Source of the DNA: Thermodesulfobacteriota bacterium
Lineage (GTDB): Bacteria; Desulfobacterota; Thermodesulfobacteria; Thermodesulfobacteriales; Thermodesulfobacteriaceae
NCBI GenBank assembly: GCA_003641645.1
Contig: QNAZ01000001.1
Location: forward strand, 1-47,809
DNA: 47,809 bases
Direction: 5' to 3'
Under the pieces are notes generated by a model. The model was not told the origin of the DNA. It saw nothing but the letters and a program-made list of their open reading frames with translations, and did no database searches. Below are positions 1-47,809 of the stretch, piece after piece. The translations under genes and the position numbers were made by a program. Positions within the stretch are counted from its first letter, which is position 1. The number at the start of each line of letters is the position of its first letter.

Positions 1-993
1 AAGCAATGCTCCCTGAAGGGTAAACTCATCAAAAGGAATGAAGACTACTTCTAATCCTAAATCATTAGCTATCTTACATAGAGTTTCTCTTTTCTTTCTT
101 TCTGTTTTATATTCATCTGAATTTCTTGAAAAGCTTTCTGATAGATCAGCAGTATAAACAGTATATCCAACCACAACAGAATTCATTATACCAAATTCTA
201 ACAACCCTTCATCTTCTATTGGAATAACATTAACTATTTTTTCAAGTTCTCTTAACTCATCTTTATCTGCAATATGCTTTGTTGCAACAAGAACATCCCA
301 TGGCGTAATAGGAAAAGCCAAACAATCTGTATGGAAAAGCTTTCCTGTAGTCTGCCCTATTTTGAAAATTCTGCAATCAAAATTTTTCTCTATCCATTCA
401 AGAGCTTCTCTTGTGCTTCTTTCTCCATATCCACCAACATAATAATTATCTCTTATATATCTACAATCTGGTTCTCCTTCAAAGTAAAATCCTGCTGGTG
501 GTTGATGACATTCATAGCCACATTTTGTTAAAAAGTCAAATGCAACTGCTTCCTCTTTATCTCTTCCTTTTGCTCTAAATCTTGAAATAATACAAACTCT
601 TTTATCTAAAATATGTGGTAAATAAACGAAGCTATTTATATAATGGAGGTCGGCAAGTTTAGGGACTGTAGGGTAAGTCAATACAATTCCTTCTTGAGCT
701 AAACATTGATAAAGACAATGCCACTCATAAACCATTCTTCCTATATTAATTTCAACCTTTCCTTCTTTTGCCAACTCTTCCATCCATTCATTGTTTATTA
801 CAAATTCAGCATGTAATGGTGGAGTCATTACAAAGACTGGAAGATGTAAGTCAGATGGAGTGATAATTTTATCTTCTTTATTCTCTTCTTGGTTTTGTTG
901 CTTTCTTATAAATCTTAATTTTCTTACTTTTTCATTTTGAGCTTCTTTTTGTTGTTTTTCTTGTAGTTTTTTGACAATTTTGATTTTAGGCAT
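1..993 (-). CDS. Amidinotransferase / DDAH / arginine-deiminase (pentein) family protein, runs off the left edge
   Basis: Not in the ORF track. Manual translation from ATG at 991-993 (AGGAG SD upstream) stays open for 331 codons to the edge. Motifs: MTPP..INNEWM, SRFRAKGRDKEE, FYFEGEPD, GGYGERS, LFHTDCLAFP, EFTLQGALL (compare family FEG.GD, YHLD, EF.K.GG..C). Confidence 0.8.
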   Translation of the reverse strand, partial: MPKIKIVKKLQEKQQKEAQNEKVRKLRFIRKQQNQEENKEDKIITPSDLHLPVFVMTPPLHAEFVINNEWMEELAKEGKVEINIGRMVYEWHCLYQCLAQEGIVLTYPTVPKLADLHYINSFVYLPHILDKRVCIISRFRAKGRDKEEAVAFDFLTKCGYECHQPPAGFYFEGEPDCRYIRDNYYVGGYGERSTREALEWIEKNFDCRIFKIGQTTGKLFHTDCLAFPITPWDVLVATKHIADKDELRELEKIVNVIPIEDEGLLEFGIMNSVVVGYTVYTADLSESFSRNSDEYKTERKKRETLCKIANDLGLEVVFIPFDEFTLQGALL

Positions 994-1013
994 TTTTCTT
1001 ACTCCTGATAAAT

Positions 1014-1040
1014 GATAAGAATTTCTAATAAATTCTTATC
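1014..1040. promoter_or_regulatory. Perfect 11-bp inverted repeat GATAAGAATTT-N5-AAATTCTTATC between divergent genes; two copies of a recurring phage motif
   Basis: Seen directly. The same 11-mer recurs upstream of genes at 4235, 26114 and 35470. Confidence 0.6.
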
Positions 1041-1056
1041 TTTAAAAAGATAGTTA

Positions 1057-3861
1057 ATGCAAATATTCCGCATAGTATTAAATAGAAGCCCAGTTAACTT
1101 TGAATTAATCCCAGTTTACGACATACACTTCGGAACAGTATTCCATGATAAGCATCTTTTCAATAGGTTAGTAAGGTACATCCAAGACAATGAAAATGCT
1201 TATTGGTTTTGTGGTGGGGATATTTGTTATGATGAAGAAACAGAAATTCTTACTCCTGAAGGATGGAAAAAATTTACTGAAATTAAAGAAAGAGATACTG
1301 TAATATGTTATTGGGAAGATTCTCATTGCTTGAGACCTTCTTACATAATAAAAAAGTTTGTTTTCGATTATGGAGGAATAGCTATAAAATTAGAAAGCAG
1401 ATATATAGACCTTTTAGTAACTCCAGAACATAGAGTTTTAATCAAAGATGCAAGTAAATCTCGAATTGTAAAAAGAGCTTTTGAACTACTGGGAAGAAAA
1501 AAACCTTTTTGGATACCTGTAGCAGCTCCTTTCTATAAAAGACATACAGCAAATGGAATGCAAATTACTCATCATGTTAGCGAGCATACTATCAAACTTT
1601 TAGCTTGGATTATAACAGAAGGCTGGTTAGAATATCATCATAGAAATGGAAAACCTTTCAGAATAGGTATAGGACAATCTATAAAGCATAAAGAATATGT
1701 AAAAGAAATAGAAGAATGTATAACAAAATTAGGTTTATCAGCCAGAAAATATCAAAGAAAAGATGGAGTTATTCTTTGGAAATTTAATACAAGATCTACT
1801 GAAAAATTACTTTCCTATTTTGATAGTTTAGATATACATAGAATTCCAAGAAGACTTTTAAATCAAGATTATCCAAACTTAAAAATCTTATTTGATACTT
1901 TAATGAAAGGAGATGGTATTATATCAAAAAACACTTATTGCACTACTTCAGAAAAACTAAAAGATGATTTCTTAGAGCTTTGCTGTAAATTAGGCTACAG
2001 TTGTACAGTTACAAAAACCAGTTCTAACAACATTGTTATGAACAGAAAATGTAAAGTCAAAGACATCTACTTAATTTATATAAGAAAACGCAATGGAGAA
2101 GGTTGGGCAAAAGTTGATAATGTTTCTACTCAATACTATAAAGGAAAAGTTTGGTGTGTTACTGTTCCTTCTGGTTTTATCGTAGTAAGAAGAAATGGAA
2201 AAATAGCAATATGCGGTAACTGTGAATTTATAAACTTACAGGATAAAAGATTCGAATATGAAACTCTTGAAAAATCATTTCAGAAAAATATAGAAAGAAT
2301 CCTAACCTATTCAGTAGAGTATGCAACAGAAAAACTAAAACCAATTGCAAATAAATGTCTATTTATGATAAGTGGGAATCACGATGAAACGCACAGAATT
2401 AGATTTGGGTTTGATCCTATTTCTTCTATCTGTAAAAATTTAGGAATAAAAAACTATACCAATTCTTATGAAGCATTAGTAAAAATTTTATTTAAGCATA
2501 ACAGAACAAGTTCACTTACTTTATATGCTCATCATGGACATGGTTATTCAAAAGTAAGAAGTGGAACTTTACTCAATCCATTAGAAGATGCTATGACAAA
2601 TTTTGACGCTGACATCTTTATAATGGGACATTGTTTATCAGAAGATACTGAAATATTAACAAAAGAAGGCTGGAAAGGAATTGATGAAATTAAAGAAGGA
2701 GATGAAGTCTTAACACTTAACTTAGAAAAAGATATATTAGAATATAATAAAGTACTTGCAAAATGGGTTTACAGTAAAGAAGATTATCCTGAACTAATAC
2801 ATATAAAAAGAAAAGGATTAGATATCTTAGTGACCAAAGATCATAGGATTATATACAAAAGAGAAACAGGATATTTCGAAACTACAGCAGATAACTTAAA
2901 AGCAGTTATGAAAATACCTCAAAGTGGAACTTTTCCAACTGAAGGCTTAAATATGTCAGATGAAGAAATAAAACTTTATGCTTGGATAATTTCTGAAGGA
3001 AGTCTTTATAATATAAAAAATGGAAAAGAATCAGTAGGATTAAACATTTATCAAAATAAAGGAAGTAAATATAGTCAAGAAATCAAAGCAATTTTGGATA
3101 AACTAAAAATCAAATACACTATTGAAGAAAGGAAATTTAAAGGGAGAAAATTTACAATTAGAGGAAAAACTTATAAGACAAAAGATAATTGTTTAAGATT
3201 TTATATCTGGGCTAAAGATGCAAAGAAAATAAGAAAAATCTTAAAAGATAAAACAATACCTCAAATTTTTAAAGATAAAATGAATGATAGACAATGGCTC
3301 ATTTTTTTAAAAGAACTTGTTAAAGGAGATGGACATTTTTCAAAAAATGCTAAATTTTCTTGGCAGTACTATACAAAAAATAAGAAACTTGCAGATGATA
3401 TTCAAGAAATGTGTATAAAACACAATTTAAGATGCTCCATAAAACAAAGAAGAAATCAATATGAACTATATATTTCTAAGCATAATACTTATACAATATG
3501 TAAATATTATAATATATCAAAAACTGTAAAAAATACAGGAAGAGTATGGTGTGTTAGTGTAGCAAATGGAACTATTGTTACAAGAAGAAATGGAAAGGTA
3601 GCAATTTTAGGTAATAGCCATTATTTAGTATTTACATACAAAAACTTTCTCACTTTAAATAATAGTGGAACAAGATTAAAAGTTAAACAAAAATTGTTAT
3701 TAAGAGTTGGCGGATTTAGATTTTCAAGAAAAGTTGGTAGCTGTAGCTATGAAGAAAAAAGAGGAATGCGTCCGAATGCAACTGGAACTTATATCATAAA
3801 AATTATTGCTAATCCTTATCCAATTGGATCATTGAAATTTTCTGTGATTCCTTTTATTTAG
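1057..3861 (+). CDS. Calcineurin-like metallophosphoesterase (about 274 aa spliced) interrupted by two inteins
   Basis: DIHFG, GGDI|C, GNHD, HHGHG and GH|SH metal-binding motifs, with two intein blocks between them. Confidence 0.88.
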   Translation: MQIFRIVLNRSPVNFELIPVYDIHFGTVFHDKHLFNRLVRYIQDNENAYWFCGGDICYDEETEILTPEGWKKFTEIKERDTVICYWEDSHCLRPSYIIKKFVFDYGGIAIKLESRYIDLLVTPEHRVLIKDASKSRIVKRAFELLGRKKPFWIPVAAPFYKRHTANGMQITHHVSEHTIKLLAWIITEGWLEYHHRNGKPFRIGIGQSIKHKEYVKEIEECITKLGLSARKYQRKDGVILWKFNTRSTEKLLSYFDSLDIHRIPRRLLNQDYPNLKILFDTLMKGDGIISKNTYCTTSEKLKDDFLELCCKLGYSCTVTKTSSNNIVMNRKCKVKDIYLIYIRKRNGEGWAKVDNVSTQYYKGKVWCVTVPSGFIVVRRNGKIAICGNCEFINLQDKRFEYETLEKSFQKNIERILTYSVEYATEKLKPIANKCLFMISGNHDETHRIRFGFDPISSICKNLGIKNYTNSYEALVKILFKHNRTSSLTLYAHHGHGYSKVRSGTLLNPLEDAMTNFDADIFIMGHCLSEDTEILTKEGWKGIDEIKEGDEVLTLNLEKDILEYNKVLAKWVYSKEDYPELIHIKRKGLDILVTKDHRIIYKRETGYFETTADNLKAVMKIPQSGTFPTEGLNMSDEEIKLYAWIISEGSLYNIKNGKESVGLNIYQNKGSKYSQEIKAILDKLKIKYTIEERKFKGRKFTIRGKTYKTKDNCLRFYIWAKDAKKIRKILKDKTIPQIFKDKMNDRQWLIFLKELVKGDGHFSKNAKFSWQYYTKNKKLADDIQEMCIKHNLRCSIKQRRNQYELYISKHNTYTICKYYNISKTVKNTGRVWCVSVANGTIVTRRNGKVAILGNSHYLVFTYKNFLTLNNSGTRLKVKQKLLLRVGGFRFSRKVGSCSYEEKRGMRPNATGTYIIKIIANPYPIGSLKFSVIPFI
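1225..2220 (+). mobile_element. Intein 1 (332 aa) with LAGLIDADG homing endonuclease
   Basis: Starts CYDEETEILT; block B LLVTPEHRV; LAGLIDADG-like LLAWIITEG and FDTLMKGDG; ends RRNGKIAICGN followed by Cys+1. Confidence 0.92.
2632..3615 (+). mobile_element. Intein 2 (328 aa) with LAGLIDADG homing endonuclease
   Basis: Starts CLSEDTEILT; ILVTKDHRI; LYAWIISEG and LKELVKGDG; ends RRNGKVAILGN followed by Ser+1. Confidence 0.92.
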
Positions 3862-3866
3862 AAAAA

Positions 3867-4196
3867 TTATTCACTTGATGAATAAAATTCTTTAGTTAGA
3901 CTTTTTATTTCTTTTTGTAATTCTGTCAATATATTTTCAATCTTTTCTAATCGGTTCTCTAAGAAATCGAGTCGTGTTGATAACAGTTTCAAATCAGAAC
4001 GGTATTCTTGTTCCAATTCTGTCTTTAATCTATCTGTTAATTTGTTATAATCCGACAGAGTTAAGTAGTTACTATTTAAAGGTTTTGGTTCTATTGTCCT
4101 CAATAAAACTCTTTGTAAGAGAAAGATAAAAATCCCTGAAAAAATTCCAAGAGCTACAAATTGAAATAAAATCAATGAAATCTTTTCCCAAGTCAT
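3867..4196 (-). CDS. Membrane-anchored coiled-coil protein
   Basis: N-terminal hydrophobic helix, then a heptad-rich C-terminus; GATAAGAATTT motif upstream. Confidence 0.6.
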   Translation of the reverse strand: MTWEKISLILFQFVALGIFSGIFIFLLQRVLLRTIEPKPLNSNYLTLSDYNKLTDRLKTELEQEYRSDLKLLSTRLDFLENRLEKIENILTELQKEIKSLTKEFYSSSE

Positions 4197-4234
4197 ATCT
4201 TTTTATTATTATTCTGAAAATTTTAAACTTTTAC

Positions 4235-4245
4235 AAATTCTTATC
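4235..4245 (-). promoter_or_regulatory. GATAAGAATTT motif copy
   Basis: Exact copy, intergenic, oriented toward the gene starting at 4196. Confidence 0.5.
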
Positions 4246-4248
4246 TTT

Positions 4249-5232
4249 CTATGAAATCTTTTCATAAATCCTTCTAAGCAAAGCTTTAACTGAAAAGAAT
4301 TGCTGAATATTATCAAAATACTTTCCTTTATTTACAAAATAAGAAAACAAATAAGAATAGTAATTAAGGTTTATATCATTTCTCCAATAAATTTCAACTG
4401 GAATTCTATAAAACATGCAGGTAATAATATCAAATACTTCATAAAGATAGTAATCAACTTCATAGCATTCAAAATCAAAAAGAATACCTTTATTAGACTT
4501 TTTACCAAAATTTTCTAAAACTTTATCAACAAGAACATAAAGAGAAACAGCAATATTCTCCGAAACTTGATAAAAAGGTAATAAACTTAAGAATATAATA
4601 TCAAACAAAGTTTCCTTTTTATCTTTGGCAACATTAAAAGAAGGTCTTACTGCTATCAAATATTCTTTTATATTCATTTCTTTTTCTACTAATTCAATCA
4701 AAGTATCAAATATTCCTAAACTTAATTCTCTGAAAGATAAGTTTACATTCTTTAGATAAAGAAGAAGAGTTTTAGGATTGTTATAATATTTCTTGATTTC
4801 ATTGCAGTATTTCTCCAAAATAGGATAATGATATAGATGGAATAGAGCATTACAATTAGTGCAATACATTATAAGATTACATCTTTTGCTAAAATTTCTT
4901 ACATTGAAACCTGAAGGATATACCAATCTAATAGCTTTAGCTTTGCATTCCCATAAGAAAGTATGAATATTGAATAAAGCTAACGGAGAATTAATAAAAT
5001 GAGCATAAACTTCTCTTTTAGCCTTATTCAGCTCAGAAGCTTTATCTGGAGAAACATAAAATAACTTTCCACTTATTTTTTCCTTTCTTAGATACCTCGG
5101 TAATTTAGAAATAGGTATATTGTAATGCTTTATATCAAGAAAAGAAATTCTTGGCTGATATAAATCAAAGAAATCTGTAAATTTAAATCTGTTAAAATAT
5201 TCTGTTTTGTCTGTTAAATAGATAAGTTTCAT
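4249..5232 (-). CDS. Hypothetical protein (327 aa)
   Basis: Long ORF with an ATGA overlap to the upstream methyltransferase; no family recognised. Confidence 0.7.
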   Translation of the reverse strand: MKLIYLTDKTEYFNRFKFTDFFDLYQPRISFLDIKHYNIPISKLPRYLRKEKISGKLFYVSPDKASELNKAKREVYAHFINSPLALFNIHTFLWECKAKAIRLVYPSGFNVRNFSKRCNLIMYCTNCNALFHLYHYPILEKYCNEIKKYYNNPKTLLLYLKNVNLSFRELSLGIFDTLIELVEKEMNIKEYLIAVRPSFNVAKDKKETLFDIIFLSLLPFYQVSENIAVSLYVLVDKVLENFGKKSNKGILFDFECYEVDYYLYEVFDIITCMFYRIPVEIYWRNDINLNYYSYLFSYFVNKGKYFDNIQQFFSVKALLRRIYEKIS

Positions 5233-6518
5233 TGATTAAAGTTTAATTTTAGTTGTCTTGTTTCTTTTAAAATCCTTCTCTTTGCAATTTCACAATATTC
5301 AGGATTAATTTCTTTTCCTATCCATCTTCTTCCTAATCTTTCTACTACTACTGCAACTGTTCCACTGCCCATAAAAGGATCTAATACAATACCACTTTCC
5401 CAACCAGCATTACAACCGCAATCAGTCCAACCAATAGTATATATTTCATTATGCCCTTCTAAACCAGTTCTTGCTCTTGGAATTGCAGGCATCTCTTTAG
5501 AACCAGAAATTACATTTTGATAAGCTTTTCTTTTATCTTCAAATACTTTGTGAACAACTAATTTTTTCTCTATTATTCTTTCTCTTATAAAACCACATTT
5601 TTTACAAATCCATTGAGGACAAGCACATTTTATCATTGGTTCGACTAATTTTTCTGAAAAAGTAGCAAAATGAGATTCTGGAAAAGGTTGAGTTGGAATT
5701 TCCCAAAGATCTCCTGGATTTTTACCAAGAGGATGTAGAGGAGCAACTATACCCTCTATACTTTCTCTATGTTGAACTGTTCCTATCTTTTCTAAATATT
5801 TAATATTAGGTCGTGGTTTATTAATACCTCCTCCACCTCCATAATCAGGCAAGTTTGCATACTTATGGCTTGAGCTAACTCCTCTCATTGCTCTTTCAAT
5901 TGAAACTTGTTTATGTGGGACTCTTACTGCATCTAAATCAAACCAATATTTCTTATTCTTAACTAACATAAAGATAGGTTCATAAGCATTAGTAAATCTA
6001 TCCCTTACTGAAGAAGGCATGTGATTAGGCTTATACCAAATAATTATATTTCTTAAAATTAATCCAAGTTCATCAACACATTTTAAAATAAAGCGATAAT
6101 TTTGAAGACATAAACACTTTTGAGGAATTTTAACTTTAAATCTATTCGGTCTTATATTATTTCGTGTATTTTTTGCAGAAGGATATTTAGGATCTATACT
6201 TCCATAACCTTTCCCACTACCTGAATAACAATCATCATGATTCCAAAATATTACTCCTGTCTTTTTTAAAATTCTTTTTAATTCTCTCATTACTTTAAAA
6301 AGTTTTTCAAGATATTCTTCTAAAGAAGATTCTAATCCAATTTGATCTTCTATCTGATAATCTCTTAAACCCCAATAAGGAGGTGAAGTAATAATACAAT
6401 CTATACTTTCATCAAGAAATTTAGGTAATATTTCCAAAACATTAGCACAATATAAAATTCCATTGTCGGCTTCAAAATACCTGTTTTCTTTTGGAAATTT
6501 ATCTTTCCAATTACTCAT
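5229..6518 (-). CDS. Beta-class N4-cytosine/N6-adenine DNA methyltransferase
   Basis: TSPPYW catalytic motif precedes the SAM motif LDPFMGSGT; IWYKPN; CKKC...CGC insertion. Confidence 0.92.
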   Translation of the reverse strand: MSNWKDKFPKENRYFEADNGILYCANVLEILPKFLDESIDCIITSPPYWGLRDYQIEDQIGLESSLEEYLEKLFKVMRELKRILKKTGVIFWNHDDCYSGSGKGYGSIDPKYPSAKNTRNNIRPNRFKVKIPQKCLCLQNYRFILKCVDELGLILRNIIIWYKPNHMPSSVRDRFTNAYEPIFMLVKNKKYWFDLDAVRVPHKQVSIERAMRGVSSSHKYANLPDYGGGGGINKPRPNIKYLEKIGTVQHRESIEGIVAPLHPLGKNPGDLWEIPTQPFPESHFATFSEKLVEPMIKCACPQWICKKCGFIRERIIEKKLVVHKVFEDKRKAYQNVISGSKEMPAIPRARTGLEGHNEIYTIGWTDCGCNAGWESGIVLDPFMGSGTVAVVVERLGRRWIGKEINPEYCEIAKRRILKETRQLKLNFNQ

Positions 6519-6523
6519 AACCC

Positions 6524-7072
6524 TTAAAAGAAATAGCTTATTAAAACTTCTACTTTATCTCTCAAAAACTTATCTTTTATTTGAAAACTAAAATCCAATT
6601 CTAAATCTCTACAAAACTGTAAAAAAGAGGCAATATGAGAAGTAAAGAAAACATTGCAAGCCAAAACTATCTTATTTCCCTTCCAACCTAATCCTGAAAA
6701 GAAAACATCTAACTTTGCATTATAAACATAAGAATATAAAAAAAGAACATCTTTATTTTTTAATTCTTTAGAAGCAAAATCATAAACTATTTCCAGTAAG
6801 AAATAAGGATTATTAAAATTTCTTAGTTTTTGTCTTGGTAATCCAAATATTCTGTCCATTGTTAGTCTTGCATTATGCTGACCATCACTAAAGGAAAACC
6901 AATCATCTGAAAAAGGCAATCTCCATAAAACAAATAATTCATTTCCTTTCAAAAAATCAGCTAAAATCTCAAGATTATCTTTATTAACCTGATAATTTAG
7001 CAAATAAAGAAAGTTATCATTAAAATATGACAAATACTGCACATTTGCATTTATTTGCGTTGCATTTCTCAT
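6524..7072 (-). CDS. Hypothetical protein
   Basis: ORF packed in the minus-strand operon. Confidence 0.6.
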   Translation of the reverse strand: MRNATQINANVQYLSYFNDNFLYLLNYQVNKDNLEILADFLKGNELFVLWRLPFSDDWFSFSDGQHNARLTMDRIFGLPRQKLRNFNNPYFLLEIVYDFASKELKNKDVLFLYSYVYNAKLDVFFSGLGWKGNKIVLACNVFFTSHIASFLQFCRDLELDFSFQIKDKFLRDKVEVLISYFF

Positions 7073-7076
7073 TTTT

Positions 7077-7481
7077 CTAATCTTCTTCTAAAATTCTTAT
7101 TATTTTATCTTTATTAATTACAAAATAAACAATTGCAGAAAAATATCTTCCTAAAATATCTTCTACAAGAATGAAAGCTCTATTGTAATCTTCTTTCAAC
7201 GCTAAATCTTTTTCTTTAACTTCTTTTTCTGATAGAAAACATATTTCTCCTTTTAATTTTCCAAAATCAAATTTTTTTCTTATCAAATCAAAATCAAATG
7301 CAAAAAGCTTAATTAAAGATAAATCAAGAAGATAAAAATCTGAATCTTTAACTTTATAATAGTAATAATCCCAACTGCTACAATATTTTATTTCATTTCC
7401 TTTTCTTTGAATACTAAAAATAGAATATAGACCAAATGGAATAAAGACTGGAAAGTGATCATAGTAAAGTCTCAAATTCAT
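7077..7481 (-). CDS. Hypothetical protein
   Basis: ORF packed in the minus-strand operon. Confidence 0.6.
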   Translation of the reverse strand: MNLRLYYDHFPVFIPFGLYSIFSIQRKGNEIKYCSSWDYYYYKVKDSDFYLLDLSLIKLFAFDFDLIRKKFDFGKLKGEICFLSEKEVKEKDLALKEDYNRAFILVEDILGRYFSAIVYFVINKDKIIRILEED

Positions 7482-8382
7482 TTTCGTTCTCTTGTAAGAA
7501 ATCTACTATGGAAACATATCTTATAGGTAAATTATAAATCTCTTTACCTATTTCACAAGGATCTTTATCTTCTGGCAGTTCAACTATTCCTATATCCATT
7601 ATTCCTTCTTTCATCAAATCATAAGCAAGCTTGTAAGCATCATCAATTGCATCAGCATCTAAACAAATATAAATCTTCTGCCAAGTATTCTTTATTAGTC
7701 TTTTCTGTTGCTTTGTTAAACTCTTACCGAAACAGGCAACTGCTTTTTCTGGAAAGGGCAATATATCAAATATTCCTTCGCAAAGAAAAACTTCATCAGA
7801 ATTCTTAACTCTATCATAATTGAAAACATAATCTTTCATATTTCTACTTTTATAATTATAAGTATAGTATTTAGGTTCTTCTCCAAATATTGCTCTAAAC
7901 TGAAAGCCTACCAACTCATTTTCAACTTTAACTGGTATCATTATTCTTTGATACAAATGTGGAAAGCTTTTATCAACACAAAAACTAATTTCATATTCCT
8001 GAATAAACTTATCAATATAATCCTTTGAGTAAATCTTTTCTAATTTGTTTAAGAGAAATTGATAGCCTATACTATCAAAAACAGGAATACTCTCTGGAAT
8101 TTTGTCTAAAGAACTTCCTTTTATTGGCTTAGGTAAACTTATTCCATCAATATAAAAGCTATGTTCTATTTTGAAGTTTTTATCGAACTTTAATATTTTT
8201 CCACATCTGAAACAATATCCAACTCCTTTTGTAAGATTGATATATAAATGAAACTTTGTGTCTGGAGGTTTTCCTATTTGAACACAATAAGGACAGCAAA
8301 ATCTTATTTCATCATCATGACTTGGAACTTCTTTATATTGTCCAAATTTTTTAACTAATTTCTTCAGATTAAGTCTTTTCAT
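7459..8382 (-). CDS. DNA primase (Zn ribbon + TOPRIM)
   Basis: CPYC..H...CFRC zinc finger; CEGIFD and LDADA TOPRIM motifs; C-terminal KDP. Confidence 0.88.
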   Translation of the reverse strand: MKRLNLKKLVKKFGQYKEVPSHDDEIRFCCPYCVQIGKPPDTKFHLYINLTKGVGYCFRCGKILKFDKNFKIEHSFYIDGISLPKPIKGSSLDKIPESIPVFDSIGYQFLLNKLEKIYSKDYIDKFIQEYEISFCVDKSFPHLYQRIMIPVKVENELVGFQFRAIFGEEPKYYTYNYKSRNMKDYVFNYDRVKNSDEVFLCEGIFDILPFPEKAVACFGKSLTKQQKRLIKNTWQKIYICLDADAIDDAYKLAYDLMKEGIMDIGIVELPEDKDPCEIGKEIYNLPIRYVSIVDFLQENENEFETLL

Positions 8383-9322
8383 TAAATAATGCTTGTTTTA
8401 AGATTTTTGCTATTTCTCTTATTTCTTCTTGAGCTTGTAAAATACATCTTTTTTCTACAAAATCTTTCCATACAAATATTGGAGCAGAAGCAATCAAAGT
8501 AGTTGCAGTTCCTTGCGGCATTAGAAATCTTAATTCTTCTTTCCTAAATTTTTCTCTAACTTTTAAGCTTGTATATAAACCATACAAATCCTGAAAGTCC
8601 ATATAAATACGATTAAATAAATCATAATCTTCCTGAAATCTATAAGGCAAGCAGAAAGCATCTACATCAGTATATCTATGACTTCTCTGATTGAAATTGA
8701 TAGAAGTATGTCTTACCCATTGATGAGAACATACTCTACTAATATTATAAGCTAAAACTACTTTCCATTCTGGAATACTACTATTAAAGATAAAAAGCTT
8801 TGATTGTAAATACCTTGCATTAAATTCACTTAATTCAATAACAATATTAGATTTTAACTCAAATGATTTCATGAAATCATTATCCTTTCTCCAATCATAA
8901 AGCTCTATATCAATTAACTTTCTAAACTTTTCTTCTGGTAAGTTTTCTGCAAAATGTCTCAAAGTAAATATTGCTATAAATTCATCTATTGGAAATACTT
9001 TAAAGAAATATTTGAAAATTCTTTCTCTTGTTTCTACATTAATATCTGATAAATTAACAACAATTGGAGTATGAGCAAATATACTGAAATGTTTTTTCTC
9101 ATACAAATTAAGTAAAAATTGAGTTCTCTTTTCTTTATCTAAAAATTTTTCTTCAAATAGAATTCTGATAGGATAATCTGAATAATAGCAAATTCTTGCT
9201 CCTAAATAACTGAAAATCAAATCTTTTTTTAGGCTCTCTTTATTCATTCTTTCATATAACAATTCAGCATAATATTTTCTTTTTTCTTTTAGATAAGTTT
9301 CATAATTGTTTTTTGTTAGCAT
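8369..9322 (-). CDS. thyX: FAD-dependent thymidylate synthase
   Basis: ARICY, HFSIFAH, SRVCSHQWVRH...QRSHRY, RFLMPQG, AQEEIR. Confidence 0.88.
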   Translation of the reverse strand: MLTKNNYETYLKEKRKYYAELLYERMNKESLKKDLIFSYLGARICYYSDYPIRILFEEKFLDKEKRTQFLLNLYEKKHFSIFAHTPIVVNLSDINVETRERIFKYFFKVFPIDEFIAIFTLRHFAENLPEEKFRKLIDIELYDWRKDNDFMKSFELKSNIVIELSEFNARYLQSKLFIFNSSIPEWKVVLAYNISRVCSHQWVRHTSINFNQRSHRYTDVDAFCLPYRFQEDYDLFNRIYMDFQDLYGLYTSLKVREKFRKEELRFLMPQGTATTLIASAPIFVWKDFVEKRCILQAQEEIREIAKILKQALFNEKT

Positions 9323-9340
9323 TTTCCATACCTTTCTTTA

Positions 9341-10222
9341 CTATGCTTTTAAATAACTCGTTATATCTCTAACATAATCATTTATTCCAGCAGGAATATG
9401 AGTTAAACATTGCCCAGTTTTTATTTCTACTTCTTCAATACCAAATTTAACTTGCTCCCCAAAAGACTTAACATTCGACACAAAATTACATCTTTCTTTG
9501 AAAATATTTTTACCAACTTTTTCATCTATTTCAAAAAGTAAATGCATACCTTTTGAAGGAGTAGTGCAAGCATACTTCAAATTATCTATTATATCCAAGT
9601 TTAATAAGAAACTCTGCAAAAGTTTTATAAACCTATTTAAAATATCATTATAATAGAAATTTTCTTCATTCTCAAGTTTACTATTGTAATCAATATCTAC
9701 TAAAACAAACTTTTTATTTCCATTCTTTCTTTTTGATTTATGTACAAACTTATACCATTCATAATCTAAATGTTGTATATCTCTTTCTGTAAAATCTCCA
9801 CTAATTAACTTTCTTACATATTCAGTAACCATCATTCTGGCTGCTTTAAATAAATCTCTTGGTTCATAAGTTATCAAAATAGAAAAAGCATTTTTATATT
9901 CCTTATACAAAAGAGCAACATTGTATTTCATACCTTTAAATACTTTTTCCTTAGCAAAATCTTCAGTCAATACAGACAATTTTGTAATAATCTTATTGGA
10001 AAATTCAAATATATCCCCAGATAAAACGAACTTTTCTATACACATTTCATCACTATTGAACAAATGTCTAAATTCTAATTCCTTTTCTGGAAATTGCTTT
10101 ATTAACCACTTTCTTCTAAACATAATTAAACAAATAAAACCTTCTGTATCATAAAACAAAGGTAATCTTTTATAAATAAAGTTATCTAAATTAGATTTAA
10201 TTCTAACTATATTCATCATCAT
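9341..10222 (-). CDS. Possible AEP/primase-polymerase-fold protein
   Basis: LVDID (DxD) followed by TTPSKGMHLLF (T.S.G.H), as in AEP motifs I and II. Confidence 0.45.
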   Translation of the reverse strand: MMMNIVRIKSNLDNFIYKRLPLFYDTEGFICLIMFRRKWLIKQFPEKELEFRHLFNSDEMCIEKFVLSGDIFEFSNKIITKLSVLTEDFAKEKVFKGMKYNVALLYKEYKNAFSILITYEPRDLFKAARMMVTEYVRKLISGDFTERDIQHLDYEWYKFVHKSKRKNGNKKFVLVDIDYNSKLENEENFYYNDILNRFIKLLQSFLLNLDIIDNLKYACTTPSKGMHLLFEIDEKVGKNIFKERCNFVSNVKSFGEQVKFGIEEVEIKTGQCLTHIPAGINDYVRDITSYLKA

Positions 10223-10228
10223 AAACTT

Positions 10229-10432
10229 TTAACCATTTCCAAGCAAGCAACTAAGAACTCCAAATATTACAGCCAATACTAAACATATTCCAAATCCAAT
10301 AAAAGTTTTCTCTACTATCTGATAAAATACCCTACTTTCCTTCCCAAATGTATAAAAAGAAGTAATAGATGATATAGCAAATAAAACAATTGCAATAATT
10401 GAAAAGAACTTAGCTAAAACTTCCATAATCAC
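10229..10432 (-). CDS. Small two-TM membrane protein
   Basis: Two hydrophobic helices. Confidence 0.6.
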   Translation of the reverse strand: MIMEVLAKFFSIIAIVLFAISSITSFYTFGKESRVFYQIVEKTFIGFGICLVLAVIFGVLSCLLGNG

Positions 10433-10437
10433 TCTTT

Positions 10438-10944
10438 CTACAATAAACTCAACTCTAAAGCTTTTTCTTTTAACAAATCTTCAAACTTACAAATGATAAA
10501 AATCTCATCTGCAATTTCACTTTCAAATGTAATAATTGTCTTAATACACTTTCTTGTCTTTACTGAAAGCAATATCTCTTTGAAAGTTTTCATTAACATC
10601 AAACACAAAATTGGAAAGTAATCCTTTGTAAAAACTAATACAAGTTTTAATCTTTCTCTTTCATTTTCTAATTTATCAGCAAAACCAATCCACCATCTTA
10701 ACAAAACATTCTTTTCTGGATTATTGAAAACAGTTTGTAAATTAAATTTCTCACTTTTCTTTACTGCCAAATAAACCGGAAATCTTTCAAAGTGTTTATT
10801 CAACTTTATAAACCCTTTTTCTTCTTCTATATCTTTCAATGAAATACTGAAATATTTACAGAGTAGCTTTTTAACTTCAAAACTAAAATCTTGCTTCTTT
10901 ATATTTTTCTTTATCTGATTATTTAACTCTGCAAAATTTATCAT
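10438..10944 (-). CDS. Hypothetical protein, possibly a degenerate PD-(D/E)XK / Hjc-like nuclease fold
   Basis: FP.YLAVKKSE...WW...LVLVF pattern resembles phage resolvase-like proteins, but the ExK Glu is missing. Confidence 0.3.
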   Translation of the reverse strand: MINFAELNNQIKKNIKKQDFSFEVKKLLCKYFSISLKDIEEEKGFIKLNKHFERFPVYLAVKKSEKFNLQTVFNNPEKNVLLRWWIGFADKLENERERLKLVLVFTKDYFPILCLMLMKTFKEILLSVKTRKCIKTIITFESEIADEIFIICKFEDLLKEKALELSLL

Positions 10945-11063
10945 TTTTTCTTTTTCTTCTTTTTTCTGTTTTTTCTATAAACCTTATCATAACAAGCAGC
11001 ACAAAGTCCTCTTGCATAAAGTCTTTTCTCTTTTCCGCATAAAGAACAAATAATTATTTTTAC
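10941..11063 (-). CDS. Small C4 zinc-finger ORF with no canonical start codon
   Basis: Manual translation VKIIICSLCGKEKRLYARGLCAACYDKVYRKNRKKKKKKK*; the stop forms an ATGA overlap with the next gene. Confidence 0.55.
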   Translation of the reverse strand, partial: VKIIICSLCGKEKRLYARGLCAACYDKVYRKNRKKKKKKK

Positions 11064-11350
11064 ATTTTTTTAACTTTCTTCTCATTTTGAGTTCTCAACT
11101 GCTCTAAATATTTTCTTCTCTTTTCATAAACTTCTTCAGAAAGCTTCTTCCACTCTTTGCAACTTTTACAACAGATAGGTTTAGTCAAATAAGTTTTATC
11201 ATCTATCTTTTTAGCAGAAGATAATTGTTCTGCCCTTTCTCTTAATTTTTCACAAGCTTCAGGAGAAAATCTTCCATACTTACACTGAAATGTATTTATC
11301 TCTAACCATAATTCCTTATCTTCTACATTAATAGGAGGAACTTTATTCAT
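11060..11350 (-). CDS. Cys-containing hypothetical protein
   Basis: ORF coupled to the resolvase gene; CKY...C and CCKSC. Confidence 0.65.
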   Translation of the reverse strand: MNKVPPINVEDKELWLEINTFQCKYGRFSPEACEKLRERAEQLSSAKKIDDKTYLTKPICCKSCKEWKKLSEEVYEKRRKYLEQLRTQNEKKVKKM

Positions 11351-11811
11351 TTACTGTTAGATAATAAAACCCTTCTCCCATATTCAGCAATCAATAATGC
11401 ATCTGCTTTTCCATCATGTTTGCCAATATCAAGATAAGGAAAAAGACTTTTAGCTTTTTCTAAAGATAATTGCTTTATTTCCTTTCTTGTTTTCTTTCCA
11501 TAATTTCCTAACATAACCTTTTGCCATTTCTTGGCAGTAATTTCTTCATAAGGAATTCTTAAAGTTTTAAGAATTCCTAAAATCATTCCATATTGAACAC
11601 CCAACTTGAATGTAGAAACAACTCCCTGTTTTGGAAATGCTTGCTGTTTCTCTACCAATGTGATCAAAATATTTTCCTGAAGTTTCTTTTCAAAAAGAGA
11701 AATAACTTCTGAAAAATCATCTGGCATTGCATAAACTTCAGCTCTTAATGTTTTTGAATTAATAAATGCAATTGCTCCTTTCTTTCCTATATCTATTCCT
11801 GAAATCAACAT
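11347..11811 (-). CDS. RuvC-like Holliday junction resolvase
   Basis: GIDIGKKGAIA, VEKQ and DGKADALLIA acidic tetrad. Confidence 0.85.
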   Translation of the reverse strand: MLISGIDIGKKGAIAFINSKTLRAEVYAMPDDFSEVISLFEKKLQENILITLVEKQQAFPKQGVVSTFKLGVQYGMILGILKTLRIPYEEITAKKWQKVMLGNYGKKTRKEIKQLSLEKAKSLFPYLDIGKHDGKADALLIAEYGRRVLLSNSK

Positions 11812-11824
11812 TACTATTTCTCAA

Positions 11825-12022
11825 TTATACTTCTGATCCATCTCTAATACTTGCAACTACTTCTGCATCAATCCAACCCATTTCTTCAAATAGTAAAAAT
11901 AAACCTTCTTTATTAGTCTCCCATCCTATTAATCTATCTACAAAAGTAAATCCATCTTTAAAAACAACAATACAATATCTGCCCAATTTACCTTTCAAAT
12001 CTTCAAAGTTAATCATTTTCAC
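11825..12022 (-). CDS. Small Sm/Hfq-like protein (paralog of 18751-18954)
   Basis: LGRYCIVVFKDGFTFVDRLIG resembles the Sm1 motif. Confidence 0.4.
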   Translation of the reverse strand: MKMINFEDLKGKLGRYCIVVFKDGFTFVDRLIGWETNKEGLFLLFEEMGWIDAEVVASIRDGSEV

Positions 12023-12258
12023 TCCAAAAATTCAGAAAGTTCTTTCAAAAATTCTATATACCTATCAGGAAACTTTTCCAAAACTACTTGAATAATCTTT
12101 TTCTTATCTTCTTTACTAATATTATTATTCTCTAAAACTAACTCTACAATTTTTAAGTTTCTTATAAGCTCTTTCAAATTACTCCAAACTTCATACATAC
12201 TTAATCTCCTTGCTAATCTATCCAATTCCTTATTCACATTCACTTCATTCATATTCAT
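12019..12258 (-). CDS. Hypothetical protein
   Basis: Coupled ORF. Confidence 0.6.
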   Translation of the reverse strand: MNMNEVNVNKELDRLARRLSMYEVWSNLKELIRNLKIVELVLENNNISKEDKKKIIQVVLEKFPDRYIEFLKELSEFLE

Positions 12259-12262
12259 TCTT

Positions 12263-13267
12263 TTATAAAAGATTTTCTTTACTCAAATCAATATTTAATT
12301 CCTTTCTTAGAGAAGTCTCAATTTCTTTATCTTCTTCAAGAACTTGCATTAATTCTTTCTTTCTATATTTCTTATTCTGATACTCATACCAACCTTTTCC
12401 TTTATCTTCAATCATACCTTTTTTCACTAAGAAATGTAAAATGTTAAAACTATTTCTGAATCTCAAAGTTTCCATATCAAATAATAAATCAAGCTCTCTA
12501 AAAGGAATTGCTACATGGTTTTTTGTTGCTTTCAATCTGAAATATATAAAAGAAATATCTCCATTATCATCTTTTTCTTCTTTTATCCTTTTTATCTCTA
12601 AAGTAAGAACTGGAGCAAATTCAACTGCATGCCCACCTAATCTTGCAACTCCTCCACCAAAAGGAAGCATAGAAATCTTTTCTTTATTTTGAGAAATATA
12701 AACCAATGTTGCATTCCAATCGTATAATTGACTTCTTACTTTCCTAAAAATATGAGATAATACTCTTGCATGAACTCCAGGTTGATATTCTCCTTTCTCT
12801 ATTTCATACTCAACAGCAGCACTTAAAGAATCAATAACTGCTAAAATATGTGGTTCTTTTCCATATTTCTTTCTTACTGTCTTTACTAAATCTTCAAAAA
12901 TTTCAAAAACTCCTTCTACTGTTTTAGGGGTAAAAATAAGTAATCTTTTAATATCTCCGCCTAACTTAACAAAGAAATCTTTATCAAATGCATACTCAGT
13001 ATTAAATAGAACTGGAATTCCATTTTCATATCTTCTTTGAAATGATATAAGAAACTGTTGAGCAAGTAAGCTTTTACCACTGTCTTCAAAACCTGCTATC
13101 TGAGTTATTCTCCATGCAGGAATTCCTGGTCTCCCAATCACATAATCTACCCCAATTAAATCAGTTGGAATACATTTAACTTCAAATGTTTCTTCTTCAG
13201 CAAGCCCTAATATCACTTCATCTTTATACTTTGACTTCATTTCATCTAACAATTTATTGAAATCCAT
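12263..13267 (-). CDS. recA: RecA/UvsX-like recombinase
   Basis: GIPAWRITQIAGFEDSGKS Walker A; VIDSL Walker B; GGHAVEF; KNHVAIPF. Confidence 0.9.
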   Translation of the reverse strand: MDFNKLLDEMKSKYKDEVILGLAEEETFEVKCIPTDLIGVDYVIGRPGIPAWRITQIAGFEDSGKSLLAQQFLISFQRRYENGIPVLFNTEYAFDKDFFVKLGGDIKRLLIFTPKTVEGVFEIFEDLVKTVRKKYGKEPHILAVIDSLSAAVEYEIEKGEYQPGVHARVLSHIFRKVRSQLYDWNATLVYISQNKEKISMLPFGGGVARLGGHAVEFAPVLTLEIKRIKEEKDDNGDISFIYFRLKATKNHVAIPFRELDLLFDMETLRFRNSFNILHFLVKKGMIEDKGKGWYEYQNKKYRKKELMQVLEEDKEIETSLRKELNIDLSKENLL

Positions 13268-13293
13268 TTCTTCTTTCTTTTTCTTACTAAATT

Positions 13294-14061
13294 TTAGACT
13301 CCTAAATCAACTTCTTTCTTTCCAACTTCTAATGGAATATCTTCTGGTAATTTAGGCTCTCCCATTTCATCACTTTCTTCTTCTTCAGTTCTAATAACAT
13401 CAGCATAAATATTCCATAACTCTTTCTGTTCATCATAAGAATGAACTATCCAAATATTCTCAAAATCATCTAAATTGTATAACTCTTTCAAGTACCTTCT
13501 ATCTGGAAGAGGAGATGATTTTCTTGCTGGAATTACATTATAATCTGGATATAATCCTGCTGTTTCCTTTTCTATCTTTATATCATAACCATTTTCAGGA
13601 TGAGTAAAATCTCCATATTCAGGATCTTTTGCATAATTGATTAAAGATTGAACTACTTTCTTAATAGGTAAACTCATTATTTGAACTCCTTTATCAAGCT
13701 CTTTTAAATCTAATCCATTGCAGAAAGCTCTTTTTACAGCATAATAAACTCTTGCAGTTTCTTTAGTCAAAACTTCTGCTGCTAAAAGCTTCTGAATAAT
13801 CTCACAAATATAACATCTTTTCTGAAATTGTCTTAAACATAATGTAGCAACTCTATTATTTTTAGAACCAAACCAATGCAATGCTAAAACTTTGAAAACA
13901 AGCCCTTTTTCATTCCAGGGTGGAAGTATTCTAATCAAGTTTTGACCTTCCTTTGGTGTCCAAATAGGAACTTTACAATAAGATGGAGCAGTTCTTTGAG
14001 CTACTTCTTTCTCTGTTAAATCAAAATTTGGTGAATAATAGTTTACTATTTCTGAATTCAT
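13294..14061 (-). CDS. T4 gp32-like single-stranded DNA-binding protein
   Basis: IRILPP, H..C...CYIC zinc ligands, P.NGYDIKI and an acidic tail; adjacent to RecA. Confidence 0.75.
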   Translation of the reverse strand: MNSEIVNYYSPNFDLTEKEVAQRTAPSYCKVPIWTPKEGQNLIRILPPWNEKGLVFKVLALHWFGSKNNRVATLCLRQFQKRCYICEIIQKLLAAEVLTKETARVYYAVKRAFCNGLDLKELDKGVQIMSLPIKKVVQSLINYAKDPEYGDFTHPENGYDIKIEKETAGLYPDYNVIPARKSSPLPDRRYLKELYNLDDFENIWIVHSYDEQKELWNIYADVIRTEEEESDEMGEPKLPEDIPLEVGKKEVDLGV

Positions 14062-14092
14062 AGCCTTTTACCTCCTTTCTTTGGTTTTTTAT

Positions 14093-14416
14093 TTAATGCA
14101 AAAATTTTTGTTCTATATCCTTAATCAACTTTGAATTTCTAATCTCCAAATAGTTAGCAAGCTCTGGAATAGATATAAGAAAGAAAGTATAAACAACAAT
14201 AGTCTGAAAAACTATCTCTTTTAATAGTTCTTTTTTATCTTTGAATTCATTTAAATCTTGTCTATTATATCCTTTTGCAACTCTTTGTAGCAATTCATAA
14301 ATTTTCTGTTTCAAGATTTCATTTTCAGAAGATTTTATTAAATTATCAGGCAAGCAAAATACAAACTCTTTCACAAAAGAATTATAAACTTCTTCAAAAA
14401 TTTCTTTTCTTGTCAT
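14093..14416 (-). CDS. Hypothetical protein
   Basis: ORF in operon. Confidence 0.6.
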   Translation of the reverse strand: MTRKEIFEEVYNSFVKEFVFCLPDNLIKSSENEILKQKIYELLQRVAKGYNRQDLNEFKDKKELLKEIVFQTIVVYTFFLISIPELANYLEIRNSKLIKDIEQKFLH

Positions 14417-14418
14417 GA

Positions 14419-14682
14419 TTACTCTTCTTCTTTTCCTCTTTCTATAATCTCAAATCCTTTTCTTTTCACTAAAGAATATGCTTGTCCTGAACTTATCTCT
14501 AATGGAGACAAACCACAAACAAGAGCAACTACTTGAACTATTGGAAACATAATTCCATTTATGTTAACGAAGTATTTATGCCTTTTACTTTCAAAATAAG
14601 GTTTGAAATCCTTAAGGTATTCCTCAATCTCTTCCTTTGACATATTGACAAATTTCTCAAACTTAGGGTTTACCTTTGGCAT
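14419..14682 (-). CDS. Small putative winged-helix-like DNA-binding protein
   Basis: Strong GGAGG SD; KYFV.ING..FP..QV...SS.QA..L...GF pattern. Confidence 0.4.
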   Translation of the reverse strand: MPKVNPKFEKFVNMSKEEIEEYLKDFKPYFESKRHKYFVNINGIMFPIVQVVALVCGLSPLEISSGQAYSLVKRKGFEIIERGKEEE

Positions 14683-14721
14683 ATCTCAAGTCCCTCCTTT
14701 CAGTTAGCTTTATTTTCTATT

Positions 14722-14749
14722 ATTATATCATAAAAATAAGAAATGTCAA
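14722..14749 (-). promoter_or_regulatory. Sigma70-type promoter TTGACA-N16-TATAAT with extended TG
   Basis: Consensus hexamers; member of a repeated family ending AATAGAAAA. Confidence 0.85.
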
Positions 14750-14976
14750 GACTTTCTATCTTTTCTTAACCAAATTTCAAGAAATACACTCAATCTTGTA
14801 ATATCTATCAACCTATTAAGTAAAAACTCTATGATATAAAGTTCATCATTTTCACTATCAAATTTAAGTTTTTGGATTGTTCTCTCAAATTTAGCTGCAA
14901 TTTGTTTCACTTCTGGCTCAATTTCTCTTGATAATTCTTCTTCAACTTTTCTTAAAGTTTTTATACATTCTTTCAT
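14746..14976 (-). CDS. Hypothetical protein
   Basis: ATGA-coupled ORF. Confidence 0.6.
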   Translation of the reverse strand: MKECIKTLRKVEEELSREIEPEVKQIAAKFERTIQKLKFDSENDELYIIEFLLNRLIDITRLSVFLEIWLRKDRKS

Positions 14977-15473
14977 TTCTTTTCTCTAATAAAACTTAAC
15001 CAATAATCAAGTATTTTATCTTTATTAAAACATTTTCTTTTATCTGCCTCTAAAAAGAATATAAATACTTCTTCTTCTGGCATATTTTCAAAAGAAATAA
15101 TATAACTATAAGAAGTATCAATAGCATACTTTTGCTTAAAACTCTCTGAAAATAAATCTCCTCCTTTCTTTTTTCTATGAAGATCAAACTCATTCTGCAC
15201 TTCCTCTAAAGTTGGGGCTATTGATAGAGGTAATCTTATAAGAGTTAAATAAGAAGTTTTAAGAAAATCTATTTTATAAAATATCTTCTTAAAAGTATTT
15301 AAAATGATAAATCTATTTTCAAAAGAAATGCCTACTACCCAATGTCTTTCTTCTTCTAATCTCCTAACTGCTTCTACTAAATGAGGTTTATACTCTCCTA
15401 ACTGAACTAAATCCTCAAATTCTCCATCTATTTCTTCCTTTCTTCTTTTAGCTTCTTCATCTAATAGAATCAT
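14973..15473 (-). CDS. Hypothetical protein
   Basis: ORF with AAGGAG SD. Confidence 0.65.
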   Translation of the reverse strand: MILLDEEAKRRKEEIDGEFEDLVQLGEYKPHLVEAVRRLEEERHWVVGISFENRFIILNTFKKIFYKIDFLKTSYLTLIRLPLSIAPTLEEVQNEFDLHRKKKGGDLFSESFKQKYAIDTSYSYIISFENMPEEEVFIFFLEADKRKCFNKDKILDYWLSFIREKK

Positions 15474-15484
15474 CCTACATCTCC

Positions 15485-15916
15485 TTAAAGTTTATTTTCT
15501 GGATTCTCATAAAGCAAAAATAACATCCTACCTTGATCTTCCAAAGCTTCTTTACAAGCTTGCAAAATTCCTACTTTTTCCTCAGCTTCTAAAACTTTTT
15601 TAGAAGCTTCAATATATTCTTCATCTGTATAAATTAAACTTTTCACTCCTTCTTCCGTAATCTTCAATCCTTTCTCTACTGCATCCTGTTTATATTTTCT
15701 ATATAATCTATAATAAGTCTCTTTCTGTTGCAACTTTAATTCTGCTAATTTGGAACGCATTCTTTCAAGAGCTAAGGCATATCTTGCTTTTCTTGAAGGA
15801 TAATCTCTTATCAAATCATCTAAATTGAATTCTCCTAATCTAACTGATTTTATAAATTCCTGATATTGCTCTAAAAAAGCATCTAATACTTTTTCATCAA
15901 ACTTACCATTAATCAT
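15485..15916 (-). CDS. UvsY-like recombination mediator
   Basis: All-helical; KITEEGVKSLIYTDEEY pattern; in a RecA/gp32 neighbourhood. Confidence 0.55.
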   Translation of the reverse strand: MINGKFDEKVLDAFLEQYQEFIKSVRLGEFNLDDLIRDYPSRKARYALALERMRSKLAELKLQQKETYYRLYRKYKQDAVEKGLKITEEGVKSLIYTDEEYIEASKKVLEAEEKVGILQACKEALEDQGRMLFLLYENPENKL

Positions 15917-15917
15917 T

Positions 15918-16460
15918 TCATTTACCTCCTTTTTCTTTTTGTTCTTTTTGGAACTTTGTTAGTATAGCTTTAACATAAGAGTTATGATATTTACAAAGCT
16001 GTTCCAAATCAAACTTAATCATTAATAATAACTGACAGAAATCTTTAACAGTCCTATATAAATCCAATTTTGCACAAGCTGAAACTATCTTATCAATACA
16101 ATCAAGAACATTTTCTAAAGTAATTCTTTCTGATAATGCTTTCTTATTTTCTTCATAAACATACAGAATTCTACGAGCAATCTCTTCCAAACTTCTTCTT
16201 GCTACAAAATGTTCTTCTTGTAAAATCCATCCAATCAAAAAAGCCCAAGCTTTCACTAATCTATCTTTTACTTCTAAAAGATTTTCATCATTAATTCCTT
16301 TATATAGAAGCAAAACAATTTCTGAAACTGTTCCATAAACTATTCTATTCCAGAAAGGATTTTCATTCTTTTTCCAATCATAATCATTAAAAAGCAGATC
16401 ATTAAATTTCATTTGATTAAGAAAGGATTTTTGTAATAATCTTAAATAATTTTCTTTCAT
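15918..16460 (-). CDS. Dimeric (all-alpha) dUTPase homolog lacking catalytic acidic residues
   Basis: Q..FND...W, W.R.VY....EI and V..RLVKAWAF align by eye to W.R..Y.E..EL and EIVDIWHF of dimeric dUTPases. Confidence 0.5.
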   Translation of the reverse strand: MKENYLRLLQKSFLNQMKFNDLLFNDYDWKKNENPFWNRIVYGTVSEIVLLLYKGINDENLLEVKDRLVKAWAFLIGWILQEEHFVARRSLEEIARRILYVYEENKKALSERITLENVLDCIDKIVSACAKLDLYRTVKDFCQLLLMIKFDLEQLCKYHNSYVKAILTKFQKEQKEKGGK

Positions 16461-16462
16461 TT

Positions 16463-16663
16463 TTACTTTCCTTCAAAAATTTTCTTCATTCCTTCATATT
16501 CTTCTCTTGTTATCATTTTACTTGAAAAATCTACCCATTTATTGAGATGCTTATCCCAAAACTCTTTTGTTATAAGAACTGAATTTTCTTCTAATTGTAC
16601 AACTCTAATTCTATAATCACTTTCTTTATTTACGATAACTTCTTTCATTTTTGTCTCCTTCAA
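16463..16663 (-). CDS. Small protein, tandem paralog of 16626-16835
   Basis: Shared EN.V.I..EFW...F.SK.I.REEYE..KK.FEG. Confidence 0.7.
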   Translation of the reverse strand: MKETKMKEVIVNKESDYRIRVVQLEENSVLITKEFWDKHLNKWVDFSSKMITREEYEGMKKIFEGK

Positions 16664-16835
16664 ATAATTTCTTTAAAGCTTCATATTCTTCTCTAAGAAT
16701 TATCTTGCTATTGAAAAATGTACAAAAACTACTTCCTGGCTGCCAAAATTCCTCTATTATCTGAACCATATTTTCATTTATCTTAACTGCATAAGTTCTT
16801 GAATTTTGACTTTGTGATATTAAAACTTTTTCCAT
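16626..16835 (-). CDS. Small early protein, tandem paralog of 16463-16663
   Basis: Shared motif as above; lies directly behind a consensus promoter. Confidence 0.7.
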   Translation of the reverse strand: MEKVLISQSQNSRTYAVKINENMVQIIEEFWQPGSSFCTFFNSKIILREEYEALKKLFEGDKNERSYRK

Positions 16836-16844
16836 TTTCTTATT

Positions 16845-16872
16845 ATTATATCATAAAACTGAAACTTGTCAA
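16845..16872 (-). promoter_or_regulatory. Sigma70-type promoter TTGACA-N16-TATAAT with near-leaderless ATG
   Basis: ATG lies 9 nt after the -10 box; no SD. Confidence 0.85.
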
Positions 16873-16888
16873 GATTGAATTTCTCCTT

Positions 16889-17449
16889 TTATTTTTCATT
16901 CTTCATTAATTCTTTAATCTTCCTTTTTATTTGTATAAAAGGTATTCTTTTTCCATATTCATTTACAATTTTCCATTTCCATTCCTTTGATACCCTCTCC
17001 AAAGTATCTTCACTATTACCCCAATACCCATCATCTAATTTTCCCCAATCAATATTCAATATCTCACAAATAATCGCAAGCCAAGGCTTGCCATAATATT
17101 CATAATTTTTCATTTCTTCTACTAACATATCCATATCTTCATCTCCAAACATATAAAACCAATTTCTATAATGTTGAAGTGAACGCCAAGCTGATAAACC
17201 TCGACAATCATTAGCTTTATTCCATGCAAATTCCATATACTCTTTCATTCTCTCTATCACATTTTCTGGAGTGTAAGGAAAATATTCCCACTTTTCTTCT
17301 CCTTTTTTGACTTTTTGAACATATTCTTCTCTTAATAAGCCTGTAGAAAGAGCTTCTTCCCAAGTCATAAAATAAAGAGGATCATCAAGTGTAACTCCAA
17401 ATGGATCTTCTTTCTTTACAAATTCCAATACTCCCAATATATTTCTCAT
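16889..17449 (-). CDS. Hypothetical phage protein
   Basis: AAGGAGG SD; 186-aa ORF. Confidence 0.75.
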   Translation of the reverse strand: MRNILGVLEFVKKEDPFGVTLDDPLYFMTWEEALSTGLLREEYVQKVKKGEEKWEYFPYTPENVIERMKEYMEFAWNKANDCRGLSAWRSLQHYRNWFYMFGDEDMDMLVEEMKNYEYYGKPWLAIICEILNIDWGKLDDGYWGNSEDTLERVSKEWKWKIVNEYGKRIPFIQIKRKIKELMKNEK

Positions 17450-17535
17450 TTTTTAACCTCCTTTAAATAAACTTTCTTGACTTATTTTCTCACTTTCTAT
17501 CTTTTCTTTATCTTTCTTCTCTTTTAATCTTCTTT

Positions 17536-17853
17536 TCATAATTTTGTTTTCTCAAATCTGTCTATCATAAATTTGATTTTCCTATTTAACTCTTCAATAG
17601 AACTTACAACCTTATCCATTTCTAAAATCAGACCTAATAAGTCTGCTCTTAAAAGTTGCAAACTCCAGCATTCTTCTTTATTTTTTAATTCTTTCATCTT
17701 CTTTTCTAAAATATCCCTAACAACATTCCATTCCAACTGACAAGCTATATCTTTACTATTAATTTCAACTGAAAGCAGTTTATTATGAATATCCTTCAAA
17801 TATTCTAACATCTCTTTACATAATTCTGAACCTAAAATCTCTCTTAGTGTCAT
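17536..17853 (-). CDS. Coiled-coil hypothetical protein
   Basis: ORF behind a promoter. Confidence 0.65.
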   Translation of the reverse strand: MTLREILGSELCKEMLEYLKDIHNKLLSVEINSKDIACQLEWNVVRDILEKKMKELKNKEECWSLQLLRADLLGLILEMDKVVSSIEELNRKIKFMIDRFEKTKL

Positions 17854-17862
17854 CTTCTTATT

Positions 17863-17890
17863 ATTATATCACAAAATAAATTTTAATCAA
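17863..17890 (-). promoter_or_regulatory. Sigma70-type promoter TTGATT-N16-TATAAT with near-leaderless ATG
   Basis: TGATATAATAATAAGAAGATG. Confidence 0.8.
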
Positions 17891-17892
17891 GC

Positions 17893-18738
17893 TTACTTCT
17901 TAAATTTATTATACAAATACAAAATGAACTTTTCATATTGAGAAAAATTCATAAACTTCATAACAGAAGGCTTATTGCTTAAAGGAGATTGCAATGAAAC
18001 CTTAGCATTTATGAATAGTAATCTTCCATAATAATATCTCCAGTATGCATTCACTATTATTCTGATACCATGTTTCAAGTAAAAGATATACTCATTTCCT
18101 AACTTTTCCCATCTCTTTGCAATTCTTCCCAAAGTATTTCTCAGTAATCTGCTTTTTATCTTTAGTAAATCAAATTTGTCTTTAAATTTTTGCTTTAATC
18201 CAATTGAACGGATAAACATTTTTACTTTCTTAATTCCTTGTTTCCAGCTCCATTCTTTGAAAAAGGAAATTGCTTCAAAGCTTTTCTGAGACTTCTTTAT
18301 CATATAGCCGATATTGATACCTTCCAGATTCTTTATGTGAATATATCCATATTTGAAATCTTTAGTAAAGAAATTTTTCATTCCTAAATTTTCAAAATGT
18401 ATATATTTATTGCTTGCAATGTAAATATGCCAGTGAATTACCTGTCTTTGCTGAAATTCTGCATAAGTGAAATATTCATATTGAACATTTCTATAATGAT
18501 AATCAAGATAATCTCTTAAGTGTTTAATAAAACCTGAAATTCCACCAATCTCTTTTATAAAATCTGCATAGCTATCCCAGTCATTAAAACTAAGAGTAAT
18601 TAATTTTACTTTCCAACCCTTTCTTTTTAAATATTTGAATAATCTGGCACTGATGGCAATATTATCAATAACTCTTTTTCTGCACAATTCAATATAGCTT
18701 AATTCTATTAAGTTCTCTTTTCTTTCTGGAATATTCAA
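17893..18738 (-). CDS. HUH-superfamily rolling-circle Rep-like endonuclease
   Basis: Motif I LITLSF, motif II EFQQRQVIHWHI, motif III YMIKK; TTG start. Confidence 0.72.
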   Translation of the reverse strand: MNIPERKENLIELSYIELCRKRVIDNIAISARLFKYLKRKGWKVKLITLSFNDWDSYADFIKEIGGISGFIKHLRDYLDYHYRNVQYEYFTYAEFQQRQVIHWHIYIASNKYIHFENLGMKNFFTKDFKYGYIHIKNLEGINIGYMIKKSQKSFEAISFFKEWSWKQGIKKVKMFIRSIGLKQKFKDKFDLLKIKSRLLRNTLGRIAKRWEKLGNEYIFYLKHGIRIIVNAYWRYYYGRLLFINAKVSLQSPLSNKPSVMKFMNFSQYEKFILYLYNKFKK

Positions 18739-18750
18739 TTTATCTCTCTT

Positions 18751-18954
18751 CTATTCTTCTGTATATTTTTCAATGCTTGAAATTTCTTTGAAATTATATC
18801 TTACTGGAGCTTTTTCAAAGATAAGAAAAGCTCCTTCTTTTTCTGTTTCTATTGCTATCAATTTATCTACAAAATCATACCCACTTTGCAGTTTTACTGA
18901 GCATTTTCTTCCAAGCAATTTTGTAAGAGCAGTTACTTTTGTAGTTAAAGACAT
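18751..18954 (-). CDS. Small Sm/Hfq-like protein (paralog of 11825-12022)
   Basis: LLGRKCSVKLQSGYDFVDKLIAIE; GGAGG SD. Confidence 0.45.
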   Translation of the reverse strand: MSLTTKVTALTKLLGRKCSVKLQSGYDFVDKLIAIETEKEGAFLIFEKAPVRYNFKEISSIEKYTEE

Positions 18955-18978
18955 AGAAAATAAATCACCTCCTTCTTA

Positions 18979-19413
18979 TTAGTTATAAAACTTTTCAATA
19001 TTCTTGTAGTAACAATATTGAGATAAACAAATTGAATTCATTTTTTCAAAAAGAACATTTAGAAACTTATTAAAATCTTCCAAAGATTTATTTTCATTTT
19101 TTGCATATATAATCAAATTTCTTTCAATAATTTCCATTACTTCAGAACTTTTCTTATTAAAATCACAAATCAATACAAAAAGAACTGATAAAACATTTCC
19201 ATCCAACAGCTTTATTATTCCTTTTACTACCGTAAAAATAAGAGTAGAAAGAATCCTCAACTTTCTATCTATTTCATTCAAAGAGTAAAATTCTTCAGGT
19301 TTAAGTATTGCTTCAGAAAGTTCCTTATTTGTAATCCCTATTGCTTGCCAGAAATCATTAGCATCATGATCAAATGGTAAAGTCTTGATTTGAGTTATCT
19401 GCTGCTGCATCAT
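18979..19413 (-). CDS. Hypothetical protein
   Basis: AGGAGG SD. Confidence 0.7.
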   Translation of the reverse strand: MMQQQITQIKTLPFDHDANDFWQAIGITNKELSEAILKPEEFYSLNEIDRKLRILSTLIFTVVKGIIKLLDGNVLSVLFVLICDFNKKSSEVMEIIERNLIIYAKNENKSLEDFNKFLNVLFEKMNSICLSQYCYYKNIEKFYN

Positions 19414-19726
19414 TTTTAGACCTCCTTTCTCTTTTTTCTTTCCATCTATAATAACAAATCAAAAACACTATAGTTCCTACCAAAACAAAGCATTCCAGAG
19501 AGCAGAAGATATTTCCATATATTTTATCAAAGCCAATTTTCATTCCAATCAAAGTAAATACAATAAAGCAAAATGTTGCATTCAGCCAAACTGCACTTTG
19601 ATAGATAAGGCTTATATCCTTTGCTGTTTTTCTTTTAAGAAGCAATCTTATTTGAGCTATTGCAAAGCTTCCTGTTATAATTGATAAGATTGTAATAATA
19701 CTTTGCAGATAAGGTAGTATTTCCAT
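19370..19726 (-). CDS. PQ-loop / SemiSWEET-like three-TM membrane protein
   Basis: IAQI...KRKTAKDIS matches the PQ-loop pattern PQ......K.A.DIS; three TM helices. Confidence 0.6.
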   Translation of the reverse strand: MEILPYLQSIITILSIITGSFAIAQIRLLLKRKTAKDISLIYQSAVWLNATFCFIVFTLIGMKIGFDKIYGNIFCSLECFVLVGTIVFLICYYRWKEKRERRSKNDAAADNSNQDFTI

Positions 19727-19752
19727 TCATTTTCTCCTTTCAACTTATTAAA

Positions 19753-20052
19753 CTATTGAATTATTGTTTCTTCTGTTTTTTGAGTTAAAACATTAATAAG
19801 AAAATCCAAATCTTCTCTTAAAAGAAGAACTTGGACATACTGATTTGAGATCCAGCAATCCATTTGCTTATACTTATCCCAGCTTTCCTTTGCCTGTTTT
19901 AGCTGTTGGACAAAGTATTCCTTTTCAGTTTCATTCATGAGATAAATTGTAACTCTTCCCAGAGCATAAGTAAGAGCATAGCTTTCATCCTGCAAAGATT
20001 TACGGATTTTCCATCTATCATTTTCTCCTATGAGAATGCTTTGCATTGACAT
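19753..20052 (-). CDS. Hypothetical protein
   Basis: ORF with AGGAG SD. Confidence 0.65.
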   Translation of the reverse strand: MSMQSILIGENDRWKIRKSLQDESYALTYALGRVTIYLMNETEKEYFVQQLKQAKESWDKYKQMDCWISNQYVQVLLLREDLDFLINVLTQKTEETIIQ

Positions 20053-20053
20053 T

Positions 20054-20338
20054 TTATTGCTCCTTTTTACCTTTTTCTACTTCATAACAAATTTCCTGAA
20101 TAATATTTTGCAATTTAATTATTTTGCAATAAATCGCATTTTCAGAACTTACTTTTTGAGATTCCATCCATTTTCTAATTGCTTTACATATTTCCAGTAT
20201 ATCTTTTAAATACTTTAGTTGAATAAAACCCGAACTAAGCAAAAGTTCTTTAAGATCAAGTTCAACAGTAATATCAATCTTTATACCTTTTTCTCTTGAA
20301 CCTTTCAGCTCATTGAGTATTGCCTTTATTATGCTCAT
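20054..20338 (-). CDS. Hypothetical protein
   Basis: ORF with AAGGAG SD. Confidence 0.65.
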   Translation of the reverse strand: MSIIKAILNELKGSREKGIKIDITVELDLKELLLSSGFIQLKYLKDILEICKAIRKWMESQKVSSENAIYCKIIKLQNIIQEICYEVEKGKKEQ

Positions 20339-20489
20339 GTTTATCTTTCTCCTTCACAAAATAGTTTTTATAAACATAAGAAGACATATATCTTATTAAA
20401 ACCCATTCCAATGCTTTAGCCCAGTAGAAAAACTCTGGATTATATTCATACATTGGATCAATCGTTGTAGTATTACTATCCCGAAACAT
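20310..20489 (-). CDS. Small leaderless early protein (59 aa; not in the ORF track)
   Basis: MFRDSNTTTIDPMYEYNPEFFYWAKALEWVL...; ATG lies 7 nt after TATAAT. Confidence 0.55.
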   Translation of the reverse strand: MFRDSNTTTIDPMYEYNPEFFYWAKALEWVLIRYMSSYVYKNYFVKEKDKHEHNKGNTQ

Positions 20490-20496
20490 TTCTATT

Positions 20497-20563
20497 ATTA
20501 TATCATGATTTTATTATTTTGTCAACACTAAAAAGTTGAAATTTTAAATTTTTATGATAAAAT
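20497..20563. promoter_or_regulatory. Back-to-back divergent sigma70 promoters
   Basis: Minus strand: TTGACA(20525-20520)-N17-TATAAT. Plus strand: TTGAAA(20536)-N16-TAAAAT. Both carry the TG extension, and the transcription strand switches here. Confidence 0.8.
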
Positions 20564-20573
20564 AAAAAGTAAA

Positions 20574-20843
20574 ATGAAAACAGAAGACAAAATTTATCAA
20601 GAAGTAAATAATCTAATTAAAAGCTTATACAATTCAGATGGAACTATTAATATCAAAAAGCTAAAGGAATTGCAGCTTTATGGTTCTTCTGTCAATTGGG
20701 GGGATTTAAGCTGTTGCCATGTAGAAAAAGCTTATGTAGTTTATGTCAGTGAAGCTGCTCCTGATGCTTATGCATTACAGAGGTATATAGAAGAAGAAAT
20801 GAGAAAGAAAGGTTATAAAGTTAAAGTAATAACAGAATGGTGA
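20574..20843 (+). CDS. Hypothetical protein
   Basis: ORF directly behind the promoter. Confidence 0.7.
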   Translation: MKTEDKIYQEVNNLIKSLYNSDGTINIKKLKELQLYGSSVNWGDLSCCHVEKAYVVYVSEAAPDAYALQRYIEEEMRKKGYKVKVITEW

Positions 20844-20850
20844 CAATCTC

Positions 20851-20991
20851 ATGAAAACATTTCTATTAATCCTTTATGCATATTCCATCTCTCTGCTAAC
20901 AATTGCAATACTGAAAAGCAAACCTGCCCTTGCAATGCTCGTTGCAATATTCGTAGGAATACTATCAGCATTAATATCAAAAGAAAATTAA
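20851..20991 (+). CDS. Small hydrophobic membrane peptide (46 aa)
   Basis: MKTFLLILYAYSISLLTIAILKSKPALAMLVAIFVGILSALISKEN. Confidence 0.45.
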   Translation: MKTFLLILYAYSISLLTIAILKSKPALAMLVAIFVGILSALISKEN

Positions 20992-21538
20992 ACTTAAAAT
21001 AAACCCACCAAAATAATACTATAGCAATAGCAAAAATCTAAAAAATCTCTATTCCAATAATAGTTCCTTAACCAAAAATCAAAAAACAAAACAAATTAAT
21101 GAGAAATTTTACCTTTAAAATTTCGAATGAATTAAAAAAGAAAAATTTCTTAAATTCAAACAAAAAGTAAAAAACAAATAGAATAAAAAATAAAATAAAA
21201 ATCAAAATAAGAAAAAAGAAACTTATATTCCAAAAATAGTAAGTAAAAAGAAAAGAAATCCTACTAAATGAATTTAGAAAAATCTATCTTAATTTCTTCT
21301 ATTAATAACTACCTTAAAACCTCTTTCTCTATACTTTATATCCTCTATCCTTCTTATAATCAATATCAAAAGTATAACATATGAATCTAATACTTTTTCT
21401 TTCTTTAAATAACTGCTTCAAATCCTTTTTAATATTTCATATCCCTTACTCCGTAAGATATGAAATATAGTATAAAATACCAAACTTCAAAAGATGATAA
21501 TAAGAAAAAAATTTATGATAATTTTATATGAAAAAATA
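20992..21538. other. Non-coding AT-rich region, candidate replication origin, with a hairpin at 21432-21468
   Basis: No ORF; an A-rich tract followed by a pyrimidine-rich tract; 12-bp inverted repeat ATATTTCATATC/GATATGAAATAT. Confidence 0.45.
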
Positions 21539-21566
21539 TTGAAGAAAATGAAAAGTATGGTATAAT
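21539..21566 (+). promoter_or_regulatory. Promoter TTGAAG-N16-TATAAT (TG-extended) for the Cys-rich / Cas7-like / array / pol unit
   Basis: Followed by AATAAGAAAA, like the other family members. Confidence 0.75.
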
Positions 21567-21599
21567 AATAAGAAAAAGAAGTAAGGAGGCAATAAAGGG

Positions 21600-21980
21600 A
21601 TGGTAATGGTTAGAAATAGGTTATATTCTGAAAAAGATTATAAAGGACAGTGGATTGATGCTCCTGATGAATGTTGTCCTTGCAGACCTTGTTGGCATTT
21701 GTATCATTTTCCTTGGTGGGATAGTTCAGGAAAGATGCATAGTCATTTTAATTGTGTTACAAGACATAATAGTGGATGTCCTTTTCCTAAACTAAGACCT
21801 CTTCATATTTTTTATCTTTCTAAGAGATTTAAAAAGAGAAAGAAAGGGGATGTATTCAGATGTTTAAGATGTGGAAAGGAAGTAAGGCTAGGAGAAGAAG
21901 AATGTGATTGGATAGCTGTTCCACATCGTCAAAGAAAGAAAATTATAGAATATTTAAGACAAAAGGGAATAAGAGCATAA
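21600..21980 (+). CDS. Cys/His-rich putative zinc-binding protein
   Basis: CCPCRPCWH, HFNC...H.SGC, CLRC; TAAGGAGG SD. Confidence 0.7.
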   Translation: MVMVRNRLYSEKDYKGQWIDAPDECCPCRPCWHLYHFPWWDSSGKMHSHFNCVTRHNSGCPFPKLRPLHIFYLSKRFKKRKKGDVFRCLRCGKEVRLGEEECDWIAVPHRQRKKIIEYLRQKGIRA

Positions 21981-22004
21981 AAACACAAGAAAGGAGGGGA
22001 CAAG

Positions 22005-22805
22005 ATGATAGAAACATTAGAGTTAGTAGTAAGGTTAAGTTTTATTTCTGACATACTTGGGACAGCTCCAAGTCCAGAATTATTGAAATTAGATTTCTTT
22101 AAAATGATTGGAAAGAAAGCTTTAAAGGATGCAAAGAAGTTGGAAAAAGAAACAGAAAGATTATCGACCGAAGCTTATACTAAAGAAGACTATAAGGTAT
22201 CAAAGTCTTCCGAAGAGAAAGAAAAGAATAATGAAATAACACAGATAACTTATTTCAGAAAAGATAATAAAGGAATTTATTTACCAAATTTTATGGTTAA
22301 GGGATTTCTTAAAGCTGCTGCTCAAGCTTTAAAGGAGCAAATTAACTTACCAAATCCAAGAGCGAAGATTGACAGATATGTTTTTATATTTCCTAACAAA
22401 ATTTATTTGTATAGAAATGGAAATGTTCTTAAGAAACATAAAGATGAGTATATTCGTCCAATAAGGGCAATGACTCCAAAGGGTGAGAGAACTTCTTTGG
22501 TATCATCTGAGAGAATTGAAGCATCGGAAGATAATCCTGTTATAACAGATGAAATTAGAATTGTGTTGATTAAGAATAGAGAAATAAATCTGAAGAAATT
22601 GAAGAAGATGTTGGAGTATGGACTTTATTCTGGAATAAGTCAATGGAGGAGTGCTGGATTTGGTAGATTTAAATGGGAGCTTATTTCTCAGACTGAAGAA
22701 ATAGAAGAGGAGAAGGAAAAAGTTGAGAATAAGAGTGAAAACGAAGAAAACAATAATGAAGTGAAGAAAAAGAAGATAAAAGTGAAAAAGGCAAATGAGA
22801 AGTGA
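22005..22805 (+). CDS. Solo Cas7/RAMP-fold (Csm3/Csf2-like) RNA-binding protein
   Basis: N-terminal beta-strand plus ILGT; YLPNFMVKGFLKAAA (compare IPGSSLKG.LR); C-terminal glycine-rich loop YSGISQWRSAGFGRF; acidic/basic tail; AGGAGG SD. No other cas genes in the window. Confidence 0.72.
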   Translation: MIETLELVVRLSFISDILGTAPSPELLKLDFFKMIGKKALKDAKKLEKETERLSTEAYTKEDYKVSKSSEEKEKNNEITQITYFRKDNKGIYLPNFMVKGFLKAAAQALKEQINLPNPRAKIDRYVFIFPNKIYLYRNGNVLKKHKDEYIRPIRAMTPKGERTSLVSSERIEASEDNPVITDEIRIVLIKNREINLKKLKKMLEYGLYSGISQWRSAGFGRFKWELISQTEEIEEEKEKVENKSENEENNNEVKKKKIKVKKANEK

Positions 22806-23389
22806 TGGAAGGATTTTGTTTTGGGAATTATTGTTTAGTGAAGCAAAGGTAAAGTTTTGATTAGAGGAGTGAAGTTTTGATAAGGTAAAGGTTGTGTGCA
22901 GGAGTGTTAGGTATTGGTTTAGAAATGTTATGAGTTGAATGAGTACTGTTATGGAGAAGTGGAGAAATGTGTCGCAGAGTTTTGGTTTTGTTATGTAATG
23001 AAACGAAGAGTTTTGCAAAGGAAAACTATTATCTTGTATCGTTGTGGTTATGTTAAGATTGGTAATGTTGAGGTTATGTTATATATAGACTTGTATTGTT
23101 GAGGTTAGGTTAAGTAACCTGATGTTTAGTAATGGTTTTGTTTCGTCCAGTTGGATCTTGTTTTGGAGCTGTTTTGCATATTAATGTTTTGGAACTGTTA
23201 AGTAAAGATTAGTAATGGTAAAGTTAGAAGATGTTTTGTAGTGTAGAGGATAAGCATTGTTTTGTGCAGTAAAGGTTGTGCAATGTTAATTAAAGCAATG
23301 TTTTCTCTTGTTCTGAAAGTAAAGTTAAAGTTATGCTTTGTAGTATAGGGTTAAGGTTATGTTCAGTTTGATAGAGTAGTGTAAAGATA
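22806..23389 (+). ncRNA. Cryptic pentamer array (xGY-NN)n in about 20 units of 5n+1 nt; candidate guide-RNA array for the Cas7-like protein
   Basis: Starts at the first base after the stop codon. By hand count, G is at pentamer position 2 in about 100 of 113 pentamers. Unit starts: 22806, 22847, 22883, 22889, 22915, 22941, 22952, 22983, 23019, 23045, 23071, 23102, 23133, 23164, 23190, 23216, 23247, 23273, about 23314, 23328, 23354. The RNA function is inferred. Confidence 0.8.
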
Positions 23390-23412
23390 AAAAATAAGCA
23401 AAGGAGTTTGTA

Positions 23413-26067
23413 ATGGCAGATTATGTAAATGTAAAAGAATGGTGTCCAGTATTAAATCCTTTTGATGAGTTTTGCTATAGGATAATAGAGAAATATGGAA
23501 ATGGAGATTTTGAAAATTTACCTTGTATGAAGTTATATTCAAAAGTAAAAACTCCATGTGTAAGAAGTGAAGGGAATAAAGATAAAAGTATAATGATTAC
23601 AGCCCAAAACCCAGGCATTCAGGAAGATGAAGCTGATAGACCTTTTATAGGTCCTTCAGGAAAGAAGTTAGAAGAAGTTTTGAAAGATTTAGGATATAAA
23701 AGAGAAGACTTTTATATAACAAATGCAGTTAAATGTTATGGAGAAACAGATGAGATAACTCAAAGTATGATAAAGATATGTTCTATTTCTATTTTAAGAA
23801 GAGAAATAAACTTAATTAAACCAAATATGATAATCTGTTTAGGAAGGATTGCATTTTTAGGAGTTCAGTATGCATTATTAGGAAAGATAAAAGAAGAATT
23901 TGAAAGAGGAAAAATCGTAGAAATTGAAAGTCCTATTTTAGGAGAAAAGAAAAAAGTAAAAGTATGTATGACATATCATCCTTCTTACATTTTGAGAAAT
24001 CCAAATTATGAGCCAGAATTCAAGAAAGACTTAAGCACTTTTCTGAAAGAAGGAGATATAACAATAGAGTATGAAATTTTAAATACCTATGAAAAAGTGA
24101 AAGATTTTGTTGACAGTATAGTAAATAGTAAAGAAGAAGTTTATGCAGTAGTAGATTTAGAAACTTTTAGTAAAGATGTTCATGATCCTAATAACAAGAT
24201 ATTCTGTATTGGAATAGCTCTATCAGAAAAGAAAGCATTTATTATTCCTTTGAGACATTATGAAGCATTAAAAAGACAGATTATTAATTTCTTTATAGAA
24301 GGAATTCAAGAAAAAGTAATAGAAGAATTAAGAAGATTATTTTCTTATGAGAAATTAAAGATAATAGGACACAATTTTAAGTTTGATGCATTGGTTCTGT
24401 TAAGAGATTTAGAAGTAGATGTGATGGATAAAGTTTATGCTGATACATTAGTTTATCATCATTTATTAAAGGAAACTCCACCACATGATTTGAAAACATT
24501 AATTACTCTTTATACCCCTTTTTCAAACTATTACAAAGAAATGAAAGAAGTTTTTGTATCAAAGAAAGAAAAGTGGTATCATTATGTTGATTTTAATGAT
24601 TTGTATAGATATTGTGCTTATGATTGCTGCTCCAATTATTATCTCTGGAAAGAGTTAGACAGAAGAATAAAGCAATTAGATTTATGGCAAAAAAATTTAT
24701 CCAATAAGGTCAATAAACTAATAGAAGAACACAAAAAGCTAAATAAACCTTACATAACTCCTTACTATACTTACTTTCAGATAGAGAAGCTTAAAGAATT
24801 AGAAATGGAACATTATAGAATTCTTTTTGAAATGGAAAAGAATGGATTACCTTTTTCAAGAAGCTATGTGGAAAACTTAAAAGAAGAAGTTCAATATAAA
24901 ATGAAGGAAAAACAGAATGAATTAAGTAAATTAGCTGGGAAGATGATAAATTGGAATTCTCCTCAGCAGATTTCCAAATTATTTAAAGAATTGGGAATAG
25001 ATTCTCCAAAGAAAACTCCTAAAGGAAATCCTTCTTATGATGAAGAAGCTCTAAAGATTTTAGCGGAAAATGGAGTAGAAATAGCCCAAAAATTGCTTGA
25101 ATATAGAAAATTGTTGAAGAATTATACTACTTATGTTTTATTTCTTGAAAATTATAATTATAGATTAAAACAAACAGAAACTGAAGATATTGTCAGACTA
25201 TCTTGCAATATTAATATTGCTGGAACTGAAACAGGGAGATTATCAACATCTAATCCTGCTTTTCATGGAATTCCAAGAGATAATTTATATAGAAATATGG
25301 TTCAAGCAGAAGAAGGCTGGTTAATAGTAAGTGCAGATTATTCTATGGCAGATTTAAGAATGCTTGCTGGTTATAGTAATTGCAAAGGTATGATAGAAGC
25401 ATTTAATAGTGGAATTGATTTTCATACTTTAACAGCATCATTAATATTTGATAAAGATCCTGAAGACATATCTGTAGAAGAGAGGACAACAGCCAAAACA
25501 ATTAATTTTTCTGTTGCTTATTTAATTACTCCTTTTAAACTGTCTCAAAAACTCAAAACTTCAATAAAAGAAGCTCAAAATTTTATAGATAGATGGTTTC
25601 AGGACAAGCCAGAGATAAAATACTTTTTCAATGTTTTAATTTCTCAATATGATAAAGTAGAAGAAGGAAAGGAAGCTAAATTTGTAAATGTTTTTGGGAG
25701 AATGAGAAGAGTTCAAAAAGTAAGAAAATTTTATGAAGATAAATTTACAGGAAAAAGAAAGCTAAATCCTGAATATTCTCATAGAGTTAAGGAAATAGTT
25801 AATTTTTATCCTCAATCAACAGTAGCAGATGCATTAATGATAGGTCTTATTAGACTAAAGAAAAAGTTAGTAGAAAAAGATTTAATTCCTTATTGTAGAT
25901 TTCTCCTAACAATACATGATGCTCTATTATTAGAAGTAAAGAAGGAAAAAGTAGATGAAATATGTGAAATAGTCAAATGGGCAATGGAATTTCCTATTCC
26001 TTTTGCTAACTGTCAAATAGTAATTCCAGTTGATTTCACTATTGACAAAATGTGGAAGAAGGAATAA
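23413..26067 (+). CDS. polA: Family A DNA polymerase with N-terminal family-4-type uracil-DNA glycosylase domain (SPO1-like) and 3'-5' exonuclease
   Basis: UDG: AQNPG..ED...PFIGPSG, TNAVKC, YHPS. Exonuclease: DLET, HNFKFD, YCAYD. Polymerase: TGRLS, DYSMADLR, R..AK..NF...Y, HD. Confidence 0.93.
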   Translation: MADYVNVKEWCPVLNPFDEFCYRIIEKYGNGDFENLPCMKLYSKVKTPCVRSEGNKDKSIMITAQNPGIQEDEADRPFIGPSGKKLEEVLKDLGYKREDFYITNAVKCYGETDEITQSMIKICSISILRREINLIKPNMIICLGRIAFLGVQYALLGKIKEEFERGKIVEIESPILGEKKKVKVCMTYHPSYILRNPNYEPEFKKDLSTFLKEGDITIEYEILNTYEKVKDFVDSIVNSKEEVYAVVDLETFSKDVHDPNNKIFCIGIALSEKKAFIIPLRHYEALKRQIINFFIEGIQEKVIEELRRLFSYEKLKIIGHNFKFDALVLLRDLEVDVMDKVYADTLVYHHLLKETPPHDLKTLITLYTPFSNYYKEMKEVFVSKKEKWYHYVDFNDLYRYCAYDCCSNYYLWKELDRRIKQLDLWQKNLSNKVNKLIEEHKKLNKPYITPYYTYFQIEKLKELEMEHYRILFEMEKNGLPFSRSYVENLKEEVQYKMKEKQNELSKLAGKMINWNSPQQISKLFKELGIDSPKKTPKGNPSYDEEALKILAENGVEIAQKLLEYRKLLKNYTTYVLFLENYNYRLKQTETEDIVRLSCNINIAGTETGRLSTSNPAFHGIPRDNLYRNMVQAEEGWLIVSADYSMADLRMLAGYSNCKGMIEAFNSGIDFHTLTASLIFDKDPEDISVEERTTAKTINFSVAYLITPFKLSQKLKTSIKEAQNFIDRWFQDKPEIKYFFNVLISQYDKVEEGKEAKFVNVFGRMRRVQKVRKFYEDKFTGKRKLNPEYSHRVKEIVNFYPQSTVADALMIGLIRLKKKLVEKDLIPYCRFLLTIHDALLLEVKKEKVDEICEIVKWAMEFPIPFANCQIVIPVDFTIDKMWKKE

Positions 26068-26113
26068 GATTGAAACTATATAATAAAGAGAAATTTTGTT
26101 TATTGAAAGTTAA

Positions 26114-26124
26114 GATAAGAATTT
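26114..26124 (+). promoter_or_regulatory. GATAAGAATTT motif copy
   Basis: Exact copy, intergenic between polA and nrdG. Confidence 0.5.
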
Positions 26125-26173
26125 TTAGCCCAAATGCAATCAAATGTTTTCTTTTTATTAAATAAGACAACTC

Positions 26174-26223
26174 AAGTCTCCAGAGCATTATTTTCAACAA
26201 TCCTTGCTCTGGAGACTTTTTTT
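26174..26223 (+). terminator. Intrinsic terminator-like hairpin
   Basis: 14-bp stem AAGTCTCCAGAGCA/TGCTCTGGAGACTT, 17-nt loop, T-run. Confidence 0.7.
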
Positions 26224-26258
26224 AGTTATTTGAAAATCTATTAGATAGGAGTTTTGTA

Positions 26259-26771
26259 ATGAAAAAAGATGAAGCAAGAATAGTTCCTGAAGTTCATTTT
26301 TCTTTTAATGATCATCCATTTAGAAAACCTTCATTTGTATTGTATTTTTGTGGTTGTCCTCATAAATGTAAAGGATGTCATTCTCAAGAATTACAAAATC
26401 CTTATTCAGATTTATGTGAGACTATAACTGTTTCTAAATTGAAGGGAGTTTTGAAATATTATTTTGACAGTTATAATGGAAAGATAAATAGTGTAGTTCT
26501 TTTAGGCGGAGACCCAGTTGTTTATACAGATTTTCTCATTAAGCTTTTTTCAGAATTAAGAAAAGAAGTTAAGAATATTGAAGTAGTTCTTTATACTGGA
26601 TACTTATTTGAAGAATTGAAAGAAGAACTAAAAAACTTGGTTGATATAATAGTTGATGGAAAATATAGAGAAGATTTAAAGACAGGAAAGTTCCCTGCAT
26701 CATCAAATCAAAGAGTTTTTATTAAAGAAAATTCAGAATGGAAAGATAAAACATATCTATTTTTAGGATAA
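26259..26771 (+). CDS. nrdG: Anaerobic ribonucleotide reductase activase (radical SAM)
   Basis: CPHKCKGCH (CxxxCxxC), GGDP, YTGY, VDGKY, SSNQR. Confidence 0.92.
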   Translation: MKKDEARIVPEVHFSFNDHPFRKPSFVLYFCGCPHKCKGCHSQELQNPYSDLCETITVSKLKGVLKYYFDSYNGKINSVVLLGGDPVVYTDFLIKLFSELRKEVKNIEVVLYTGYLFEELKEELKNLVDIIVDGKYREDLKTGKFPASSNQRVFIKENSEWKDKTYLFLG

Positions 26772-26802
26772 AGCTTTGAAATTTTGTAGGAAGGAGGTCA
26801 GT

Positions 26803-29763
26803 ATGTATGGAATTGAATTGTTTTTCTCAAATACTTTATTTGGTAAGAGAGTTTATTCTTATTTTTTAAAAGAGCATCCAAAGATATTAGAATATTGGAA
26901 AATACATCCTAAGAATTTTGATTTTAATAAGTTTCAGAAGAAATATTTTACAGTTGATTATATTCAAGATATTTCTGCAAATCCTTCAAGTAATGTAACA
27001 AATAAAAGCATTGCAAGATTTAAAGTTGAAATGATAACTCCATTTATAAAGTATCTAACATTTTCAACTTTATTTGAGAAAATGGTAGAAATGTATGGGA
27101 TAAATGAAGCTACAGAATATTCAAAAATGTTATTAGATGGAACTTTTTATTTACATGATACAGCAGCTTATATAATGTCCTATTGTCTTGGAGTTGACTT
27201 CAGTAAACTATTATTAGAAGGAATGCCTTATGGTCAATTACATTCATTACCACCTAAAAAACCAAGAACTTTTATTAATCAAGTAAAGGAAGCAATAATT
27301 GAGTTATCAAGTGAATTTGCTGGTGCTATAGCATTTCCAAGCTTGATTGTTTTATACACTTACATTTATCTTAAATACTATGGAAAAGATTATAAGATAA
27401 ATGAGAAAGAAGTAGAAGATGATTTTCAAAATTTGGTTCATACAATTAATAAAGAATTAAGAAATGGGCAAGAAAGCCCCTTTTCCAATTTATCTTTCTT
27501 TGACAGATACATCTTAGATGAATTGTTGACTTATGTTTATTCCTATTTTACAAATGAAATAGGAGATAAGGAATTATTTCTTAAGAGAATTTTAGAAATT
27601 CAAGAAATTGTAATGGAATTTTTATGTAAAGGAGATCCAATTACAAAAGCTCCTTATAGATTTCCTGTAATTACTGTAAATTTTATCAAAGATAAGAAAA
27701 TGGGAAAAATATTGGATAGAGAATTTTTAGATTTAGTAGCTAAAAATAACACAAAAGGACAAATGAATATTTATGTTTCTGATGATGCAAGAAAATATTC
27801 CTTATGTTGTCGTTTTCAGCCAGACATTACCACATTTAAATTTGATAGTTTTGGTAATGGTGGAATCAATGTTGGTTGCTATGATGAGAAAACAGAAGTA
27901 TTAACTGATAGAGGTTGGAAGTATTTTAAGGATTTGAAAGAAGAAGATTTAGTTTTGACTTTAAATATGGAGACAGGGAAAGCAGAATTTCAAAAACCTA
28001 CTCACTATTTTGAGTATGAATATGAAGGAATTATGCACCATTATAAGTCAAGAGATATTGATTTGCTTGTTACTCCTAACCATAATATGTTAGTCAAGTC
28101 AAGGAAAACAGGAGAATTGAAACTAATAAAATCAGAAGATTTGAATGGTCAAGGATATAATTTACCTGTTTCTGGATTTCATATTAGTAAAGATAAATTA
28201 GGAACCATTACTATTGGGAATAAAAAATATGATAGCAAAGTTTTTTGTAGATTTTTGGGTTTCTTTTTAGCAGATGGTTCATGCTATCTTAATGAAGAAA
28301 TTGCAAAAAAATATGGTTGGGAAATATCTTTTTCAGTAAAAAAGAGTAGAAAAATTAAGTTTTTGAAAAGGGTTTTAGAAAAAATGCAAGCTAAATATAA
28401 TAAATATCAAGATAGATTTGCTATTTACGAAGGTAAAGAATTTTATGAATTTTTAAGAAAATTTTATGATAGTGAAAACAAAAAGTGTATAGATAAAGAT
28501 TTTATGTTAAAGCTTGGATATGAAGATTTGCTATGTTTATTTGAAGGTTTAATAGAAGGAGATGGTTATAATAATAAAAAAGCTAATCAGGTTATTTTTT
28601 ATACTTCTTCTGATAAATTAAAAGATGATTTTTGTTACCTTTGTGCTTTAATAGGTTATCAAACAACTGTAAGAAAGAAAGGTAATCCCAGAATTAGAGA
28701 AACTTATTTTAAAAAAGAAAATAGGGTAATTATTGGAAAATGTTATGAAATAGTTGTTAGAAGAAATAAAGAAATCCATAAAATAGTGAAATATAAACAG
28801 ACAAGATATTATAAAGGAAAAGTTTATTGTGTTGAAGTTCCAAATCATATTCTAATGATTAGAAGAAATGGACATACTTTATGGTGTGGTAATAGTATCC
28901 GAGTTCTTACTATAAATCTTAATAGAATAGCTTTAGAAGTGTTAGAGCAAATTGAGGATAATTTTGATATTGATTACAAGACTATTTACTTACAAAAGCT
29001 TAAAGAGAGAATGAATGTTGCAAAGAAAATTTTAGATAGTTTTAGAGAATGTATAAGAAACTTCATCAAGCAAAGTTGTTATAGATTTTTCAATCTTGGT
29101 TGGTTTGATTTGGATAAGCATTTCTATTCTACAATTGGTTTTATTGGATTATATGAAGCATTGAGAACTTTAGATAAAGATTTAAGAAGTAGCTTTGCAA
29201 TAGATATTTTAGAAACAATGGATGATATGATTACAGAGTTCAATAAAAATAGAAAAATAAAATACAACTTAGAGCAAGTTCCTGGAGAAAGTGCAGCAGG
29301 ATTACTTCCAAGTCTTGACAGATATTTTTATGGAGAAGAAAAAGTTCCTTATGTTTTATATTCCAATCAATTTGTTCCTTTATATGAAAGACATTCAATA
29401 CTTGATAAAATAGAAATAGAAGGAAGATATTTTAAGTATCTATCTGGAGGTGGGATAAGTCATATAAATATATTACATGAAATGAAGCCAGAAGAAGTTA
29501 AGTTTTTGATTGAATTATGTGTAGAAAAAGGAATAGAGCATTTTGCATTAAATCCAGTTTATTCTATTTGTGAAAATGGACATTATTTATTGGGAAAATA
29601 TGATGAATGTTATATTTGTGGAGCAAAAATAAAAGATCATTTGACAAGAGTAGTAGGTTTCTTCACTCCAGTTAGTGCTTGGAATGACAAGCGAAGAAAT
29701 TGGGAATTTTCAAGAAGAGTTTGGAATACTCTAAAAGGAGATATAAAGAGAGAAAAGAAATAA
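26803..29763 (+). CDS. nrdD: Class III anaerobic ribonucleoside-triphosphate reductase with intein
   Basis: YLHD, R.GQESPF.N, SLCCRF finger loop, TINLNRIA, PGES, CENGH...CYICG, glycyl-radical RVVGF. Start moved to ATG 26803, behind AGGAGG. Confidence 0.93.
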   Translation: MYGIELFFSNTLFGKRVYSYFLKEHPKILEYWKIHPKNFDFNKFQKKYFTVDYIQDISANPSSNVTNKSIARFKVEMITPFIKYLTFSTLFEKMVEMYGINEATEYSKMLLDGTFYLHDTAAYIMSYCLGVDFSKLLLEGMPYGQLHSLPPKKPRTFINQVKEAIIELSSEFAGAIAFPSLIVLYTYIYLKYYGKDYKINEKEVEDDFQNLVHTINKELRNGQESPFSNLSFFDRYILDELLTYVYSYFTNEIGDKELFLKRILEIQEIVMEFLCKGDPITKAPYRFPVITVNFIKDKKMGKILDREFLDLVAKNNTKGQMNIYVSDDARKYSLCCRFQPDITTFKFDSFGNGGINVGCYDEKTEVLTDRGWKYFKDLKEEDLVLTLNMETGKAEFQKPTHYFEYEYEGIMHHYKSRDIDLLVTPNHNMLVKSRKTGELKLIKSEDLNGQGYNLPVSGFHISKDKLGTITIGNKKYDSKVFCRFLGFFLADGSCYLNEEIAKKYGWEISFSVKKSRKIKFLKRVLEKMQAKYNKYQDRFAIYEGKEFYEFLRKFYDSENKKCIDKDFMLKLGYEDLLCLFEGLIEGDGYNNKKANQVIFYTSSDKLKDDFCYLCALIGYQTTVRKKGNPRIRETYFKKENRVIIGKCYEIVVRRNKEIHKIVKYKQTRYYKGKVYCVEVPNHILMIRRNGHTLWCGNSIRVLTINLNRIALEVLEQIEDNFDIDYKTIYLQKLKERMNVAKKILDSFRECIRNFIKQSCYRFFNLGWFDLDKHFYSTIGFIGLYEALRTLDKDLRSSFAIDILETMDDMITEFNKNRKIKYNLEQVPGESAAGLLPSLDRYFYGEEKVPYVLYSNQFVPLYERHSILDKIEIEGRYFKYLSGGGISHINILHEMKPEEVKFLIELCVEKGIEHFALNPVYSICENGHYLLGKYDECYICGAKIKDHLTRVVGFFTPVSAWNDKRRNWEFSRRVWNTLKGDIKREKK
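27877..28893 (+). mobile_element. Intein 3 (339 aa) with LAGLIDADG endonuclease in nrdD
   Basis: CYDEKTEVLT...LLVTPNH...FLGFFLADG...GLIEGDG...RRNGHTLWCGN|S. Confidence 0.92.
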
Positions 29764-29984
29764 ATGGAAAAGCTGGAAATATGATGCAAAATATAGCTCA
29801 GTAAGAAAAAGAATAAAAAGGAAGACAAATAAAAAGGAAAGATTTTTAGCAAAAGAACAAATTAGAAAAGAATTAAATGAAATAGATTACTAAATAGATA
29901 ATTTTACTAAACAACTTACTTTACTCTATACTGAAACTTTAGAAATTTTGCAAGATTAATTTTTATAGATTGGTTTGGAAACTT

Positions 29985-30353
29985 TCAAAATCTATCTAAA
30001 ATCCAAAAAGATTTAGGAATTTTCTCATTAGAAATCTCACAATGGATAAATTTCTCTGAGACTCCTATATGTTCAAATCCTACTTCTAACAAAGCTGATA
30101 TTATTAAGAATCTTGAAAAGTTGTCAATACAAGCAATTTTGCAAGCTCTTCCTTCTAAATGCCCTTTTAATTTTAAATCAATAAAACTATTTAACCTTTT
30201 AGCATAACTTTCGCAAATGTATCCTAATTTTATAACAAGTGGAAACTTAAGCAATTCTTGAGCTTTGTCCAATTTGTTTATTAATTCAGGATGAGTATTA
30301 TTCCTTCCACAACAAGGACAGGCAAAATCTTCATACTTGAAATGTTTCCACAC
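29985..30353 (-). CDS. Peptidase M15A-like protein with degenerate active site
   Basis: FACPCCG; GY.C; GHLEGRACKI (compare H..G.AADI); FIHCE (compare HVD). Confidence 0.65.
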   Translation of the reverse strand: MWKHFKYEDFACPCCGRNNTHPELINKLDKAQELLKFPLVIKLGYICESYAKRLNSFIDLKLKGHLEGRACKIACIDNFSRFLIISALLEVGFEHIGVSEKFIHCEISNEKIPKSFWILDRF

Positions 30354-30356
30354 TAT

Positions 30357-30503
30357 TTAATCTAATTTTTGTTGAAGTTTTTCAATTTTATCGTTAATAA
30401 TTAACCAAGCTTTATAAACTTCCCTTTTAAGAATTTTAGCTTTACATTGACCTAAATAGTATCCTATAATTAGACAAACTAAGCCTATAAGAAAGTAAGA
30501 CAT
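30357..30503 (-). CDS. Small membrane protein (48 aa; not in track)
   Basis: MSYFLIGLVCLIIGYYLGQCK..., in the lysis region. Confidence 0.45.
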   Translation of the reverse strand: MSYFLIGLVCLIIGYYLGQCKAKILKREVYKAWLIINDKIEKLQQKLD

Positions 30504-30541
30504 TCCTTATTAGTATAAGAAATTAATAAAAATAAAAACTC

Positions 30542-30718
30542 TCATTTCTTTATCTTTTCAATTCTTTCTTTAGCTTCTTTCTTTAATTCTTCAATTACTT
30601 TTTTTATCTCTTGATGTTGCTCTTCAACATATTTACTCATTTCTCTATTTTTGAAGAAGATAACACAACCTATTACAATTAATAAAACAATTACAACAAT
30701 TGCAGCATAACTTACCAT
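30542..30718 (-). CDS. Small single-TM coiled-coil protein (58 aa; not in track)
   Basis: MVSYAAIVVIVLLIVIGCVIFFKN...; AAGGGG SD. Confidence 0.55.
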   Translation of the reverse strand: MVSYAAIVVIVLLIVIGCVIFFKNREMSKYVEEQHQEIKKVIEELKKEAKERIEKIKK

Positions 30719-30744
30719 GATTTTTACCCCCTTGTTGTATTACA

Positions 30745-31152
30745 TTACAAAGTTATTGCTACTCCTATCAAAATTCCCAAAGTTAGAAATAAGCTATTTT
30801 CTTTTATTTTATCATAAAAACTTTTTTTGTAAAGATGTTTGTAAGCTTCATTTTGGTAGTTAATGATTTCTTGCAAATTTTCAATAGTTTCTTTTGAAAT
30901 TTGTAATTGCTTTTTCTGAAGTTCTATAATAGTTTTCAAATATTCAATCTGTTTCTTTAACTCCTGATTTTCTTTAATGAGTATTTCAATTTGTTTGTTT
31001 GTAATTCTGCATTGTTCTAATTCTACTATCATTCTTTTAGCTGTTTCTTCAGAAAAACAGATTATAGGTTCATCTTGCTTTTGAGAAAAAGCTAAAGAAG
31101 GTAATGATAAAATAAAAATACTAATTAATAGGCTTATAACCCAGTTTTTCAA
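30745..31152 (-). CDS. Signal peptide + coiled coil + C-terminal TM protein (spanin-like lysis accessory)
   Basis: Predicted topology and position downstream of the endolysin. Confidence 0.45.
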   Translation of the reverse strand: MKNWVISLLISIFILSLPSLAFSQKQDEPIICFSEETAKRMIVELEQCRITNKQIEILIKENQELKKQIEYLKTIIELQKKQLQISKETIENLQEIINYQNEAYKHLYKKSFYDKIKENSLFLTLGILIGVAITL

Positions 31153-31492
31153 ATCTTTCCCTCAATTCTTTAGAAGTTTTAGGTAATTCTATTTTTTCTT
31201 TAGTTAATTGTAATCTTTTGTAAACTCTTTCGTAATATAGTACTTTCTCTTGAACATTCTGATAAAGCTTCTTATATCTTTCCATTTCTTTCTTATAGTT
31301 TTCTAAGTTTTCTTCATACCATTTAATTTCCTTTTCAACCTTTCTATTAACTTCCTTTTCTATATTTCTAATTTTTAATCTCATCTTAATGGAATCAATA
31401 AGGCTAACAACTAAGATAAAAAAGAAAATCAGAAACAAAAAATACCAAAAAAGATTTGAATATTCTGTTAGATTCTTAATCTTTATATTCAT
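31121..31492 (-). CDS. i-spanin (Rz)-like protein
   Basis: N-terminal TM followed by a long coiled coil, directly after the endolysin. Confidence 0.5.
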   Translation of the reverse strand: MNIKIKNLTEYSNLFWYFLFLIFFFILVVSLIDSIKMRLKIRNIEKEVNRKVEKEIKWYEENLENYKKEMERYKKLYQNVQEKVLYYERVYKRLQLTKEKIELPKTSKELRERFEKLGYKPIN

Positions 31493-31498
31493 TTTTAT

Positions 31499-32176
31499 TT
31501 ACCAAAAAGGAAATGCTAATTCTCTTTCAACTCTTTGCTCAGAACATAAAAGATTATTCCATTTTTGTCCATATTCATAAACTTTCTGACTATAGCTATA
31601 ATTTATTTCACAAGCACTTTTCCATTGAATGCATTTCCCATACTTTTTCCAAACACAAACTTTTTTCCTTCTACAACAATTGTAACAATCTTCCCATTTA
31701 TCACTCTTTGCTCTTTTACATTCTATAATTACCCAATTTCCACCATTATATCTTTGATAAGTAATCCAAAGCTTTTTTAACCATTCTGGATTACTTCTCC
31801 AAAGCATTCCAATATAGTAAATTGCAGCTTCGATATGCTGTTTGCTATAAGGTTTATCATAATCAGGAAATAAAGGTCTTAAGTATTTATCTAAAAATTT
31901 AGGGGTTAATTGAAAATAGCCTACTGAACCATGTCCATCTACAGATATTCTCCATCTACAATTTGTCTCAACTTTTGCTACTGCTATGTTATACCAGAAA
32001 GGAAATTTTTTGCTAATATATCTTTCTGAAGCTTTCCTTACTGGTTCAATAAGAAAACTACATCTATCTTTTTTTGCTTTTGCTGAGGCTATGGTGAGAA
32101 TACCGAATATAAGTAAAGCAAGTCCAATTAGAATTAATAGAATATCAATAAAGGTTTTGAGTAATTTGTTTTTCAC
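31499..32176 (-). CDS. SLT-family lytic transglycosylase (endolysin) with N-terminal TM/SAR segment
   Basis: VET catalytic Glu, GYFQLTP, YNGG. Confidence 0.82.
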   Translation of the reverse strand: MKNKLLKTFIDILLILIGLALLIFGILTIASAKAKKDRCSFLIEPVRKASERYISKKFPFWYNIAVAKVETNCRWRISVDGHGSVGYFQLTPKFLDKYLRPLFPDYDKPYSKQHIEAAIYYIGMLWRSNPEWLKKLWITYQRYNGGNWVIIECKRAKSDKWEDCYNCCRRKKVCVWKKYGKCIQWKSACEINYSYSQKVYEYGQKWNNLLCSEQRVERELAFPFW

Positions 32177-32179
32177 TTT

Positions 32180-32446
32180 TTAACCCAATGCGATTACAAT
32201 AGCATACGCAATTAATAAAACAAGTGCATAAATTTTTCTCCATTCTCCCTTTTCATTCCAGTTAATCATTCCAATTCTTGCTCTTCTTATTGCATACCAG
32301 ACAAAAGTAAGTAAACCACACAAACCTACTTTTCTTCCAAGCATTGCAATGAATTCTTTTTGGTCAAAGACAAATATGTAGCCTATTATAATACCTACTA
32401 TTGCCAAAACCAATTCAAACCAACTTCTTCTAACAGTTACTAACAT
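32180..32446 (-). CDS. Putative holin (three TM)
   Basis: 88 aa, three hydrophobic helices, upstream of the endolysin. Confidence 0.65.
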   Translation of the reverse strand: MLVTVRRSWFELVLAIVGIIIGYIFVFDQKEFIAMLGRKVGLCGLLTFVWYAIRRARIGMINWNEKGEWRKIYALVLLIAYAIVIALG

Positions 32447-32772
32447 TTTGTCCTCCTAAATGCTATACCCCAAATTTGGCTACCATCGTCCTTTGGTCTC
32501 GCACCAATGTAAAACTCAAATCGCTTTCCTCTGTAACTAAAAAACGGTAAAATTAAATTCCATTTTCTTTTACTATGCCAAACTTTCCACTCAGAAGGAT
32601 AATTTCCAGTTCCAATCCAGTAATAACAAAAATTATGCAAAGGATTTCTTACAAAATACCAATAAAAATAAGCAAATTTTCTATATTTTTGAAAGCACCA
32701 ATCAGGAGGAACAGGGTCATCATAGTTACCGAATGGGTTAAATTTTGAGTTCCATATTTTAAGCAAATCCAT
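32440..32772 (-). CDS. Trp-rich hypothetical phage protein
   Basis: FGNYDD, WYFVRNPLHNF. Confidence 0.65.
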   Translation of the reverse strand: MDLLKIWNSKFNPFGNYDDPVPPDWCFQKYRKFAYFYWYFVRNPLHNFCYYWIGTGNYPSEWKVWHSKRKWNLILPFFSYRGKRFEFYIGARPKDDGSQIWGIAFRRTKC

Positions 32773-32774
32773 TT

Positions 32775-33125
32775 TTATCCCACTTCTTCAGAAGGTTTTA
32801 ATACATCTAAATTAGCTTTCTTAACTATTTCTTTTTTTAATTCAATTGGTATCTCTCTCACATTAACAACAAAAATTCCTTTTTCTAAAAAGGATTTTAT
32901 TAAAGCTTTCTTATCCTGTGCAGATAAAAGTTTTGATTGAGGTCTAATTGCTTCCTCTACAATTTTATCAATATTTTGTCTTACTCTTTGCTTGATAAAA
33001 TTTGTGTGAAACTCAATAATATCTGCTATATCAAAAAAAAGTGCCTTTGTCTCTTCTTCTGTTAGTTCAAGTTCTTTTAGAGTTTCGTTTGTATCTGTGT
33101 TAATATAAACTATTTTAAGCTTCAT
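32775..33125 (-). CDS. Hypothetical protein downstream of tail fibre (possible chaperone)
   Basis: Position; AAGGAG SD. Confidence 0.55.
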   Translation of the reverse strand: MKLKIVYINTDTNETLKELELTEEETKALFFDIADIIEFHTNFIKQRVRQNIDKIVEEAIRPQSKLLSAQDKKALIKSFLEKGIFVVNVREIPIELKKEIVKKANLDVLKPSEEVG

Positions 33126-33148
33126 TTTATCACTCCTTACAGATTATT

Positions 33149-34114
33149 TTATGTTATTTTTATGACACTTAAAAAAGTTGCTCCATAGCCACCTCGAAGC
33201 GTTGAAGAATTATTTAAGTTTTTTGCATAAAGTTCGATGTAATCAGAAGCGTTTAAATTTAATATTTTGCTTATAATTAAATCGTGTGTGTCCGCTTCAG
33301 CTGCTTGTAACACTGTTGAAAATTTTTCAGCTCCGTTGATGTAAATTGCATTTATCAAAAAATCTCCTGCTGCACCTGGAATAAATCTTATTTTTCCTGT
33401 TATTAAGTATTTACCTGTTTCATTCACAGTAATACGATTGTTTGTAGAATCAAACTCATTTTGAGTGTCAATCTCTGTAGTATCTAAAGCTACTTTTGTC
33501 CATGTGTTTGCACTAATTGACTGATCTGTAGAAAGATATACTACACAACAGCTTTGCTTAGGAAAAGTTAAAATTCCTGCAGTGCTGATATTAAAAACTT
33601 GAGTTCCTGAAATAGAAATACTTATATCTGAATCAGAACTTACAGGAACAAAATCTGAAGCATGTTTACCATCTAAAAGATCAGCATCTAACCCTGAACC
33701 ACTTCCTTGTTTTATCCAATCATTTATATATCCACTACTATTGGCAACTGGGATAGTAAGTGGTGTAGGGGAAATATCCGCATGATGCCCATCAACTGTA
33801 TCACTATCTAAACCGCTCCCGCTACCGTCAACGTTTTTAAGCTTTGTCAATATTGTATTATCATCAACATTGCTTAAATCAACTTTAGCAAGATAACTTT
33901 CAAGCTGAGTAGATAAATTTGCTATTGTATCTTTTATCCATTTAGAAGTAGAACTATCATATCTTAAAATATTCCAATTATCAGGAGTTGAATTCCATAA
34001 ATCTTCAAACTTTGCTAAATAATCATTTAATTTTTGGAAGTTAGAAGAGTATATTGCATTCCACCCAGAAGTTCCATAATCACATCCCTCAAGCTGTGTG
34101 GGCTCGTATGTCAT
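33149..34114 (-). CDS. Tail fibre / receptor-binding protein with C1q-like C-terminal domain
   Basis: Two GSGSGLD(S/A)D..DG.H motifs; C-terminal V.LD.....FD....ITV...GKYLI...L.L...DYIEL. Confidence 0.75.
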   Translation of the reverse strand: MTYEPTQLEGCDYGTSGWNAIYSSNFQKLNDYLAKFEDLWNSTPDNWNILRYDSSTSKWIKDTIANLSTQLESYLAKVDLSNVDDNTILTKLKNVDGSGSGLDSDTVDGHHADISPTPLTIPVANSSGYINDWIKQGSGSGLDADLLDGKHASDFVPVSSDSDISISISGTQVFNISTAGILTFPKQSCCVVYLSTDQSISANTWTKVALDTTEIDTQNEFDSTNNRITVNETGKYLITGKIRFIPGAAGDFLINAIYINGAEKFSTVLQAAEADTHDLIISKILNLNASDYIELYAKNLNNSSTLRGGYGATFLSVIKIT

Positions 34115-35471
34115 GGTAATAGCCTCCTTCTCTATCTGAATTTAGTATATCTTTTACAAAAATTTCAGTATTGCCGTTACTTATTAGTATTTTTTCATTT
34201 CCATTATATAAGAAATCTTTATATTCTTTTAGAATCTTTTGTTCTTCTTTGAGAGCCTCATAACCATTTTCAAATTTCCAAACCCTAATAACTTTTATCT
34301 TTTTTTGGTCTTCTGGTTTAAATCTATTATAAATATCCTTTTTATTTGTAATCCCAATCTTGTAAAAGTCTTTGTTATTATGTTCTATTCTTATATAATA
34401 CAGAAAACTTGGTTTTGTAAAATCAATTCCTCCTTTATTACAATGAGGACAACCATATCCAGTAAGATGATTATGGGGAGTTTGTAAGAAGATTCTATTA
34501 CAGTTTTTACAAATTATTTTGACTTTTGTATCTTTATTTACATATTTTACTAAACTATAATCATATTTGTTTCCATGAATCCTTTTAGCTTTTTCGATAA
34601 ATTTCTCTTTACCTATTTTCTCTTTTTCTTTAATTCTTTCTATTGCACATTTTGGGCAGCCATTCCCTTGTAAGTGCATGTAAGCTAATTGTTCAAAAAT
34701 TCCATGTTTAGGGCAAATAATTTTAACTTTACTATGAGCTTTTTCATATTCTACTAATGAGTAGTCATACTTGTTTCCATGAACCTTTTTAGCTTTTTCT
34801 ATGAATTGTTCTCTTGTCATTGTTTGTCTTTTGCTTCGTTCTTCTAAAGCACATTTAGGACAACCTTGACCACTTAAATGTCTATTAGGAGTTTGTTCAA
34901 ATATTCCATGTTTTGGACATATAATTTTAACTTTTGTTTTGTTATTCTTATATTCTACTAAAGAGTAATCATATTTATTACCATAAATTTTTTGGGCTTT
35001 TTGAATAAACTCTTCTTTCGTCATTGATAATTTTTGTCTAATTTTTTCTATTCCACACTTAGGACATCCTTCCTTTCTTCTTAAATGTCTATATGGAGTA
35101 GTTTGAAATTCACCATGTTCAGGGCATATTACAGTTATAGGAGTATCACAATTAACATAAATCACTTTTGAGTAATCATACTTTCCCTTGTGGACTTCAG
35201 TAGCTTCTTTAATAAACTCTTCTAAAGACATTTTTCTTTTATCTGAATTCCTTTTTATGGTACACTTTTTACATCCTTTACTTCTTAATAGAGCATAAGG
35301 TAAAACTTCCCAAACATAACCACATTTTTTACATTTTACTTTAACTTTTGTTTTACTATTGACATAAACTGTTTCTGAAAAATCAAAAATATCATTACCA
35401 AATCTTTCAATACATCTTCTTATGAATTCTTCTTGAGTTAATTCTCTTTTTCTTTTCATCTTTTTTTTCAA
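34089..35471 (-). CDS. Free-standing homing-endonuclease-like protein: about five DUF723-type zinc repeats plus a GIY-YIG-like C-terminus
   Basis: Repeats of HG.KYDYS.V.Y.....V.IICP.HG.F.Q....HL.G.GCPKC; LYYIRI...YKIGIT...RF...E. The true start is probably ATG 35459. Confidence 0.78.
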   Translation of the reverse strand: MKKKMKRKRELTQEEFIRRCIERFGNDIFDFSETVYVNSKTKVKVKCKKCGYVWEVLPYALLRSKGCKKCTIKRNSDKRKMSLEEFIKEATEVHKGKYDYSKVIYVNCDTPITVICPEHGEFQTTPYRHLRRKEGCPKCGIEKIRQKLSMTKEEFIQKAQKIYGNKYDYSLVEYKNNKTKVKIICPKHGIFEQTPNRHLSGQGCPKCALEERSKRQTMTREQFIEKAKKVHGNKYDYSLVEYEKAHSKVKIICPKHGIFEQLAYMHLQGNGCPKCAIERIKEKEKIGKEKFIEKAKRIHGNKYDYSLVKYVNKDTKVKIICKNCNRIFLQTPHNHLTGYGCPHCNKGGIDFTKPSFLYYIRIEHNNKDFYKIGITNKKDIYNRFKPEDQKKIKVIRVWKFENGYEALKEEQKILKEYKDFLYNGNEKILISNGNTEIFVKDILNSDREGGYYHDIRAHTA

Positions 35472-35480
35472 ATTCTTATC
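35470..35480 (-). promoter_or_regulatory. GATAAGAATTT motif copy
   Basis: Exact copy 10 nt upstream of ATG 35459. Confidence 0.5.
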
Positions 35481-35528
35481 TTAGCATTTTATTCTTAAAT
35501 TGCAATACTTCTTAGGATTTTGGTATTA

Positions 35529-36305
35529 TTACCTTTCTATTTTAATCCAATTTTCAATTTTGCAAATCTCTTGCAATTTCTTTCTGTAAACAGTATATAA
35601 TCTATTCCTCATTTCTAAATACTCTTTTGGCTTATAATTTATGTATTTTGCTTGAATACAATTCGAATAAAATTTTAGCCATCCTTTTTCTTTCATAATA
35701 TAATGCCACAATTCGTGTTCACATAATTTCAATTCTTCGGGACACTTGCAGTCTAATAAGCATTCTATTTTAGCTATAAAGAAATTTCTTGTAATGCTAA
35801 CTGGAAGAAATTTTATATTCTTATAAACTATAGGAGGTTCTTTTGGAGTCTTAAGTAAAAAATATTTTCCTTTTACTAATTCAATATCATATTCATACTT
35901 TACCCTACCAACTAATTCAAACCCTACCAAAGCTCTTTTTTCTTCTTGACTAAGAAATTCAAGAACTATTTGAATTTCTTTATCATAATTTCTTTCAAAA
36001 ATGATACTATCTGCTATTAGAAATACAAAATTACAATTGCTCTCATAAGCCTTTTCAACTAAGAAATTTCTTGCTTTACATAATCCACAATCATATTCTA
36101 ACTTATAGTATTGTCTTTTTGCTTTTGTGTTATTTCTGAATCCTAACTTGTCAAAGTAATTATCTTTCTCTTTTGTAAAATGACCTTGATCTGCTACTAT
36201 TATGTAATAATCAGGGTAATATTTTACTAAAGCATTGATACATTGATATAAGAGTTTATCTCTTAGAAAAGTAGTAACTAAAAATGCTAAATTATTCATA
36301 ACCAA
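35529..36305 (-). CDS. GT-A (GT2-like) glycosyltransferase
   Basis: VTTFLR, IIVADQG, D.GLCKARN, LKLCEH. Confidence 0.75.
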   Translation of the reverse strand: MVMNNLAFLVTTFLRDKLLYQCINALVKYYPDYYIIVADQGHFTKEKDNYFDKLGFRNNTKAKRQYYKLEYDCGLCKARNFLVEKAYESNCNFVFLIADSIIFERNYDKEIQIVLEFLSQEEKRALVGFELVGRVKYEYDIELVKGKYFLLKTPKEPPIVYKNIKFLPVSITRNFFIAKIECLLDCKCPEELKLCEHELWHYIMKEKGWLKFYSNCIQAKYINYKPKEYLEMRNRLYTVYRKKLQEICKIENWIKIER

Positions 36306-37047
36306 AAATCTTTTTGAAAGTTTGAATTTTAATGTTTTCTCTAACTAACTTTATTTCTAATGGTGTTAATATTCTTTTGTATCTATTTTTATCAAAGAAA
36401 ATTTCTCTACTTCTCTTTAGACTTGGGTTACCATAAAGATAATGATGTTCAAGATTCCAAAATTGTAACATCTTTGGTTCAAACTCAATTCCTATAAAAT
36501 TACAAATATCTTCAGTAGTTTTCTCTGGAAACTGTGCTAAATTTTCATACTTAACTAAATAACTTACTTCTTTATACTGAGAATAAAAATAAAGTAATCT
36601 TTGCACTATTTCTGTCCACCTTACTATAGCTTTCTCTGGAGAATAAGATATTCTTTTACCTTTATAGAAAATGGTTTTCTGTTTTTTTAAAGAAGCTACA
36701 AATTCTTCAGGTTGTCTTATTAAAAAAATAAATTTTATTTTTACTTCGTATTTCTGACTATGTTTCTTTAGAAACCAAGTAAAGTCTTTTGAACTATCAA
36801 CTAAAATATCTTTATTTGTAACATCAAATAGTAAGTCATAAATATTGTCAATGGAAAACTTTTCCCGCTTTATCTTTGACCATATAGAGCAATTATTACG
36901 ACAGTATACACAAATAAAGAACCTATTTTCTCTGAAAGCTTTTGCTAACTCTCCTACATTAAATATTTTAGAATGTGAACCTAAAATAGTAGATAAGAGA
37001 GTTGAACCAGAATGGGGTGGACTTGCTATATTAACTACTAATTTCAT
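36292..37047 (-). CDS. Sulfotransferase
   Basis: PPHSGSTLL 5'-PSB, VDSSK, RQP...VAS 3'-PB, KYENL. Confidence 0.85.
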   Translation of the reverse strand: MKLVVNIASPPHSGSTLLSTILGSHSKIFNVGELAKAFRENRFFICVYCRNNCSIWSKIKREKFSIDNIYDLLFDVTNKDILVDSSKDFTWFLKKHSQKYEVKIKFIFLIRQPEEFVASLKKQKTIFYKGKRISYSPEKAIVRWTEIVQRLLYFYSQYKEVSYLVKYENLAQFPEKTTEDICNFIGIEFEPKMLQFWNLEHHYLYGNPSLKRSREIFFDKNRYKRILTPLEIKLVRENIKIQTFKKIFGYE

Positions 37048-38683
37048 AAGCTATTCCTTTTAAATCTAATTTAAATTCTCTTATTTGTGGGTATAATTGT
37101 CTAACTAACCTTTTACCTAAATACTTTCTCTTGTCTATTTCAAACTTTTCTTTTACAATAGACAAATTTTTTCTTTTATCTATTTCATTAGCCAATACAG
37201 GATGTTCTATATGATAAAGAATGCAATGAGGATAAGCTGGAATTACTTTTATACCTTTTGCTATAAATCTTTCAATTAAATCATTATCTTCAATTCCCCA
37301 GCCTTCTAATCTTTCATCAAAACCCCCAATCTCTATATAGTTCTTCTTATAACCAGCAGAAATACCTAAACCAAAAGGATAAAAGTAGGAATTGTCAAAT
37401 AAATTTCCACTCAAATCTTCATATTTAATATATCTTACATCAAAACTAATTATTTTATTTTTATCCAAAAATCTTTCTAATCTACTTGTAAACTCTTTTT
37501 CCAATACAATATCAGCATCTATAAAACATACATATTCATAATTAGCTAAAAATAATCCTGTATTCAAAGCTTTACTCCTACCCCATTTATCAGCTTCAAC
37601 TCTATACAGAAACCAATCAATTTGTAATTGATTCTTACATAATTCATACAGCAAACTGCTATATGTTTCGTCTGAACCATAGTCGATAACAATTAATTCA
37701 AAATTCTTGTATTCTTGTTCATTAATACTTTTCAGAAACTCTTTTACTAACTTCAAATCTTTATTTCTTATACCAACAATAAAACTTATGTTCTTTCTTT
37801 CTTTTTGTTTAAAAGAAGGTAAGAACATCTTATTATCGTGTATGAATTTAGCATGCCCATTTGTCATAAAATTAGAAGCAAACTTTTTTATTTCAGTAAT
37901 TTTCTTATTATTAAACCAAAAAACAGTTTTTCTAAATTTAATTCTTTCTTCTGCAGTTTTCAAATTTTCCAAATGTCTGCTATGTTTCTGATGATAGAGT
38001 GAAGTAAAATTATCAATCCATAATTCCTTGCAACCTTTAGCTAATAATCTCATATACAAATCTTGTCCATGTCCTACAGACATTAATTCTATATTCATTC
38101 CACAAACTAACTTCATCAGCTCAGTTGATACAGTTATGGAATTTCCATATCCATGTCTTAAATCTGCTTTATTTAAATAAAAGTCTTTTTCAAATCTTTC
38201 AAAATTTAATCTATTAGGAACATAAGGTAAACATTTCCTTTTACAGAAAATGATAGCATTAGGATATTTCTGTAATGTTTTTAAAGTTACTTCAACAAAA
38301 TTAGGACTATGTATTTCATCAACATCTCCATAATGTATATACAGTGTGTTTATTCTTTCGGTTGCATAAATCAAAGCTAAAGGTTTGTTTGGATAGTCTT
38401 CTTTGTGATAAATATATTCAACTTCAAGTTCTTTACAAATTTCTATATATCTATTACTATACCTTTTATTGCTACTTATATCTGACAATATAATTTTAGG
38501 TTTGCCAATATTCTGATTACAGAGCGACAATAAAGTATTATAAACTATCTTAGGTCTAACATTCCAAGCTGGAAAACAAAAAGTAATGTCAGTAGGTTTT
38601 AATTTTAATTCTTGATTAATTATTTCATTATTTATATACTTACCAAATTTATGTTCGAATCCTATTGTAGACTTTTCTATCAC
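37031..38683 (-). CDS. Two-domain GT2 glycosyltransferase
   Basis: Two GT-A domains: IDYGS, RSKALN, FIDAD, GGFDERLEGWGIEDND. Confidence 0.88.
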   Translation of the reverse strand: MIEKSTIGFEHKFGKYINNEIINQELKLKPTDITFCFPAWNVRPKIVYNTLLSLCNQNIGKPKIILSDISSNKRYSNRYIEICKELEVEYIYHKEDYPNKPLALIYATERINTLYIHYGDVDEIHSPNFVEVTLKTLQKYPNAIIFCKRKCLPYVPNRLNFERFEKDFYLNKADLRHGYGNSITVSTELMKLVCGMNIELMSVGHGQDLYMRLLAKGCKELWIDNFTSLYHQKHSRHLENLKTAEERIKFRKTVFWFNNKKITEIKKFASNFMTNGHAKFIHDNKMFLPSFKQKERKNISFIVGIRNKDLKLVKEFLKSINEQEYKNFELIVIDYGSDETYSSLLYELCKNQLQIDWFLYRVEADKWGRSKALNTGLFLANYEYVCFIDADIVLEKEFTSRLERFLDKNKIISFDVRYIKYEDLSGNLFDNSYFYPFGLGISAGYKKNYIEIGGFDERLEGWGIEDNDLIERFIAKGIKVIPAYPHCILYHIEHPVLANEIDKRKNLSIVKEKFEIDKRKYLGKRLVRQLYPQIREFKLDLKGIAYEISS

Positions 38684-39303
38684 CCTTTATTTTCCCACAC
38701 AAATCTATAAACTCTATCCTTTTCTGGTATTTCTAAATAGTCAAACAATTCTTTTTGCTTCTCTTTTTTGTTCAAATCATAAACATATATCCAAAAGATT
38801 TCACTTTTTATCTTTAAATTCTTCACTCTATTCATATATAATTCCCAATATTCAGCAATTGCTTCTCTTTTAGTAGTTGTATAATCTAAATCTGGAAAAG
38901 CGATATCCCAAATACTATCTTTATATATTTTATCTTTCCTTTTACTTGAATGCCAATGATTTCTTAGAATTCCGTCTTTTTCTGTCTTTCTTATAAAAGA
39001 TTCAACTACTTCTTCCTTGTCTCTCCAAATATGTACTACTTTTAGATTATCTAAATGATTATCAAAAAATTCAATATAATTCAGATAATAGAAAGCTGTA
39101 TCCCCCACTAATTGACCTTGAAAACTTTGTAACTCTTTCAATCTTTGCCGAGCTTTGTTAATATTAAAATTCCAATGTAATATTCCTTGTGGGGCTTTAT
39201 ACTCATGATAAACACAACAATTCTTACAACCATCTATTAGCTTTGCAATAGAAACAGTTCCACAACGACCTGTTCCAATTATAATCACATATTTCTTACT
39301 CAT
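38680..39303 (-). CDS. Sulfotransferase-like protein
   Basis: IGTGRCGTVSIA, HE, RDKEEVVES. Confidence 0.7.
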   Translation of the reverse strand: MSKKYVIIIGTGRCGTVSIAKLIDGCKNCCVYHEYKAPQGILHWNFNINKARQRLKELQSFQGQLVGDTAFYYLNYIEFFDNHLDNLKVVHIWRDKEEVVESFIRKTEKDGILRNHWHSSKRKDKIYKDSIWDIAFPDLDYTTTKREAIAEYWELYMNRVKNLKIKSEIFWIYVYDLNKKEKQKELFDYLEIPEKDRVYRFVWENKG

Positions 39304-39305
39304 CT

Positions 39306-39968
39306 TTATTTCTTTTCTTTAAATAAATCAAAAAGATTTACATAAGGAATATACTCATTTAAACCTGACTTTTCATAACAAGAATATACTTGAATCCCTT
39401 TTTCTTTTAAAGCTTCAATAGTTCTTACAAATTCTGTTATGAAAAAATTACAAATTTTTTTCTTAATGCTTTTTACCCAAGATTCTGGATAATCATCATG
39501 AAAATGCATTTTATCTGTTCCAAAATGTTCTTTAACTAAATCAATTCCTACCAGATAAATAGGATTTAGACCTAATAAGTACGCAATTCTTAAAGCTACT
39601 ACTCCACTATTATTAGCAGTCCTAATACAATTAAAAGTAGTAGGCAAATAATTAGCAGTACAGTTCTTAAATATAAAAGTATCTTCTCTATCCTTAAAAT
39701 CTTGAAGTCTTTCTGCCCAACTTGGGGCTAATTTAATGCAATCTAATTTATTAATCTCTTCTTTATATTGTTGATAGAATTTGAAATCTAAAAATATTAA
39801 AAATTTTACTTTACAGACTTTATAAGCTTTATTTGCTCCTACTGTTATTTCATCATTTAATAAGGAAAAATCAAACCCTTTCTCTTGATATTCTCTAATC
39901 GAATATCCCCCACCAATAACAAAACCTCTTTTTCCTTTGTATTTATTTATATATTCCGATAAATTCAT
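39306..39968 (-). CDS. Maf/DUF115 (MptE-like) sugar-transferase-family protein
   Basis: VIGGGYSI, VGAN, NSG..AL.IAY.LG..PIYLVGID, HFH. Confidence 0.72.
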   Translation of the reverse strand: MNLSEYINKYKGKRGFVIGGGYSIREYQEKGFDFSLLNDEITVGANKAYKVCKVKFLIFLDFKFYQQYKEEINKLDCIKLAPSWAERLQDFKDREDTFIFKNCTANYLPTTFNCIRTANNSGVVALRIAYLLGLNPIYLVGIDLVKEHFGTDKMHFHDDYPESWVKSIKKKICNFFITEFVRTIEALKEKGIQVYSCYEKSGLNEYIPYVNLFDLFKEKK

Positions 39969-40001
39969 ATTTTTCTAAATTCTTATTCTGATATTTCATT
40001 C

Positions 40002-42374
40002 TTAATTTGCAATATATTCTCCATCAGCAGTTCCAACTGTTAGACTTAAGCTATCAGAATAATACCCATTCCATTTAGCTCTTACAGATAAAGTAAAGCT
40101 ATTTGAGTTATCAATTGTAAAATGGCAGGTATCATATAAGGTCTCATCCCCACTATCGATATTCACTGCAATTTGTCCTTCATATTCAAATGGATATGTA
40201 TCAGTATAACTATCAGGACTTACTTTGCCTGCTCCTGTTAAGTAAACTTTTGTTATTGGAAATACATCTATTTTTACTATACTTCCACTTCTTACTGCTT
40301 TAATTCTTTCTGGTTTCAATGGTTTCCTTGCCTTTAATGTAGGATTGATTTCAATTGCAGTAGCATCTTCTAAACTTCCAATCCTATCTGCAAAAACTGG
40401 AACTATTTTCATGTAAAAAGTAGAAGTGTAATTTAACTGTATTACATTATCTGCAATTTCCGTAATAAAAGCTTCGGCATTGGCATTATGACTTGCTTTA
40501 CCAGACCAATGTATTCCTCTTATAATTCCAGTTATATGATAATCGGTATCACCATAAGGGTCATAATTTTGAAATGCCATTATTTCGTCATCTATTATCA
40601 AAACTCTTGGTTCTATAAACAATCTATCTCTTGATATATTATCATAAACTTTAAATTCCTTATAAGGTCTAAATATTACTCCTACTTCATCATCTATATC
40701 ATAAGTTGTATCTGGATAATCATTAACAATAGTTCCTGCTGTTGCAAATGTCTTAAAAGTTCCTTGATACTTATAATCTGTTCCATCAGTACTTACATAA
40801 ACAGCAAATCCTGTTTCATATCCTTTTTCTTTGCTAACACAAATCAAATAAGCTGGATTAGTTTTATAAGTTTCTGTATATTCTAACTCCACTATCTTTA
40901 TTTTTGTAAAAGGAGTTAAATCATAAGTGGGAGTAATCCAATGAGTTCCACCAGTATCAAGATAATGTTCATCAAATATTACATCTGTATGTTGTAACAA
41001 TGTCATTTCAACTTCATTGCTATCAATTTTTGGTTCACTAATACTGACAATTCTAAAATCTCCTTTTATTCCAATTTCAGTATTTTCTATTGTTATAACA
41101 TCTCCGATATTGTAGTAGGAATATTTTAATGGAACAGTAATATTCAATGCAATTCTTGGATAGCTCTCTCTTTTCATTACATCAAAAAGTCTTTTTAAAG
41201 CAATACTTCTTTGAGAAAATGCTGTCAAATCATAAGTCTTCTGAATATCTTTACCAGCAAGAAGCTTTGCAGCAGGATTTTCTACTACCAAAGTTCTTAC
41301 TACTCCATTTTCTACAAAATTCGCTTGAAACTCATTAGGAACAGTATTCCAGCTTGGTTTACTAAATTGAAAAGAAATAAAATCGTCTTTTATTGTTCCA
41401 ACTGAAGTATCACTTTTCTTTAAAACTCTTATTGTAATTTTTCCATTATCATCATATTCCAATTGAGCATCTACCATATCACAAATTTCCTGAACAACTT
41501 CTCTTAACTCTCTTGTAGAAGAAATAACATAACTAATTCCTATTTTCTGATTGTAAAAATATTCTGCTGCTTCTGAAAATGAAGTAGAATTAATATAAGT
41601 TACATCTAATTTTCCCCAATTAACCAATAAGTCATATATTACTGCTGCTGGATTATTTCCATAATAAACTCCATCAACTTCTATATCTTCATAAGGTAAT
41701 CCTGTTTCTAATATTCTTCTAACCCAGAAATATATAGTAGGAACATAAGTTCTATTTAGTCCTATATGCATTTTCTTGAAAAAGATATGAGCAACTCCAG
41801 GAAGTCTGCTTGCATATTGTAAATCTGAATTATCTGAAGTAGTTGGATAATCTTCAGTTGTCCCATCATTAAATATTAGATAAGAAACATATACTTTATT
41901 ATTTGGAATATCACTAACAACTCCTACTGCAATAGAAAAAGGATATTCTTCTTCACCAATAGTTTTGCTTTCATCATTATCAATAAAAATCTTTTCTAAA
42001 GCAATCTTTCCCATACAGATTGCTTGCCAAATATCTAAATAATAGTGATAGCCAACGGTAACTTCTTCACTACCTCCACCTTTTCCACCTTCTACTTTTT
42101 CTGTTTCTTCTTCAGTTACTAAGCCTCCATAGTAGATAATATTTCCTGGAATTTTTACTCTACCATAAACAATTGGAATAGGTTGCCCTTCATTTGCTTG
42201 AGAAATAGAAAAATCAGATAAAGAAGCAGGTTTCATTTCCAATCCTTTAGGTTTAGGTCTATATAGATAAGCCAAATAAGATAATCCTGCCATTACAATA
42301 GCAGCAAGAATAGACCCAGTAAAATACCAAGTTAAAGCTCCAGTCATTAATACTCCTAAAAGCCAGCCAGCCAT
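40002..42374 (-). CDS. Tail tip / host-specificity protein (GTA megatron / Phage-tail_3-like)
   Basis: EGQPIPIVYGRVKIPGNII, GGKGGG, NPAAVIYD, IDDEIMAF, RG...A..H. Confidence 0.85.
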   Translation of the reverse strand: MAGWLLGVLMTGALTWYFTGSILAAIVMAGLSYLAYLYRPKPKGLEMKPASLSDFSISQANEGQPIPIVYGRVKIPGNIIYYGGLVTEEETEKVEGGKGGGSEEVTVGYHYYLDIWQAICMGKIALEKIFIDNDESKTIGEEEYPFSIAVGVVSDIPNNKVYVSYLIFNDGTTEDYPTTSDNSDLQYASRLPGVAHIFFKKMHIGLNRTYVPTIYFWVRRILETGLPYEDIEVDGVYYGNNPAAVIYDLLVNWGKLDVTYINSTSFSEAAEYFYNQKIGISYVISSTRELREVVQEICDMVDAQLEYDDNGKITIRVLKKSDTSVGTIKDDFISFQFSKPSWNTVPNEFQANFVENGVVRTLVVENPAAKLLAGKDIQKTYDLTAFSQRSIALKRLFDVMKRESYPRIALNITVPLKYSYYNIGDVITIENTEIGIKGDFRIVSISEPKIDSNEVEMTLLQHTDVIFDEHYLDTGGTHWITPTYDLTPFTKIKIVELEYTETYKTNPAYLICVSKEKGYETGFAVYVSTDGTDYKYQGTFKTFATAGTIVNDYPDTTYDIDDEVGVIFRPYKEFKVYDNISRDRLFIEPRVLIIDDEIMAFQNYDPYGDTDYHITGIIRGIHWSGKASHNANAEAFITEIADNVIQLNYTSTFYMKIVPVFADRIGSLEDATAIEINPTLKARKPLKPERIKAVRSGSIVKIDVFPITKVYLTGAGKVSPDSYTDTYPFEYEGQIAVNIDSGDETLYDTCHFTIDNSNSFTLSVRAKWNGYYSDSLSLTVGTADGEYIAN

Positions 42375-42376
42375 TT

Positions 42377-42868
42377 TTACTTTCCTTTCTTAACCAATCT
42401 AATAACCAACCTTAAATGCCTTTTCCAATAATTAGTTAGCTTTTCTATGCAAACTCCCCTTTTAGGAGTAGAATGTATAAATTCATCATTTCCTAAATAA
42501 ATTCCAGAATGGTTTATAATTCCTTTCTTATTTAGTAGAGAAAATCCTAAATAGTCTCCTTCTAATAAATTTTCTTTATTGAAATCTATTTCCTGAAAAT
42601 CAAATCCATTCTTTAATAACTTTCTATGTTTTTCTACATAATCCAAAATAATCTGTTTATCTGTATGAAGCCACCAGTCTTTAGGATAATAATCATAATT
42701 CAAATCTTTCAATATTCCCAAATTCACTAAGGTTTTACCTATAAACATATTGCAATCAACCCCTCTGCCTTTGACAGTTCCCATGTGCTTATAGGGAGTT
42801 TGTATCCATGATAGAAGTTCTTCTTTTGCTCTTTTCCAATTTTCCTTATTCTCAAAATAATAAATCAT
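42377..42868 (-). CDS. NlpC/P60 tail peptidase
   Basis: W..TPY.H.G...G.GVDC, HSGIY, FIHS. Confidence 0.88.
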   Translation of the reverse strand: MIYYFENKENWKRAKEELLSWIQTPYKHMGTVKGRGVDCNMFIGKTLVNLGILKDLNYDYYPKDWWLHTDKQIILDYVEKHRKLLKNGFDFQEIDFNKENLLEGDYLGFSLLNKKGIINHSGIYLGNDEFIHSTPKRGVCIEKLTNYWKRHLRLVIRLVKKGK

Positions 42869-42871
42869 TCT

Positions 42872-43666
42872 TTAGATTCCCCAAATTGTCGGATTCTTAC
42901 TTGGTATGTATGGAAAACCTAAAAAGTTTTTCAAATTATTAAATCTGTTTTTGCAAGTTTGAGGAGTCTTATCACAACCAGGATAAACTGTTACAACTTT
43001 TCCATCAACATCTTGGTCAAATGGAGCATGCAAATATATTAAATTGTTAGCTTTATCATGTTTTGTTATCATTCTATATTCTTTATTATATTCAACATAA
43101 CCATAAGTAAAGTAATCTTCTTCATAATCCCCAAAAGTAGAAGATTGCAATGCAGAACCATTATTTACAACAGCTACAGTAGTTTCTACTTTGTATTCTC
43201 CTCTATTTAATCCACATCTGCTATCAAATAAAGTGTTATTACAATAAGAAGAATAAACTAAAGGAGGGACTATTGCTTTATTTAAGCTTAATATGTCAAC
43301 TGCTCTAAAAGTTAGAGTTCTATTACTAACTCCAACAATTTCTCCTTCTCCAACAAATATTACTTTTCCAACATCTTTTTCTATAAAATATCTTGTAATC
43401 TTAACTTTTATTCTCGGAATGTTATAGTTCAGAAATTGGAATGTAACATTTTCTTTTGTTGCAAATGAAATAGTAACAACCTTCTCTTCTCCTTTTTCCT
43501 TTGTTATTTCAGTTCTTTCCATTACACAAGGAGTATAAGTATTTGTAGCATAAGTAATCTCTTGTGGATATGGAGTTAAATATAAAGTAAAATCAGGAAA
43601 TATAATATCATATAATTCTGCAAAAACTGAAAGCTGTGTTTGTTTTACTTCATCTTGGTAAGCCAT
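42872..43666 (-). CDS. Tail hub protein (DUF2163 / BR0599 family)
   Basis: C.NTLFD..CG; PGCDKT..TC..RFNN..NF.GFPYIP. Confidence 0.88.
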   Translation of the reverse strand: MAYQDEVKQTQLSVFAELYDIIFPDFTLYLTPYPQEITYATNTYTPCVMERTEITKEKGEEKVVTISFATKENVTFQFLNYNIPRIKVKITRYFIEKDVGKVIFVGEGEIVGVSNRTLTFRAVDILSLNKAIVPPLVYSSYCNNTLFDSRCGLNRGEYKVETTVAVVNNGSALQSSTFGDYEEDYFTYGYVEYNKEYRMITKHDKANNLIYLHAPFDQDVDGKVVTVYPGCDKTPQTCKNRFNNLKNFLGFPYIPSKNPTIWGI

Positions 43667-43668
43667 AA

Positions 43669-44331
43669 TTAAGTTCCTTCTATTTCTTTATATTCTGAAG
43701 GTAATTCTAAAAAGTTACAGGAAACTTTTACATGTAATTCATTAGTTCTTGCAAAGAAACATTGCAATTCTATTCCAGTTTCACCAAATCTTACAAGCAG
43801 AACTCTTCCAAATATAGTAACTTCTTGCGGATATATCTTTCTATTAACTACATTATCAAAATATAAAGTTTCAATTTTGTTTTCTGTATTAACTACAATA
43901 TCTGTTATCTTTCTGACAATTAGCTCACTTTCAGATAAATCTCCTTTATAAATAAATAGAAATATTCTTAAATGTTCATCATTTCTTAAGGCTAAATTTG
44001 TGGAATATATTTTTGCTTCAGAAGAACTTTTTTCTATTGGCTCTACCAATTTGAATTCATTAAACCAGCAAGGTATCCAGAATCTTTTCAATGCTCCTTT
44101 TCTATCATACCAAAAATCTATAAAATCATTTAATTCTTTTCTATTAGTAAAAGTAAAGCTACAGGAAATTCTTCTTCTGCCCTTATCTTCAAATGGATAA
44201 ATAGCAGTAGGAGTTCCTGCAAATGAGAGAACTAATCCTTGTGGCAATATTTCTACAGTATAATCATCAAAATTAGGAATAAGAGTTAATATAGTACTTT
44301 CAGTTCCTAATCCAGTAATATCAGTAATCAT
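43669..44331 (-). CDS. Distal tail-like protein
   Basis: F...RKGALKRFWIP pattern; position in the tail module. Confidence 0.55.
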   Translation of the reverse strand: MITDITGLGTESTILTLIPNFDDYTVEILPQGLVLSFAGTPTAIYPFEDKGRRRISCSFTFTNRKELNDFIDFWYDRKGALKRFWIPCWFNEFKLVEPIEKSSSEAKIYSTNLALRNDEHLRIFLFIYKGDLSESELIVRKITDIVVNTENKIETLYFDNVVNRKIYPQEVTIFGRVLLVRFGETGIELQCFFARTNELHVKVSCNFLELPSEYKEIEGT

Positions 44332-45377
44332 AGGTTAGCATAAATTTCTTGTAATTCTAAATTTACTTCTCCATATTTTCCTTTTATAAATTTTGGATTT
44401 ATTGAAACTATTTTACATAAAATCATTGGAAATACAAGAGTAGATTTTTTCTTAAATGAGAATGAAATAGATTCACTTAAAGTTATTTTCTTATTTGTAG
44501 CATCTACTGAAGTAACTTCTTCAGCAGTAAAATTTTGTTGCTCTTTATCGTAAATAAATATATACTTACACCTAAAGATTTCTCTGTAATTAGTGAAATC
44601 TTCATTGACATGAAATTCAGATAGATACTGTAAATCATCTTCAACTGGAGTTAATGGTTCTATACAATAAGGAACTCCTACAATCATCCCACCAGTTAGT
44701 TCAAATAAGTTCATTAATGAAGTTTTGCCTAAAATATCTATAAAAAATCTTCCAGTAAAATTTTTCTTTTCTCTATCTACTAATACTTTTCTCTGTTCTT
44801 CATTAAACATATTACTGCTTATAACAACTGGAATTTCATACCTTATTGAAAGTTCTCCAGAAATGTATTCATATAAAGGTAATAAAATTATTCTTAAACC
44901 TCTTACTGTAAGTTTCAAATGAGAATAATCTCCAGTATCATCTGTTTCAATATCAAAGTAACCATCAACAGTTGCACTTCCTTCTTTCTTAACTTCTACA
45001 AGAAAGTTTTCATAGTATAATGGTTTGTAGCTTTTATTAGTTATATCTTCAATATTGACATTATTTAAGTTGACATTTGTAATATCTTTAACTGTAATGG
45101 TTCTAAAGAAATAAGTATTCCAAAACATTACACTATAAGTTAAGTCTCTTGTAATCATTTTACAATCAATATAATTTGGGTAAATCCAAACTTGATTATA
45201 GAAAAGGTTTAAATCCAAAGAATTAAAAGCATAGTAAACTCCACTTAAGCTTTTAGTTAATGGAGCAAAATCATAATTGATAGTTGTATTTTCATTAAAT
45301 TCATTATAATCACTATAAGTAGTAGCAGTCTGTCCAGTCCAAACTGTATCTGCAAATAGGTAAGAATATGTTAACAT
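44328..45377 (-). CDS. Virion tail structural protein
   Basis: Beta-rich; EEQR motif; position. Confidence 0.55.
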   Translation of the reverse strand: MLTYSYLFADTVWTGQTATTYSDYNEFNENTTINYDFAPLTKSLSGVYYAFNSLDLNLFYNQVWIYPNYIDCKMITRDLTYSVMFWNTYFFRTITVKDITNVNLNNVNIEDITNKSYKPLYYENFLVEVKKEGSATVDGYFDIETDDTGDYSHLKLTVRGLRIILLPLYEYISGELSIRYEIPVVISSNMFNEEQRKVLVDREKKNFTGRFFIDILGKTSLMNLFELTGGMIVGVPYCIEPLTPVEDDLQYLSEFHVNEDFTNYREIFRCKYIFIYDKEQQNFTAEEVTSVDATNKKITLSESISFSFKKKSTLVFPMILCKIVSINPKFIKGKYGEVNLELQEIYANL

Positions 45378-45378
45378 T

Positions 45379-46356
45379 TTATAAGTTTCCTACTTCAAAC
45401 GCTATTCCAAACTCATTAGCAAAATCTGCAACTACTAAAGGATAAATCTTAAACTTTCTTGTATTATAAGTTAAAGTTTTGTTATACCATTCAATTCCTT
45501 TATATTTGCAAAGATAAAAAGGAGTTTCTGCAATTGGTTGAATATAAGTAACACTATCTTGTTCATATTTATGATAAACAATTAAAGTCCTTAAATACAA
45601 CCTACCAAATTGATAAGGTTGAGCAGGTAATCCAGGAAGTTTATTTGTTACATCATAACAAGAATAAGATTGATCAGGGTTTCCATAATTATCCTCATTA
45701 TAGAAAATGTATCTATAATGTAATCCATAAAAAGTTTTATAGCTATTATTATAATTTCCTGAATCTGGTTCTATAGTTTCTGGGCAACAAGAAGTATCCT
45801 TATAGTAAACCTTAAGTTGATTGCTTGGAGCACATCCAAAAAAAACATTTCCTCCTGGATAGTGATTACTATAAGAAGGAACTACCCAAAGAAAATTTCC
45901 CTGTTGATTCTCATTTGGAATTTCTAACTGTCCAAACATATAAAAAACACAATGAGAATAATCAGGTTGATGGTAAGTATATCCTTCTAATATTAATACA
46001 CAAAATTGACTATTTACTATGCAATAACTATTGGTAACTACAAAATAAGAAGCATCAGCAGACCCTTGATAGGATAATGTAGGACTATACCAAGTTCCTG
46101 TATCAACTCCAGTATTTGCATCTACTTTATAAGGATGGTAATGATCATAATTTTCACTAAGATTTTGATAATTAGGGGCTTTGTATATTGTATAATAACA
46201 CTGGGTATCAGTTACATGAAAAGCTAATTTTCCTTCAGAAGAAATTTTATCATAATCTATTGTCCACCCATTTTCAGATAATTTATCTTTTAAATTATAT
46301 AGAACATCATCTATATTACTTGTTCCAAAAGCATAATAATTAAAAACCATACTCAT
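45379..46356 (-). CDS. Virion structural protein
   Basis: L..NGWTID N-terminus; position after the tape measure gene. Confidence 0.55.
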   Translation of the reverse strand: MSMVFNYYAFGTSNIDDVLYNLKDKLSENGWTIDYDKISSEGKLAFHVTDTQCYYTIYKAPNYQNLSENYDHYHPYKVDANTGVDTGTWYSPTLSYQGSADASYFVVTNSYCIVNSQFCVLILEGYTYHQPDYSHCVFYMFGQLEIPNENQQGNFLWVVPSYSNHYPGGNVFFGCAPSNQLKVYYKDTSCCPETIEPDSGNYNNSYKTFYGLHYRYIFYNEDNYGNPDQSYSCYDVTNKLPGLPAQPYQFGRLYLRTLIVYHKYEQDSVTYIQPIAETPFYLCKYKGIEWYNKTLTYNTRKFKIYPLVVADFANEFGIAFEVGNL

Positions 46357-46374
46357 AATCTCAACTCCTTTTTC

Positions 46375-47460
46375 TTATTCTTCTAAAATTGCATGCCAAT
46401 ATCTCCAATCATTTCTATAAACATCAGGAAATACTATATAACTATTCCCTTCTGTATCAGTAATAGTTGTTTCACTTGTAAAATCACTTGCGGGAACATA
46501 GTAAAGCCCTTGATAAGCTCCAACTGAGTAATCCCAAGAAGGAGAAACAATAATAGGATAAAAGAACTTGGGAAACCCAGAAGGATAATTAATTTGGGTT
46601 GAACTATCTAAATGCATTTTAGGTTGAACATAATAACAAGCATATTCATCTTTTACATTCCAAGTAGCAGTATCATCAAAATAAGCATAGCCTCTATGCA
46701 ATGGAAAATATGCTTTATCTTGTTCATCATGCCACCAAGCTTCACTATAATCATATTTACATCTATGAGAAGCAGTCAAAACTAAAGGATATTTATATTC
46801 GTCAGGCAAACATAATCTCAAAGTTAGTCCTGCATATCCAATACTATAAAAACCTTCACTTTCAACTACAATAATAACTCTTCTTTGATTAGAAAATATC
46901 CATAAATTATTGGGATTATTCCAAAATGAAATAGCAAAATTAGTATCTTCTTCTAAAGTTAAATTTCCACTATCATCAATAGAATAAGCAGCTCCTAATC
47001 TTATATGTGCTTCTGTTTCCTGTTCATAAATTTGAAATTTCATCTTTACTACTACTTCTTCTGAACCATCAGTATTATACAATACATATTCAGCTCTTTT
47101 GAATTTGTAAGAATAATCTACAGTATCTCCAGGAGAAACAGAACCAGAAGAAAAAGTAACTATTCCTAATTCTTTATCTAATGTATAATCAACTCCTTCT
47201 GTTAAAACAGTTGAACCTAAAGTAAAAGTAGCTTCTTCGACACTTATAGTAGGTAAGTAAACAGGAGAATAAGAACTATCAATTGTTATACTTCCACTAT
47301 AGTTTTTATATTGAACATTCTTTGGATCATCTTCATTTACAGTATATCTTTTTATTTGCCAATCCTTTCCAGCAGTAGAGCTATCTTCACAAATAAATCT
47401 AATTATTTTTGTCCAAGTTTCATAAATATCATTACAAGCTGTTTTTGATAAGTAAGCCAT
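46375..47460 (-). CDS. Virion structural protein
   Basis: Y.YPL...S and Y.VF.DVYR patterns; EG.DYT.D...G.VTF insert; AAGGAG SD. Confidence 0.6.
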   Translation of the reverse strand: MAYLSKTACNDIYETWTKIIRFICEDSSTAGKDWQIKRYTVNEDDPKNVQYKNYSGSITIDSSYSPVYLPTISVEEATFTLGSTVLTEGVDYTLDKELGIVTFSSGSVSPGDTVDYSYKFKRAEYVLYNTDGSEEVVVKMKFQIYEQETEAHIRLGAAYSIDDSGNLTLEEDTNFAISFWNNPNNLWIFSNQRRVIIVVESEGFYSIGYAGLTLRLCLPDEYKYPLVLTASHRCKYDYSEAWWHDEQDKAYFPLHRGYAYFDDTATWNVKDEYACYYVQPKMHLDSSTQINYPSGFPKFFYPIIVSPSWDYSVGAYQGLYYVPASDFTSETTITDTEGNSYIVFPDVYRNDWRYWHAILEE

Positions 47461-47471
47461 ATCTTACTCCT

Positions 47472-47809
47472 TTATCTACTTAACAAAATTTTTCTAACTT
47501 TACTTGCTTGATTTGATATTACATTCAATACCATTTTTTGTCCTACTGGAGTTGCTAAATATTCTCCTACTAATTTTGGATCAAGAACATTTACTATTTG
47601 TATTGGTTGAGAAGTTATTTTTTCTTGTCCTATTATTTCAACTGGAATTGCTTTTCCATTTGGTAATGGGACTACTGCTTCTGGTTTTCCTTCTCCTATT
47701 AATCCTAATGTAGGCTTTTCTACAATTCCACCATAAGCAAATTGCTTTAAAGGGATAAAGTTTCCTGGTAATATTCCACCTTTAGCTGCTGTAATTCCAA
47801 ATAATTGTC
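47472..47809 (-). CDS. Tail tape measure protein, C-terminal end (enters from the right edge)
   Basis: Manual translation ...AAKGG...FAYGGIVEKPTLGLIGEGKPEAVVPLPNG...IVNVLDP...*. Confidence 0.8.
   Translation of the reverse strand, partial: QLFGITAAKGGILPGNFIPLKQFAYGGIVEKPTLGLIGEGKPEAVVPLPNGKAIPVEIIGQEKITSQPIQIVNVLDPKLVGEYLATPVGQKMVLNVISNQASKVRKILLSR

What the first reader, a model, noticed from the sequence alone, without database searches (positions are those of the whole stretch)
22806..23389. Array grammar: units of 5n+1 nt punctuated by one extra base before GGH
Seen by hand parsing, consecutive units include a-GGTta-TGTta-TATat-AGAct-TGTat-TGTtg (23071), a-GGTta-GGTta-AGTaa-CCTga-TGTtt-AGTaa (23102), t-GGTtt-TGTtt-CGTcc-AGTtg-GATct-TGTtt (23133), t-GGAgc-TGTtt-TGCat-ATTaa-TGTtt (23164), t-GGAac-TGTta-AGTaa-AGAtt-AGTaa (23190), t-GGTaa-AGTta-GAAga-TGTtt-TGTag-TGTag (23216) and a-GGAta-AGCat-TGTtt-TGTgc-AGTaa (23247). 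Spacings between unit starts are 41, 36, 6, 26, 26, 11, 31, 36, 26, 26, 31, 31, 31, 26, 26, 31, 26, 41, 14, 26; all but one equal 5n+1. No two units are identical, so CRISPR or tandem-repeat finders would probably miss it. Inference: the +1 W|GG junction marks a processing site or filament boundary, giving guides of mostly 26-41 nt.
Basis: seen in the sequence. Interest (0 to 1): 0.9.

Follow-up and report, generated by a model that had tools for sequence, protein, structure and literature searches.

The report
Staggered VIPR guides spell contiguous targets
This phage stretch is a real array of about 20 back-to-back five-base-repeat units behind a Cas7-like gene, a new example of the recently described VIPR gene-silencing system; the units are likely separate guide RNAs, and in this family they appear to spell all three target bases per repeat instead of the published two, which would bear on how the guides read or are copied from rival phage DNA.

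Summary
Observation confirmed. The region 22806-23389 is a 5-nt-periodic, non-coding array with +1 phase slips before GG: parse score 92.7 against at most 22.1 in 200 shuffles. It follows a Vipr-family RAMP gene in a phage. This is a VIPR system with the published 'staggered' layout and a WGT-type repeat, also published. The grammar is clade-wide: 1209 of 1427 phase shifts in 72 arrays are +1. Strains gain and lose whole units.

New: a unit is best written G(GH-NNN)n, with three variable bases per repeat. One unit of a related phage, read as triplets, matches 21/21 the ribosome-binding site and start codon of an AlpA gene in a sister phage. Across 2031 units, triplets spell Shine-Dalgarno sites more often than chance, and this is lost when only third bases are permuted. 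Against full pairing: third bases diverge about twice as fast. No target was found for this window's own guides, and no RNA data exist. New variant of a known system.

The parts
22005..22805 (+). vipr gene, 266 aa: RAMP/Cas7-like fold with thumb and G-loop (Q213-W214-R215), plus a charged low-confidence C-terminal tail
   Evidence: Model pLDDT 71; Foldseek top hits are Cas7/Csm3-type chains, E 2e-6; phrog_4652 E 7.7e-5, the family holding SUSP1 Vipr at E 1e-96; 2194 homologous clusters
22806..23389 (+). Staggered vrRNA array, about 20-21 abutting units G(GH-NNN)n. G-starts: 22807, 22848, 22879, 22890, 22916, 22937, 22953, 22984, 23020, 23046, 23072, 23103, 23134, 23165, 23191, 23217, 23248, 23274, (23315, degenerate), 23329, 23355. 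Most are 21-41 nt; 11-, 14- and 16-nt pieces look decayed. No structured tail.
   Evidence: folding z -0.15; longest stop-free frame varies between strains and is at most 106 aa in all 9
21539..21566 (+). Extended -10 promoter-like site, likely driving vipr, array and DNA polymerase as one transcript (inferred)
   Evidence: 10 sites found against 10 expected, so weak alone; a similar site lies directly before vipr in L002, L007 and L009
21600..21980 (+). 126-aa Cys/His-rich ORF between promoter and vipr; strain-specific, not a conserved vap
   Evidence: No tblastn hit in 289 related loci; absent between promoter and vipr in L002, L007 and L009; no family hit
23401..26067 (+). Ribosome-binding site (23401-23406) and UDG-DNA polymerase A fusion gene directly after the array; no terminator found between them

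Best explanation
A phage gene of the Vipr (Cas7-like) family is followed by about 20 abutting units of the form G(GH-NNN)n, which are likely cut into separate 21-41-nt guide RNAs that would steer Vipr filaments to DNA of rival phages and likely silence it. SHOWN: the gene family, the grammar, whole-unit gain and loss, and, in a relative, a unit that matches a 21-nt target at three target bases per repeat. INFERRED from the SUSP1 structures (bioRxiv 10.64898/2026.04.26.720927): one protomer binds per repeat and flips the scaffold bases. The one-base phase slip at each junction would break the filament and expose a cut site, giving 4-8-protomer complexes without the type II tail. Each guide would pair with the DNA strand complementary to its triplet string, often at translation starts (same sense as the mRNA, so not antisense RNA), and block expression. 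Unlike type II, repeat position 1 is not a fixed G but carries the base that type II skips. I commit to weak reading of this third base (pairing looser than at the NN positions). A non-pairing trace of copying from the target is the close rival.
For: RAMP fold and SUSP1-family link. Arrays in 74 of 80 viral and 74 of 80 genome loci of the family, and 0 of 120 control loci. +1 shifts 1209 of 1427, with G first after the shift in 1078 of 1209; shuffles give 234 of 742, with GG in 44 of 234. Whole-unit indels. 21/21 match of L149:2242-2277 (phage G044) to L245:1728-1748 (phage G045): E 1.5e-7 among 248 units under the triplet rule, 0.005 under the NN-skip rule, and not among the top hits of the four other rules. 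That site is the SD and ATG of an AlpA gene, and G044's own alpA-like gene lacks it. Strong SD in 52 of 2031 decoded units against 33.6 (inner blocks shuffled) and 34.3 (third bases permuted); SD plus ATG in 8 against 2.1; p at most 0.002; no excess when third bases are dropped. The SUSP1 residues that read G1 (H17, D177) align with T20 and Q213 (T/S in 144 and Q in 138 of 149 aligned sequences), while W178 and R179 are kept (the H17 pairing is by motif, by eye).
Against: No target above control for this window's own guides in the bin, vent phages, host-family mobile regions or IMG/VR. Only one strong target in the whole family: 2 against 0 at E<1e-4 among 1882 units (the second, 18/18, is expected 0.18 times by chance), and none in 49 more gut and rumen phage records. 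Third bases differ at 39 of 362 sites in 63 near-identical unit pairs, against 43 of 724 for NN (p 0.007), the same rate as scaffold H at 38 of 362. Within the window's own clade the third base (0.128) is not distinguishable from NN (p 0.27) or H (p 0.14). The sense-strand bias may partly reflect C-avoidance in a G-rich RNA. 11-16-nt units are too short to be useful guides. Host assignment rests on one spacer.
Confidence: 0.75

Rival explanations
1. Same system and same unit boundaries, but the published 2-of-3 skip rule holds strictly. The third base does not pair and matches only because guides are made by copying target DNA in triplets with GH inserted; it then drifts.
For: Third base diverges like the scaffold H base; the SUSP1 structure extrudes both G1 and the skipped target base; the 21/21 match and SD excess fit recent copying equally well.
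Against: No acquisition enzyme is found beside the gene. Loss of the G1-reading residues suggests a freed base that could pair. At 12-14 read bases in AT-rich DNA, single units already have chance-level matches in a 1-Mb bin, so a third base would help specificity.
Confidence: 0.4
2. The array is not cut. One long RNA scaffolds several Vipr filaments, and the +1 slips are hinges between independent targeting modules.
For: No tail, hairpin, ribozyme or terminator; no nuclease neighbour; the array is continuous with the polymerase RBS.
Against: The fig. S18 legend draws processed boundaries (figure not seen; the text lists sRNA-seq confirmation only for the other two layouts). Junction-flanking repeats are the most conserved, as expected of a handle.
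Confidence: 0.15
3. Guides act on the phage's own or the host's genes (self-regulation or host takeover), not on rival phages.
For: Many units are shared across 9 strains; the array sits in an operon with DNA polymerase; the rest of this phage genome was only partly available.
Against: No self or host match above control. No self hit among 49 further phage records. The one clear target is in another phage and absent from the guide's own genome.
Confidence: 0.1
4. A decayed low-complexity or protein-coding repeat without RNA-guide function.
For: Some degenerate units; a 171-aa minus-strand ORF overlaps the start of the array.
Against: No conserved open frame across 9 strains; frame-breaking unit indels; strict linkage to the RAMP gene; a decoded target.
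Confidence: 0.02

Closest known systems
VIPR systems with staggered vrRNA arrays (bioRxiv 10.64898/2026.04.26.720920, main text and fig. S18 legend; figure not seen)
   Same: Vipr gene in a phage without CRISPR; abutting pentamer guides where one ends as the next starts; '1 nt overlap' equals 5n+1 spacing if the shared base is the G; YNNNG/NNNNG consensus named in its methods
   Different: The paper as read gives no target, rule or RNA test for this layout and uses only NN-skip queries. Here triplets spell a contiguous target and the guides have 4-8 repeats. I could not assign a VIPR type (fig. 5A and data S4 not seen).
Type II VIPR of phage SUSP1 and the P. fulva prophage (same paper; structures in bioRxiv 10.64898/2026.04.26.720927)
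   Same: Same PHROG family; G-loop W-R kept; three target bases per 5-nt repeat
   Different: GGY fixed, 9-16 repeats, structured 3' tail and vap1 there; here position 1 is variable, G1-reading residues are replaced, and there is no tail and no vap
Non-canonical WGT/NN and TGH/NN VIPR-like arrays (bioRxiv 10.64898/2026.10.21.760802, passages)
   Same: The repeat motif of this window (W-G-T/H) is listed there
   Different: It models three constrained plus two free positions; no phase slip or target is given in the passages read
Class 1 CRISPR Cas7/Csm3 backbones
   Same: Fold; a multi-unit precursor yielding short guides
   Different: No direct repeats or cas genes found in the window; 5-nt guide period with scaffold bases interleaved

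Membership tests
VIPR | Vipr protein: small RAMP with RRM core, thumb and G-loop | tested here: met
VIPR | Minimal locus without CRISPR repeats or cas genes, mostly viral | tested here: met
   Tail and replication genes; no cas hit in the ORFs scanned (21 Pfam, 18 PHROGs, 38 NCBIfam); no CRISPR array
VIPR | Adjacent non-coding pentamer repeats, GGY/NN or related consensus | tested here: met
   W-G-H-N-N, with GGH at unit starts
VIPR | Target read at three bases per repeat (NN plus one) | tested here: inconclusive
   Register met for one unit of a relative with a 44%-identical-class Vipr; no target for the window's own units
VIPR | vrRNA expressed and bound by Vipr; silencing of target | not testable with these tools
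   No RNA holder listed
VIPR, staggered layout | Abutting guides with 1-nt overlapping boundaries | tested here: met
   5n+1 spacing with a shared G; matched to the legend only, the figure was not seen
Type II VIPR (SUSP1) | 9-16 YNNGG repeats with invariant GGY | tested here: not met
   4-8 repeats; GG essentially only at unit starts
Type II VIPR (SUSP1) | Structured 3' tail per guide and a vap gene | tested here: not met
   Folding z -0.15; upstream ORF not conserved
CRISPR-Cas class 1 | Direct-repeat/spacer array and cas operon | tested here: not met

The most novel reading that the evidence does not exclude
The large staggered VIPR clade uses a second code, G(GH-NNN)n: each protomer presents three bases that read an uninterrupted DNA target, mainly translation-start regions of rival phages. 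Guides are written by copying target DNA in triplets. This would be an intermediate between gapped VIPR reading and contiguous CRISPR reading, and a first sequence trace of how VIPR guides are acquired.
Probability: 0.4. Interest if true: 0.85.

Novelty: new variant of a known kind. Interest (0 to 1): 0.6.

Why it matters
The system, the staggered layout and the WGT motif are in print, so the +1 grammar alone is not a discovery. What the papers read here leave open is what staggered guides target, whether the 2-of-3 rule is universal, and how guides arise. If the third base carries target identity, then either there is a contiguous-reading VIPR (a very small programmable DNA binder with 26-36-nt guides, here likely from a hot-vent phage) or guides are copied from targets. 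Either is testable with one natural guide-target pair found here, and the triplet rule makes target searches for some 2000 homologous protein clusters far more specific.

Tried and rejected
Targets of the window's guides:
- NN rules with 0-3 skips, 17 units against the bin: chance level.
- Triplet rule, 95 clade units against the bin: none at E<0.01.
- Vent phage records G041-G048 and related loci, six rules: nothing for the window clade.
- Host-family AlpA, terminase and integrase regions, 250 units against 0.70 Mb of both strands: 3 against 1.7 at E<0.01.
- IMG/VR scans: 120 matches to unit 1 (scan stopped at 39 of 64 parts), at most 6 of 8 third bases matched; 2 and 3 exact matches for two other units, two of them giant-virus records, not followed up and taken as chance.
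- 22 same-genus genomes: unit 1 at control level; another unit 12 against 6 control, partly orthologous sites.

Further family targets:
- 1969 units against 49 gut and rumen phage records: 11 against 9 at E<0.01.
- One guide against IMG/VR: 22 matches, at most 21 of 27.
- One guide against 401 genomes: 72 matches against 21 control, by eye none above 22 of 26, excess probably from codon-like spacing.

Weak or confounded tests, not leaned on: Markov genome-likeness of decoded strings, z 2.2; codon-frame mixture fit, confounded by composition.

Other: no RNA holder listed. Of 13 short phage-host matches checked, only 1 lay between CRISPR repeats. A gp32 search found no further relatives. The Atlas gave only unnamed viral clusters. 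The wide structure search was not obtained, and the PDB copy predates the VIPR structures. Rejected: coding ORF, CRISPR, simple tandem repeat, upstream ORF as vap, W as the inserted base.

Full report
SETTING. The window is contig C1 of a 1.05-Mb bin. It is a phage segment with tail proteins, DNA polymerase A fused to UDG, RecA, gp32, ThyX and NrdD. Near-identical DNA and variants lie in sediment, seawater and hydrothermal-vent runs (X1 and X2 may be the source). A genome of the bin's genus (G016) has a spacer between two CRISPR repeats matching window 15672-15708 at 32 of 37, modest support for that genus as host.

OBSERVATION. The stretch between the stop of ORF 22005-22805 and the polymerase RBS is strongly 5-periodic in G (z 9.9 at lag 5; 8.4, 9.0 and 6.9 at lags 26, 31 and 36) and is the strongest such region in the bin. 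An HMM reproduces the seven quoted units. A parse free to shift by -2 to +2 scores 92.7 against at most 22.1 in 200 shuffles and chooses +1 in 17 of 19 shifts, 15 of them before GG.

THE PROTEIN. It has no Pfam or NCBIfam hit. The model (pLDDT 71) matches Cas7/Csm3-type chains (top E 2e-6) and a viral 'RAMP superfamily' model (E 5e-14). It hits phrog_4652 at 7.7e-5, the family that SUSP1 Vipr (YP_009199429.1, named) matches at 1e-96. A profile finds 2194 clusters at 50% identity. In the G-loop, SUSP1 D177-W178-R179 aligns with Q213-W214-R215, and H17 by motif with T20. H17 and D177 read G1 in the SUSP1 structure, while W178 and R179 hold G2 and Y3. So the G1 readers are replaced (Q in 138, T/S in 144 of 149 sequences) and the G2/Y3 readers kept.

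THE GRAMMAR IS CLADE-WIDE. Arrays lie in 74 of 80 viral and 74 of 80 genome loci of the family, and in 0 of 120 control loci. Of 85 sources, 12 were dropped as duplicates and 1 had no array; in the other 72, 1209 of 1427 shifts are +1, unit lengths peak at 26, 31 and 21, and the repeat after a shift starts with G in 1078 of 1209 cases. In middle repeats position 1 is as mixed as the NN positions (A .36, C .14, G .26, T .25), and the 'extra' base has a like make-up (A .34, C .22, G .17, T .27); the repeats flanking a junction keep G at .99 and Y at .83-.94. The simplest grammar is therefore G(GH-NNN)n. Read as 5n+2 guides sharing a G, this is the '1 nt overlapping' staggered array of the VIPR paper (fig. 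S18 legend).

UNITS ARE MODULES. Among 8 relatives with 92-96% identical Vipr, anchor spacings change by -26, -57 (26+31, three strains), -42 (31+11) and +36 (two strains); +40 and +45 include a degenerate 14-nt piece, and a few 1-nt indels occur.

WHAT UNITS SPELL. I tested six rules on 248 vent-phage units against 0.75 Mb (both strands, arrays masked). One hit stood out: under the contiguous triplet rule, unit L149:2242-2277 of phage G044 matches L245:1728-1748 of related phage G045 at 21/21, E 1.5e-7 (1.4e-6 among 1882 units). The site is the Shine-Dalgarno and ATG of a 63-aa AlpA gene 350 nt upstream of G045's own vipr. G044 carries a 97%-identical piece of that gene but not this start site. 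Neighbouring units do not match the flanks. Under the published NN-skip rule it is 14/14 (E 0.005), so the seven third-base identities are additional. Family-wide, 2031 non-redundant decoded units contain strong SD motifs 52 times against 33.6 (inner blocks shuffled) or 34.3 (only third bases permuted), and SD plus ATG 8 times against 2.1 (p at most 0.002, 1000 shuffles). NN-only strings show no excess (16 against 11.4, p 0.08), nor does the reverse complement (7 against 5.4).

AGAINST. This is the only strong target. A second 18/18 match is expected 0.18 times among 1882 tests; 49 further phage records gave 11 against 9 at E<0.01; two targeted scans gave none. No window guide has a target above control in any set searched. 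Third bases differ in 39 of 362 sites among 63 near-identical unit pairs, against 43 of 724 for NN (p 0.007), like scaffold H. So the third base records the target but is under weaker constraint: loose pairing, tracking of wobble changes, or a relic of copying.

MECHANISM. Inferred steps: transcription with vipr and polymerase from the promoter-like site at 21539-21566; one Vipr per repeat; a filament break and cut at each phase slip (enzyme unknown); 4-8-mer complexes invading duplex DNA at three bases per protomer; repression of rival-phage genes, often at their starts. Shown steps: family membership, grammar, modularity, one target in a relative, and the SD excess.

WHAT IS KNOWN. bioRxiv 10.64898/2026.04.26.720920: whole held text read, with methods and legends; supplement PDF text searched; figures and data S1-S4 not seen, and these may bear on type assignment and on whether triplet reading was noticed. 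It names staggered arrays and NNNGG/YNNNG/NNNNG repeats, runs target searches with NN-skip queries for types II, III and V, and lists sRNA-seq support for ribozyme and single-guide layouts, not staggered ones. 10.64898/2026.04.26.720927: first part and passages. 10.64898/2026.10.15.759431: passages, no 'staggered' and no SD terms. 10.64898/2026.10.21.760802: passages, lists WGT/NN. Five library searches showed no other VIPR paper; subscription journals are not covered. Earlier scan notes list several staggered VIPR loci; none matched a triplet/RBS query.

VERDICT. Real feature; a VIPR member of the staggered layout; new variant on account of the three-base code evidence. Interest 0.6.

Noticed in passing
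L149:2242-2277 (G044) and L245:1728-1748 (G045): Natural guide-target pair, 21/21, on the SD and ATG of an AlpA gene of a sister phage that has its own VIPR locus 350 nt downstream.
   Followed up: yes
L008:3715-3810; L010:9863-10222: A 53%-identical Vipr has only two or three units behind it, while a larger array lies about 4 kb downstream; G044 likewise has a second array about 700 nt after the first (L149:3163-3386).
   Followed up: partly
L003:1052-1380; L006:1656-2024: In two strains an unrelated ORF-sized insert separates vipr from the array; in the window a different ORF (21600-21980) is inserted between promoter and vipr.
   Followed up: partly
L012:3017-3720 (Hydrogenobaculum phage 1, KP282676.1): A described 19-kb phage carries a distant Vipr (ALG96927.1) and a +1-slip array over which two small hypothetical CDSs are annotated.
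   Followed up: partly
L337:168-270 (G016:C172) versus window 15672-15708: Two-repeat CRISPR remnant whose spacer matches this phage at 32 of 37, all five differences transitions.
   Followed up: yes
L255, L256: 92-95% identical Vipr loci sit in bins labelled as archaea, while other family loci sit in many unrelated bacterial bins: likely mis-binned phage contigs.
   Followed up: no
window 17893-18738 (-): Rolling-circle-type Rep domain (PF23343) inside a tailed-phage genome.
   Followed up: no
window 1057-3861 and 26776-29763: Intein/LAGLIDADG domains in a large ORF, and similar DNA inside nrdD (28537-28631 resembles 1888-1970).
   Followed up: no
window 14712-14751 and 16829-16874; bin contigs C66, C74: A roughly 45-nt motif repeated in the window and on two other contigs, probably a phage promoter; C66 also overlaps the window start by 123 nt and may be more of this phage.
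   Followed up: no
P0049, P0132: Family hits of 458 and 432 aa with three matched stretches: possible tandem Vipr fusions.
   Followed up: no
window 23134-23164, 23165-23190, 23248-23273: Read as triplets, these units contain short palindromes (6-10 nt), as operator or restriction sites would; not tested against chance.
   Followed up: no
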